Assembly: GCA_965240325.2 (NCBI GenBank)
Contig: OZ251228.1
Coordinates: 1,798,001-1,862,000, forward strand
Direction of reading: 5' to 3'
DNA: 64,000 bases
Source: Rebecca billardiae RCC1528
Taxonomy: Eukaryota > Protista > Haptophyta
The number at the start of each line of letters is the position of its first letter. Positions within the stretch are counted from its first letter, which is position 1. A program made the translations under genes and the position numbers. This document shows positions 1-64,000 of this stretch, piece after piece. The notes below the pieces were generated by a model, which searched no databases, had not been told where the DNA came from, and was given only the letters and a program-made list of their open reading frames with translations.

Positions 1-208
1 GTTTGTGTCGCAATGTGGCTGCGCCGGCTGCTGCCTGCGGGGCTACGGGGGCACACGCGGCACTGGGCGGTGGTGAGCAGCGCCATTCTTTGAATCTTTC
101 TGTCGTGATTTAATGAATCGCGGACTACATTGGCGTTCCGTCTGCGTGTCTCGTGACCCCCACGCGGAAAGTCGGCGCGGTGGCGACCGCGACCCGGGCG
201 GCGCCGGC

Positions 209-209
209 G

Positions 210-248
<39 letters not shown>

Positions 249-273
249 ATATATATATACATACATACATACA

Positions 274-333
<60 letters not shown>

Positions 334-340
334 CACACAC
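209..340. repeat. Compound microsatellite (TATATG)n-(TA)n-(TACA)n-(TA)n-(CA)n
   Basis: Directly visible. The overlapping YVYV/IHIH ORFs are artefacts of the repeat. Confidence 0.95.
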
Positions 341-988
341 ACATCCGCATAGTAACTGATCTGATCGGTCGTCTGTAACTGATTTATAGATGTACGTCCG
401 TGAGTTGCCCACACTCCGGTCTCGTGGTGCACGACACGATAGTTCATACTGAGTGAGTGAGTTACTGTGAGTCTGATGGCACTCAGCGGGCCGCTGCTCT
501 GACAGTTCAGGCGGCGCGGAGGATAGCCGTGTACGATCTAGCTAGTTACTACTTACTTAATAAACCTCATCTAACGAGGATCAGTCAAGTTATATATATG
601 TGTCTGTTGCACTCTGAGCCTGACGCTTGTCCGATGCTGCCACGTCGTTAAATATATATATAATTAGTGCAGTGCCACAGCATTAGTCAGTAGCCCATTG
701 ACACGGATTGAGTCAGCAGCGGGACCACCAGCCGCTCGGCTGTGAGTCGGCAGACTCGCCCCTCCCTCTCGGACTCGGTCTCGGAGTCGGAGGCCGGCGG
801 GAGGCGTCACTCCGAGGCGTGAGTGTCAGTGAGAGTCCTGACTAACTGGACAGACGCGGTCGCGGGTTAAGACAATATATACTCGACGGTTCGGGTTTGA
901 AGTCCTGTTAAGTGTTAGTGAATACGGTGATCTGTGATGGCGCCGTCTAATCCGTCTGCTATTGTCTGAGTGTCTGACGACGACTGAA

Positions 989-2224
989 TTAAGAGTAGAC
1001 GTGCGATTGCGTCTGCTCGATGTCGTGCCTCAGCACGGTCACCGTCTGACCATGCACGCGTGCCTGGATGCCGCCGCCCGGCGCGATCGCGCCGAGCGGC
1101 GAGCCATCTGCGCCGATGACCGCGCTGACGGGCACGCCCTCGTCCTGCACCAGCCATATCCAGCTGAGCGACAACGCAAACAAGCACAGCAGCGTGAGGG
1201 CGAGGCTGCATAGCAGGATCAGCCGGCACGAGCGGTGCGAGGCCCGGCAGCACTGCCGCGGCGTGGGCTGCTGCGCCTGGAGCAGCCTCATGTTGTGCAG
1301 TATTCTCCGCGCACGCCGCGCGACGTCCGGCTTGAGCTCATCCGCCGCAATCTCTTCTAGGCGCGGCATCGCGTCGGAGCGCTCGAGGAACTGCACGCAC
1401 TGGATGTCGCCCGAGACCTGGCGAGCGGCGCGCGGAGCGGTGGGGTCGGCGCGCGCGGGTGAGCAGCTGCGTGCGCGGGCGGGCGCGCGCCTCAGCCGCA
1501 CTGCCTGCCGTGCCGCGCGCGCGCGCACATTGGACATGCCCACGACGCCATAGGATTGGATCGTTGGGTCAGGCGACGAGAGTGCCGAGAGCAGGATGTG
1601 CAGCACGCCGGGCTCCTTGAGCAGGTCGGCGCCGCCAAAGTAGGTCAGGTTGGCCATGCACGACATGCACCACCTGAGCAGCGTGCCCGACGTGTTCGGC
1701 GGCGACGCGCACACGCCGCCGACCACCGGCGGCTCCGGCCACGCGTGGAGCTCGGTGATGAGCGCCACGAGCTTCCACGTGATGCCGTGCCGCTTGAGGA
1801 GCTCGTAGTGCGACGCGATGTCCGAGTCGTCGATCTTAGTGAGCATCTTCGCGAGCTCGCGCAGCGCCTTCTCGCGCACCTCAATGCTCAGCGACGGGTC
1901 GAGCGTGCGGCCATACGACGCTATGCTCGACGCGGGAGATGAAAATCTCGACTTGCTGCTCGCGAGCGCCGAGGTGACGGAGCCGACCATACCGGTGGAC
2001 TTCGAATCGCCGTGGCCTCGCAAGCCAGTGCGCGGGCCGAGCAGCCGCGGCGACGCGCGCACCACGCTTCCCACCAGCCCCAAGCCGCCGTCGGCCTGGG
2101 GTGCGCTCGAGCCGCCAAAGCTCCACGACCGCGCGGGCACGCACGGCCGCAGGAGCTCGGCGCCGGCATCGTACGCGGCCGGCGCGGGCTCGTCACACAC
2201 GTCTATTGCCACCGCCCCGTCCAT
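989..2224 (-). CDS. Armadillo/HEAT-like repeat protein with C-terminal transmembrane helix
   Basis: ATG at 2224 (MDGAVAID). In-frame intron 1528..1418 (AAT|GTGCG...CAG|GTC). ARM-like helices (LLRWCMSCMANLTY, GVLHILLSALSSPDPTIQSYGVVGMSN, DVARRARRILHNM). Hydrophobic stretch LILLCSLALTLLCLFALSLSWIWLV. Confidence 0.65.
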   Translation of the reverse strand: MDGAVAIDVCDEPAPAAYDAGAELLRPCVPARSWSFGGSSAPQADGGLGLVGSVVRASPRLLGPRTGLRGHGDSKSTGMVGSVTSALASSKSRFSSPASSIASYGRTLDPSLSIEVREKALRELAKMLTKIDDSDIASHYELLKRHGITWKLVALITELHAWPEPPVVGGVCASPPNTSGTLLRWCMSCMANLTYFGGADLLKEPGVLHILLSALSSPDPTIQSYGVVGMSNVRARAARQAVRLRRAPARARSCSPARADPTAPRAARQVSGDIQCVQFLERSDAMPRLEEIAADELKPDVARRARRILHNMRLLQAQQPTPRQCCRASHRSCRLILLCSLALTLLCLFALSLSWIWLVQDEGVPVSAVIGADGSPLGAIAPGGGIQARVHGQTVTVLRHDIEQTQSHVYS

Positions 2225-2623
2225 GCCGAGCCCCCCCAGCGGCCAACCGTCGGCGCCCAACAGGCGCCGCCGACGGTAACCACCGCGAGAGGCAGCAGGT
2301 GAGCTGGGGCAGCTGAGCGCCGCCCTCGCTCAAGCGGAACGGCGCAAGCGAAGTTCTTGGAGAGCGCTGTGGAGAGTAACGCAGGAGCTTGGTCCGGACC
2401 CGGACTCGCGACGAAGCTTCGTCAACTTTCCCATCAACAGTAAAACGTCTAACGCCCCTGCTGGAGAGCTGCTCCGCTGCTCGTCCCCGGCCGGCACGAC
2501 ACGGGCCCGGACTCGAGGGCGGCGGCAGGGTGTGGCAACAGCACTGCCCACGCTTGCGCGACCCGCCCGAGGCAGCAGCCTCGAGCCTCCGCTCCGACTC
2601 CGTCGTCGCTCCGACTCCGTCGG

Positions 2624-3625
2624 TCACGGTGGCTCCCGCGGCTGTGGGCGTGGCAGCTGAACCGGCGGCACGCTGCCGCTACTGCAATTGAGCGCGCACT
2701 TGTTCACGCGGCTGAGCACCAACTCGTTCAGCCGTGCGTACGCCCCGCTGGCGGGCAGAAAGTGCATGCCGTCGTCGAGGTAGGAGATGTTGAAGGCCCT
2801 GAACGCGAAGCTTGAGTTGATCGTCTCCTCCCTGGCGAACACGCGCGTGGCCGCGTCCGTCACTCGCAGCGCAGCCTCGCGGTGCGGCGTGGTTGTTCGC
2901 CAGAACGCGCACGCCGACACGTTCCGCGCAGCCGCGCGCATGGCCGCGTGGTCCGCCTTCTGCGCGGAGGGCCAGAGGCCGGCGTTCAGAACGAGCGCGG
3001 TGGGCTTCATCGACGCCACCACCGCCCGGATCGTGCGCGCCCAGTCCAGCGCCCAGCTGCGCTTCTTCAGCGCGATCCACTGCGCGTCGGTGAGCACGCC
3101 GGTGGGCGCGGCGTGGCCGCGCACGAGCAGTCCGTCGTTCACCATCACAAAGTGCACCTTGACGTCGCACGCCGCCCAGGTGTAGCTGCGCGTCTCGCTC
3201 ATCGAGGTGCTGTACAAAAGCTTCTTGAACCACATGTCCGACCTGTGACAGCTGCACGTCTCGTTCCCCTGCGACAGCTCCGCCTCCGTCTGTCTGAAGA
3301 AGTCGAGCCACGACGGCCACGTCGACCGCTGGAGCGGGTTGCGGTGCTTCCGCCGGACGAAGCTGTCGTTGTGCGAGCCGAACTCCAAGCGGTAGACGAG
3401 GTCGAGGTACTGGAAGCGTGTGATCGAGTCGCCCATCATGACCAGCCGCGTGCCGCGCAGCAAGCACGGCTCGGCGCCGGGCTTGAAGGGCTTGCACGCA
3501 GTTTTCGGGCTCGGGTTGCAGCATCGGATGGCGCCCGCGCCACAGCCGGCGAGAACGAGGCCGATAGCGAGGAAAAGCCTCGAGGTGCGTCGCCCAGGAC
3601 CAGAGCGCGGGCCAACAGGCATCAT
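2624..3625 (-). CDS. SGNH-hydrolase / PC-esterase (TBL-like) family protein with N-terminal signal or anchor
   Basis: GDS motif (MMGDSITRFQY), block III (VLNAGLW), DxxH (DDGMHF), hydrophobic N-terminus LFLAIGLVLAGC. Confidence 0.75.
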   Translation of the reverse strand: MMPVGPRSGPGRRTSRLFLAIGLVLAGCGAGAIRCCNPSPKTACKPFKPGAEPCLLRGTRLVMMGDSITRFQYLDLVYRLEFGSHNDSFVRRKHRNPLQRSTWPSWLDFFRQTEAELSQGNETCSCHRSDMWFKKLLYSTSMSETRSYTWAACDVKVHFVMVNDGLLVRGHAAPTGVLTDAQWIALKKRSWALDWARTIRAVVASMKPTALVLNAGLWPSAQKADHAAMRAAARNVSACAFWRTTTPHREAALRVTDAATRVFAREETINSSFAFRAFNISYLDDGMHFLPASGAYARLNELVLSRVNKCALNCSSGSVPPVQLPRPQPREPP

Positions 3626-3808
3626 GCCCTCTTGTCAACGATGGCAAGCGCTCGCCGCCGCCATGCTGTGCCGACTGCCGCGCCTCTCGCTCGAAGAAGG
3701 GCAGGAACCGGGTGCGCGGGCGCGGGACGGCCGGGACCAACCACACAGCCGCACAGGGGCTGTCGAGCTCTCCCGATCCCACGACGAGCGCAGCGCCGCG
3801 CCGTGCTC

Positions 3809-4582
3809 ATGCCGAGGCTGCCGCGCGTGCGTCCGCAACTGTTGGAGGAGGCGCACCGAGTGGCCGTGCGCCGATCAGTCGTCGCCGGCGCCGCCGTGAG
3901 CGCCACGGCGTACGCCTTGTCGTCGCTGCAGGGCCGCATTTTTGGCCAACCGTCGTTGACCATTGCATTCGAGATGCGCAGCGGCGTGCGTGGCGGCGGA
4001 GAGGAGGGCGACGTCGCCACGACGGTCGAGGTGGACGCGCAGGGCAACCGGCGGATAACCCGCACCAAAACCGTCACGGAGGACGGCGGCAGTCAGCGCG
4101 TGCAGCGCGAGTCGCTCCGGAACCCGCAGGGCTCCGAGCGACAGAGCATTCTCAACCTGCTGCCCTTCCAGCTCCCGGACTTTGTGAAGCGCATGGTGGT
4201 GGAGCAGCCGGGCTCGGCGGGATTCGGTGCGAGCAGCATGGCCCGGCTCATCGGTGGGACCGCTGCAGCGGCGCTCTGGGGCGCTGCGTGCACGTGGCCG
4301 GCCGCCCGCGCCGAGTGGCGATACGCTCTGTTCGGGCAGCGCTCGGCGATGATGGCTGCGCAGCCCGGGGCGTACGGAATGGCGACGGGCGTGCGCGTGC
4401 TCCTCCTCAGCTGGCTGAGCGGGGTGGCGGTCGCTGGCACAGTGTTCTCGGGCGGGATCGCTCTCGTGGGCATCCCCGCGGCCATACTGACTGGCCTGCC
4501 CGCGCTCGCCCTGGGCAGCGTCGCCATGCCCCTATGGCACAGGCAGATAGCGCTGCGACTGGTGCGCGACTGCCTGCTGTAA
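3809..4582 (+). CDS. Hypothetical multi-pass membrane protein
   Basis: ATG at 3809 within the 2882..4582 ORF. Coding-like composition and several hydrophobic segments (VLLLSWLSGVAVAGTVFSGGIALVGIPAAIL). Confidence 0.6.
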   Translation: MPRLPRVRPQLLEEAHRVAVRRSVVAGAAVSATAYALSSLQGRIFGQPSLTIAFEMRSGVRGGGEEGDVATTVEVDAQGNRRITRTKTVTEDGGSQRVQRESLRNPQGSERQSILNLLPFQLPDFVKRMVVEQPGSAGFGASSMARLIGGTAAAALWGAACTWPAARAEWRYALFGQRSAMMAAQPGAYGMATGVRVLLLSWLSGVAVAGTVFSGGIALVGIPAAILTGLPALALGSVAMPLWHRQIALRLVRDCLL

Positions 4583-5289
4583 GCGTAACGCGCTCGGCGG
4601 TGCTCCTCCGCTCGTGCCGATGCGGACCATGGCAGCGAGCTCTGGCAGCTCGATGCCATCGGGCAGAGCTGCTGAAAGGCGCGCGGTCGTTGACTCGTTC
4701 GTGGCAGGATGCGCTCAATTGCTCAACACTTGCACCGCCGCAAGCAGCAGCTTGGGCAGCTCGGCGACCACCGACGCCGGCATCTGATCTGACGCCGAGG
4801 CCTGGCAGGTCTGCCATCGGCACGATCGACCTGGGCCACTGACTGACGTGGCCCGGCTCGCCGATGCCGGGCAGGTGTCCGCCTGACCGATCTGAGACTC
4901 TGTTCTATTTCTCGATCTTACTCATCTTCCGAATGATCCGTGGACGATGCCGATCCTCATCCTGATGCCCTGATTCAGGCATGCGGCGCCGTCGCGGACG
5001 AGGGCTCGAAGTCGAACGGCTCGAACCGGGCCTTCGGACTAGTCGGCATTTTAGTGGTCGTCGGCCACTCTACGACTACATGCCGATGCTGACGGCCCGC
5101 GCGCCCCGGGTGCGACAATCTGAGCCGCTGCCAATATAAATGAATAATTCGTGCGTGCGCGGCGAATGATGAGACCGACACGGGCGACAGTCGACTCACG
5201 TCGTCAGTCTAGTACTAGTAGTGACGAGTGCACTGTGAGTGACAGCAGACAGCAGTATATATAGTCACAGTAAAGAAATCGATTTTCGG

Positions 5290-7285
5290 CGTTACCGTAA
5301 CCCGTCCGCACTTCCGCCCAGTGGGGATGCGCTGGAATTTTTTTCATGCCCCGTTCGCGGCACTTCGCGCCGCCACAGTGGAGAAAGATCGGGCCGGAAG
5401 CCGTTTGAGCATGGTCGGTCGTGCGCGCGCCCATTCGAATCGATGGCGCGCTCCGAGCGGCGGGCGTGCGCGCATGACTGCCGCGAGGGGGGCTGCGAGG
5501 CGTCGGCCGGCTTGCCAAGGCGGTTCCCTGGGGCGGCGTCACCCTCCCCCGCCCCTCCTCGCCCACCCTCGCCCCACGGGCGGCCACACGTGACCTGTTA
5601 AGATGAGGTCACGGGGGCCGCGCGGCACGCGCGCGGAGAGGCGAGGAAGTGGTGTTTCGCGGAAAAACGCAACGTCGCATTGTGCTCAACCCATGTGGGC
5701 ACCCGCTCCACAAGTTTGCGGTACGCCAAACCGCACACAGCGGCCTGAGCAGCTCCCAGACTGACTTTCGCTCTTGAAGCCTGTTTTGGGGCCAGATCTT
5801 GGTGTGGATGTAGCGCGGCGAGGAGGCGCCGGGCGCGCGCCCGAGCTGCGTGCTGCTACTCGCCATGACCCATAGACATCGTCCGTCGCGAACGACCCGG
5901 CTCGCCTCGACCTCTCCGACCCGCCGGGCAGCCACGACCGAGCGCGCAGCCAACGGTGTCCAAACAGAGGCTTCTCAGACCGCGTGGGATGGGCATAGGC
6001 GCGAGAGAGGGCGCCCAGCGCGCTCTTGAGATGCACAGGAGCACGCACTGATGCGTATGGAACCATCCCATCACGATCGCCCCGACCTGGCGCGCCCTAT
6101 CTGGCCCGTCAGGCTGCCCGCGCCGCCGCCGCCGCGCCACGCCGCCGCCACTGGCGCCGCCGCACCGCGGGCACATGGGTAAGTCCGTATTCAACAAATA
6201 CAGAATTTCCGGTGCGGCCCTCTTTTGGGCGGCAAGGTCGGTCTGGTCGACACCTGCCGCGCGGCATGGGCCACGGCGCGGCGAGGTGGCGGCTGGCGCA
6301 CCGCGGCGTGGGCGGGATGGCTCGAGGACACCACCGCCCCGCCTCCCACGCCGCGCCGTGCGCGTGCGCCGTGCTCTCGTCGCGTACCGATTTTCCTGCG
6401 GCGAGCGACGTCCAACAGCGCGACCATGCCATCGCGCGACGAGGTGCGTTCAGCTCGGCGATTTGTCGTATTTGTTGAATACATGCGGGTACGAATCGAC
6501 CGCAAGGAGCGGCAAGGACGCCCTCGACGCACACGTCGAGAGCCACGCGCGCGGCGTGGACTGGCACGCGACGCGGAGATGGCGGGCGCGGTGCCGCGGG
6601 CGCGCGACTGGTCTAGAACATCCCAATGAAGCGCGGGACGGCGCTGCGCGCCTGTGCTCGCCGCCGTCTCCTCGCAGTCGAAAATATCTGTGCACCCTTC
6701 TGTCTGGCTAGTCGACCGGCCGGCACGCGGCACGCGAGCAGTGTGTGTGGGGAGGAGTGTGACATGGCAGGCTGTGGCGAGGTGGATGGCCGTGCAGGTC
6801 TACGCTAGGAAGGGCCGCTCCCGCGCTCGCGCGGTGACTCGCGCACGCCTCGTCGAGGACGAGCGTGTTTGAATGGCTCCGGAGAAGGCTTACGATCGCT
6901 CGTTGATGGGCAGCGCGCGACACGTGCACACGACGAAGGTGACGACCAGGCACTCCGGCGAGGGCGGCTGTGCTAGTAGCAGACTGCATTCGGAGTAAGA
7001 TGCGCCATCTTACGCGCCGCTTCGCCTCGCTGCATCGCCGCACTGAGCAGCAGGGCTCCACGCTCACGAATGGCTCACCGCGAGCTACGTGACCGGCCAG
7101 CCGCGTGCAACCCGGCGAGGCAGAGAGGGGCGGAGGGATGGGGAGGCTGGGTGGGATGTTGCAGTCCCATGCCCGGGGCACTCGCCAGGCGCCTGCGCGA
7201 CCACCGTAGCGTCGTCTGTGCGCTCGTGCGGCCCGTGCGAGAAATTCCCCGAAAATCGGCTCGTGTCGGACGGGTTACGGTAACG
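5290..7285. mobile_element. Putative decayed DNA transposon framed by a perfect 19-bp inverted repeat
   Basis: CGTTACCGTAACCCGTCCG at 5290-5308 and its reverse complement at 7267-7285. The interior has only broken ORFs. A minus-strand fragment MASSS...YIHTKIWPQNRL loosely recalls the hAT dimerisation motif. No TSD seen. Confidence 0.4.
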
Positions 7286-7330
7286 ATAAGCCCGTTTTTG
7301 TTCACCGTGTGGTCTAACAACGACATCCGC

Positions 7331-7438
7331 CATGGGGACCAACATCAACGCGCTCACACCACTGCCACTGCTGCAAGCTTCGACCAGTACCACTACAGAC
7401 GAATCAGGAGAGCTGCGCCCTCGTGCCTGTGTCTTTAA
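7331..7438 (+). repeat. Dispersed repeat family R2, copy 1
   Basis: Homologous to the reverse complement of 61458-61580, with a 35-bp identical core (7395-7429 = rc 61467-61501). Both copies end in TTTAA. Confidence 0.85.
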
Positions 7439-7882
7439 ATCATAGAATTGGTCTAGTCGTGCAGTAGTCTGTCAGAGTCAGACGCCGACGCGGTGCCCCG
7501 AGTGACGCGGAGTCCGCCAAGAGTGTCCGCGCTCACGAAACTGAAATAATACTGAGTAGCTTTAGTGACAATCTCACAATGATAGTCTCCGAGTCCGAGT
7601 GAGTTAGATACTAGATAGTCACTACTCATTGACTGTCTACTCATCACTGCCACTGCCACTGAAGCCGCTCGGTTCGGCGCGGCGGCAGGCACAGTGACTC
7701 GGGCGTGGTAGCGTGGTACGGTGCCGTGGGCACGGTCGCCGCAGAGTCCAGTGCGGAGCGATCGCACCAGATGTCGCCCTTGGGCGGCAGGAAGCCGCGT
7801 GTCCGCGCGACGATAGCCCCAGCCGGCTCAGATCGACGACGACTGGCAGCGACTGGGGAGTGGGACGACGGGTGCGCGGTGA

Positions 7883-8803
7883 TTAGACATTCAGGTTGAG
7901 GGTCACGCCGAGGTTCGCGGGCCCGACGCCGTTGGTGAAGCCGTTCGCGCCGAGGAGCGACTGCTGCTCGTCGGGCACCATCGAGACCACCACGTTCGTC
8001 CTCCCCTGCTGGTGGTTGAACGAGAGGTTGATGTTGGAGTCGGGTGGGCGGTACGCGGCACCGAGGTTCCACTTGCCCGCGCCGCCGCCGTACAGCTGCT
8101 GCTGCAGCTGCTGCAGCTGGGCCTGCTGCACCTGCAGGTACTGCATGGCGGTGGACATCTGCTGCGCCGCCTGGATCTTCGCCGCGACGCCCTTCTTCCA
8201 CTCGCGCTCCAGCGACTGCATGATCGTCTGCAGGTTCTGTCGCTCCACCGTGTACGACCAGTCAGCGCCGGTCGCGACCGACGCGGCCGCTTCGCGCACA
8301 AAGAACTGGTCCGCGTTGAGCATGCCCTGCACGTTGACGTCAGACATGGACACCGACTCCTGGTACATCTGGATCGCCTTCGTCTTGAGCGCCTGCAGCT
8401 GCTGCAGGAAGACGGCGTGCAGCTTGCCGTGAATCGCAGCCTTCAAATCGGCGCGTGCCTTCGCAACAGACTCCTTGCCGCGCTTGGGCGCCGCGGCGTC
8501 GAACGACTCGAGCGCCTCTTCCGTGAGCTGATCGATACGCTCGCCCAGGCCCTGGACGGGCTCGCCGGACTCGAGCTTCTTGCTCAGCTCCGCCGCGTGT
8601 GCGGCGCTCGCCTCGAGCGCCGCGGCAGAGGTCTCGGCGCACGTGTACGCGACGCGCAGCGCGTCCTCGGACATGTCGTCGGCCGACTTGAAGCCACCCC
8701 GGAGTGCGCGCAGCGCAGAGCGGTCGATGCGACTGCTGTGCGAGGCGCGCGCCTCCGCGAGTGCGCACAAGGCCGTGGCGACCACCAGCACCACCGCCTT
8801 CAT
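7883..8803 (-). CDS. Signal-peptide protein with LRGG motif, helical region (possibly Sey1/RHD3-like) and beta-rich C-terminus; candidate periplastid protein
   Basis: Intronless 306-aa ORF with strong GC3 bias. Signal peptide MKAVVLVVATALCALAEA, then SALRALRGG. Helical core with DWSYTVERQNL. Family assignment is from recollection only. Confidence 0.75.
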   Translation of the reverse strand: MKAVVLVVATALCALAEARASHSSRIDRSALRALRGGFKSADDMSEDALRVAYTCAETSAAALEASAAHAAELSKKLESGEPVQGLGERIDQLTEEALESFDAAAPKRGKESVAKARADLKAAIHGKLHAVFLQQLQALKTKAIQMYQESVSMSDVNVQGMLNADQFFVREAAASVATGADWSYTVERQNLQTIMQSLEREWKKGVAAKIQAAQQMSTAMQYLQVQQAQLQQLQQQLYGGGAGKWNLGAAYRPPDSNINLSFNHQQGRTNVVVSMVPDEQQSLLGANGFTNGVGPANLGVTLNLNV

Positions 8804-8863
8804 TGCGCTCGGTCGCCCTGCTGCGTCAATCAGCAGCCGCGTGGCCGAGCGGAGTCCGGCTGA

Positions 8864-9877
8864 TCAAAGCGGCACTGGGGCAAGGGCAAGGGCCCTTGGC
8901 CGGGGGAGCCGGACGTTGCAAGATAAGCTCAGATTGCTCAGCAAGTACGTATTAGTTAAACAGCGGGGGCCTGGCGGCCTTGTCCCGGTGGGGCTGGTCG
9001 AACACAGCGCGTCTAGGACGCGACGGAGAAGCTTCCCATGGCCGGCAGACCCGACGACGATGGGACGAGTTGGCCGTAGTTCAGCGCTGTAGAACGGTAT
9101 CATCCGGTGGCGCGCCACCGTCGCGCGTGCGATTAAGCCAGGCGCGGCAGCGCGGCACTTCTGCAGTTCTGCAAGGCCCACAGTGAGGCGCACGGCGAGG
9201 CGCGCGTCGATGCAGTCGTCGCTGCGCACGGCCGCTCGGGCACGACGGCACGGCAACGGCACGCACCGCGGATGGCCCACCGGTCTGCAGGCGCGGGGCG
9301 ACTGCAGGAGCGGGGCGAGCGGCGCAGGCCGGCAGGCCGCAGGGCACAACCGACTCGGCCAGCGTAGCAGACTCCTGCAGCCGTCGCTGAGCACGGCCCG
9401 TCGGGCACGACGTGGTACAACGGCTCGCGTCGGTGTGCATGTTGTGTTGTGCAGCTCGCGCCGGCGGGCACGCACCTCCGCGATGGCGCCGCGAGCCGCG
9501 GGCGGCGCGGGTGACGGACGAGCCAGGGCGAGCAGTAGTCGGGCAAGTCGGCGAGCGGGTGGCTTATGGTAGGCTTGTGGTACGAGCTTCTCCATGAGCC
9601 CGTTCGTGCACGTCATCTGATGCGGTTGCGGCTGCTTGATCGCCGCCACGTGCCGCTGGATCTCCGCCAGATTGGCGCAGTTCCTCGCGACGCCGACGAT
9701 GGCATCTGGGATTCTGGCGCTGGGTTCGGCGGAGGCCCGCGGACGGCTGATCCTCGTCGCGCGCATGTGTGCGAGCGCGAGTGCCGGCAGCGTCGTCGAG
9801 CCACGCCGGCTGAGCGCTATCTGCGTGTCGCGCGCGGCCTTGTTCGCCTCCTGCAGCAGCGCGCGCTCGTCGGTCAT
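8864..9877 (-). other. Possible hypothetical or degenerate gene
   Basis: Coding-like pieces (MTDERALLQEANKAARDTQIAL; DAIVGVARNCANLAEIQRHVAAIKQ) separated by intron-like GC tracts. A degenerate internal duplication of about 165 bp is present (around 9220 vs 9385). The structure is unresolved. Confidence 0.25.
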
Positions 9878-10596
9878 ACTCAATCGTGTGTGCCGGGCGC
9901 ACGCGGCGCGGCGGCGAACGCACTCGTGCGTCGCGGTTCCTCGACTTGCTTGGGGAGCGGATGGTCGTAGAAAAGCGTCAACAAATAGGTGGGAATCGCA
10001 ACGACATCCCTATGGCGCGCGCTCAAAAAGGTAACGACATGTGTTCTCGATTCCCGAGGCGTGCCTAATCAAAAAACGTTTGAGGCCGCATTCTTCGTAT
10101 TCCTACTCAGGTATTACTTTGGACAGCAGTACGTCACACCAATTAAAGGGGGTCGGAGCTGGGTCTCCCAGGGCTTTTTCACGAATTAAAATTGTTTAAA
10201 GCTGTGTTCACCAGAATTACTACTGGTCAGTGGAAACTCACTCGTCTGTCAGCATGGCGGCCGGGTGATGCCGAGACGACAAATCTTGCACGTGATGTAT
10301 GTCCTCGGTACATAGGAGTCTAGGGTCACGACTGTGAAATGACGTTGGCACGCCGCCCCTCATAGTCTGACCACGCTTGCATGGAGTGATTGGAGATTGG
10401 AGGCAGGGCAGAAAAACTAAACCGTCCGAATCCGGTACCGCCGGGACGGGAGTCACAGTCTGCTAGGTCTCGGTCGAGGCGTCGACCATGGCTGCGACGC
10501 CGCCAGGGGCGCACGGCGCCTGGCACCGCGCGGACCACCGCGGCTCGAGCCCGCAGGGCCGCAGTGGCCGTACGGTAGTGCCCGAAGCCCGCGCAG

Positions 10597-11884
10597 CTAC
10601 AGCAGGCTCCACCCGGCGGTTCCGAATTGGGACCACCTTCTTCTGCCCCGCCCTCGTGGCGGCGTCACGGCGGGACCGGTGCCGCGTCGGCCCGAGAGCG
10701 TCGGCAGCGCGCCCTTGCCAAACAGCGTGCCGCCGGGCTTGACCGCAAGAGGCTGAGGGCTGCTGACGTCAAACGAAGTGCGCCGCCATGACGAAGATTG
10801 GTCGAAGGATGCCCGACGCCACGGTGCAGGGCTGGGGCTGCCCAGACGATCGGTGTCGGAGAACGTGGAGCCCACCGAAGCCGCCGAGTCCGTCCGCGAC
10901 AACTCCGGGCGCGATCGCCGGGCCGTGTACAGCGGGTCGGCGCTGAGCTGCGGTGTCGGGTCTGCCGCTGACCAGCCGCCAGAGATCACCTCCTTGTGGT
11001 CAAACTCGTCGGTGAGCTCGGGGTTGAAGTCGAAGTCGGCGAACGCGCGCATCGCCGCCCCGTAGATCAGGCGCATGATCACCAGCATCGCGATCGTACC
11101 CAGCACTGAGGTGACGGTCTCGTTGGACGTCCACGACCTGCGCGCGCGCACAGCACGCAGCCGCGTGGAGCTCGCGAGAGCGATCGCGTGAGCGGGCGGC
11201 GCCGGGCGTTGGCACGGCGGCGCGCGGATCGCCGGGACGCGCACGCGGGAGCCGGCGCACCAGAGCACAGCTGTGAGCATGAAGAGGAAGAGACTGATCG
11301 CGAAGAGCCGCGTGGCGCCCCTGTATTCCTCCATCAGCTGGTTGACGGCCACTTCCATCGAGCCCGCTGGCCCGCGCAACGCGAGCCCGGGAGCGAGCAT
11401 CGACGCGAGCGTCGCCTGCCAGAGCGAGAGCATCGCGAAGCCCCTGCAAGGGCGAGAGCATGGGGTCATGATGCGCGCGAGGGCGCAGCGCGTGGGCGTG
11501 GCCGGAACCGAGCACGGCCTGCACGCCGCGCGCGCGCGTGCCCGGCGCGCCACGTTGTGCGCCTCACATGGCACACATCACGGTGAGTGGGTACGTGAAC
11601 TCAGCGCATGTCCTCTCGCAGATGTCGCGGTCGACGTACTTGAGGTAGGTCATGCCGGAGTAGCAGAAGCCAGCGAGCAGCGCGGACTGGGTCGAGATCT
11701 GGTTGCAGCTGTTGTAGAAGTAGTCGAGCTCTGCGCGGCGCGCAGAGAATCGGTGATGCGCGTCAGGCGCGCGCGCGTATGCGCGCGATCGGCGGGATGT
11801 GCCCACGCACGCACCCTTGTCGCGGATGTGGAGCAGCTTGACCATGACGCCGGTCTTGAGCGCCTTCTTGTTGGCGCCCAGCAT
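10597..11884 (-). CDS. Four-TM Orai-like membrane protein (GLALRGP family)
   Basis: Exons 11884-11815, 11730-11568, 11443-11261 and 11137-10597 join in frame at GT-AG introns. Motifs QSALLAGF and APGLALRGPAGSM, four hydrophobic helices. Confidence 0.75.
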
Positions 11885-12048
11885 GGCGCCTCGGACCCGC
11901 GCGGGGGCGCCGGAGGGGCGCGCTCTTGGATCCGGCCGGCAGCCCTGCTGATTTCCGCTTGCATGTACCAGTGGGAGCGCTGCGCGGAGTTCAGAGTGCG
12001 CGCCGGGCGCAAGGCGGCAGGCCGAGCACCGCTGCACCGCCCGTCACG

Positions 12049-13616
12049 ATGAACTTCGCTCGTGGACGCGCGTCGCTCCGCCGGCAGCCCAGCGGCACGA
12101 GCGACGGTGGCGCCTCCTCGGGCGCGCCGCCGCCGCCACCGAGTGCGGCCATCTACGCCCCACGAGGCCCCGCGGGCGCGGTCGCCATCGTGGGCCTGCA
12201 TGCGACGCAGGGCCAGGCGGTGCTCGTGGAGCGTGCCGGCTCGAGCGTGCGCGTGCGCGCGGGCGATCGCGGGGAGATCGGCGTGGCCGAGCGCGACAAG
12301 CCGATCGATCTGGCCGTCCAGGCGATTCTCGGCATCGCGCACGTCGGGGACGGCGCCTTCTTCGTCGTCAGCGTCCTCGAGTCGGACGAGGCGGTGCGCG
12401 CCGGGCTGCTCGGCGAGGGCAGCGCGCATGCCGTGCGGAGGGTGCACTTCACGCCGCTGGACGCGCAGGCGGCGTTCGTGCTGGACAGCTCGCTGAGCAT
12501 CGGCGGCGGCCCACCGGGCGGCGCGAGCGCCGCGAGCGCCGTGGGCGTGGCGGCTGCCGCCGCCGTGGGCGCGGGCGCCGCGCTCGGCGCAGGGTGCGGC
12601 GGCTCTGGCAGCGGCCGCGCGGGTGCGCCCGAGGCGTCGCTCGCGGCCAAGCTGCTCGCGCAGCTGCGCTCGGATCTGGAGGAGGAGCACGGCTTCTACT
12701 TTGCGCTCGGCGGGCTCGACCTCACCACCAGCCTGCAGCGCCGGCAGCAGAGCGGCGGCGCGCGCACGCACACCGCCGCCTACTGCTGGAGCGCTGCGCT
12801 GCAGGGCCCGTTCGCGGCCGCGGGGCTGGCGGACGCGCCGTGGCTGGTGCCTGCCATCCGCGGGTACGTGGGCACGTGCGAGAGCATACTCGGTGCGCAC
12901 GCGCGCGCGTCCAGTCCTGCCCACGCGCCGGACTCGTGGGGCCGCGCGCGGCGGCGCGGTGAGACTCACCGCGGCGCGCGCCGGCGGGCGCCCCGCGGCG
13001 CGCGGCGCGCGTGCAGGTGGCGGCGCGCTCGTGTGCACGGCGGTGCTCATCTCGCGCCGCTCGACGCTGCACGCGGGCACGCGCTACTTCACGCGCGGGA
13101 TCACCGACGACGGCGACGTCGCCAACTGCGTCGAGTCTGAGCAGCTGCTCGTGCTCGCGCGCGGCGCGCCAGCCGGCGCGCCGCCGGGCGCGGGTGCGGC
13201 GCTGTGGCGCGCGGCATATGTGCAGATGCGCGGCTCTGTGCCGCTGTACTGGTCGCAGCAGGGTGCGTGCGCGGCGCGCGCGCTCGAGCGCGCGACGCCG
13301 CCGGCACCGCACGGCGGCCCTCGCCACCGGACACCCGAGTCCGGACGCTGACAGTCCGGCCGCCTCCGCGCGGGCGCCGCCGCGTGCTCGCGCTCCCGCT
13401 TGCACCTCTGGCGCCCGCCTCGCGCAGGCATGCAGTACAAGCCGCGGCCGGCGCTGCACCGCACGGCGGCGCAGAACGCGGCGGCGCTGCGCCGCCACCT
13501 CGACGCGCTGAGCAGCGCGTACGGCGCGCCCATCGGCCTCCTCTCGCTGCTCAGCCTCACCGCGCCCGAGGAGGTCGAGCTGGCGCGCTCGTACCAGCAG
13601 GCGGCGGCCGAGGCCA

Positions 13617-13665
<49 letters not shown>

Positions 13666-16600
13666 AGAGGGTGGCGGCGGCGGCGGCGCGGGGCGCGCGC
13701 CCTTCTTCGCGTTCGACTTCCACCGGCACGTCAAGGCGGGCAACCTCACGCCCGTGTACACGTACGCGCAGGAGGTGATGGCGCCCGCTCTGGGCAGCGC
13801 GGGCTCACTGCCTGGCTTCTGGTCCTCCGGCGTGCTGCCGGCGGCGGGCGGCGGCGTCGGCGGCGTGCAGGCCGTGCCTGCGCAGCAGCAGCGCGGCGTG
13901 GTGCGCTCGAACTGCCTGGACTGCCTCGACCGCACCAACATCGCCCAGTTCTGCCTGGCACGCCTCGCGCTCGCCCACCAGCTCGCCCTTCTCAAGCCGA
14001 GAGCGGCCGAGCTGCTCGCGAGCGCGCCCGCGCACGCGGCGGGCGGCGCGCGCGCCGGCGCGGCCGCCGTCTCGCTCGCGGGCTGGGAGACGGAGGCGGG
14101 GCGGCTGGCGGACGGGCTGCAGCGGTGCTGGGCGGAGAACGGCCACGCGATGTCGCTGCAGTACGCGGGCACCGCATCGCTCAAATCGGGCCTGCTCCGG
14201 AAGCCCGCGAGCGGCGGCGCGGAGGGCGAGGCGTCCGCGGCCGACGCGGCCGCCTCGGCCGCGGGCCCGCCCAACGCGGCAGCGCGGCTCACTGCGGCCG
14301 CGGGCATGGCGCAGGTGCTCACCTCGAAGCTGACGGACGGCGCGCACTCGCTGCAGCGCTACTACGTCTCCAACTTCCGCGACGAGCTCAGGTGTGCGCG
14401 AGCGCGCCGCAACAGCGCGCGTGGCGCGCCCGCGCGCCATGTGCCGCGCGCCGCGCGCCCGTGTTGTGACCCATTTCTGAGCTCCGAATTCGACTGATTT
14501 GTCCTCGGTGATGCTGCCATGGTGGCGCCCGCCCGCCGCTGCGCGCCCCGTGCACCGCCGCGCCGTGCGCGCGCGCGGCTCGGCGCGCGGACGCACCGCG
14601 CAGGCAGCAGGCAGTCGACCGTCTGCTCGCGCCACTGCCGGGCCTGAGTGCACCCTCTGTGTCACGCACGCCGAGCGGCCAGCCCGCGGCTGACGGCGCC
14701 GGCTCGGGTGCCGCCGGCTCGGCCGGCGCGCCGCCGGCGCTTCGATTCCTGGTGGCGAGTTGGAACGTGAACGGCAAGGGGCCGTCCCGGGCGGAGGAGG
14801 GCGTAGCGCTGGCGCCGTGCGTCGCCGAGTGGGTGCGCAGCGCGTGGGGCGGCGACGCGAGCGGCGCCGAGCCGCCTCACGTCGTCCTCTTTGGCATGCA
14901 GGTGTGCGCGCGTGTGTGCGCGCGCGCCGCCAACAAGCACGAAGAGAGAAGGACCAAAGAGCCAGAGAAAAAGAGAGCCCCCGCTGCGTTCTTCGCCCTC
15001 GCGTGCTGGCACGCGCTCGAAGCGGGCGCGGTGGTGGCGCGCGGCTGCCCTGCCGCCCCGCGGCGGGCCGCCGCGCACGGCCGCGGCGCCGCGTGAGCGC
15101 ATGCGTGCGTCTGGGCTCACCGCGCGCGCGCGCACGCGCCACACACACACGCCTGCCGCCGCCGCGCGCGCGCGCCCGCAGGAGCTTGTCGCGCTCGACG
15201 TGAAGCACGCTCTCACGGCGGACGTGGCGTCGCGCGTCGAGGGCTGGCGCGCGGCCATGTCGGCCGCGCTCGGCGCTGTCTTCGGCCCGGGCCAGTACGA
15301 GGCGGTCGAGGAGAAGAACATGTTTGGCGTGCAGGCTTGGCTGTTCGTGCACGCGGCCCACTCGGCGGCGCTGAGCCGGCTCGGCACCGAGGCGGTCAAG
15401 ATCGGCTTCGGCGGTACGGTGGGCAACAAGGGCGGCGTCGGCATCCGCTTCCGGCTGTACGGCGTGCCGGTCTGCTTTGTCAACGCGCACCTGCCCTCGG
15501 GCGGCAAGCACGTCGAGGAGCGGAATGGTGCGACAGCTCGCGGCCGCCCGGCGCGGCCCGGCGCGCGCGCGGACGCGCCCGGCCGGGCGCGCGCGCGGCC
15601 CGCGGGCCGGGCCCTGCCGCCCGCCCGCACTCGGCTCACCCCTGCGCTGCCCCGCGCGCGCGGCGCGCGCACGCGGCGCGCGCACGCAGCCGGGTACCGC
15701 GAGATCCTGTCGGCCCTGTCCTCCTCGCTGCGGTTCGCGAGGGACGGCCCGCCGCTCGAGTGCTCCCTGTGTGTCTTCTTCGGCGACCTCAACTACCGCG
15801 TCGCGCTGCCGTCCGAGCAGGTGCGCAACGGTGTCGCGGTGGGCAACCTCGTGGCGCTGCTCGAGCACGAGCAGCTCGGCCGCGCGCGCTCGTCCGGCGC
15901 GGCGTTTGCCGAGTTCGAAGAGGCGCCGCTCTCGTTCGCGCCGACATACAAGTACGACGCGGGTACGGACGACTTCGACACCTCCGAGAAGTTTCGCACG
16001 CCCTCGTGGACGGACCGCGTGCTGTGGCGCGGCGCGGGCGTGTCGTGCGGCGCGTACGCGGCGTGCGCGGCCGCGCGCATCTCCGACCACAAGCCGGTGG
16101 TGGCGCTGCTGGAATGGGCGCGCGGCGCCGCGCAGCCCGGGGCGAGCGCCGCGCCGCGGCCGCGCGAGCGTGCGGAGCCCTCCTTGCTTGGCGCCTTTGG
16201 CGCGCTCGACGCAGGCGGCGGCGCGGACTCGTCGGGCGAGGACAGCCTGATCGGAGACTTGATCGGCGGTGGCGGTGGCGATGGCGCCGGTGGCGCAGAC
16301 GCGGACGAGGGCGGTGACTTCGACCTGATGAGCGGCGGCGGCGGTGGTGGCGGTGACCCGCTCGCGCCGAGCGTGGGCGGCGCGGGCGCGGCGGGCGGCG
16401 CCGAGCTCGACCTCGCGTCGTTGCTCGACGTGCCCCTGGCCGAGGGGCAGCCGGCGGGCGGAGCACAGCAGCTGGCACCGCCAGGGGCGCTGCCGCCGGG
16501 GTCAGCTCGGCCCGGGGCGCTGCCGGAGCCGAGCGCGCCGCTCGGTGCCGCCGCCGGTGGTGCTGGCGGCGGCGGCGGCGTGACAGCGGGGGTGTCGCAG

Positions 16601-17167
16601 CCGCAGCTGCAGCCAGCCGTCGGCCGCCCCGCTGGCATGGGCGGCGCCCTGGGCGCTCTGCCACCGGCGCCGCCCCTCGCACCCACCGCGCAGCCACCCA
16701 GCGGGTGGGCTACCTTTGGGGGGGGCGGTGGTGGCGGGCTGGGCGGATGGGCTGCGCCGGGCGGTGGCGGTGGCGGCGCGGGTGGCGGCCTCGGCGCGGC
16801 GCCACCGGCGCCGATGCACGCACAGCCGGCACAGCGCGCGCTGCCCCCGCCGCCGCCCTTCTCCGCAGCCGGCGCCACGGCGGCGGGTCCGGGCTTCGCC
16901 CCGCCGGCCGCGCTTGCGGGCGCAGCTGTCGGCGTGGCGGGGGGCGCGCTGCCGCCGCCGCCCACCTGGCCGCAGCAGCCGCTGGCCGCGGGGCGGGTGG
17001 CAGGGCCTGCTGGGGCCGCGCCGATGGGAGCAGGCGTGCCCCCGACAGCCGCTCGGGCACAGCCGCCAGCGGGTGGCACGGCAGCGCAGCCGCAGGCGCA
17101 GGGCAGCAGCTCGCTGGACGACCTCGCCGCCGAGGCGCTGCGCAAATTCTCCTCGCCGCCCAAGTAG
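12049..17167 (+). CDS. SYNJ: Synaptojanin-like phosphoinositide phosphatase (SAC1 domain + inositol polyphosphate 5-phosphatase + Pro/Gly-rich tail)
   Basis: SAC motifs LISRRS..AGTRYFTRG, ANCVESEQ, QMRGSVPLYWSQ, RSNCLDCLDRTN. 5-phosphatase motifs SWNVNG, GNKGGV, FVNAHL, FFGDLNYRV, PTYKY, PSWTDRVLW, SDHKPV. Introns 12893-13016, 13263-13427, 14392-14603, 14902-15181, 15528-15689. Confidence 0.93.
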
Positions 17168-17199
17168 GGCTTGGATTCTGATGCTGCCAGCTGATGCGT

Positions 17200-17248
17200 A
17201 ATCTCGCCTGCCTGAGCTGTGTGCGTCTCTTATTCTTAGTAAACTGTA
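17200..17248 (+). repeat. Dispersed repeat family R1, copy 1
   Basis: AATCTCGCCTGCCTGAGCTGTGTGCGTCTCTTATT...AAACTGTA, also at 61032-61086 (+) and 52932-52968 (-). Confidence 0.85.
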
Positions 17249-17386
17249 CTAGGATGGCGCGGCAACCTGCCACCGTGAGCCTTTACGCACGTTAAAACAA
17301 ATAAACTGTACTGTCGTATTGTAAGCTGCTACTCTTTCTATCTAGGCCTGTGTAGATACCTCATACGCGGAGCAAGGGCCTTGATA

Positions 17387-18198
17387 TAGTACCCCTCAAG
17401 TTTAAGCGTTCGCTTCGCTGGCTACGTGATTGCACGCCCGCTCACGCCGTGACGAGCGCACCATGGCGGCTCTCTCGCTCGTGGCGCACGGTCGGGGAGC
17501 ACTCGCGTCTGCGCAGACACACGGCTCGCCCGCAAGTGTGCTGTGTCGCGCACGCGCGCGCTCGCGCGGCCGGCCATCGCGCACAGACCTGACTGGTCTC
17601 ACATGCACCAGCATGGTCGTGCACGCACAGCGCCGCTCCACGCACGCAATAAATTCGAGCGTGGTGCGCATGCACGTACACTCTGTGTCCCTGGTCCACA
17701 CACAGCGTGTGAGCTCGTGCTTTGACCACGTGCAGGCGCACCACAGACTTTCGCGCAGCTGCCGCGCCGGGCCGTGCCAGCGGCTCGACAGGCTCAGCTC
17801 GTGGGCAGCGCTCGCTCAATTGCATGCTCCTGCCGCGCAGGGTGCCCAGCTTGCTGCGCTCGGTGTGTACTGGCGCGCTCGGACGGCACCCCGCGTACGC
17901 CTCGGGCCACGCGTGGGAGCCTAGCTCCACGCACGGAGGACTCGCAGGCGCAGGCCGGCGGCTGCCTCACACGGCTTGGTCGGGAGGCCGCCGCGCGGCT
18001 ACCGTCGAGCTCGCCGATCGGCTGCACCTACTTTCAGCGCACGCTACCGCCGCCTCGCGCACGACACGGCAAGGCTGAACACGTGACTGTGGGCGGGCAT
18101 CAGCCCCAAGTACGCAGCCATCAGCACCACGGCCTTCACCTTCAGCGCCGACGATAGAGCCGCCGCTTGATTTTATCGCTTAAACTTGAGGGCCACTA
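17387..18198. repeat. Module A copy 1 (812 bp, 22-bp terminal inverted repeats)
   Basis: Left end TAGTACCCCTCAAGTTTAAGCG; reverse complement of right end TAGTGGCCCTCAAGTTTAAGCG (20/22 match). Confidence 0.9.
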
Positions 18199-18493
18199 AG
18201 TCGGAGGCTGCTGAAAACCCGCGTGAGACGTGAGCATCATCGTAGGTGGTGTCGACGAAGGTTCACTCTGACGCGCGCAGGCCGTTTCGACTCTGGCTGG
18301 CGCGCGCGCTATATGGCTAGGACGGATCGTGCCGGAGCGCTCGGAGTAGCCGGCTTCTCCCCGTTGCACGAGACTGTGCTGCTCCATTGGCAACATGACA
18401 GGGTTGTCATTCGTAAGCGTCAGTCAGGGACGTGACATGTGATGACCATGGCCTAGGCCACTGAGGACGCAAGATCAAATCAGCCACAGGAGT

Positions 18494-19345
18494 TGTGACC
18501 TCGAGCGCGAGCGCGCGCGCTCGGCACGCCCCCCGCGCGTGTACCGCGTGCCCGAGCCGGCCCTTCAGATGCGCACGGCGCGCGCGCCGACTCGGCGCTT
18601 CTCGCTGGCTCTAGCCGCAGCCGCAGCTCTCCGTAGCCGTTGGTCGTGACACACCCAGCTCAGCTTGGTCAGATTCGAGCTCGAGCTCTCGCGCGCGCGA
18701 CAGTAGAGGCGGGCCGCCGGTGCCATGTGTACGCTCATCGGGGCCGTACCTGGCGCTGGGCGCCGCGCCGGCGCGCGCGCGTGTGCGCACGCGCCGCAGC
18801 AGCCGTGTCGTTGCTTGAGCCGTGAGGCGCCGGCTGATCGGCAGGTCGGGAGGTCGTGAGATCTGAGCTGAGCCGAAACTCCGGCCGTGGCGGCGGCGCA
18901 GGATGAGCGCCGAGCGCGCGCGCGCGCCCTCGCGCTCGGCACGCCCTCCGCGCGTGTACCGCGTGCCCGAGCCCGCCCTTCAGATGCGCACGGCGCGCGC
19001 GCCGACTCGGCGCTTCTCGCTGGCTCTAGCCGCAGCTCTCCGTAGCCGTTTGCCGTGACACACCCAGCTCAGCTTGGTCAGATTCGAGCTCGAGCTCTCG
19101 CGCGCGCGACAGTAGAGGCGGGCCGCCGGTGCCATGTATACGCTCACCGGGGCCGTACCTGGCGCTGCGCGCCGCGCCGGCGCGCCAGCTTGCGCGCACG
19201 CGCCGCAGCAGCCGTGTTGTTGCCTGAGCCGTGAGGCGCCGGCTGATCGGCAGGTCGTGAGGTCGTGTGAGCTGAGCTGAGCCAAAACTCTGGCCATGGT
19301 GGTGGCGCGCGGGCAGCTGTGACCTCAAGTGCGGGCGTGCACGCG
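18494..19345. repeat. About 2.1 diverged copies of a ~410-bp subrepeat inside module B (also in the B copies at +2683 and +5366)
   Basis: 18565 aligns with 18980 (offset 415, then 409 after a 6-bp indel). A third partial copy begins at 19318 (TGTGACCTC...). Confidence 0.85.
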
Positions 19346-20069
19346 CGTCGCACAGCCCTGCATCGACGTTACCGGCATCTGGCTCGGTGAAGTCCGTCCC
19401 AAACATATGAGCCCCAGCACCATCTCAATGGCTTGGCCGAGCCCGTCGTTCACGGAGAGGTCGTGGCGATCATAGGTCGCTGCCTCGATACGCACTGACC
19501 CTTCCTGTATGCCACGGCTAAGCTCAAGTTGGCCATGATCGTCGGCGCCGCTGCTCGCTGTGCGCATGGTCGCACCGTGGGGCTCTCGGCCGCCGGCGGC
19601 GGTCGCCCTGCAGCCATGCACAAGCTGCTCGCCGATTGGTCGGTTACAAGAATCTACGGTATGCACTTTTGAATCGCAGCCATCATCCGTCCAAGAGCTC
19701 CGGCGACGGCCGCGTGCGGCGCGGTGGCGGCCGCCTGGGCGACACAGCGCGCGCAGCACCCGGCGTTAGAGCGCAATCGACGCATACAACCTCGAAGAGG
19801 CAGCGCTAGTGGGTCGTACTATCGTGGTTTGCAGCCCTTCTCTCCATGCTCTGCGCATTGCCACCGCCGCGCGCCGCAACGCTTAAGCATCAGCGAACTC
19901 TCGCAAATCACTACGCGCATGGTCTCCTCCTCGCCCACCAGGGCCGAATGATCGGAGGTCGCGCTGTGGTGGAATACCGACCTAAATATTGTCGTGCGCG
20001 TGGTGCAGCCCGGGCGCCTCAGCGCCCCCCTGGCACCAGCGCACCATTTACCTCTCTTTTATTACCACT

Positions 20070-20881
20070 TAGTACCCCTCAAGTTTAAGCGTTCGCTTCG
20101 CTGGCTACGTGATTGCACGCCCGCTCACGCCGTGACGAGCGCACCATGGCGGCTCTCTCGCTCGTGGCGCACGGTCGGGGAGCACTCGCGTCTGCGCAGA
20201 CACACGGCTCGCCCGCAAGTGTGCTGTGTCGCGCACGCGCGCGCTCGCGCGGCCGGCCATCGCGCACAGACCTGACTGGTCTCACATGCACCAGCATGGT
20301 CGTGCACGCACAGCGCCGCTCCACGCACGCAATAAATTCGAGCGTGGTGCGCATGCACGTACACTCTGTGTCCCTGGTCCACACACAGCGTGTGAGCTCG
20401 TGCTTTGACCACGTGCAGGCGCACCACAGACTTTCGCGCAGCTGCCGCGCCGGGCCGTGCCAGCGGCTCGACAGGCTCAGCTCGTGGGCAGCGCTCGCTC
20501 AATTGCATGCTCCTGCCGCGCAGGGTGCCCAGCTTGCTGCGCTCGGTGTGTACTGGCGCGCTCGGACGGCACCCCGCGTACGCCTCGGGCCACGCGTGGG
20601 AGCCTAGCTCCACGCACGGAGGACTCGCAGGCGCAGGCCGGCGGCTGCCTCACACGGCTTGGTCGGGAGGCCGCCGCGCGGCTACCGTCGAGCTCGCCGA
20701 TCGGCTGCACCTACTTTCAGCGCACGCTACCGCCGCCTCGCGCACGACACGGCAAGGCTGAACACGTGACTGTGGGCGGGCATCAGCCCCAAGTACGCAG
20801 CCATCAGCACCACGGCCTTCACCTTCAGCGCCGACGATAGAGCCGCCGCTTGATTTTATCGCTTAAACTTGAGGGCCACTA
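20070..20881. repeat. Module A copy 2
   Basis: Copy 1 shifted by 2683. Confidence 0.9.
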
Positions 20882-22752
20882 AGTCGGAGGCTGCTGAAAA
20901 CCCGCGTGAGACGTGAGCATCATCGTAGGAGGTGTCGACGAAGATTCACTCTGACGCGCGCAGGCCGTTTCGACTCTGGCTGGCGCGCGCGCTATATGGC
21001 TAGGACGGATCGTGCCGGAGCGCTCGGAGTAGCCGGCTTCTCCCCGTTGCACGAGACTGTGCTGCTCCATTGGCAACATGACAGGGTTGTCATTCGTAAG
21101 CGTCAGTCAGGGACGTGACATGTGATGACCATGGCCTAGGCCACTGAGGACGCAAGATCAAATCAGCCACAGGAGTTGTGACCTCGAGCGCGAGCGCGCG
21201 CGCTCGGCACGCCCCCCGCGCGTGTACCGCGTGCCCGAGCCGGCCCTTCAGATGCGCACGGCGCGCGCGCCGACTCGGCGCTTCTCGCTGGCTCTAGCCG
21301 CAGCCGCAGCTCTCCGTAGCCGTTGGTCGTGACACACCCAGCTCAGCTTGGTCAGATTCGAGCTCGAGCTCTCGCGCGCGCGACAGTAGAGGCGGGCCGC
21401 CGGTGCCATGTGTACGCTCATCGGGGCCGTACCTGGCGCTGGGCGCCGCGCCGGCGCGCGCGCGTGTGCGCACGCGCCGCAGCAGCCGTGTCGTTGCTTG
21501 AGCCGTGAGGCGCCGGCTGATCGGCAGGTCGGGAGGTCGTGAGATCTGAGCTGAGCCGAAACTCCGGCCGTGGCGGCGGCGCAGGATGAGCGCCGAGCGC
21601 GCGCGCGCGCCCTCGCGCTCGGCACGCCCTCCGCGCGTGTACCGCGTGCCCGAGCCCGCCCTTCAGATGCGCACGGCGCGCGCGCCGACTCGGCGCTTCT
21701 CGCTGGCTCTAGCCGCAGCTCTCCGTAGCCGTTTGCCGTGACACACCCAGCTCAGCTTGGTCAGATTCGAGCTCGAGCTCTCGCGCGCGCGACAGTAGAG
21801 GCGGGCCGCCGGTGCCATGTATACGCTCACCGGGGCCGTACCTGGCGCTGCGCGCCGCGCCGGCGCGCCAGCTTGCGCGCACGCGCCGCAGCAGCCGTGT
21901 TGTTGCCTGAGCCGTGAGGCGCCGGCTGATCGGCAGGTCGTGAGGTCGTGTGAGCTGAGCTGAGCCAAAACTCTGGCCATGGTGGTGGCGCGCGGGCAGC
22001 TGTGACCTCAAGTGCGGGCGTGCACGCGCGTCGCACAGCCCTGCATCGACGTTACCGGCATCTGGCTCGGTGAAGTCCGTCCCAAACATATGAGCCCCAG
22101 CACCATCTCAATGGCTTGGCCGAGCCCGTCGTTCACGGAGAGGTCGTGGCGATCATAGGTCGCTGCCTCGATACGCACTGACCCTTCCTGTATGCCACGG
22201 CTAAGCTCAAGTTGGCCATGATCGTCGGCGCCGCTGCTCGCTGTGCGCATGGTCGCACCGTGGGGCTCTCGGCCGCCGGCGGCGGTCGCCCTGCAGCCAT
22301 GCACAAGCTGCTCGCCGATTGGTCGGTTACAAGAATCTACGGTATGCACTTTTGAATCGCAGCCATCATCCGTCCAAGAGCTCCGGCGACGGCCGCGTGC
22401 GGCGCGGTGGCGGCCGCCTGGGCGACACAGCGCGCGCAGCACCCGGCGTTAGAGCGCAATCGACGCATACAACCTCGAAGAGGCAGCGCTAGTGGGTCGT
22501 ACTATCGTGGTTTGCAGCCCTTCTCTCCATGCTCTGCGCATTGCCACCGCCGCGCGCCGCAACGCTTAAGCATCAGCGAACTCTCGCAAATCACTACGCG
22601 CATGGTCTCCTCCTCGCCCACCAGGGCCGAATGATCGGAGGTCGCGCTGTGGTGGAATACCGACCTAAATATTGTCGTGCGCGTGGTGCAGCCCGGGCGC
22701 CTCAGCGCCCCCCTGGCACCAGCGCACCATTTACCTCTCTTTTATTACCACT

Positions 22753-23564
22753 TAGTACCCCTCAAGTTTAAGCGTTCGCTTCGCTGGCTACGTGATTGCA
22801 CGCCCGCTCACGCCGTGACGAGCGCACCATGGCGGCTCTCTCGCTCGTGGCGCACGGTCGGGGAGCACTCGCGTCTGCGCAGACACACGGCTCGCCCGCA
22901 AGTGTGCTGTGTCGCGCACGCGCGCGCTCGCGCGGCCGGCCATCGCGCACAGACCTGACTGGTCTCACATGCACCAGCATGGTCGTGCACGCACAGCGCC
23001 GCTCCACGCACGCAATAAATTCGAGCGTGGTGCGCATGCACGTACACTCTGTGTCCCTGGTCCACACACAGCGTGTGAGCTCGTGCTTTGACCACGTGCA
23101 GGCGCACCACAGACTTTCGCGCAGCTGCCGCGCCGGGCCGTGCCAGCGGCTCGACAGGCTCAGCTCGTGGGCAGCGCTCGCTCAATTGCATGCTCCTGCC
23201 GCGCAGGGTGCCCAGCTTGCTGCGCTCGGTGTGTACTGGCGCGCTCGGACGGCACCCCGCGTACGCCTCGGGCCACGCGTGGGAGCCTAGCTCCACGCAC
23301 GGAGGACTCGCAGGCGCAGGCCGGCGGCTGCCTCACACGGCTTGGTCGGGAGGCCGCCGCGCGGCTACCGTCGAGCTCGCCGATCGGCTGCACCTACTTT
23401 CAGCGCACGCTACCGCCGCCTCGCGCACGACACGGCAAGGCTGAACACGTGACTGTGGGCGGGCATCAGCCCCAAGTACGCAGCCATCAGCACCACGGCC
23501 TTCACCTTCAGCGCCGACGATAGAGCCGCCGCTTGATTTTATCGCTTAAACTTGAGGGCCACTA
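22753..23564. repeat. Module A copy 3
   Basis: Copy 1 shifted by 5366. Confidence 0.9.
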
Positions 23565-25435
23565 AGTCGGAGGCTGCTGAAAACCCGCGTGAGACGTGAG
23601 CATCATCGTAGGTGGTGTCGACGAAGGTTCACTCTGACGCGCGCAGGCCGTTTCGACTCTGGCTGGCGCGCGCGCTATATGGCTAGGACGGATCGTGCCG
23701 GAGCGCTCGGAGTAGCCGGCTTCTCCCCGTTGCACGAGACTGTGCTGCTCCATTGGCAACATGACAGGGTTGTCATTCGTAAGCGTCAGTCAGGGACGTG
23801 ACATGTGATGACCATGGCCTAGGCCACTGAGGACGCAAGATCAAATCAGCCACAGGAGTTGTGACCTCGAGCGCGAGCGCGCGCGCTCGGCACGCCCCCC
23901 GCGCGTGTACCGCGTGCCCGAGCCGGCCCTTCAGATGCGCACGGCGCGCGCGCCGACTCGGCGCTTCTCGCTGGCTCTAGCCGCAGCCGCAGCTCTCCGT
24001 AGCCGTTGGTCGTGACACACCCAGCTCAGCTTGGTCAGATTCGAGCTCGAGCTCTCGCGCGCGCGACAGTAGAGGCGGGCCGCCGGTGCCATGTGTACGC
24101 TCATCGGGGCCGTACCTGGCGCTGGGCGCCGCGCCGGCGCGCGCGCGTGTGCGCACGCGCCGCAGCAGCCGTGTCGTTGCTTGAGCCGTGAGGCGCCGGC
24201 TGATCGGCAGGTCGGGAGGTCGTGAGATCTGAGCTGAGCCGAAACTCCGGCCGTGGCGGCGGCGCAGGATGAGCGCCGAGCGCGCGCGCGCGCCCTCGCG
24301 CTCGGCACGCCCTCCGCGCGTGTACCGCGTGCCCGAGCCCGCCCTTCAGATGCGCACGGCGCGCGCGCCGACTCGGCGCTTCTCGCTGGCTCTAGCCGCA
24401 GCTCTCCGTAGCCGTTTGCCGTGACACACCCAGCTCAGCTTGGTCAGATTCGAGCTCGAGCTCTCGCGCGCGCGACAGTAGAGGCGGGCCGCCGGTGCCA
24501 TGTATACGCTCACCGGGGCCGTACCTGGCGCTGCGCGCCGCGCCGGCGCGCCAGCTTGCGCGCACGCGCCGCAGCAGCCGTGTTGTTGCCTGAGCCGTGA
24601 GGCGCCGGCTGATCGGCAGGTCGTGAGGTCGTGTGAGCTGAGCTGAGCCAAAACTCTGGCCATGGTGGTGGCGCGCGGGCAGCTGTGACCTCAAGTGCGG
24701 GCGTGCACGCGCGTCGCACAGCCCTGCATCGACGTTACCGGCATCTGGCTCGGTGAAGTCCGTCCCAAACATATGAGCCCCAGCACCATCTCAATGGCTT
24801 GGCCGAGCCCGTCGTTCACGGAGAGGTCGTGGCGATCATAGGTCGCTGCCTCGATACGCACTGACCCTTCCTGTATGCCACGGCTAAGCTCAAGTTGGCC
24901 ATGATCGTCGGCGCCGCTGCTCGCTGTGCGCATGGTCGCACCGTGGGGCTCTCGGCCGCCGGCGGCGGTCGCCCTGCAGCCATGCACAAGCTGCTCGCCG
25001 ATTGGTCGGTTACAAGAATCTACGGTATGCACTTTTGAATCGCAGCCATCATCCGTCCAAGAGCTCCGGCGACGGCCGCGTGCGGCGCGGTGGCGGCCGC
25101 CTGGGCGACACAGCGCGCGCAGCACCCGGCGTTAGAGCGCAATCGACGCATACAACCTCGAAGAGGCAGCGCTAGTGGGTCGTACTATCGTGGTTTGCAG
25201 CCCTTCTCTCCATGCTCTGCGCATTGCCACCGCCGCGCGCCGCAACGCTTAAGCATCAGCGAACTCTCGCAAATCACTACGCGCATGGTCTCCTCCTCGC
25301 CCACCAGGGCCGAATGATCGGAGGTCGCGCTGTGGTGGAATACCGACCTAAATATTGTCGTGCGCGTGGTGCAGCCCGGGCGCCTCAGCGCCCCCCTGGC
25401 ACCAGCGCACCATTTACCTCTCTTTTATTACCACT

Positions 25436-26247
25436 TAGTACCCCTCAAGTTTAAGCGTTCGCTTCGCTGGCTACGTGATTGCACGCCCGCTCACGCCGTG
25501 ACGAGCGCACCATGGCGGCTCTCTCGCTCGTGGCGCACGGTCGGGGAGCACTCGCGTCTGCGCAGACACACGGCTCGCCCGCAAGTGTGCTGTGTCGCGC
25601 ACGCGCGCGCTCGCGCGGCCGGCCATCGCGCACAGACCTGACTGGTCTCACATGCACCAGCATGGTCGTGCACGCACAGCGCCGCTCCACGCACGCAATA
25701 AATTCGAGCGTGGTGCGCATGCACGTACACTCTGTGTCCCTGGTCCACACACAGCGTGTGAGCTCGTGCTTTGACCACGTGCAGGCGCACCACAGACTTT
25801 CGCGCAGCTGCCGCGCCGGGCCGTGCCAGCGGCTCGACAGGCTCAGCTCGTGGGCAGCGCTCGCTCAATTGCATGCTCCTGCCGCGCAGGGTGCCCAGCT
25901 TGCTGCGCTCGGTGTGTACTGGCGCGCTCGGACGGCACCCCGCGTACGCCTCGGGCCACGCGTGGGAGCCTAGCTCCACGCACGGAGGACTCGCAGGCGC
26001 AGGCCGGCGGCTGCCTCACACGGCTTGGTCGGGAGGCCGCCGCGCGGCTACCGTCGAGCTCGCCGATCGGCTGCACCTACTTTCAGCGCACGCTACCGCC
26101 GCCTCGCGCACGACACGGCAAGGCTGAACACGTGACTGTGGGCGGGCATCAGCCCCAAGTACGCAGCCATCAGCACCACGGCCTTCACCTTCAGCGCCGA
26201 CGATAGAGCCGCCGCTTGATTTTATCGCTTAAACTTGAGGGCCACTA
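25436..26247. repeat. Module A copy 4 (terminal)
   Basis: Copy 1 shifted by 8049. Identity stops exactly after ...GGGCCACTA. Confidence 0.9.
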
Positions 26248-26317
26248 TACATACGAGCAGTGTTCAAGTTCGTACGGGCTGACGGGACGCGGGTCGGAGC
26301 CACTGCGCAGGCGGGCG

Positions 26318-28063
26318 ATGGCGGACTCCGCCACGGTCCCCGAAGCCGCCGGCGGCTTCGGGGACACGTACGCCGCGCCGCACCGCGCGGCGGTACGTGC
26401 TGGCCGCGTGATCCTCCACGTCGACGTGGATGCTTTCTACGTCGAGGTGCTCCGCATCCGGCGGCCCGAGCTGGCAACTGTGCCGGTGGCCGTCACGCAG
26501 GGCAACGGCGGCGGCTTCGTCGCCGTCTCGTATGAGGCGAAGGCGGCGGGCGTGCGCAAGGGCGACGGTGTCGGCGCCGCCGGCCGCGCGGCCATCCCGC
26601 ACCTCGTCGCCATGCGCTCGCGCTCGGTCGAGGCGTGCCGCGCGCTCTGCCCCGGCCTTGTCGTTCTCCCGATGGACACTCGACTTTTCCGTGAGGCCTC
26701 GGCGCAGCTCCACGCCGCCATCGGCGCGCGCCTGGACGACGCGCTGCGGCATGCGCGCGCGGCATGCGCACCGGATGGCACCGGCGGGGGCGGTGCATGC
26801 GGCGGCGAGGACGGCCAACGCACCGCCGGCTCGGCAGCCGTGCCCCTCGAGCGGCGTTCGTACGACGACTTCTACGCCGACCTGACGGAGCTGTGCACCG
26901 GCGCGGCGGCGGCCGAGTCGGCAGGGCCGCCGCCACCGCCGCTGCCCGCTCGGTCGGTCGTGCTCGCGGCCCCGCCGCCGGCGGCTGCCGCGGACGGCGG
27001 TGGGGACGGTTGCAGCAGCGGCGAGGCTGGCCGCTCGGCAAGTGCCCCTTGTGACGGGGCCGCTTGGCGCGCCCTCGCCCCCGACCTGCGCCGCGCCGTC
27101 GCGGTGGCCGCGGCAGTGCGCGACGCGTTGCGCAGCGGCGCGGCCGCTGCGGCCACAGCCGCCACGGCCACGGCCGGTGGCTGCGGCGCGGCGGCTGCCG
27201 TCGCCGCCACCGCTGAAGGCAGCTGCGGCGTCGACAGCGCATCACGCGGCGGCGCGGCGGCCGCGGGCACGGGCCAAGGAGGCCCACCAAGCCTTGCCGC
27301 CGGCCTCTCCGTGTCGTGCGGCATCGGCCGATCCAAGTGGATGGCGCGGCTTGCCGTGCGCGCAGCGCCCAGGCCAGGAGGCATCGCCGCCGCCGCTGAC
27401 GATGCCGCCATCGCGATCGCGCGCGCCGCGCCGCTCGCTGCAGTGACGGGGCTGGGCGGCAAGCGTGGGCGCGAGCTGTGCTCCGCGCTGGGCGTGCAAA
27501 CTGTCGGCGACTTGCTCGGCGGCGGCGGCGGTGGCGGCGGCGGCGGCGGCGACGGCACCAGGGACGGTGGCGTCACCAGAGCCCGCCGGCGAGACCTGCT
27601 CTCGACCGTGGCGCAGCGCTGGGGAGGCCCGGCCGCGGCAGCGCTGCGCGCCGCGCTCGGCGCCTCGGGTGGTGGCGAGGTCAGACCCCACGGCCCGCGC
27701 GGCGAGCCGTGTGCCACGGCGCTCGCAGTGCCCGGGCGCGGCGCGACGGCCGGTGCGGCCGGCGGTGTGGCCGGTCGGACGGCGGCGCATGGCGCCGGCG
27801 CTGCTGGGAGCGGCAAGCCAGCGGCGTCGGTGTCCGTAGGCACCTCCTTCCCGCCGATGCGCGACGCCGGCGCCGCGGCTGCAGCGGTCCGGCAGCTGTC
27901 AGCCGCGCTGTGGGATAGGCTCGTCCAGGACACCGCGGCCGCCGCGCGCGCGGCGGCAGTCTCGTATGCGGCCGTGCCTCCGCAGGTGCGGCGTGGCGCG
28001 GGTGGCGGTACGGGTGTCGCGTCGGCCGCCGCCACCGCGCCGTGCGCGCCAGCGGCCATGGCG

Positions 28064-28094
<31 letters not shown>

Positions 28095-29218
28095 GCCGCG
28101 CTCGCCGCCTGGTGCTGACAGCACGCAACGGGTACGGCGGCGGCCATCATGGGACGGAGCCGGCGGCCGCCGGGGCGGCGGGCGGCGGCGGGCGCTTCGC
28201 GAGCGCGTCGGTGGCGCTTGATGCGCGGTGGCGGGGCGCGCTGGCGCGCGCGGCGGCATCGGCGGCGGGCGCGGCCCACGGCGACGGTAGTGGCAGCGGC
28301 GGCACCAACGGCGATGGCAACTGTGGTGTTGACGGCGACGGCGGCAGCGGCGGCGGCTGCGGCGACGGCGGCAGCTGCGGTGGCACGGGCGTGGCGTCCC
28401 TACGCGCAGCGGCGGGGCCGCTGCTCAGCTCGCTCGCTGGGCGCTTCGCGTGCGAGGCGGGCGGAGGTCTGCAGCTCACGCGCCTCACCCTGCGCATCGA
28501 CCTCAGCGGCGTCTCGAGCCCAGCCGCGCATCCGATGTCTGCCTTTGCGACCCCGGCTTGCGCGACGACCGATCACACGGCACAGCAGAGTCTGGAGGCG
28601 AGTGCTGGACTCAGTGCTGTACATCAAGGGCTCGACGTGGGCGAAGCCGCAGCGGCGCGCGGCGCTGCGGAGTCGGCTTGCGCCGCCCGGAGGGCGCTGT
28701 CTGCCGACGCCCACGCCGCCGCACTCGCTGCGGGCAGCAGCGCTCAGCCAGCAGAGGCGGGAGCACACGCTGCGGTTGGCGGCCCTGGCCCACCGCTGCG
28801 CACTGCTGCGCCTCAGCCGCGCACGCCGCCGCTGCCACGAGTACCACACGCGCCGCCGCCGCCGCCGCCAAGCGCACGGTATCAGCGGTATCAGCGGTAT
28901 GAGCCGTCCGAGCTTGACGAGGGCGTGCTGGCCGAGCTCCCGCCTGACGTGGTCGCCGAGCTTCGCGCCGAGCTGCGCGCGCTGCACCGCGTGTCCGGCG
29001 CGGCCGACCGCGCCGGCGCGACGCGCGCGCGCTCATCTGGCGATGTAGCTGTGGGCGGTACTGGTGGCACGCGTGGTCGCGGCGGCGGCTGCGGCGGTGC
29101 AAAGCGCGCGCGCACCAGTGCGTTCGAGGACCAGGAGCGGTCGTCGCAGCGCCGGATCGACACTTTCTTCAGCGCCGCCGCTTCGGCGGCAAGCGGCGGC
29201 CGGCAGCAGTCACAGTAG
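26318..29218 (+). CDS. Y-family translesion DNA polymerase (Pol iota-like) with UBM and C-terminal PIP box
   Basis: VILHVDVDAFYVEV, AVSYEAKAAGV, RRSYDDFYADLT, SVSCGIGRSKWMARLA, HhH motif VTGLGGK, UBM-like PSELDEGVLAELPPDVVAEL, PIP-like QRRIDTFF. First ATG at 26318. Confidence 0.88.
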
Positions 29219-29474
29219 TAATAACTATTCGCGTCGTCATTAGTGTCATCATCAGCAGTAGTCGTAACTGTAGCGCGGCTTATTAAATTATTATTAAATA
29301 TAATATATAATTTAATTAATTATTACTGCGGCTCGACCGTGCACGCAACAATGTTTGTATGTATTGACGTCAGCAATATATTGACGACGATGATGATGAG
29401 TCGCCTGCTGACCAAGACAGTGCTGTGAGAGCCTTGGCAGGTCCCCCGTTCACAGATTGCACCAGGCGGCACGG

Positions 29475-30010
29475 TCACCGGGTGAGTCTGCACTGTCGAT
29501 CAGCCGAAAGTCGTCGCGTCACCGGCGTGCGCCCTGAGCGCCCCCGTCCGAGGCGGTCCAACCGAAGCGTCCGTGGCAGAAAGCCCATCGGCGACAGTGT
29601 TGATGCGTGCCTGCACCTCTTTTGAAGCCGAGAGCGTGATGATGGCCCACCGCGCACGCTCACTTGCGCATCGCTGCAAGCTTACGCATCTCGACCGGTG
29701 CCGTGTTTGGCCGGGTCATCCCATCGCTGGCCGTCTGCGCTCGGCGCAGCGTCTGATATTGCGAGATTCCACTCGGCGTGGCGCGCAGGAGAGGCCCGCC
29801 GGCGTTTCCGCCGCCAACAGCGCCCCGCGAGAAGATGGGCCCGTTAATGCCCCGCGGGTGGTCGCGATCCTTGTGGATCTCATCGTAAAACAGCCGAAGT
29901 GAGACTCGCTCGTACGCGGTGTGGAACGTGCCCGAGGACGGTGCTGTGATCACGGGCGACGCGGTGGACGACGCCCGAGTCATGAGCGCCTGCTGCTGCT
30001 GTCGATCCAT
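29475..30010 (-). CDS. Small hypothetical protein (two exons inferred)
   Basis: MDRQQQQALM...RLFYDEIHKDRDHP...AAMRK, then AA|GTGAG donor and TGCAG|G acceptor continuing HASTLSPMGFLPR. No recognisable domain. Confidence 0.35.
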
Positions 30011-30491
30011 GGCGTCACCGCTCCACAGCACTTCGTGTCCCACGCGTGGACGAGATCGGGAATCGCCGGCCCGGGTTTTCGTCAGTGCAACGAGAGCCGA
30101 TCATCACTCGAACGACATGAATCCAGTGTAGTAGTAGGATCCATACACTGTAATATTATACTGTCCAATCGCTGATTAGACACTGCTCGAGAATCGAACA
30201 CTGGATCCTAGCTTGATGCTCATTAGCGGTAGCAATCCATCACCGAACAGGAATTTAGATCATGCGAGACCAATGGTTTAGCCGGTTTAGCCGGTGCAGC
30301 GATCTCTGATTCTCTGGTTGCTCAGTCCGGCTTGACCAAGGCTGTGCCGGTGATCAACACCGGTCGTGCCGCGTGCGCCAAGGTGCGCACCGCCCAGCAA
30401 GCCGCCACTTCCGAGAAATCGCGCTTTTACCACACAGGCTTTCGCACCGCCTGTCGGTCACCAGCACGTCCATTCCCCCGCGTCGCGCGTC

Positions 30492-31313
30492 ATGTACGAG
30501 GTCGTCATTCCGACGGGCGTCGCTCCCGGCCAGCAATTCCACGCGATCGTTGGCGACAAGACCATCACTCTGACGTGCCCGGATACCGCTGGCCCAGGCA
30601 GCGTCGTCCAATTCGACGTGCCGGCTCACGGCTCCGCGGAGACGGTGACGCTGAGCGACAAAGAATCGACCAAGCCGCTCCCCAACATCGTCGTGGCGCA
30701 ACCACCGCTGGGTGGCCCGCATGCGGGGCACCGGTGCTCGGCGACTTATGGCCGTAAGCGCAAGCACGGCGTCTGCTGCTTCGTGGGCGCTGCTTTGCTC
30801 GTCGTCTTCATCTTCGTGCACGCGTGCGGTGGCGAGAGGCACGGCCATTGGGACGGACACCACCGCCAATGGCCGCATGAGCATCACAAGGACCACATGG
30901 AGAAGGCCTGCAACTGCCCAGCCGGCAAGTGCGACCAGAGCGGTTGCGATCTCGCGGAATGCCTCGGTGGCGGCTGCGTGCAGACCGACGCGCTTGTGGC
31001 GCACTGCATGGGTGGCGAGTGCAACCAGATGCGCGCCGGCGAGGCCACGTGCACCGGCGGCGGGTGCAATCAGGCACTCACGTTGACCGCCAAGTGCCTC
31101 GGCGGCGGATGCAACCAAATCTGCGCGCGGACCTCTGCAAAGTGCTTTGGAGGCGACTGCGACCAGCGTGGCGCGCACGAGCCGCACTGCACTGGTGGAA
31201 GCTGCCAGCAGGGCGGGGCCAGCGGCGATTCTTCCTGTGTTGGCGGCGGCTGCACAGATGGGCACAAGATCGACTGTGACAACGATGATGGCCACGGCGA
31301 CGCCATGGCCTGA
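30492..31313 (+). CDS. Type II membrane protein with His-rich linker and eight CxGGxCxQ repeats
   Basis: N-terminal MYEVVIPTGVAPGQQF...CPDTAGPG module, TM segment GVCCFVGAALLVVFIFVHAC after RKRKH, then Cys repeats with a 15-16 aa period. Confidence 0.8.
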   Translation: MYEVVIPTGVAPGQQFHAIVGDKTITLTCPDTAGPGSVVQFDVPAHGSAETVTLSDKESTKPLPNIVVAQPPLGGPHAGHRCSATYGRKRKHGVCCFVGAALLVVFIFVHACGGERHGHWDGHHRQWPHEHHKDHMEKACNCPAGKCDQSGCDLAECLGGGCVQTDALVAHCMGGECNQMRAGEATCTGGGCNQALTLTAKCLGGGCNQICARTSAKCFGGDCDQRGAHEPHCTGGSCQQGGASGDSSCVGGGCTDGHKIDCDNDDGHGDAMA

Positions 31314-32965
31314 CGGAGAGAGAGCGCCACGAGTGCGTGCTGCTACATTGGCTACATTGGCTATTGCATACGCAAGGCACAGGCATATGCAGCAGTCGAA
31401 GCCGATTCAGGGGGGGCTTGCAAGCCGCGCGCGCGCCTCCCGGTGAGCCCACGCGGCCCCGCTTGTGTTACGACAATAATCCGTCGACAGTCGTCAATGG
31501 TCTTATCATGCCGCACCTCGTCAGTATCGTTGCGCGGAATAAATATAGCGCTGGCACAGCCGCTGAGCGTGATGTAGTATCGGCAACTTGACGTGCGTAC
31601 GTTTTTTCCGTGGGCCCCGCGCGCGGTCACTATCATACTAGCAGTGATAATGATATATTAGATTATGATGACGCACTGTGTCGCGAAACGTGCCTGACCG
31701 TGAGGCTGAGCTCAGTGCGGCGTGCAGTGACCACACTCAGACGGTGTAACTTCTGACTGTCACTGATGGGCTGATGACAGTCATTGGCAGCGGCGGTAGA
31801 GTACTACAGTCCAGTTACTCAGCTAGTGTCAGCATGCGCCGCCGCCCCGCCAGCGGCCTGAGCCTGAGGTCGCGCGACAGCACTGCGAAGCGCGGCCCGC
31901 ACACTCTGCTTGACAGCTTCGGAGTCACTCATTGAGTCGTGTGTGAGGGCGCTGCTCCGAGCGCGGGCCCCGTGCAGTGCGACGATTCGCGGGTATCGTC
32001 GACAGCCACTCGACAGGCAGTGCGGGCGGGGCGGGGCGGGCGACGCCGGCGTGGCCAAACCGCAGACAGTCTGGTCTGCAGTTGAACGGGCGGTCTGTTA
32101 CAGGCGGCCGCCTATCATTCTGGGCAGCGGCGACTTATTATTGTTGAGTTATTGCCGCCAGGAATTCCTCCGCCGCGAATAATATTCATTAATATGTCGT
32201 GAACGTTTACATATATGCTAGCTGACAGCCGATGTGACACTGACTAGCTGATAAAGGGCCCGGGGCCGGAGCCACTATATTCTATAAGTGTCAGGTTACC
32301 CAGATCGCGCGGAGTTAAAAACGCCCATCGTTTTGGTCAAAACTGGGCGCATCAACGTCTGCTATGGTCTTTCTGCCGGCGGATCGCGTGATGGCAAGAG
32401 GAGCACTGCAGCTGCGCCTTCTCCCCCGGGCGACCCGGCGCCAGCGGCGCGGCGCGCGCGCGGCTGCGACTCGGCGCTCGCGCTCGACCCGCCTACGACA
32501 GCCGCACCGGACTCGCTGCGCCCCTTGGCTCGCTTGCCCACCGAGCGCCGCGCGGACCTGGCATGCGGGCCGCGGGCCATGCCCAAGGTACCAATCATCA
32601 AATTTGTGCGACGCCGCTAGCGGCGAGGTTGGCACCGGCGACGAGTACGCGGAGTAGCCGATGGGTTCTTGAGACTTGACCTCCGCACGTCCCACGCGGA
32701 AGTCTAGAGCGCGTCGGAGCGGCCGGGGACCGCGACCTCGTCGCTGCCGCCGTCGCACAAATTCGCGCACGTCGGCCGTGGGCACGTCGCCGCACGATGG
32801 TGGCTGCCTGACAGTTATAGTGGCTTAACCCTTTATGGCGGGCCACGGCACGTGCTGGCGGCTTAAAGTCAAACGCCTCCGAAACTTGCTTGGCGCACGT
32901 GACGATGAGCGGCGCTGACGACTGCTTGTAGCAGGCAGCCTAGCTCGGCTCGATCTCGTTCTCCA

Positions 32966-34399
32966 TCATGGCCGTCTGTCACCGTGATGCCCGGAAAGCA
33001 CACGACGCGGGCGCGCGTGCACGTTGCCATCGCGTGCACGGCTCTCCTCAAACGCATGCCCACCGGCAGCCGCACGCGTGTGACGTTTGCTGCCTCGCTG
33101 CTTGGCAGACAGCGCCGTACCGTGTGTTTGCTGCGGGTGCGCAGCGGCGCCCTCGTCTAGCGCCAGGCGGCGCAACAGCGCCTCCTCTTCAGCTGCGTGA
33201 GCGTCCCTGCTCGTCTCGTCAGCCTCCACCCCCTTCGCGTCAGCTGGCAGAAGCGCATTGGCCAGACAGCCGGCGACGATGAGCGCGCCTCCGACAGCCT
33301 TGCTGCTGTCCAGGCTTTCGCCGAGCAGCAGGGCGGCAAAGCCGGCCGCCCAGAGCGGCTCGGTCGCCACGATGACGGACGAGTCCGTCGCGGGCAGCTT
33401 GGACAGCGCGCGCGTCTGCAGCAGCACCGTCAGCGCGGTGGAGACCAATCCCGTCCACAGGAGCCCGCCGAGCACGGGAGGCTCAGCGAGCGCGCTCAGG
33501 TCGAGTGCATCGGCACTGCCCATGGCAGCGTGGGCGCACCACGCGGCGGAGATGGCGGCATTGGAGACGAGCTGCAGTGCGGAGATCTGCAGCCCGTGCT
33601 CAGGGTACCGCGCGGCGAGCCGCTCGATGCGCAGGTACGAGGTACCGAACGCGATGGGCTGCAGCAAGGCGAGGGCCTCCGAGACTCCGGGCCCGCTGGC
33701 AGCGCCGCCGCCACCGCCAAGCTCGAGCACGCCCACGCCGGCGACGCAGAGCGCGGCTGAGAGCGCCAGGCGCGGCGTGAGCGCCTTGTCACCGAAAGCA
33801 CTCAGTGCGAGCGGCACGAACACGACCTGCAGCGAGGCGATGAACGCAACGACGCCCGCCTGCGCATCCTGGAGCGCCACCGCCTGTGCAATGTACCCGA
33901 GAGCGAGCCACGCGCCGCACTCGAGGCCGCCAGTGACGAGCTCGCGCGGGAGCGGGCCGTTGCGGAACAGCAGGGGCGACAGTGCAAACGCCGCAAGCCC
34001 GAATCGCAGCGCAGCCGCCGCCTCGGTCGGCAGGCCGCTCTCGATGAGCGCCTTGACCGCCGGGAAATTGGTGCCCCACAGCACCGCGACGACGAGCATC
34101 AGCAGGCTGCCCTCCAGCCGGGCACTGGGCCCCGCGCTCGTGGGAGGTTCGGAGGCGTGGTCGCCCGAGAGCATGCTGCCCGCCGCCGACTGGTGCGACG
34201 AAGCGCGCAGCGACTGCTCCGCATCCGCCACCGCCTCGGGGTCAACGCGCGCGCTCTTTGTTTGCGGGTCGGTAATGAGCATGTGCGCGCTGTGGCGCGG
34301 AAGAGAGGGTGGTGGCGAGCGCAGGGCGGGGCCGGCGCTGCGAATCGTTGGACTGTGCACTGCCAGCCCGCAAAGCGTCGCCCACGCGAGGAAGACCAT
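32966..34399 (-). CDS. EamA/DMT-family transporter, probably plastid-targeted; 3' end may be spliced further downstream
   Basis: VLWGTNFPAVK, ALRFGLAA, FIASLQVVFVP, LQTRAL, VIVATEPLWAA..LLGE. Hydrophobic plus Ser/Pro/Arg-rich leader from ATG 34399. Confidence 0.85.
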   Translation of the reverse strand: MVFLAWATLCGLAVHSPTIRSAGPALRSPPPSLPRHSAHMLITDPQTKSARVDPEAVADAEQSLRASSHQSAAGSMLSGDHASEPPTSAGPSARLEGSLLMLVVAVLWGTNFPAVKALIESGLPTEAAAALRFGLAAFALSPLLFRNGPLPRELVTGGLECGAWLALGYIAQAVALQDAQAGVVAFIASLQVVFVPLALSAFGDKALTPRLALSAALCVAGVGVLELGGGGGAASGPGVSEALALLQPIAFGTSYLRIERLAARYPEHGLQISALQLVSNAAISAAWCAHAAMGSADALDLSALAEPPVLGGLLWTGLVSTALTVLLQTRALSKLPATDSSVIVATEPLWAAGFAALLLGESLDSSKAVGGALIVAGCLANALLPADAKGVEADETSRDAHAAEEEALLRRLALDEGAAAHPQQTHGTALSAKQRGSKRHTRAAAGGHAFEESRARDGNVHARPRRVLSGHHGDRRP

Positions 34400-34830
34400 T
34401 GTCGGCGCGAGTCGGTGCACGTGGACAACAGCGAGCAGGGCGTGCCCAACTCGGCGCACTCGTCAGGGACGGATCATCAAGTTTCGTGCCAAGCGTACCC
34501 CCATACTGACTTTCAGTTTTATAAAGTCTTGGGACAGGCTTCCGGTCGGCCCCTGAAAGCGAGCGAGATCGTATTATATATTTGGAGATTGTGATCCCAT
34601 AATTACGGCGGCATCATCGTATTAACCATATTGGAAAATTACTCCAGGATTATAATGGCGGAGGCTCCTCGCCGTCTACGGCTCTACGCCAGGCCATGCC
34701 GCAGCCGGTACTCCGCCAGCTCTCGCGCCATGCGCTCGTTCCAGCCTGTCGACACGCGCGGGACAGGGCGTGTCGAGGGTGGGAGCGTAAGCAGAAGAGG
34801 ATTGAGTATCACACTCATCGCGTGGTCGCG

Positions 34831-35910
34831 CTACGTATGCATCGCGTGCCTTGGAAAGTCGCCGCTCACGCGCTGCGCACCTTTGGGCTCGTGCGGGTCG
34901 TTCACGTGCGGCTGGTCACCGATGAGGTCCGCAGGAAGCACACGCGCGCGCGCCGCTTCGAACGTGTGGTCCATCGCCGCCTTCTGCTCGCGAATCGCCT
35001 CGTCGGTGTCCATGTGCGTGAAGCGGCGCGTGAAGGACTCGACGTGCACGGGGCAGCGCACGCCGATGTGCATGAGCACGGCGAGCATCCCGGCCGCGTC
35101 GGAAGCGCCGTTTCGCCCGGGCACATCGCGGTCGAACTCGGGCTGCGCGCGGCGCGAGACGCCCGCCGTCGAGTCGTTCAGCTCGACCAGCGCGACCTCG
35201 TGCGGCTCGAGGCAGATCAGCTCCTCGAGGAGGGCGCCGGTGCAGTGCCAGTGGTGCGAGTCGAGCTTGAGGCCGACGTGCGACGAGACCCCCGCCGCGG
35301 CGGCGAGGCAGCGGATCCCCTCGATCGTGTGCACAAAGTCGTACCCGCCCTTGCTCGGCCGGCCGTGCACGCGCCTGTTGCCGTACGGGCCGAGGAACTC
35401 GAGCGCGAGCCGGATGTCGTGCTCGCGCAGCACCTCGCCGACGCGGCGGAGGCGGGCGGTGACGAGGGCAAAGTGGTCGGCGAAACGATTCTTTCGCGCC
35501 GCGTTCGACCACGGCAGCAGGTGGAACGAGGTCGTCTTGAAGCCGGCCGCGGCCGCGAGCGGCGCCTCGCGGACAAACTGCGCAAACTCCTTCTCGAAGA
35601 ACTCGTCGTCGGAGAGATCGTGCAGATGGCAGGGGAACCGCCAGCCGCCGGGCTCGAGACCGTGCTGCGCGAGCAGCGCGACCACCGCGTCGGGCCCGTG
35701 CTCGAGCAGGAAGTCCACGTCGAGATGCACCGCGTCGTACCCGTGCTTCTGCGCCATCGCGCACGCCTCCGGGAAGGGCAGCTGCTTGCCGAGCGTGCCG
35801 ATGTGTGGCCAGGGCACGTCCCAGTCGGAGTCGGTCACGTTCAGCGTCCTGAGCAGCTTGGTAGGCCAGCCCTTGCCCGCGGTGAGTGGGGGTGCGCCGC
35901 TGGATGCCAT
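34831..35910 (-). CDS. Sugar-phosphate isomerase/epimerase (xylose-isomerase-like TIM barrel)
   Basis: Intronless 359 aa with metal-binding-type motifs RLALEFLGP, GLKLDSHHWH, VELND, RDVPG and VHVESF. Confidence 0.8.
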   Translation of the reverse strand: MASSGAPPLTAGKGWPTKLLRTLNVTDSDWDVPWPHIGTLGKQLPFPEACAMAQKHGYDAVHLDVDFLLEHGPDAVVALLAQHGLEPGGWRFPCHLHDLSDDEFFEKEFAQFVREAPLAAAAGFKTTSFHLLPWSNAARKNRFADHFALVTARLRRVGEVLREHDIRLALEFLGPYGNRRVHGRPSKGGYDFVHTIEGIRCLAAAAGVSSHVGLKLDSHHWHCTGALLEELICLEPHEVALVELNDSTAGVSRRAQPEFDRDVPGRNGASDAAGMLAVLMHIGVRCPVHVESFTRRFTHMDTDEAIREQKAAMDHTFEAARARVLPADLIGDQPHVNDPHEPKGAQRVSGDFPRHAMHT

Positions 35911-37014
35911 CGGAAGGAAGTGGTGCTGGTGAGCTGCTTACGTTGCGAGCGGAGCGGACGAAAGTCGGCCGGATGGTGAGTGCGATGTCTGGGAATGAAC
36001 AGCCAACGGCGACACGGTGGCTTCTCGACTTTCTGAGAACTTCCGACCAAGCGGAAGGGGGTTCCGACGTGCGTTGTTTGGCCGTCGCCCGCGGGCGGCC
36101 GCCCGGAAGCCCGCGCGGAAATCCGGCGGACGGGCGTTGACGAGTCATGGATCAGGATGGCTGCCTCAGTCGAGTATGGTGGGCATGGGCGCCATGCAGA
36201 TCGGCAACTTGCAGACGAATGCAGATCGGACCATGTCCATGCTGATTGCTTGCATCAACCGAGACCGCGAGACGTGGCGTTGGATCGCTTGCTGGCGGGT
36301 GCACTTTCATCATTCCTGCACGGGTTCAGTGCCCGATCAGCCACCAGGTCCGGCGGATCCGCGACTGGACTGGCATCGGACACGGTGAGCGGCGGCGGCA
36401 CTGGCGCTTTACTGTTTACACTGAGTTACGCTGGGTCCGAGTTGATTCGTTGGAGGAGGTGATCCCTGCCTAAGGAGTAAGGTGATGCGGGCACTTATTT
36501 AAGAGTTGATTCACTGAGAGTGCACTGCAAGAGTCAAGTCTCACTCACTCCGTCACTCAACCGTCTCACTCTCACGGTCCGCCAACTCACAACTGACACT
36601 GTCTGACTGTGTCTCGTCACTGTCACACCAGTGGGTCAGGACTCAACATTGGACTCTGATCACAGACATCAGGCCACTCAGTCAGTCGGACAGAAGGTGG
36701 CGGGTCCACGGGACTACTAGCTTACTGCAACGTCGCCTCCGATCGGTCACTCGGTGAGTGCGCAACGTGAACGGCGCGCGCGACGAGCCGACGCGACTCA
36801 CAACCGCGACGGAAACGTCATCGGGCGCAAGCATCGAGCCACACCGTCACCGGGCGCAAGCTGCGACTCCGCGAGCCCGCGGCGAACCGATTTGCCCTGC
36901 CGCTGTGACTGTCCCGTTTGAGCGTTGAGTGCGCCGTGCGCGAGCCTCCGCGTGAGTTATATCGCAGCACGACGGCTCAGCAGCGCGCTGGCGTGGTTGG
37001 AGACCACAGCAGAC

Positions 37015-40000
37015 TTACGAGGCAGGCACCGCCGGCGTGGCGGTCGCGCGCTCGAGCGCGGGCGCGAGCGCGCCCGGGTTGATTGCGACGGACTTGGTGC
37101 AGTTGTCCGTCTTGTAGATGCCTGCGGCGCGCGCCGCGGCGAGGCGCGGCACGGTGACAGAGGCCCGGTGCGCACGCGCAGGCCCCGCGCGGCGCTCGGT
37201 GCTGCAAGCATCGGTCTGCGCAAGCGGCGCACCGACGAGCCTGTCGGCCAGCTCGAACATGTTGTTGCGCAGCGAGATCACGATGAACTGCGCGTCGCGC
37301 GTGCGCTCCTTGATGTAGTTGCCCACAATGCTCACGTTCTTGAAGTCGAGCGCCGCGTCGATCTCGTCCATCACGTACAGAGGCGTCGGCTTGTACCTGC
37401 ATGCACACGCGCACACAGCACGCACACGCGCACAGCACGCACACGCGCACACAGCACGCACACGCGCACAGCACGCACACGCGCACAGCGCAGCGCGTTG
37501 GTGAGGCGGCGCAGCATGCGGACGTCACGCGGGCACGCACGGCACGCGCACGGCGCAGCGAGCGCTCGCGAGCGCCGTGTTCGTGCAGCGCGGCACGCAC
37601 CGGTGCAGGGCAAACACCAGTGCCAGCGAGGAGAGCGTCTTCTCGCCGCCGCTCAGGTGACCGATCTGTTTCCATGACTTGCGCGGGGGGCGCACCGAGA
37701 AGACGATGCCCTGCAGGCGCGGGGGCGGGGGCGTGCGTGCGCGCCGCGCCGCAGCTGAGCGAGCGCGCACGCAGCGCGCGCGGCTGCGGCCGCTGCACCC
37801 CATCGACCGCGACGCCGTCACGCGCGCACACGCCCCGCACGGCCCGGCCCGGCGCGGAGCCGCACCTCCGAGAAGGGATCGAGGGAGTCGACGAGCTCGA
37901 GCTCCGCGTCCCCGCCGAGCGTGATCATCTGGTACATCTCCTTGAGATACGCCGAGATCGTGAGGAAGCCACCCATGAACTCCTCGTGCCGCGCCTTGCG
38001 CAGCCGCTCGAGCTCGGCGCGCGCGCCGTCGCGCTCGGCGCACGTCGAGTCAAACTCGCCGAGCCGGCCCAGCCACTGCCGGGCGGAGCGGAGCACGCAC
38101 GGCGAGGGGCGCGGGTGGTCGCGCGCGGGCGCGTGAGCGGCCACGCGCGCGCGAGCCGCGTGCCGCCGCGCCTCCCGCGCCTCTCGCACAACCAGCACCG
38201 GCCGAGCCCCCCGCGCGCGCGATCCGCGCACCTCGCCCTCCTTGGCCTGGTAGTCTGCGATCGCCTTCATGTTGGGCGCGAGCCGCCCCACGCGCTCCTC
38301 GGCCGCAGCGATCTCTTTCTGCAGCGCGCGCGCGTCGACGCGCGCGAGCTCGGCAGCGGTCAGCTCCGGGAGCTCGCCGCTGAGCGGCTCCGGCGCGGCG
38401 TCGTCGGCGTCGTCGGCGGCAGGCTGCTTCGCGCCGCGCTTGGCGCGCTTGCCGCCGCCGCGCGCCGGCGTCGCCTCGGCGCCTGCGGGCGTGCTCGCGG
38501 CGGCGGCCGCCGCGGCCGCGGCCGCCGCCTCGGCCAGCTGCGCGAGCGCGGGGCCGTGCTCCTCTGCGAGCGCGCTGACCGCCTCGCGCAGCGCAGCCAT
38601 CTTCTCGCCCCAGTGCGACGTCTTGTGCTTGAGCTCCTTGAGCGCGCGCTTGTACTCGTCGAGCTGGCCGGTGATGTCCACCTCGACGCTCTTCACCTTG
38701 GACAGCGTCTCGTCCGCGCCGCGCAGCGCCGCCTGCGCGGCCTCGACGGCGGCGGCCTGCTCGTCTGCCGCCTCCTGCGCGGCGGTGAGCGCCTGCAGCG
38801 CGCCCGCCGCCTCCGCCTCGAGCTGCTTGAGCGACGCGGCCGTCGCCTCGAGCTCGGCCGCCAGCCGCTCGCCGTCCGCGCGCAGCCGCTCCATAGCCTT
38901 GTCCGCCTTGGCTGCCGCGGCGCTCGACGCCTCCGCCTGAAGGGTCGCGCTCGCGCCCGCGCGCGTCGCCTCGCCCAGCGCCTCCTGCGCGCTCGCCAGC
39001 CTCGCCTTCTGCAGCTTGAACGCGGTGCCGCCCGCCGCGTCCATCTTGGCCTGCACCGCGCCCACCTTCGCGTCCGCCTTGGCCAGCCTCGCCTCCGCCG
39101 CCTCGAGCGCGCGCTGCGCTGCCGCGAGCTCCGCGCCCAGCGCCTCGCGCCGCGCCGCCTCCTCTGCGCTCAGGTCGGACGCGGCGCGCGCCGCGTGCGC
39201 CGCGTGCTGCTGCCGCTCCGCGTCGGCCGCCTGCGCGTCGGCCGAGCGCGCGGCGGCGTCGGCCTTCTTCGACTCGAGGCCCGCCTCGCGCGCGCGCTTC
39301 GCCGCCGCCGCCACCGCCTCCTTCGCCGCGGCGTGCGCGCGCCGCGCCGCGTCCACGTCCGCGGCCGCGTCCGCCGCGGCCTTCTCGAGCCGCGCGGCCG
39401 ACGCGCCGTCGCCGTCCGCGTCCGCCGACGCGTCCGCCGCCGCGCCGGCGCCCTTGCGCAGCCGGCCGCGCATCACCTTGGAGCCGCCGCCCGACATGGT
39501 GCCCGACGTGTCCACCACGTGCCCCTGCAGGCTCACCGTGCGCCGGCGCGCGCCGCCCGCGAACGCGACGGCCGTCGCCGCGTCGAGCGAGTCGGCGACG
39601 AGCGTGTCTCCGAGCGCAAAGTAGAAGGCGGGTAAGTATGCGGCCGCCGTGGGCTTGACGAGGTCGAAGAGGCGCTTGGCGCCGGCGGGCGGCTCGAACG
39701 GCGCGGCCGCGCGCGGCGCGAGGTGCGCGATCTTGTCCAGCATCACGAACGTCGCCACGCCCAGCTGCCGCCTGCGCAGCAGCTCGACGCACGCGGTCGC
39801 CGCCTCGGCGCTCTCGACGACGATGTGGTCGAGCGCCGCGCACGCCGTCGAGATCGCCACGTCGTACTTGGCGTCGATCGAGCCGAGGCCGCCGAGGCGG
39901 CCGTGAACGCCGGAGAGCTCGCCCTTCGCGCTCGCCGCGAGCAGCGCCGAGACCACCGCCGACTGCCCCTTCGCCGCCGCCGCCGCCGCCTTGCCCTCCT

Positions 40001-41777
40001 CGAGCGCGGCGGACGCGCGCGCGTGCGCGTCGGCCGCGGCGCCGACGTCGCTCGCCGCGCGCTCGGCCGCGGCGACGGCGGCGTCGTGCGCCTTGGACGC
40101 GTCGAGCGCGGCGCGCTTGGCCTCGTCGCGCGCGGCGTGCTTCGCCTCGCGCGCCGCCGCCGCGCGCTCCGCCGCCTCCGCCGCCGCCGCCGCCTTGGTC
40201 GCGCCGGCGGAGGCCTTCTGCTCGAGCAGCTGAGACTCTGCGCGCAGCTCAGCGAGGCCCGAGTTGGCGCCGGCGACCGCGGTGGCGAGGGGCGCGCGCT
40301 CGGCCTGCAGCGCCTCGAGCTGCTCGCGGAGCGGGCCCATCTCGCCCGCGACGTTCTCGTACATCGCCGCCACCTTCGCCTCCTCGCGCGCCACCTCCGC
40401 ACCGAGCCGCTCCGCCTCCGCCTCGTGGCGCGCTCCGTCCTGCTGCGCGCGCTCCGCGGTCGCGGCCAGCTCGCGCGCGTGCTTCGCCTCCTTCTCGAGG
40501 GCGGCCTTGGCCTTCTTCTGCTGCGCCTTGAGTGACTTGAGCTGCTCGCGCGCCTCGATGTCGCGCTTCTCGAACACGCCGAACTCCGCCTTCGCCTTCG
40601 CCGCCTTCTTGCCCAGCTTGGCCGCGTCCGCGGCCGCGCTCTTGGCTTCCGACTCGGCGGCCGAGCGCTCGCGCTCGAGGTCAGACGCCTTGGCGCGCTC
40701 GTGCTCGAGCTTGGCCTGCAGCTCGGCGCGCTTCGACTCGATCTCCTCCATCTCCGTCGTGGCCTCCGCCAGGTAGATCTGCGCGGCGGCGCCCGTCGCG
40801 CGCGGGTCGCGCCAGCCGCTCAGGCCGCGGCCGCAGGGCGGCGCGCGCACGCGGCGCGCACGCGGCGCGTGCGCGCGCGCGCGCACCTGGTACATCGCGC
40901 CGCGCTTGCACGCGAGCTCGTGCTCGAGGCGGACGTACTCGACGGCCTCGTCCTTCGCGCCCTCAAGCGCGTCCTTCTCGCGCTCCACCGCCTTCAGCCG
41001 GTTGAGCATCGAGCCGCGCTGCTCGGTGAGCGCCTCGACGCGCGCGCTCGACTCGCCGATCGCGTCGACGTGCCGGTTCGAGCCGATCAGGTCCTCGAGG
41101 TACTCGAGCAGGCCGTCCTCGTGCGGCGAGGGCGCCTTCGGCTTCATCATCGCGATCTGCTCGACCTCGCCCTGCAGGATCAGGAACCGGTTGTGGTCGA
41201 GGTCCACGCCGCGCTTCTTGCACAGCGCCGTCACCTCGCCAAACGTCGACGGCCGGCCGTCGACAAAGTAGCGCGAGCTGGCGTCGCGGTACGCGACGCG
41301 CGAGACCTCGAGCTCGGAGCCGGGCACGACCTCGTACGCGTCGCCCTCGAGATCGACGATGTCCGCGAAGTGCACCACGACGCGCGCGTGCGGGAGCTCG
41401 CGGTGCTGCTCCGAGCTGTGGATCAGGTCCGAGACCTGCGCGCGGAGCGCGCACGCGACGAGCGGCTCAGCCGGCCGCGGGCGCGCGGGCGAGTGGGGCG
41501 CGCGTTGGGCGGGGGGCGGTCCACCCGATACGGCAACGCGGCTCACCTTCGCCTGGCGCATCTGCTTCGCGCGCTTGCCGAACACGAAGAGCATCGCGTC
41601 GATCACGTTCGACTTGCCCGAGCCGTTCGGACCGACGACCGCCGAGAAGCACTTCTCGAACGGGCCGATCTCCTGCACGCCAGCGTACGACTTGAAGTTT
41701 TCGAGCACCATCTTCTGGATGATCAGGCGCTGCGGGCGCGCGGCCCCAGCGCTGCCCGTGCCCGGGCTCGCCTCCAT
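37015..41777 (-). CDS. SMC4: Condensin subunit SMC4
   Basis: LENFKSYAG, Walker A GPNGSGKSNVIDAMLFVFG, NRFLILQGEVEQIA, hinge GRLGGLGSIDAKYDVAIST, ITLGGDAELELVDSLDPFSEG, LSGGEKT, YVMDEIDAALD, FIVISLRNNMFE. Introns 41546-41436, 40886-40779, 38231-38076, 37865-37711, 37600-37397, 37232-37122. Confidence 0.97.
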
Positions 41778-41965
41778 GCTCCTCCCGATGCGAGCGTATC
41801 CGCGCTCCCGCGGCGACTGGTGGCCAGCGACCTGCTCAGCGGCAAGCGGCTTGCTTGCGCGATCGATTTGAAAATGCCATGCGCATCCGGCCGAGATCTC
41901 CAGATCGGGTCCGGTGCCGACGAGACGGCGCCCGGATCGGACCCGCATCGCAGCGGGCAGCGGCG

Positions 41966-42913
41966 ATGGCGACGATCCTGATGTGCGCCGTGGGAAACCT
42001 GCTCGCCGTGGCGGCGGCGGCGACCGGTGCGCGCGTCGGCGTGATTGAGGAGCGCTCAGTCGTGATCCTCATGCGCCATGGCGAGAAGGCCAAAGACAGT
42101 GGGGACACCCTCTCGCCGCTCGGCGAGAGGCGGGCCGAGTACACGGCACGGTGCCTGGGCACGGCTGGTGTGCGCACCAACGCGACACGGGCCGGGCCGG
42201 TGGTCGGTGTGGTGGCGTCCGCCTGGAAGAAGGGCCACTCGCACCGGCCCATCGACACGGCCAGGCCCCTCGCGCACTCCCTCGGCCTTCCCCTCGACGC
42301 CGTCGTCGGCAAGAAGGACGCGCACGGCCTCGCTGCGCACCTGCTGCCCAAGCTGCGGCCGAACGGCACCGTGGTCGTCGCGTGGGTGCACGAGGAGATC
42401 GCGGCGCTGGTGCGCGCGCTCGCGCCCAAGCTCCACCTGCCGCACCACTTCCACGACTGGCCGGGCAGCTGCGACAACGCCCGGTGGCGCGAGCCGCACA
42501 ACCTACCCGGCAAGCGCTGCTATGACGAGGCGTGGGCTGTGGAGCTGAGGCGACCGGGCGGCAGCGCGCGTGGATCGGCGTGGGCGGCGGCGAAGGTGTA
42601 CGCGGTGCAGCAGGGCTTTGCGGGCGAGGCGGATAGCGCGTGCGCCGACGATTTCGCACCGCTGCTCGGCGAAAGCGCCCCCGCGAGGCCGACCGACGCG
42701 GCGCATGCCGTTCAGCGCGGTGACGGTGGTGCCGCCGCCGACAAGGCACGCGGCGCGGACGAGGACGGCGTTGGAGTCGCCGTCGGAGCAGCCTTCGATG
42801 CCGAGGGCGGTCGCGGCGGTGTCGAACCAGTGCTGACGACAGCCGCTGCGCCGGGTCCGCCCGAGCAGTCGCGAGCATCAATGCGCATCCTCACGGCGAT
42901 GTGGGCACGATGA
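41966..42913 (+). CDS. Secreted histidine-phosphatase (phosphoglycerate-mutase-like) superfamily protein
   Basis: Signal peptide; VILMRHGEK, LSPLGERRA, RPIDTARPLA, VVAWVHEEI. Confidence 0.8.
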   Translation: MATILMCAVGNLLAVAAAATGARVGVIEERSVVILMRHGEKAKDSGDTLSPLGERRAEYTARCLGTAGVRTNATRAGPVVGVVASAWKKGHSHRPIDTARPLAHSLGLPLDAVVGKKDAHGLAAHLLPKLRPNGTVVVAWVHEEIAALVRALAPKLHLPHHFHDWPGSCDNARWREPHNLPGKRCYDEAWAVELRRPGGSARGSAWAAAKVYAVQQGFAGEADSACADDFAPLLGESAPARPTDAAHAVQRGDGGAAADKARGADEDGVGVAVGAAFDAEGGRGGVEPVLTTAAAPGPPEQSRASMRILTAMWAR

Positions 42914-43520
42914 TGAGTCGATGGCGTCGTCGCGTGCCATCTGATGACCGTCAATGTGACGCCACTGCGCCAATGATCTGAGTCGCCCTTCGGCGTGACG
43001 CCCAACCTGTCGTCGTCATTGTCGGTCTGCTAACTCTCATGGCACCAGGCTTACTGATGCCGCGCCGCTTGCCCGCTTGCCGATAAAGATATGATGGCCT
43101 ACCGCGCAATTCACAAGAATCAAGGAACCCTTAGCTTATATTATAATTATAATATATATAGTATAATTATATATATATATATATATAATAGTATTCGACG
43201 ACGATGTCTGACGCCGCTACGGCCGACGGCGCTACCGCGGCTACGCGCCGACTCGGCGGGCGGCGCCGCGGCGCCGACGGCTGCCTGGCTGCTGGCACCC
43301 GCCTGTGACTGCGCACGGTGCTGTGTGGACGACGAGGCGCCGCGAGGATATGATTATAAACTCAGAGTGCCCACTGTGGCTGCACGCACAGTGCGCAGCA
43401 TCAAAGTTGCGCACGCAATGATGAAAGAAGTCGATCGATCATCGAACCTGGCCGTCCGGCGTCCGCGCACTCGTCATTCGAGGTCGGGAGCACACGAATC
43501 GCGGGACGGCGCGGAGGACG

Positions 43521-45083
43521 TCAGCGCATCGCACTGCAGAGCGGTGGCAGCTGCGGCACGCGCTTCGGCACGGCGCGATCCTGCCACTCGCCTGTGTCGC
43601 TGTCGTCGTCATCATACTCGATGAAGCCGACGCCGTTGCCAAGAGCGCCCGTCCTCATGCCGCACGCGTGCACGCCGCCGTCCGCCGTCACAAAGAGCGA
43701 GTGGTGTGCGCCGAGAACGCAGTCGATCACGCGCGCGTGCTGGAAAGCAGGGACGCGTTCGGGGAGCCACTGGAAAATGGGCTCCTCCCTCACGCCCAGC
43801 TGGGCGTCCGTGTTGTCCCCGAACGTGTGCACGCTGCCGTCCGCGCCCAGCACTGCGCTGCTGTGCCGGGTAGCGCATGCGCGCACGGCGCGCACGCCTG
43901 CCAGCGCATCGATTCGTTTGGGCGCGGGCAGGCGCTGCCGTGGCCGAGCTGACCAGTCGCCGTGCCCGAGCTGACCACTATTCCCGTAGCCGAATGAGTG
44001 CACGCCGCCGGTTGCGTCCACCACCAGGCTGTGGTCGCCGCCTGCGGCCACATGCGTGGAGCGCACGCCTGCGAGTGCCTCGATGCGCTTCGGCCTGGGC
44101 TGCCGCCAGTCGCGCGCGGCAAGCTCGGCCCCGTCGAACCCGAGCTGCCCGCGGAGGCCGTAGCCGCACGAGTAGACGTGGCCGGTGATCGAGAGCAGCA
44201 GCGTGTGAGAAGCGCCCGCCGCCACGCCCCCGACGCGCACGCCGTCCAGCGCCTCAATGCGCGCCGGCACGCGCCGATTCTTCCTGTTGCCGTGCCCGAG
44301 CTGGCCTTCCTCGTTCACGCCCCAGCTGTACACGGCCCCGGCAGCTGTGATGGCTGCGCTGTGGTCTTCACCGGCGGCGATGCCGACGCCAACCTCGTGA
44401 GCCAGCGTTCGCAGCGGCACGAAGGCATCACAGTCGCCGAGGGCGCCCAGCCCCAGCTCGCCGCCCGCATTCTCGCCGCACGCGTACACGGCCCCAGCGG
44501 CATCCAGCGCGAGCACGTGCGCGCGGCCGGCGGCCACCGCGCGCACGCGCACCGCGGAGAGCGAGGGCACGCGCGTCGGCACCCTCACGGGCTGGTGGTC
44601 GGCCCCGTCGGCAACGCCACGGCCATGCCCGAGCGCAGCAGGACACCGGGAGACCCATCCGTCTTCGAACACGAGATCCTCCCCGCACGTGTGCGCGCCG
44701 CCGTCGGCGTTGGCAAACACCGAGAAGACGAGCTCCCGCCCCTGAAAAAGACCGAGGAGCTGTCCGGTGCTGGCAGCCACCACGCTTGCATGGGCGCACG
44801 ACAGCTCGACGATGCGCTCGCGAGCAAGCAACTCCTCCACCCACGTGCGAGCACGGGCGGGCAGCGTGGCGGGCAGCGCTTGCTCATGCCCACGAGCACG
44901 CACGCGCGCGCGCAGCACATGCTCGAGTGGCGCGCCGCGGAAAGGGCGCGCGGCAGCATTCGCGGCGGCAAGATCATGTGCGCAGTCGAGGAAGCCGAGC
45001 ACGCGGCCGATGACCTCAGGCGGAATGTCCACCAGCCGCTCCGCCGCCGCCGAGCGCGCCCGCCCTCGCGTCGTCGGTGCCAT
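43521..45083 (-). CDS. F-box + RCC1-repeat protein
   Basis: F-box-like LVDIPPEVIGRVLGFLD. Repeated VAAGxxH...GxVYSWG.N..GQLGHG units. Confidence 0.88.
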   Translation of the reverse strand: MAPTTRGRARSAAAERLVDIPPEVIGRVLGFLDCAHDLAAANAAARPFRGAPLEHVLRARVRARGHEQALPATLPARARTWVEELLARERIVELSCAHASVVAASTGQLLGLFQGRELVFSVFANADGGAHTCGEDLVFEDGWVSRCPAALGHGRGVADGADHQPVRVPTRVPSLSAVRVRAVAAGRAHVLALDAAGAVYACGENAGGELGLGALGDCDAFVPLRTLAHEVGVGIAAGEDHSAAITAAGAVYSWGVNEEGQLGHGNRKNRRVPARIEALDGVRVGGVAAGASHTLLLSITGHVYSCGYGLRGQLGFDGAELAARDWRQPRPKRIEALAGVRSTHVAAGGDHSLVVDATGGVHSFGYGNSGQLGHGDWSARPRQRLPAPKRIDALAGVRAVRACATRHSSAVLGADGSVHTFGDNTDAQLGVREEPIFQWLPERVPAFQHARVIDCVLGAHHSLFVTADGGVHACGMRTGALGNGVGFIEYDDDDSDTGEWQDRAVPKRVPQLPPLCSAMR

Positions 45084-45450
45084 GGTCGACAGCGGGTTCT
45101 CGGAGCGTCCCGCTGCCGGAGTTCCCGAGCATCACCCGAGCCCGTTCGTTATCGGAAGGGGAATGCCAAGGACCACTGCAAGGGCGCGGCGGGTTTTCAC
45201 TTTTCAGTTTCCTGCCGTGGGACATCACGACGTCTTCCGAACTTCAGCGGCCGGGCGGCGCCGGGCGCGCGAATTTTTGCGTCATCCGTTTGCAAGAGGA
45301 CCATGGCTCGGTGACAGCGTGGCGACCGGTCGCTCGGCAAGGAAACCTGCCGTTCGGGAAAGAGCGCGACCGAGACTCGGCACCGACCGCAGCAGCGCTC
45401 CACCGCCAGGCCCACCTCCCCGCACGACCGCCTCTCTCCCACCAGCCACG

Positions 45451-46644
45451 ATGACCGGCACCAGCTCCGACACGCACGGCGCGACGACGCAGCCCAAAAT
45501 CGCCCTCGTCGTGGGTAAAGGCGTCATTGGCCGCTCAATCATCGAGCACCTCGACGCCAAGCCCGACGAGTGGCGCGAGGTGATCGTGCTCGCCACGTCC
45601 GAGCCCAACTTTGCCACGCACGCGCGCACGATCAAGGTGGACCTCCTCGATGCGGAGAAGACGCAGAAGCAGCTCGCGGCGGGCCCGCTCGCCGAGGTCA
45701 CGCACGTGTTCTTCTGCGGGCTCGCCCCCGGCGGCACCGACGACACCGAGACGAACGTCGCGCTGCTGCGCAACGTGGTCGACGCGGTGGACGCGCACGC
45801 GCCCAAGTTGCAGCGCGTGCTGCTCAACACGGGCCTCAAGCGGTACGGCGTGCACCTGGGCAAGTTTAAGTCACCCGCGCGCGAGTCCGACCCGCGCACC
45901 AAGGAGAACACCATCTTCTACCACCAGCAGGCCGACTACCTCGCGCAGGCGGCGCAGGGCAAGCGGTGGGACTGGGTGGAGATGATCCCGGACGTGGTGT
46001 GCGGCTACGCCACGGGACAGATGAATCTCGCCGTAACGATCGCGGCGTACGCGGCGATCCAGAAGGAGTTGGGCAGACCGCTCACGTTCCCCGGCACACC
46101 GGACTGCTTCAACAAGCTCGCGCAGGTGTGCTACGCGCCGCACCTCGCGAAGGCATGCGAGTTTGCCGCGACGAGCGGCTCCAAGGGCGGCGAGGCGTAC
46201 AACGTGGTCAACGGCGACTTCTTCCGCTGGGAGACGGTGTTCCCGCAGTTCGCGGCGTACTTCGGGCTCGAGTTCGGTGGCGTCTCGACGCGCTCGCTCG
46301 CGGACGAGATGGCGGACAAGGCCAAGGTGTGGGACCGCATCGTCGCCAAGTACGGCCTGCAGCCGATCCCGCTCGACAAGCTGGCCTCGTGGCGCTTTGC
46401 AGACTGGATCTTCTCGTGCGAGTACGACGTGATGTCGGACACGACGAAGCTGCGCCAGGCGGGCTTCGCCGAGACGGTGGACTCCGAGGCGATGTTTGCG
46501 CGCATGTTCGATGACTTCAAGGTGATGCGCGTTCTCCCCGACTTCAATGATGCCACGCAGCGCGGGCTTGATTGTAAGTCAGCAGTGAGCTACAAGACGA
46601 CGGTTTCGACGGTTGAGACGGTCGAGACCGGTGCCGGCCGGTGA
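45451..46644 (+). CDS. Progesterone 5-beta-reductase / iridoid synthase-like (PRISE, VEP1-type) short-chain reductase
   Basis: ALVVGKGVIGRS, VTHVFF, TGLKRYG, FYHQQAD, LTFPG, GEAYNVVNGDFFRW, SDTTKLRQAGF. Intronless. Confidence 0.85.
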   Translation: MTGTSSDTHGATTQPKIALVVGKGVIGRSIIEHLDAKPDEWREVIVLATSEPNFATHARTIKVDLLDAEKTQKQLAAGPLAEVTHVFFCGLAPGGTDDTETNVALLRNVVDAVDAHAPKLQRVLLNTGLKRYGVHLGKFKSPARESDPRTKENTIFYHQQADYLAQAAQGKRWDWVEMIPDVVCGYATGQMNLAVTIAAYAAIQKELGRPLTFPGTPDCFNKLAQVCYAPHLAKACEFAATSGSKGGEAYNVVNGDFFRWETVFPQFAAYFGLEFGGVSTRSLADEMADKAKVWDRIVAKYGLQPIPLDKLASWRFADWIFSCEYDVMSDTTKLRQAGFAETVDSEAMFARMFDDFKVMRVLPDFNDATQRGLDCKSAVSYKTTVSTVETVETGAGR

Positions 46645-46745
46645 TTCCCTGCGCCCGCCGAGCACTGATGATGAGCAGCAGATGACTCGGGGCGCCACTG
46701 CATGGCCATGCTTGGCTTATAGTGAGTGGCAGCTCGATCATCGAA

Positions 46746-47504
<759 letters not shown>

Positions 47505-48265
47505 TGTTCACGGGCAGCGCCACTGACGTACTCGAGTAAACTACTACGGGCCGACATGAAAAGTTCGGGCATATCGTGGGCTGAGTTATTGCCACCTGTG
47601 ACCTGACCAAAGTGGCGCTGGCTGCGCAGCCAGCTGATGATGCACTGCGCAGTCAATAGTCATACGTACAGCACACTGCACACGTGGGTGCCAGAATGGT
47701 GATGGAGACCCGAACCCGCGCGATGAGCACTCTGACCCTCTCGAGCGTGCCAGCCGCCCCAGCGCCGAGGAGGCCCTGCCCGATGCGGACAATTGTGGTG
47801 GCCCACATGGGCTGGGGAGGCCTGGGACTCCGTGCATGCTCAAAGCAGCAGGGAGTTTATAAGTAGTAATGTTGATGAGCACTACCCTGCTGCGGTGTGT
47901 GTGCATAATATATATACGACACACACACACATATATGTGTGTGTGTGCATACACACATATCAGATATGTGTGTGTGTAGTCGTGATGACTAGCTTATGTG
48001 GCTGCTCATCATGATGATCATTGTCAGATCGATCGACATACATCAGCAGGGCTCATCGCGGACCTGATCTGCGTGACAGATAGCTTATATATATATTATT
48101 CGATGTCGAGTCAGTGGCGGCTGCGCGAGCTCGTTTCCGGGCCAATTCGTCGTCGCAGAGTAGTCGCGCTTCAACCCCTAATGTCTGATCGCGTCACGGC
48201 ACCGCTCACGCGCATGCATGAGAGGAATCGTCATGCCATTCATGGCGGCCAGTCAGCAATTATAA

Positions 48266-50190
48266 CTATACAGCATTACTGGCTTGACTCCTTGAGTGGC
48301 TTCGGGCTTCGGCGGAGCAGAGGCGTCTGCCGACGACGACGCCTGGCTTCTCGCACGCCCTGCACACAAATATGTAGTACTCACCGTACCGTGCGCGATG
48401 GCGTGGAAATTTGACGCCCTTGTCGCTAGAAGCCTTGGCGAGGATGGCCTCCATACACCTGGCATTGGCTGCCCAGGTGTGCTGGCACTTGCGCCGCATG
48501 CCGGTGGGCACTGCGTCGCCCAGGGTAGTGTTGGACCTGCCGAGACTCGCCGCCGCGTTGGCGCTCCAGCTCGCCGACTTCTGCAGGTGCTGCACGCACT
48601 GCCGGCTGTGCTCGCCCGCGATGGTGCTGTTGCACTGCCGGCTGTGCTCGCCCGCGATGGTGCTGTTGCACGACTGGGTGGTCGCGCTGAACTTCCACGG
48701 GTCATTAGTGTAGTGCGCCACGCGATAGGTGCCTGAGTGGTTGGTTGCGTTGTGCGCTGTGGTGCCGGGCAGGTATGGCAGGTGGTTGAAGTCGACGCCA
48801 CGCATGCCCCCGCGGTGGACGCGGAACATGTGGAAGAAGAAGCCTGCGTGCCACGCGGAGATGGGCGTGCGAGTGTGCAGGCAGGGGTGGGTGACGCTCT
48901 GGTCAGCCGCCCGCCAGCCGCGCGATGAGGCGTACAGCCACATGCTCAGCAGCCAGGGGCCAGCGGCCTCGGGGGCTGGCGAGGAGGGCTGGTTCCTCTG
49001 CGCCGCGGCCACTGGTCTCGTTTCTCGCGTATCCCCCCCCCCCCCCCCCCCCGCGCGCGCGCGCGCGCGCGCGGCGGACCCTGGTCGATGTCGCCCCCGA
49101 CGAAGTTCCACTTGTTGTGCTCGATCACGTAGGCGCGGGTCGTGGGGTGCTTGCCCCACTCACTGATCCACACGCTGTCGTTGGCGGGGATCACGTCCCG
49201 TGGCCGGCCCACGAGGTCCCAGCCGTGCGTCTTGTTCCAGGACGAACGCACGCGGCGCATGAGCTCCACGCCCTCCCTGTAGAGCTGCACGTCAGGCCTG
49301 CCAGCCAGCGCGTGTCCAGGGGACAATGGGGTGGGTGCAGATGGCAAGTGGCGGGAGGGTGGGGGTGGGTGGGTGGGTGGGTGGGGGGGTGGGGGTGAGT
49401 GGGGGTGGGGGGGGGGGGGAAGATATTGGCGGAGACAAGGGAGAGAGAGGCAGGGGTATGGGCCGCGGGCGCGGGACACAGCGTGGGCGGGGTCGAGCGC
49501 GCGGGCAGCAGCCGACGCGCAGCTGTCGCTGGCTCGCATCACTGGCTCCGTGGCTCGCGCCGCCCACGGGGGGGGGAGGCACGCCCTCGGGCATCTCTTG
49601 CCCTCACGCGCGTGGCACCTTGACCGCGCTCACTACCTGAGAATCATGAATGCTGCGTTCACAGGGGCCGTGTGGTCAGGCTTGGACACCAGGTCCGCGC
49701 CGTGCGCGCGGATGCGCGCAAACATGTCCAGCCACGCGTGGGCCACGCGGAACTGCTCGCTCTGCGCCTGCAGTGAGGGCAGGAAGGGGTCCAAGTCCAT
49801 GTCCATGAGTGTCACAAATTCGCTGTCCGTGATGCCCATCGCGGCCCACTTGAGCAGGGTGATGGACATGAGGGACTTGGGCTTCCGGGCTACCAGTAGC
49901 GGCGTCATGTTGGCCAGCTCAGGGGGCATCTCGGGGTGGCCCCGCACGGTCACACCGGCAGCCGTGGTGTGCTCGCCATCAGCTGTGCACTGCGAGAAGA
50001 CGTCCATGACCACCGGTCGGTGGGACACCTTCCCGATCACCGCGCCCAGGTCGTGCGCCTGCTGCATCCACCAGTAGACGATGCACGGGGGGACACGCTT
50101 CACCTGACCGTGTTCGCGTAAGTCGCTGCACGGGTATAGGGCAAGCAGAAAGAGGCTCAGCAGGAAGCGGGGCTCAGCGTCGCCGCCCAT
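48266..50190 (-). CDS. GT8/glycogenin-like nucleotide-diphospho-sugar transferase (5' end possibly incomplete)
   Basis: Exons 50190-49637, 49297-49080, 48843-48266. Motifs LLKW, DxD (MDMDLD), VNAAFMILRP, WNFVGGDIDQGFFF, VAHY..DPW. Confidence 0.65.
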
Positions 50191-50600
50191 CGTGATCGTG
50201 CCGCTGGTCCACAAGTGTATATATACTATGGCAGCAGACGGGCGGGGCCGCGGGGCGTGTCTGTGGGAGGCTTAGCTAGCGCGTGCACGATGGCGCCGCA
50301 ATCAAGGCGAGATGCTTCCACTCCGGCTCCCCCCGACTCCTCTGGTACCGTATTGGCAAATAGGACATTGTTCGCGAGCGCGATCTCCAATCTTCGTATG
50401 TGGGAAACCGTGTACTTTCATACATACAAACCGTCCGCGCCTAGGACAACCTACAATAATGTGTGGAGAAGTACTCGGCGTCGCTCGGATATAATAAATT
50501 CCCCTGTACAGTATAATGGGCTCGGGGTAACCCCCAGTGAGGGGAACGCCCCTGAAGATTATGATATGATGATGGGTGCTGATACAAAAATGAGCGATCA

Positions 50601-50602
<2 letters not shown>

Positions 50603-50643
<41 letters not shown>
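50603..50643. repeat. (TA)n microsatellite
   Basis: Directly visible. Confidence 0.95.
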
Positions 50644-50646
<3 letters not shown>

Positions 50647-51139
50647 GGGCCGTTATTTGGATGGATATTGGTTAAAGTTACCAGCAGAAAGGACCTGCAG
50701 GATCTTCCGCATCGGCCCTGCTTGCTCTAATTGCTTGCTCGTCATCAACGCACAGTGCCTCTTTGCTCGTCGCCCCGCGACACGGAGTCTTACGCCGCTC
50801 GCACTCAGCACGCTCGTGCTCACTACACGCTCTACGCACGCTGCCGCTCGCCGCCGCTCGCCCGCGCAGGGGCGTGCTCGCGCCCGCGCCGCTCGACAGC
50901 AGGCGAGCAGCGCCTGCCGCCCGCGCGCTCATCGGCAGCACGGCGCGCTCCTGCCGCGTCGGCTCGCTCCGCCGCCGTTGCCCCGCGGCACGGGGGCTAC
51001 GCCGCCCGCACTCGGCGCGCTCGTGCTCGCTATAGCCTACGCCGCCGCCGCTCGCCGCCGCTTGCCACGGTCCGCCCTTGCAGGGGCGAGCTCGCGCCCG
51101 CGCCGCGCGACAGTACAGTACGCGGGCTACTGCGTCACG

Positions 51140-52882
51140 ATGGCGGCGGCCTCGCGCGGACGCGGCCTCATCGCGCTCGCCCTGGCCGCGGCGCACCCGC
51201 GCGCGGCGAGCGCGCTGGCGACGCGCGAGGAGGCGCTCTCCTTCTTCATGTACACCGAGCGCGCGCTCAACCACGCGTACCTCCTCGCGTGCCCGCGCGC
51301 GCCCTCGCTGGTCGAGTCGGCGTGGGTGGGCGAGCGGCTGAACGAGGTGCACGTGCACGGCGCGCTGGCGCAGCACCCGCTGCGCGTGCGCAACGCGAGC
51401 CGCGCGGCGCTGTTCTACGTGCCCATCATGCAGGAGCTCTCGTGGCGCGTGGGCGCTAACTGCACCGGCGAGAGCCACGCCGACCGGATGCGCGCGGCGG
51501 CGCGCGCGCTCGCGCAGCAGCCGCCGTTCGCGGCCTCGCTCGGCCGCGACCACTTCTGGGCGTCGTCCATGTCGGAGGACGACGGCGTGCTCGAGCAGCA
51601 CCTGATGCTCGCGCTCACGCGCCTCCTCGCCGAGACTACCGTCGGGCGGCACAAGTTCTTCACCCTCTACCCGTCGCCCAGCAAGAACCCGCAGCGAGTG
51701 GAGGTGCGATACCGCTCGGTGGTGGGGCGCTGCACCTTCGAGCTGGGGCACCAGCCCAACCAGGAGGCGCTGCGCGAGTACGCGCGGCACGCGGCGGGCG
51801 CGGCCGGGCTCGGGCCGCGCCCGAGCGCCGCCGCGCGCGAGGCGGCCGAGCTCGAGCACGGCCACGCCGCCCCGCGCCCCACCCTGCTGTACTGGGCAGG
51901 CTCTTTGGACGTGTGCTGCACCGGCAACGGCGCGCGCTGCGCGCTGGGCGAGCTGCTGCTGCTCGCGGCGCGCGGCGCGGCGGAGGCGCGGGGCGTGCGC
52001 ATGCACGTGACGGTGCGGCCCGAAGCGCTCGACCGGCTGCGCAACGCGAGCCGCGCGCCCGACGCCGCGCTCGGCGGCGCGAGCACGCCCAGCACGCCCG
52101 CGTGGCGGCTGCCGCGCTCGCAGCGGCCGTCGCGCGATTGGAGCCCGTGTCTGCTCTCTGTGGCGAGGGAGCTGGCGAAGGAGCGCGGCGGCTCGAAGCT
52201 CGACGCGCTGCGCGCGCTCGAGGCGGACTCGCGCCCGCCGCCCGGCGTGAGCGCGTACGCGCGCATGGGCCGCGAGATGGCGCGCGCCACCTTCTGCCTG
52301 ATCCCGCCGGGCGACACGTGCGTCACCTCGCGGCTGCTGTCCGCGCTGGCGGCGGGCTGCGTGCCAGTGGTGCTGTGCGACGAGTTGGAGGGGCCGTACG
52401 GCGCGCCGTTCAAGCCGGAGCTGGTGCAGGCGATGCCGTGGCTCGCGCGCCTGCCGTACGAGCGCTTCGTGCTGTACGTGCGCAGCGAGCCCTTCATCCG
52501 GCGCCCCGCGCGCGCGCTCGAGGCGGTGCAGCGGGTGAGCGGCGCGCAGCTCGCGGAGATGCAGCAAGCGCTGCGCGCCACAAGACCGCACGTGCTGCTG
52601 CAGGTGGCGGGCGCGGCGCCCAAGGCGGGCACGCGCTTGCTCGAGCGCGTGGCGTACTGCATCCACATGAACCGGAAGAACAAGGTGCTGCCGAACGGCC
52701 TCGCGGCCCAGAGCCTCCGGGAGCAGGAGGCCGAGGAGGCGAGCAGGCAGAGAGCCGGGGCGCGGGCGAGGGCGCGGGCGGCGGCGAAGGCGAGTAAAGC
52801 GGCGAGGGCGATCAACGCGACGGCAGCGGCGAAGGCGAAGGTGGCGGCAGCGGAGGCGGCGAAGGCGACGACTGCCGCGTAG
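51140..52882 (+). CDS. Exostosin-like GT47 glycosyltransferase
   Basis: Signal/anchor LIALALAAA; FFMY, ALFYVP, GRDHF, LLYWAG, ATFCLIPPGD...SRLLSALAAGCVPVV. Confidence 0.88.
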   Translation: MAAASRGRGLIALALAAAHPRAASALATREEALSFFMYTERALNHAYLLACPRAPSLVESAWVGERLNEVHVHGALAQHPLRVRNASRAALFYVPIMQELSWRVGANCTGESHADRMRAAARALAQQPPFAASLGRDHFWASSMSEDDGVLEQHLMLALTRLLAETTVGRHKFFTLYPSPSKNPQRVEVRYRSVVGRCTFELGHQPNQEALREYARHAAGAAGLGPRPSAAAREAAELEHGHAAPRPTLLYWAGSLDVCCTGNGARCALGELLLLAARGAAEARGVRMHVTVRPEALDRLRNASRAPDAALGGASTPSTPAWRLPRSQRPSRDWSPCLLSVARELAKERGGSKLDALRALEADSRPPPGVSAYARMGREMARATFCLIPPGDTCVTSRLLSALAAGCVPVVLCDELEGPYGAPFKPELVQAMPWLARLPYERFVLYVRSEPFIRRPARALEAVQRVSGAQLAEMQQALRATRPHVLLQVAGAAPKAGTRLLERVAYCIHMNRKNKVLPNGLAAQSLREQEAEEASRQRAGARARARAAAKASKAARAINATAAAKAKVAAAEAAKATTAA

Positions 52883-52931
52883 CCTGCTGGCCGTCGCGTC
52901 AAGTTGAAAGTATTGCTCGTCTCATCCGCAC

Positions 52932-52968
52932 TACAGTTTACTATAAGAATAAGAGACGCACACAGCTC
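52932..52968 (-). repeat. Dispersed repeat family R1, copy interrupted by the MITE (resumes at 53716-53723)
   Basis: Reverse complement reads GAGCTGTGTGCGTCTCTTATTCTTATAGTAAACTGTA. The missing CCTGCCTG part lies just after the MITE. Confidence 0.8.
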
Positions 52969-52971
52969 GTA

Positions 52972-53713
52972 CAGGCAATCGCGGGCAATAAGAAGTCAGA
53001 GATCTGCCGGCTAGCCTCGGTTTCTTAGCTGTTCGGTAGCCCGAGCGCCTACGGAGCCTCAGTTTCTTAGGTCCGCCCGCCGCGCAGGCGCGGGGGGCGC
53101 AGGGGGGCAGAGCCCCCCGCTGAGTCTTTAGGCCCGGCCGGCGAGGCCGAAGATTTTTTTTGGGCCTTTTTGGAGCAAATCTGGCATGATGTTGCATGCC
53201 GGGCGTGTGCAGTGGCAATGGAGCAGTCCCCAGCAGGACTGGAGGAGAAGTGACCAAGCGCAGCAGTCCGGAAGAGCAGCATGTCAGTAGTACTCAGGCA
53301 TGCGTAGCGGATGTAGACGAGTAGACAGTAGTATAGCGCGCTCATCAGCGCACAGCCTGCTTATTAGTTATTAGCATCCCGACGCGGCGCTCATCAGCAG
53401 TACAGTAGTCATCTAACACGGTCATGCAGCATGACTCCGCCACTGGCACTGATGAGTGACTTACTCAGGTCGTAGTTAGCTGCAAGCAGACGACCAAGTT
53501 GACTAGTATGACAGTAGTCACGCGCGGGCGGCGCCGCGGCGCGCCACGCGTCCCACGCGCCTCGGACCCGAGCCGCGACGTAGTCTCGGTTTCTTAGTGT
53601 GACTATGCGTATAGCGAACCAGCCAATCGCTAGCCTCAGTTTCTAGGCCAGATCCGCAGATAGCAAGCCCCAGTTTCTTAACGTGACAGCTCCTTATTGC
53701 CCGCGATTGCCTG
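52972..53713. mobile_element. Non-autonomous TIR element (MITE), 742 bp, TA target duplication, Tc1/mariner-type ends
   Basis: Perfect 21-bp TIR CAGGCAATCGCGGGCAATAAG (52972-52992; rc 53693-53713). TA at 52970-71 and 53714-15. Five subterminal AGCCTCRGTTTCTTAG-like repeats. Confidence 0.88.
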
Positions 53714-54085
53714 TACAGGCAGGTGTTGGCGCGGCTGCACTCTCGAGACTCGAGGTGGCTGGGATACGACATCCAGGTGCAGCACCCTCCCCGTGTGGTG
53801 TCAGAGCGCGCTCTCGAGCGCGTGCCTCCGAGCGCGGGGCGGCCGCTTGCTGCAATGGCCGCCTCGATGAGGTGCGGCAACGCGCCCCTCACCTGGCCGT
53901 GGGGCCTGCGCCGGTCTGTTTTGTGGCGGTGTCTTTGTGCAGTGTGCAACATACAGGTTGAAGGTACAGTAGTAACTGTACAGGCGGTCTGACGCTCTCA
54001 CGTTCTTCCATCAATCTTCCTGGACGTTTGCGCGCGTCTTGTCCCGGCGGCAGCGGGCCTTGCGCCCGCGCCGGGCCGAGGCGGG

Positions 54086-55036
54086 ATGATGTATCTGCCG
54101 CCGGTCCCGGAGGCTGCGGCGGAGGGCGCCGTCCACGACGGCGAGGCAACGATCCACTACGTCGCCGGCGCGGCCGTGCGCGCTGGCACCGCCGAGCACG
54201 ACCGTCTGCGCGAATACAAAGCGATCGCCGACGAACTGCTGCCGTTCATGCGCTCGCGCGGCCACCTGCACAACCTCATCTTCCGGGACAGGCACAGCGG
54301 CTCGGCGCTGGTCGAGGTGGGCGGCGATGCGCTGGTCTCCGGGCGCGTGATCGGCGGCGCCACCTACCGGCTCGTCTCGATCGACATCCCCGACGCCGAC
54401 GGCGGCGGCTCGCGCGAGCCGCGGGGCGGTGGCGGCGGCCGGCGCGCGCGCTCGCTCATTGTTCTGGACGTGCTCGCGATGGCGGTGGAGCAGCGCGTGG
54501 GCGTGTGTGGGCGTGGGCATGGGACCCGCCTCGTCAACGCGCTCAAGCGCCTCGTCGTCTCCGCGGCCTCCCTCCGCGGCCGCACCCCAGCCATCGCCAC
54601 CCAGTCGGACGACGGACCTCAGGTGCGCCGCCGCCCGGCGTGCGTGCGAGCGGCGGGCCGCGCGTGGGCGCGCAGTGCGCGCGCGCGAGCCGAGCCCGAG
54701 GGGGGGCGTGCACGCCGTGACGCGCGCCCCCCGCCCGCGCCGCGCCCCTCTCGCCCCGCCCCCCAGGCCCTCGCGTTCTGGGCGCGGCAGGGCCTGCGCG
54801 AGGGCGCCCAGGCAGAATCGTGCATCTGCGCGCTCGAGGCAGCCGATCCGGTGCGCAACCTGATCTACGACTACTCGGTGCCGATGCTGGCGTGCGGCGC
54901 GCGCGCGCTGGGCGCCGCGGCGCCGCGCGAGAGCGCGCGCGCGCGCGAGGCCGCCGACCTTGGCGCGGACGACGCCGACGCTGACAGCTCGGCGTGTGCG
55001 GCGCAGGCCGGCGCTAATGCCGACACTGCTGCGGCG

Positions 55037-55067
<31 letters not shown>

Positions 55068-58000
55068 AGTCGAGTTGCGACGCCGTCCAGGCGCTGGCCC
55101 AGCTCGGGCTGGCCACGGACGACGATAGCGAGGCGGCGGGGTGGCGCTGCGTGCGCGAGCTCGCGCTCCTCTCCGCCGCCGCCGCCGCCGCCGAGGAGGC
55201 GGAGGACGAGGCAGCGGCAACGCTCGCGGCCGTGGTCGGGCCGGGCGGCGACGCGCTCGCGGGAGCGGCTGGAAAGGGCCCGGACTCGTCCGGGGAGGAG
55301 GACGGTGAGGGCAGCGCGGGCGCGGGGAGCGCGCCGGCCGAGCGCGGCGTGGAGGCGATGGGTCGCGCCAACGCGGCGCGCCTCGATGGCCCGCTCGGGG
55401 GGCGGTCTGCGGCCGCCCGGGCGGGCGCCGACGCGGCCGAGGCGGCGGCGGCCGAGGCGGCGGCGGCCGAGGTGGCGGCGGCCGAGGTGGCGGCGGCCGA
55501 GGCGGCGGCGGCCGAGGCGGCAGAGACGGCGCCCGAGGAGGAAGCATCGGAGGAGATGCGCGAGACGGCGGTGGCTGCCTGGAGCGCGGTGCTCTCCGCA
55601 CTGGCGCGGGGCGTGCTTCGCGCGCACTTCGCCACGGCCGAGGCGCACGGTCGCGCGCACGGCGGCGCATGCGCGGCCACAGCGGGCGCGGCGCGCAACG
55701 AGGGCGGCACTAAGCCTGCGGGCACGGCACACGGCAGCGGCGCAGGGCAACGGCTGGGCGGGGCGTGGCCGGCGCGCGCTTCGTACAGGGCAGAGCACGG
55801 GCTGGCGGGCGCGGGCGGGGCGGGCACGCTCGGCGCCGCCGCCGGCTCGCAGCCCGGCGCATGGCAGCCTGCTCGCCCGGACCACCGGTCGGAGGATCAG
55901 CATGGCCGCCGGGAGGATCAGCATGGCCGCCGGCTGTCTGGGCCTGCCTCGCCGCTCTCGCTGGGACCGTGGCCGAGGCGCGTGGGCGCGAGCGCTGCCG
56001 CCGACGGCAGCCGCATTGCCAAGACGGCTCTGGGCGGCGCGCCAGGCAGCGCGGCCGCCGTCTCCTCCGGCTTCAAGCGACCGTCTGTGGCTCGGCGGCG
56101 CGAGGCTGCCGCGGCCGCGGCCGCCGCGGCCGCGGCGGCGCACTCCGCTGTGGCTGACGATGCGGACGCCTGTGCGTGGCGTGCGCACGGGCCTGGCGGC
56201 GGCGGCAGCGTGAGCGCCCGCGCCGGCGAGCGCGGTCTCCGCGCAGCGCACGGCAGCCGAGAGGCCAAGGAGCTGCCAGGCCAGGACGACGCGGCGGCGG
56301 AGGGCTGGGTGCACTCGCCCGGCGGTGGCCGGCTCAGCGCGCGCGCGCTCGCCGCGCAGCTCGGCGCCGCGGCGCAGGCGCGCGAGGCCGAGGCGGCGGG
56401 CTCCCAGGGCGATCGGGACGCGTGGGGCCCGGCGTCGCGCGACGCGCCGAGCTGCCGAGCCGCCGCCGACGACGCGTGGTGGGAGCCCTTCGACAGTCGC
56501 CAGCCGCCGCGCAGGAGTGCCCTCAGCCGCAGCCGCGCCGGCCGCGTCGGCCGCGCCGGCCGCGGTGCAGGCCGCGCGCCGCCGCCGCCGCCGCCGCCGC
56601 CGCCGGGCGCGCCGCCTGCGCGCGGCTCATCGCAGCTGCCGAGCGCGCAGGGCGCCAAGCGCGCGCCGCCGCCGCTCCCGTTCCCGCTTGCCGGGACCGC
56701 CGCCAAGGCGCCTCGGCTGAGTGAGCAGCCGGCCGCACCGCGCGCGCGCGCCAGTACTCACAGTACTCACAGTGCTCACAATACTCACAATGCGCACAGC
56801 ACTCACAATACTCACAATACTCACGCGGCGCGCCTCACCCTGCTGCCCGCCGATGGGCGCGGCGGGCCGGCCGTGCTGGTGCCGTCGCTGCGCGCGGCGG
56901 CGGAGGCGGCGGCCGCGGCGCGCTCGGCGGGGCCCGGCGGCGCGGGGCGTGCGGGCGTGCCCTCCAGTCCGCCCGCCGCCGCCGCCGCGCCGTACGCCGC
57001 GCCACGACCGCCGCTGCTGCGCGCGCCTGGCGCGGCCGGGCCGCGGCCAGAGCGCGCGCCGCGCCCGCCGCCGCGCGCCGCCGACCCCGAGCTTGCCGCT
57101 CGCGCGATGGCGGTGGTGTACAGCCTCGAGCGCGCGTCGCTGATCGACCTGGCGCGCGCGCGCGCGCTCGCGGCCGCGCCGCCACCGCCCGCGCCGGGGA
57201 CGCCGCCCGCGGGCTTCGCCACCGGCGCGCGCGCGGCCGCTCTGGACAAGCTGGCGGCCGCGCTCGGCGAGATTCCGTCCCAGACGGTATCTGCCCGCGG
57301 CGAGTCCGGGGGCCAAGCCGGTGCGGGGCGGCCGATCGAGCCGGGAGGCGCGGCCTGGCCGGCGCTGACGGAAGGACTGCTCCGGCGTGGGACGCTGCGC
57401 GCGCTGCAGCGCGTGCTCGCGGTCGACTCGACGGCCGCGCTCGCGGCAAGCTGGGCCGCGGCCGACGGCGCAGCCGCGGCAGCCGCAGCCCGCGGGCGCG
57501 GCAGCGGGGCGGCTAGAGCGGAGCCGGCTCCGCACGCGCCACGCAGCGGGGCAGTCGCGGCAGCGCTCGCTGCAGAGGCCACCTCGGAGGCCCACGTGCG
57601 CGCCGCGGCGGCGCGCGCGCTGGTCCGCCTGGCGCCCTCCGTGAGCAGCGCGATGCTCGCGCACGCGCACGGCCTGGTGCCCGCGCTGGCAGCGGTCGCA
57701 GCGGGCGCGCGCGCGCGAGCGCCGCCCTGGCGTCGAGCGCTCGGCGGGCAGTCTGCCGGCGCTGCGCTGGACTCGGCGACGCGCGAAGCGTCCGCGTGCG
57801 CGCTACGCGCGTGCAAGGCACTCGCCGAGGGCGCGCGCGCACCGCCCAGCGCGGGAGCACCACGCGCCGCCGGCGAAGCTGCATCGCCGCCGGCGCGCGA
57901 GGCGCCGCCAGCCGACGGCCCAGACGGCGCCACACCGCCGCCACCGCCGCACAATGGCGAGCCTGCCGAGCCCCGCGGCAGCGCGTGCGGCGAGCAGGCC

Positions 58001-58306
58001 GCGGGGGACGCCTCGCGCGACGAGGCCGAGCGCCTCGCGCGCAGGCGCCGCCACCGCGAGCACGAGGCGGTGCGCGAGGCGAAGGCGGCGCTCAAGCAGC
58101 CGTACGCGTCGGGACGGCTCGCGCGCGAAGGCTTCAAAGCGGCCGTCCTCGCGGTCGTCGAGCGCTGGGCGGCGGTGGAGAGCGAGCGGGCGAGCGAGGC
58201 GGCGCAGCTGCCGCCGCCGTCGCTCACGGCGGAGGAGAGGCGGCAGGTCGCCCGCTGGGCGGTGCAGCACGCCACATCTAGAGGGGGTGTGAGGGACTGG
58301 CCGTGA
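54086..58306 (+). CDS. Large low-complexity protein with N-terminal GNAT-like acetyltransferase domain and C-terminal SRI-like domain
   Basis: IVLDVLAMAV...GRGHGTRLVNALK (GNAT motif A) and ALAFWARQGL (motif B) joined across in-frame intron 54623-54766. C-terminal AVREAKAALKQPYASGRLAREGFKAAVLAVVER. Confidence 0.65.
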
Positions 58307-58482
58307 GTGATGCGCCCGCCATGCTGATGCGTTGAGTGACGACCCCCAGACCCGGACTGTCAGGAGCCGAGCCGCGCCGGCGGGCCGGGCGGCGTCGCCC
58401 GACCCCGGACTCTCATCGCACACGTGCGAAGCCGAGAAGGACGGCAGTCGGCAGGCCGCCTGGCACGTGCTTTGCAATCATC

Positions 58483-60216
58483 ATGATGGGGGGTCGCGGC
58501 CTTCTCGCCCTCTCGCTGCTTGCGGCGCCGGCAGCAGCATTCAGCGTGGTGGGCGGCGGGGTGCGGTGCGTCGCGCCGACGCGCCTCGCCCGCTCCGCTT
58601 TCGTGGCGATGAGCGACGAGGAGGCAGCTGCGCCGACGGTGACCGCAGACGCGCCCGTTGACGACGGAGCGGTGGTCTCCGAGGAGCAGATTGCAGAGGA
58701 GGTGGAGGTGAGCGATGACGAGGCGCGTGCGCTGTCGAAGACGCACACGAACAAGCGCAAGAAGCGCGCCGAGCCCACCGTCGACCTCGCCGACCTCGAG
58801 GTCGGCTCGACCGTCGAGGGCGTCGTCCGCAACATCGTGTCGTATGGTGCGTTCGTCGACATCGGCGCGCCCAAGGACGGGATGCTGCACGTGTCGGACA
58901 TCTCGAACGAGTTCGTGTCGGACATCGCCGAGGTGCTCACAGTCGGTCAGACCATCTCCGCCCGCGTCAAGTCCGTCGACGAGGCGGCTGGTCGCTTTGC
59001 GCTCGTGATGAAAGAGGAGTCAGCCTCGGGCGGGCGGGGCGGCGGTGGCGGCGGCGGCGGCGGCGGCGGCGGCCAGCGGCGGGGCGGCGGGCGTGCGAAG
59101 GCCGACCTCTCCGCACTGCAGGAGTTCGACTCGAAGGCGGTCCTCAAGGGCACGGTGGTGTCCGTTCTCGACTTTGGCGCCTTCGTCTCGATCACGGTGC
59201 GCGGCGCCGCGCGGCCGCGAGCGCCGCGGGCGGCGCCGCCGCCGCGTCGCCTCGCCTCACCGCCCGCGCGCCCGCCCTCGCGCGTGCGCCGCGCTCGCCG
59301 CCGCGCAGACGGGCAGCGGGGACGATGTGGCGGCGTTCGACGGCCTCGTCCACATCTCGCAGCTGCAGGAGGCGCGCACTGAGAACGTGGGAGACGTTGT
59401 CTCTGTGGGCGACACGGTGCGTGCCTCTGCCTCCGCGGCCATCTGTGGGCCGCCCGCTCGCTCGCGCCGCCGGCCGCGGCGTCGAGGGAGGGGAGGGCTG
59501 CGAGTGGTCGCGCTCGCCGCAGCCCGGCGGCTGCGCACCGGCTCGCCGCCCGCGCCCTGCAGCGGCGCGAGTGTGCAGAGCCGGCGCGGGCGAGCAGTGC
59601 CCCCGCCGGGGTCCCACGCCCCCCAGGGCCACCCAGCGCCCTGGGGGCCCCTCGCCAGAGCCACGCCACGCGGCGGCACGCGAGCGCTCGGATACCGCCC
59701 CGCCCGCGAGGCGTGGGGGCGAGGCGCACGGCGCTCGCGCACACGGTGCAAGTGTGGGACGGGCCGTTCGCGCGCGCCGTGCGGACGCTCACGCCTGCGC
59801 CCAACCCCCTTTGCTCCACTTGCCCCTGTTGTTTGCTTCCCATCTCTTCTCCTCCACTTCTTCCTTGCATGTGTCTTGCTGCATGCGCACAGGTGGACGT
59901 CCGCATCATCGGCGTGGACATGGAGCGCCAGCGGGTCTCGCTCTCGATGCTGCCGTGGTCCGACCCGGCGGAGGCGCCGGCCAACAACGCGGGCGCGCCG
60001 GGCCGGCAGTCGGCAAACGGCCAGCGCGCGCCGCGCCAGCGCCGCTCGGACGACGCGCCCAAGTTCGACAACAACGACGTCTACCAGGGCGCGCGCGCGA
60101 TGATGGACGAGGACGAGGACGCGCCGACGCTCTTCGAACACGCGTGGGCAGAGGCGCAGCAAACGGCGGCGGCGAAGGGCGTGAGCCTGCCCTCGGAGCT
60201 GCTCGAGGAGGACTGA
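58483..60216 (+). CDS. Plastid-targeted double S1-domain RNA-binding protein (PSRP-7 / ribosomal S1-like)
   Basis: Bipartite leader with AAA-FSV cleavage motif. S1 domains GVVRNIVSYGAFVDIG..DGMLHVSDI and GTVVSVLDFGAFV...DGLVHISQL. Introns 59197-59308 and 59417-59892. Confidence 0.88.
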
Positions 60217-61031
60217 GCCGCACCGAGCCCTCGGACGCCCCTGCCGCCGCGCCCGCCCCGCCACGCCCGCGGCGGGCTCTGGGACCAGGGTCGGCGCGGC
60301 GGCGGCCGTCGGCGGTGGGCGCGGGCGGCGGCGCCTGCGCGCGCAGGGAGCCGCCGGGCGCGCGCGGGCTGCGAGTGCCCTGCTCGCTCGGCATCAACAG
60401 GCTGCTGCTGCAGACACAGTGTGAGTGTTGACAGGGCTCGCCCCGGCGATGTCGCGGCATCCGCTGCGCCGCGTGCCCGCCGTCACTACTACTCAACAGA
60501 CACTCAACAGACAATGGACAACTCGTCAGTCAGCGGTGAGCGCGACCGTTTAACGCTGCGACGACGGCCACGCGCAGCGGGCTGTCGTCTAGCTTAGAGG
60601 ACGATCACCCGACAGATGGGGCCGACACACACCAATTTAATAATATTTATAATATATATATATATAGTATAAATAATCTGAATACAACCCGGCACAGGTG
60701 GCATCAATGATCATCATGCACTAACTACTCACTACAGCGAAGGCCACGGGTGCCGATCACGATTAGTGACATGCATGATACTGTACCGTAGTGTCTGTGT
60801 ACGACTCAGTACGTACTGTCGCATCGGCGCCCAGTCGGAGAGTTTGGACGACGACGTTTTGTGGACGACTCCGGTGGGCGGCGAGGACCGGACGTGCGCT
60901 GGCGCGCCGCGAGGCGGCCGCAGCCCTCATCCAGGCCTCGCAGGCGGACGGCTGACTCGTGAACGAATCCGTTCCGACGACGGCGCTGCCATCGGCGACG
61001 GCTTCATGGGCGGTGACAGTTGGCGGGCGTC

Positions 61032-61086
61032 AATCTCGCCTGCCTGAGCTGTGTGCGTCTCTTATTAGTATTCTTAGCAAACTGTA
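61032..61086 (+). repeat. Dispersed repeat family R1, copy 3
   Basis: First 35 bp identical to 17200-17234; one 6-bp insertion. Confidence 0.85.
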
Positions 61087-61457
61087 ACTAGCAGTACTAG
61101 TAGTAGTGCGGTATTACGTATACGCCGGTATTATCCGCCATCCGCGGACACCCCGGCCCGCCGGGGCGGGGGGGCAGGCCGCTCGCGTCACTGGCCGCCG
61201 TCGGACCAATCCGGATTGACCGGCGAGTGACGGCGCAGTGTAACTGGCACCATGTCTCACTCTCAGTGTCAGTGAGTCACTCAGTCAGTCTGCTCACTGC
61301 TGCCAGACAGTAGCGTCGTACTACTCATTAAACTATTGATTAAAAATATAATCGATCGCGATGCAGGCGGAGCTCCAATGCCACCAACGCCGCCGACTTG
61401 TCTAACGATCGAGCACTCATTAATTATTCTATGGATTTCATGAATCATGATGACTGC

Positions 61458-61580
61458 TTAAATACGCAGGCACGAGGGCGCAGCTCTCCTGATTCGTCTG
61501 TCGTGGTATTCTATTTCTGCTCGAAGCTTGAGGCAGTGTGAGTGGTGGTGTGAGCACGTTGACGGTTGGTCGCCAGGGTT
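61458..61580 (-). repeat. Dispersed repeat family R2, copy 2
   Basis: Reverse-complement homologue of 7331-7438. Confidence 0.85.
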
Positions 61581-62578
61581 GATGTTGATAATGTTGTCGT
61601 CGTCGACGTCGAGTCCGGGCCCGGCAGGAAGTAGCCCGCAGTAGCGGTACCAAGTCAAACGGACGCGCGTGAGCATGTACATGTCGTCAAGGGTGTCGCC
61701 TACTTCAGCTGGTGGATGATGATACTAGAGTTGGCCTCTAGCTGTAGAGCTACCGTATGGCGGGCCGTAGGTCCGCCCCTTGTAGTGCCCGGGAAAAAGA
61801 AAAGAAAAGGAAAAGGAAAAATAAAATCGCCTGGCTAAAGAAGAAAATCGCGTCGCTCACTACCGGGCGCCCTCGCAGCTCCCACTGGGGACGCTCGGCC
61901 GAAAACAAACCACCGATGGCGCGGAGCGCGTGGACGGCGCGCGCCAAATCCAACGCCGGCGCGGACATCGTGCGAGGACTCCCGAGACGTGTTTTCGCCC
62001 GATTCGCGATTGCTGCCCTCGTCGTCTCGCGTGCAGGTCGAACGGGGGCCAAAGTCGACGCGTTTGGAGGTACGCTCGGGGCGTCGACACGATCGTGCGA
62101 TCTGGGGCGGTCCTCGCCCGACTTGCACGTCGAGCGCTCGCACCGGCCATAGTATCAAACGCTGCGCACGACAACCACCTCGCGCGATCCACCGCCGCGC
62201 GTCGGGCTCGGTGTGGAAAGGCCCTCATCACGAGGTGTCTCGCGGGCGGGAAGCGCCATCGCACGCAACGCAAGATTTGGCGCGGCCTTCTGAACTTGAT
62301 CTCCGGAATCCGCGCACCGGACTCAGTCGTCGCTCGCGGTCCCTCAGCCGATGCCCACGTCCGGCCTGCATGGCGTCGACGGTGACCAATGCGACGGAAG
62401 CGCAGCGCCAACGGCGTACGACGCGCAGCGGACGCACCTCCCGGGTCTGTCGCCGTGGCAGCAACCGCGTCTTCGCGAGTTGGCGACCCTCGCTGCAGCG
62501 TGACACAGACAAGCCCGTGATGCCATCCGCAGAGAGACGAAACGTCGAGCATGCAACATCGCCGCGCCATCCTCGTCC

Positions 62579-63140
62579 ATGGCGCAGGCGCTGCGGGACG
62601 AGGCGGACGTCGTCACGCCGGTGACGGATGCGCTGCGAATCGTGTGTTTGCTCGAGCAGTTCGTGCCCACTCTCGATCGCGAGGCACACGCTGTCGCTGT
62701 GCGCGCGCGCGCACAACCAACAGCTCCTCGTGCCGCCGAACACGCAGGCGCCAGACCTGTCGCACGAGGCGAAGAGCGACGACCGCGCGAACGTCAACGC
62801 GCTCGTGCTCAGCGTGGTAGCCGTGCACGACGTCAACGCGACCTGCGCCGAGCCCATCATGCCCGGAGCAGACATCGGCAAGCATCCTCGCGACGACCGC
62901 TCTCGGCTGGCGGCAGGAGGACATGCACACGATCTACTCTGGCGGCTTCGTCGGCGGCGACTGAGGCGCTCGATTACGCCATCGCGGTCGAGATGCGGCA
63001 CACACAGCGCGTACCCGCGCTCGCGCGGAGCAACGGGCAACCCGCCTCGCGCCGCGTGCTGCACATTCCCTCGTGGATGTGGGCCTCGCTGATGCGCACG
63101 GACGTGACACGTGTACTACGCCAGTGGGAGAACTTCAGGT
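62579..63140 (+). pseudogene. Fragmentary coding-like sequence (degenerate gene or transposon remnant)
   Basis: Protein-like pieces in different frames (MAQALRDEADVVTPVTDALRIVCLLEQF; RANVNALVLSVVAVHDVNA; EALDYAIAVEMRH; WMWASLMRTDVTRVLRQWENFR). No coherent gene model. Confidence 0.25.
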
Positions 63141-64000
63141 GTCACTGGGCCACTGGTCCGACTGTCCGTCACTACCCACGGCCACGAGCGCATGTGAAAA
63201 GACGCACGCAAACCCGCAGAGGAAACATTGCGACAGCACTGGCACGGCCCGCCGACACCCCCGCCCGCCAGGGCACAGTTTATTATTACTTTAATGAGTC
63301 GGTCGCAGTTTCAAGCCTTTCAAGGAGCGGCAAGACAGCTTGGCTGTTATTGCTGCCTCCGATTGACCAGGCGAAACGACAAAAGAAACGACACCGCTCG
63401 GGGGAACACATCGTCAACAGAAAGCCCGCCGCCGGCCGCCGCCCGCGCGCATCATCACGCACAGCGGGACGAAATGCAAGACGAGCGAGAAGACGAGCCC
63501 GTCTCGCCGGAGAGCCGTCCCCTGAAGCGCCTCCGCCGAGGCGCCGACGTCGGCCCGCCTGAGGACGTGCACACGGTTGAAGCCGCGCATAGCCGCCAGG
63601 AGCGCGTCTTTGCACGACGGCGCGATTCGGAGTCAGCGCGCGCGCTTGCTCTGCTTCGGGCTCAGCGTGAGGCTGGAGGCTCACAGCTGGCGGCCGCCCC
63701 TGCGCACGGGTCTGGTGACGATGAGCCAAGCGACGAGGAGCTGCCAGACGAGGATACTCTTCTGTCGTGTGCAGGCGGCACACCTACACGTCCGCGGCCC
63801 CTGAGTGGCGCTGGTGCTGCATTCACAACTCCAGACGACGGCGCGCGCGCGGCATCTCGCCGCCCGCCGCGCGCAGATGCCGCCCTGGACGAGGACGAGG
63901 TCGGCACGTTTGAGGAAGATGAAGTGTTCGTCCCTGACGCTCGCGAGCGCGAGGATGCGCTGCGCCGCTGGGCTCGCCACCCGTTTGCACACAACGCAGT

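Follow-up and report, generated by a model that had tools for sequence, protein, structure and literature searches.

The 8.9-kb repeat array described here, from the alga Rebecca billardiae RCC1528, is best explained as a single insertion of a non-autonomous transposon of the Tc1/mariner superfamily, with a composite, LTR-like build and in trimeric form, (LTDR-INT)3-LTDR, in which LTDR is a long terminal direct repeat and INT an internal module; judging from sequence, we put the probability of this reading at about 0.88. The array occupies positions 17387-26247 of the window, a 64,000-nt stretch of contig OZ251228.1 (1,798,001-1,862,000) that we analysed as a whole. In the literature that we covered, which lies outside Repbase and subscription journals, LTDRs that carry terminal inverted repeats (TIRs) have so far been published for one lineage of DNA transposons only, KolobokP, composite-like elements of animals (Kojima & Bao 2022, PMC9587614). 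The array and its relatives would now place a KolobokP-like build in the Tc1/mariner superfamily, in an alga and without a second nuclease.

A repeat search and direct reading resolved the array into four 812-bp A modules (the LTDRs) that alternate with three 1871-bp B modules (INT) at a period of 2683 bp (Table 1). Alignment showed the four A copies to be mutually identical (812/812) and B1 to be the same as B3, with B2 departing from them at two positions. Each A ends in 22-bp TIRs, TAGTACCCCTCAAGTTTAAGCG and TAGTGGCCCTCAAGTTTAAGCG, which match at 20 of 22 positions, and the TIR word occurs eight times in the window, exclusively at A ends, with none expected from shuffles. TA adjoins only the outermost ends of the array (cttgaTA immediately to the left, TAcatacg immediately to the right), and around it the host flanks read ...GGGCCTTGA on the left and CATACGAG... 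on the right; the inner joints are ACCACT/TAGT and CACTA/AGTCGG. The A-B-A-B-A-B-A layout with its TIRs, and the restriction of TA to the outermost ends, had been described in the first-pass annotation, and both held in our repeat search and on reading of the flanks and inner joints. A 409-bp satellite, a feature absent from that annotation, is present twice in every B. Neither A nor B gave a match in Rfam or tRNA scans, and the ORFs of both modules matched nothing in Pfam. The 8.9-kb repeat sits 70 bp upstream of the point where a DNA polymerase eta-like gene putatively begins; a polymerase-eta-like query returned green-algal sequences at no more than about 35-50% identity.

Table 1 Features of the array, in window coordinates.
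Feature	Position	Strand	Basis
Left flanking TA, presumed target-site duplication	17385..17386	.	TA on both sides in 11/11 composite insertions
A1, 812-bp LTDR; TIRs at 17387-17408 and 18177-18198	17387..18198	+	Repeat search, alignment, word count
B1, 1871-bp INT, internally deleted form of the autonomous copy's 5253-bp INT	18199..20069	+	Comparison with autonomous copy
Two 409-bp satellite copies in B1; recur at +2683 (B2) and +5366 (B3)	18502..19308	.	Repeat search
Transposase remnant in B1, codons ~5-79, frameshifted; recurs at 22029-22246 and 24712-24929	19346..19563	-	tblastn of P0002
Non-coding, upstream of where the transposase gene once lay; identity with autonomous copy ~97.5%	19623..20069	-	Comparison with autonomous copy
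A2, shared LTDR	20070..20881	+	Repeat search, alignment
B2, two private substitutions (B positions 49 and 63)	20882..22752	+	Alignment
A3, shared LTDR	22753..23564	+	Repeat search, alignment
B3	23565..25435	+	Alignment
A4, terminal LTDR	25436..26247	+	Direct reading, alignment
Right flanking TA, presumed target-site duplication	26248..26249	.	Direct reading, family flanks

The first-pass annotation had taken the array for a single element flanked by TA, and neither for four MITE insertions nor for an ordinary LTR/TRIM element, and had proposed that the rest of the genome be checked for solo A copies, A-B-A elements, longer arrays and a coding relative. The 41-contig, 72-Mb assembly bears this out on each count. 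Tabulation yielded solo A copies and 11 composite insertions with 2, 2, 2, 2, 2, 2, 2, 3, 4, 6 and 7 copies of A; four of the 11 are multimers. A complete A stands at either end of each composite, and in 11/11 the flanks take the form TA/TAGT...ACTA/TA. On the strength of these flanks and of the chemistry of the family we presume that TA is the target-site duplication; the alternatives are a duplication of TATA, or a TA that is part of the element. Of the four informative solo insertions two had TA on both sides, as do the solo A at C3 and that at C14; two older solo copies lack TA on one side. A region with three A left ends at a spacing of 12,950 bp (C11:1122824-1148724) was suspected of being an autonomous or cargo-carrying composite and was rejected: it is one solo A (815 bp, located in a stretch of (TA)n) that is carried, along with identical flanks, by a segmental tandem repeat of 12.95 kb. 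Right-TIR matches without a paired left TIR were seen at C3:175798, C11:2339754 and C37:508624. A sister family, whose LTDR measures 794 bp and whose transposase is 37% identical, resembles the studied family in its TIRs, is built in the same way and likewise occurs as arrays.

The coding relative is a single intact, autonomous copy of 6877 bp (C11:81400-88276) on the array's own contig, 1.73 Mb away. Its A is 98.8% identical to that of the array, and its INT termini are identical. The INT measures 5253 bp and holds 7.3 copies of a 415-bp satellite together with one intact ORF of 438 aa, 100% identical to the protein P0002 and the only ORF of at least 150 aa in the unique part. Smaller overlapping ORFs had no Pfam match, and an ORF and Pfam check of this INT found no second nuclease gene, for example one for a His-Me finger endonuclease. 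The family's transposase was located through NCBIfam IS630 and then by protein queries; a word-based protein search returned only the query's own cluster, and an exhaustive one was needed. We built a profile from P0002 and 29 relatives. Against known structures this profile matched the catalytic domain of Sleeping Beauty (5cr4, E = 5.8e-37), Mos1 (1e-15) and the DNA-binding domain of Tc3 (9e-7), whereas a direct phmmer search of the PDB with the transposase gave no match. The relatives of P0002 score above the Pfam cut-offs for HTH_Tnp_Tc3_2 and DDE_3; P0002 alone reaches 20.9 bits with DDE_3, which is under the cut-off. A DDE_3 scan of the genome found one unrelated place only, because the transposase has diverged too far to be caught by this model. 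By its profile matches the protein is a member of the Tc1/mariner (IS630-Tc1-mariner) superfamily, with D207, D324 and E366 as predicted catalytic residues. In metagenome contigs L088, L089, L096 and L098 there is a hint of Tc1-like ORFs outside a TIR-bounded module.

Comparison with the autonomous copy also points to the origin of B. A tblastn search with P0002 uncovered a transposase remnant in B (57-62% identity in three frames, E = 7e-17) that amounts to ~75 frameshifted codons per B, with no other transposase coding sequence left; the sister family's transposase found no match in B, and the remnant is revealed by the family's own P0002 alone. The first 303 bp of INT are 98% identical between the array and the coding copy. 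As aligned, B is the family's 5.25-kb INT from which ~1.2 kb of transposase gene and the majority of the satellite copies have been lost. The ends of the array match those of the coding copy and its coding capacity is lost, which identifies it, by alignment, as a non-autonomous derivative of the 812-bp-LTDR family. At the nucleotide level the coding remnant is ~80% identical to the extant autonomous copy and the neighbouring DNA 97-99%, indicating that this copy is not the direct parent of B. The coding copy is itself a mosaic, with some segments closely and others distantly related, and DNA has thus been exchanged between family members.

Variation within and between arrays bears on how they grow. 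A copies are identical within each array and differ at 1-10 sites between arrays; the private variants 13A, 117T and 432A of the studied array are present in 4/4 of its A copies. In the 7-A array, a SNP is common to units 1-4 and absent from units 0 and 5. Such few, block-wise SNPs between units suggest that the arrays are real and have grown in place. Four joints in the C15 array read B-TA-B, and an INT-TA-INT joint of the same type occurs in the sister family. These joints fit what a Tc1-type cut with a 2-nt stagger would leave behind at ends of the form TA...TA, and we read them as marks of A loss.

We propose that the 438-aa transposase from the single intact copy on C11 would mobilise the array in trans: it would bind the two outermost TIRs, on the left of the first A and on the right of the last, excise the whole block and reinsert it into a TA. 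Inner A copies could also be excised singly, leaving B-TA-B. Units would be gained or lost in place when the 812-bp direct repeats of sister chromatids or of homologues undergo unequal homologous exchange, which is the most likely mechanism of array growth. Breaks made by the transposase at inner A ends would probably help this exchange, and such cuts possibly trigger growth; multimers that transpose as blocks may also be a source of copy number. More tentatively, and at rather less than even odds, the LTDR build could provide Tc1/mariner elements, which move by cut-and-paste, with an additional and replicative route of multiplication, in which breaks made by the transposase at LTDR ends, inner or outer, are repaired off a misaligned LTDR, or circles of LTDR plus INT re-enter an LTDR, so that units are added in place without a homing endonuclease.

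Multimers could instead arise wholly through such circles, 2683 bp in size here, excised by recombination between A copies or by the transposase and re-entering an A homologously or by transposase action as a 'translocatable unit'. This route would yield the product that we see (shared A, unchanged TA flanks and identical units), it has also been discussed for KolobokP (PMC9587614), and the mosaic coding copy speaks for DNA exchange among family members. However, the four identical inner units of the 7-A array come about just as easily by repeated unequal exchange, and the circles themselves lend the route no direct support; we consider it unlikely. Far less probable is an expansion of one A-B-A by the assembly: near-identical units, with two differences in 8.9 kb, are hard to assemble, but the middle B has its two private substitutions, and arrays of other lengths with SNP-marked units stand at three other loci of this 41-contig assembly. 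It is slightly more improbable still that B is a pre-existing tandem repeat into which four A MITEs inserted independently, at the TA of B-B joints. B-TA-B joints do occur, and A is a TA-flanked module that also exists alone; against this, B was never seen without A at its outer ends at any of 11 unrelated loci, where a full A abuts host DNA at either end, the A-B and B-A joints are identical across all family loci, and private variants are common to all A copies of an array. Least credible of all is a non-autonomous LTR retroelement (TRIM/LARD-like) in tandem with shared LTRs, which would account for the direct terminal repeats, the shared-repeat tandem layout and the identity of both end repeats in every copy, but is contradicted by 2-bp TA flanks in place of 4-6 bp, by TAGT...ACTA ends with a 22-bp TIR in place of TG...CA, by an element strand that is pyrimidine-rich ahead of the 3' repeat, by a sole coding family member with a Tc1/mariner transposase instead of gag-pol, reverse transcriptase or integrase, and by the RVT_1 places in the genome, of which 0/55 fall in a family copy.

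The likeness to tandem TRIM/LARD arrays has practical consequences all the same. Both are non-autonomous with a shared-repeat tandem layout, and structure-based annotation tools read elements of the kind described here as LTR/TRIM arrays; their end-repeat identity cannot be used for dating. The array differs in its TA flanks and in having no reverse transcription, no TG..CA ends and no PPT or PBS visible in the sequence. Bacterial composite and IS26-type pseudo-compound transposons share with the array two TIR-bounded modules in direct orientation that bracket a middle segment, as well as outermost ends that can serve as transposon ends, and their tandem amplification through shared repeats is known. 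Here, in contrast, the flanking modules are non-coding and there is no host cargo. The first-pass annotation had pictured a composite-like DNA transposon amplified through A, by analogy with IS-flanked composites; the former part stands, but the analogy fails in that the transposase lies in INT and not in A.

The family's transposase has a catalytic core homologous to that of classical Tc1/mariner elements (Tc1, Tc3, Sleeping Beauty and Mos1) and, like theirs, a region of paired helix-turn-helix type, and the scar at a lost A fits their short staggered cut; TA flanks, (Y)AGT-type termini and non-autonomous deletion derivatives are common to these elements, Stowaway-like MITEs and the family alike. 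Classical elements, however, have one TIR pair, whereas here each end consists of an 812-bp direct repeat that is in itself a whole TIR-bounded module; the distance from the second D to E is 41 residues, compared with 34 in Tc1 and Sleeping Beauty; and tandem multimers are frequent.

The closest parallel is KolobokP, which the first-pass annotation did not name, with an LTDR-INT-LTDR structure, short TIRs on each LTDR and the transposase in INT, and with LTDRs that stand alone, multimers of the form (LTDR-INT)n-LTDR and joints at which INT meets INT without an LTDR; its frequent multimers have tentatively been ascribed to an element-encoded homing endonuclease (PMC9587614). The studied family, too, has TIR-bearing LTDRs, an INT transposase, solo LTDRs, multimers and LTDR-less joints, and the architecture itself, or the transposase, may suffice for multimer formation. 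If the LTDR build does provide a replicative route, it would have evolved in Tc1/mariner and Kolobok by convergence, on account of the benefit that it brings, and KolobokP multimers would not require the endonuclease put forward as their driver. The two systems differ in host (animals there, an alga here), in transposase (Kolobok there, Tc1/mariner here) and in target duplication (3-5 bp there, presumably TA here). KolobokP has a homing endonuclease of the His-Me finger type, whereas the family here has no second gene; its INT instead carries a 409-418-bp satellite, and its share of multimers (4/11 insertions) is higher than in KolobokP.

The array in the window is built of two modules: A, an 812-bp long terminal direct repeat (LTDR), and B, an internal module (INT) of 1871 bp. 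A repeat search of the window, which has a G+C content of ~68%, returned a 2683-bp period spanning 17387-26247. Reading of the ends and comparison of the copies resolved four A modules, identical base for base, interleaved with three B modules, the middle one of which carries 2 private substitutions; a 409-bp satellite is present twice in each B. A opens with TAGTACCCCTCAAGTTTAAGCG and closes with TAGTGGCCCTCAAGTTTAAGCG in reverse complement; these terminal inverted repeats (TIRs) match at 20/22 positions. This TIR word occurs 8 times in the window, always at an A end, with 0 expected from shuffled sequence. TA adjoins both outer ends of the array, and the inner joints read ACCACT/TAGT and CACTA/AGTCGG. 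The first-pass annotation had described this arrangement, and re-reading the A/B layout, TIRs, outer TA flanks and inner joints from the sequence bore it out.

Across the 72-Mb assembly (41 contigs), BLAST with A and B together with a TIR-word search found about 41 copies of A and 81 sites of the TIR word; the reversed control word had 0. By joining loci end to end and reading further flanks, we defined 11 composite insertions: seven monomers (A-INT-A) and four multimers with 3, 4 (the window array), 6 and 7 A copies. All 11 have a complete A at both ends and TA on either flank. BLAST of B found no B in the genome without A at its outer ends, and thus the mobile unit is A-(B-A)n, rather than A alone inserted four times. 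Four solo A loci were checked: those on contigs C3 and C14 are flanked by TA/TA, an older, more diverged one by TA/TC, and in the fourth a different element is nested in the terminal TA. Three A left ends spaced 12,950 bp apart on contig C11 were rejected as a composite, being one solo A within a larger segmental repeat. At this site (C11:1122824-1149538, loci L071-L073), a 12.95-kb segment lies in tandem in at least 3 copies, each holding the same solo A (815 bp, with a variant right TIR) within a (TA)n run.

The ORFs of A and B had no family match, and scans of both modules returned no RNA family and no tRNA. Searching the genome with an IS630/Tc1 model yielded open frames of 456-457 aa outside the window array, and loci around the model matches revealed a sister family that shares its build with the window family. 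When the sister protein was used as a genome query, an uninterrupted frame of 458 aa with 37% identity came up at one place, C11:82759-84006, which falls within the window family's own copy at C11:81400-88276 (6877 bp, flanks TA/TA). An exhaustive protein search retrieved P0002, the 438-aa transposase of this single coding copy, 100% identical to the C11 ORF; no other ORF of the copy had a family match. Searched singly, P0002 and the sister protein score under Pfam cut-offs. Relatives from the exhaustive search carry HTH_Tnp_Tc3_2 and DDE_3 above those cut-offs, and a 30-sequence P0002-family profile hits 5cr4, the catalytic domain of Sleeping Beauty (E 5.8e-37), as well as Mos1 (1e-15), SETMAR and the DNA-binding domain of Tc3. 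By alignment, the catalytic residues of P0002 are D207, D324 and E366, with 41 residues separating the last two (34 in Sleeping Beauty). On sequence grounds, we assign P0002 to the Tc1/mariner transposases.

Codons 5-32, 27-60 and 60-79 of P0002 align to every B at 57-62% identity, each of the three stretches in a frame of its own; past codon ~79 the gene is absent from B and the satellite comes next. The last 450 bp of B before the next A correspond to the upstream region of the intact gene, at 97.5% identity. We read B as a deletion derivative of the coding INT, and the window array as a non-autonomous multimer, (LTDR-INT)3-LTDR. Identity to the coding copy is 97.5-98.8% for A, the 5' 303 bp of B and the upstream region, whereas the coding remnant in B has about 80% nucleotide identity to the intact gene; this disparity marks the present coding copy as a mosaic that is not B's direct parent. 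Family members have exchanged DNA, and the pattern points to recombination of diverged members near the start codon.

A copies within one element or array are identical, save for the pair in the coding copy, which is 1 base apart; between lineages, 1-10 of the 812 sites differ. The window array has private variants in 4/4 A copies, including one at left TIR position 13, and units of the 3923-bp lineage are 0-3 substitutions apart at four loci. Copy number of the INT satellite (409-415 bp) varies by lineage (most have 4-5, the window array 2 and the coding copy 7.3) and is uniform within any one array. In the array with seven A copies, units 1-4 have in common one substitution that neither unit 0 nor unit 5 shows; another is private to unit 5. 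Because substitutions fall in blocks of units, we take the arrays to be no assembly artefacts and their inner units to have been duplicated in place.

An array on contig C15 has four B-TA-B joints at which A is missing, and the sister family has the identical joint type, INT-TA-INT. Tc1 and Tc3 transposases cut with a 2-nt stagger. Such excision of a TA-ended 812-bp A would produce two complementary TA overhangs and leave a single TA, a scar that we infer from the joint sequence. Given the fit of the joint to staggered excision, the predicted transposase probably cuts at inner A ends. Breaks there, beside perfect 812-bp direct repeats, could plausibly trigger unequal exchange. Alternatively, an A+B circle might re-enter an A copy, with the same end product as unequal exchange. 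Multi-unit forms account for 4/11 insertions of the window family, and about 4/11 sister-family loci are multi-copy; in a rough control that takes in retroelements of any LTR length, nearly all of 55 reverse-transcriptase places in the assembly are dispersed singletons. The only clear tandem layout among the 55 is on a small contig (G000:C40:6-6678), with matches ~3.3 kb apart.

In the sister family, arrays of the form LTDR-(INT)n, in which INT-TA-INT joints occur, were seen at L062-L064 and L070 (G000:C30:254831-268388), and also at C7:2673243-2686133 and C1:2338287-2389023. Because the sister INT bears a perfect 9-bp TIR, AGTGAGCAG, this module in itself resembles a classical Tc1 element flanked by TA.

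A predicted DNA polymerase eta-like ORF has its first ATG (window 26318) 70 bp downstream of the array, which might possibly affect expression of that gene. Just upstream of the array (window 17229-17313), a different Tc1-like repeat family is represented by two ends, the reverse-strand termini CAGTTTACTAAGAATAAGAG and CAGTTTATTTGTTTTAACGTGCG, with TA adjoining each. As these sequences also adjoin solo A at C5:28000 and C11:1122760, the two families nest in one another's TA sites.

Features of the window array, its surroundings, the coding copy (C11:81400-88276, parts in order) and the sister family
Feature	Position	Length	Remarks
ORF with Exo_endo_phos2 domain (predicted)	window 14891-17167		ends 220 bp from array
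Satellite pair in B1	window 18502-19308		internal satellite also in INT of all family members
Transposase remnant in B1	window 19346-19563, minus strand		P0002 alignment; same place in B2, B3
Mosaic divergence	window 19346-19620		compared with L069 (C11:82212-82934)
Polymerase-eta-like ORF (predicted)	window 26318-29218		IMS domain, E 1.5e-20
Coding copy, part 1		812 bp	A
Coding copy, part 2		306 bp	matches B 1-303
Coding copy, part 3		415 bp x7.3	satellite
Coding copy, part 4			transposase gene, antisense relative to A orientation
Coding copy, part 5		723 bp	matches B 1150-1871
Coding copy, part 6		812 bp	A
Sister family, direct repeat		794 bp	starts TAGTCCCTCACAAGTTTAAGCC; TA outside
Sister family, internal module			starts AGTGAGCAGG
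Sister family, transposase ORF		433 aa	
Sister family, satellite		418 bp	

Distant relatives were found on metagenome contigs, several of which (2-3 kb) show assembler-type terminal overlaps. Four circular-looking contigs (L088, L089, L096 and L098; GC 44-62%) have a Tc1-like ORF outside a module with CAG..-type inverted ends, in L098 plain CAGTG...CACTG; module size, computed from arm positions and contig overlaps, is ~0.7-1.5 kb. Their resemblance to a collapsed LTDR+INT unit is suggestive only; they may be LTDR-type Tc1 elements of other organisms.

For the window element, an LTR or TRIM element was rejected, as was a bacterial-type composite, since the flanking modules are non-coding. The animal composite-like DNA transposons KolobokP have the build LTDR-INT-LTDR, and the TIRs of their LTDRs reach 18 bp; they also occur as solo LTDRs, as (LTDR-INT)n-LTDR multimers and in the form LTDR-(INT)n-LTDR (PMC9587614). 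As routes to the multimers, that study proposes unequal crossover, a circular intermediate or endonuclease-induced unequal crossover. The window element is not KolobokP: although it works alike, its family is without a His-Me nuclease and has a predicted Tc1/mariner transposase and TA flanks.
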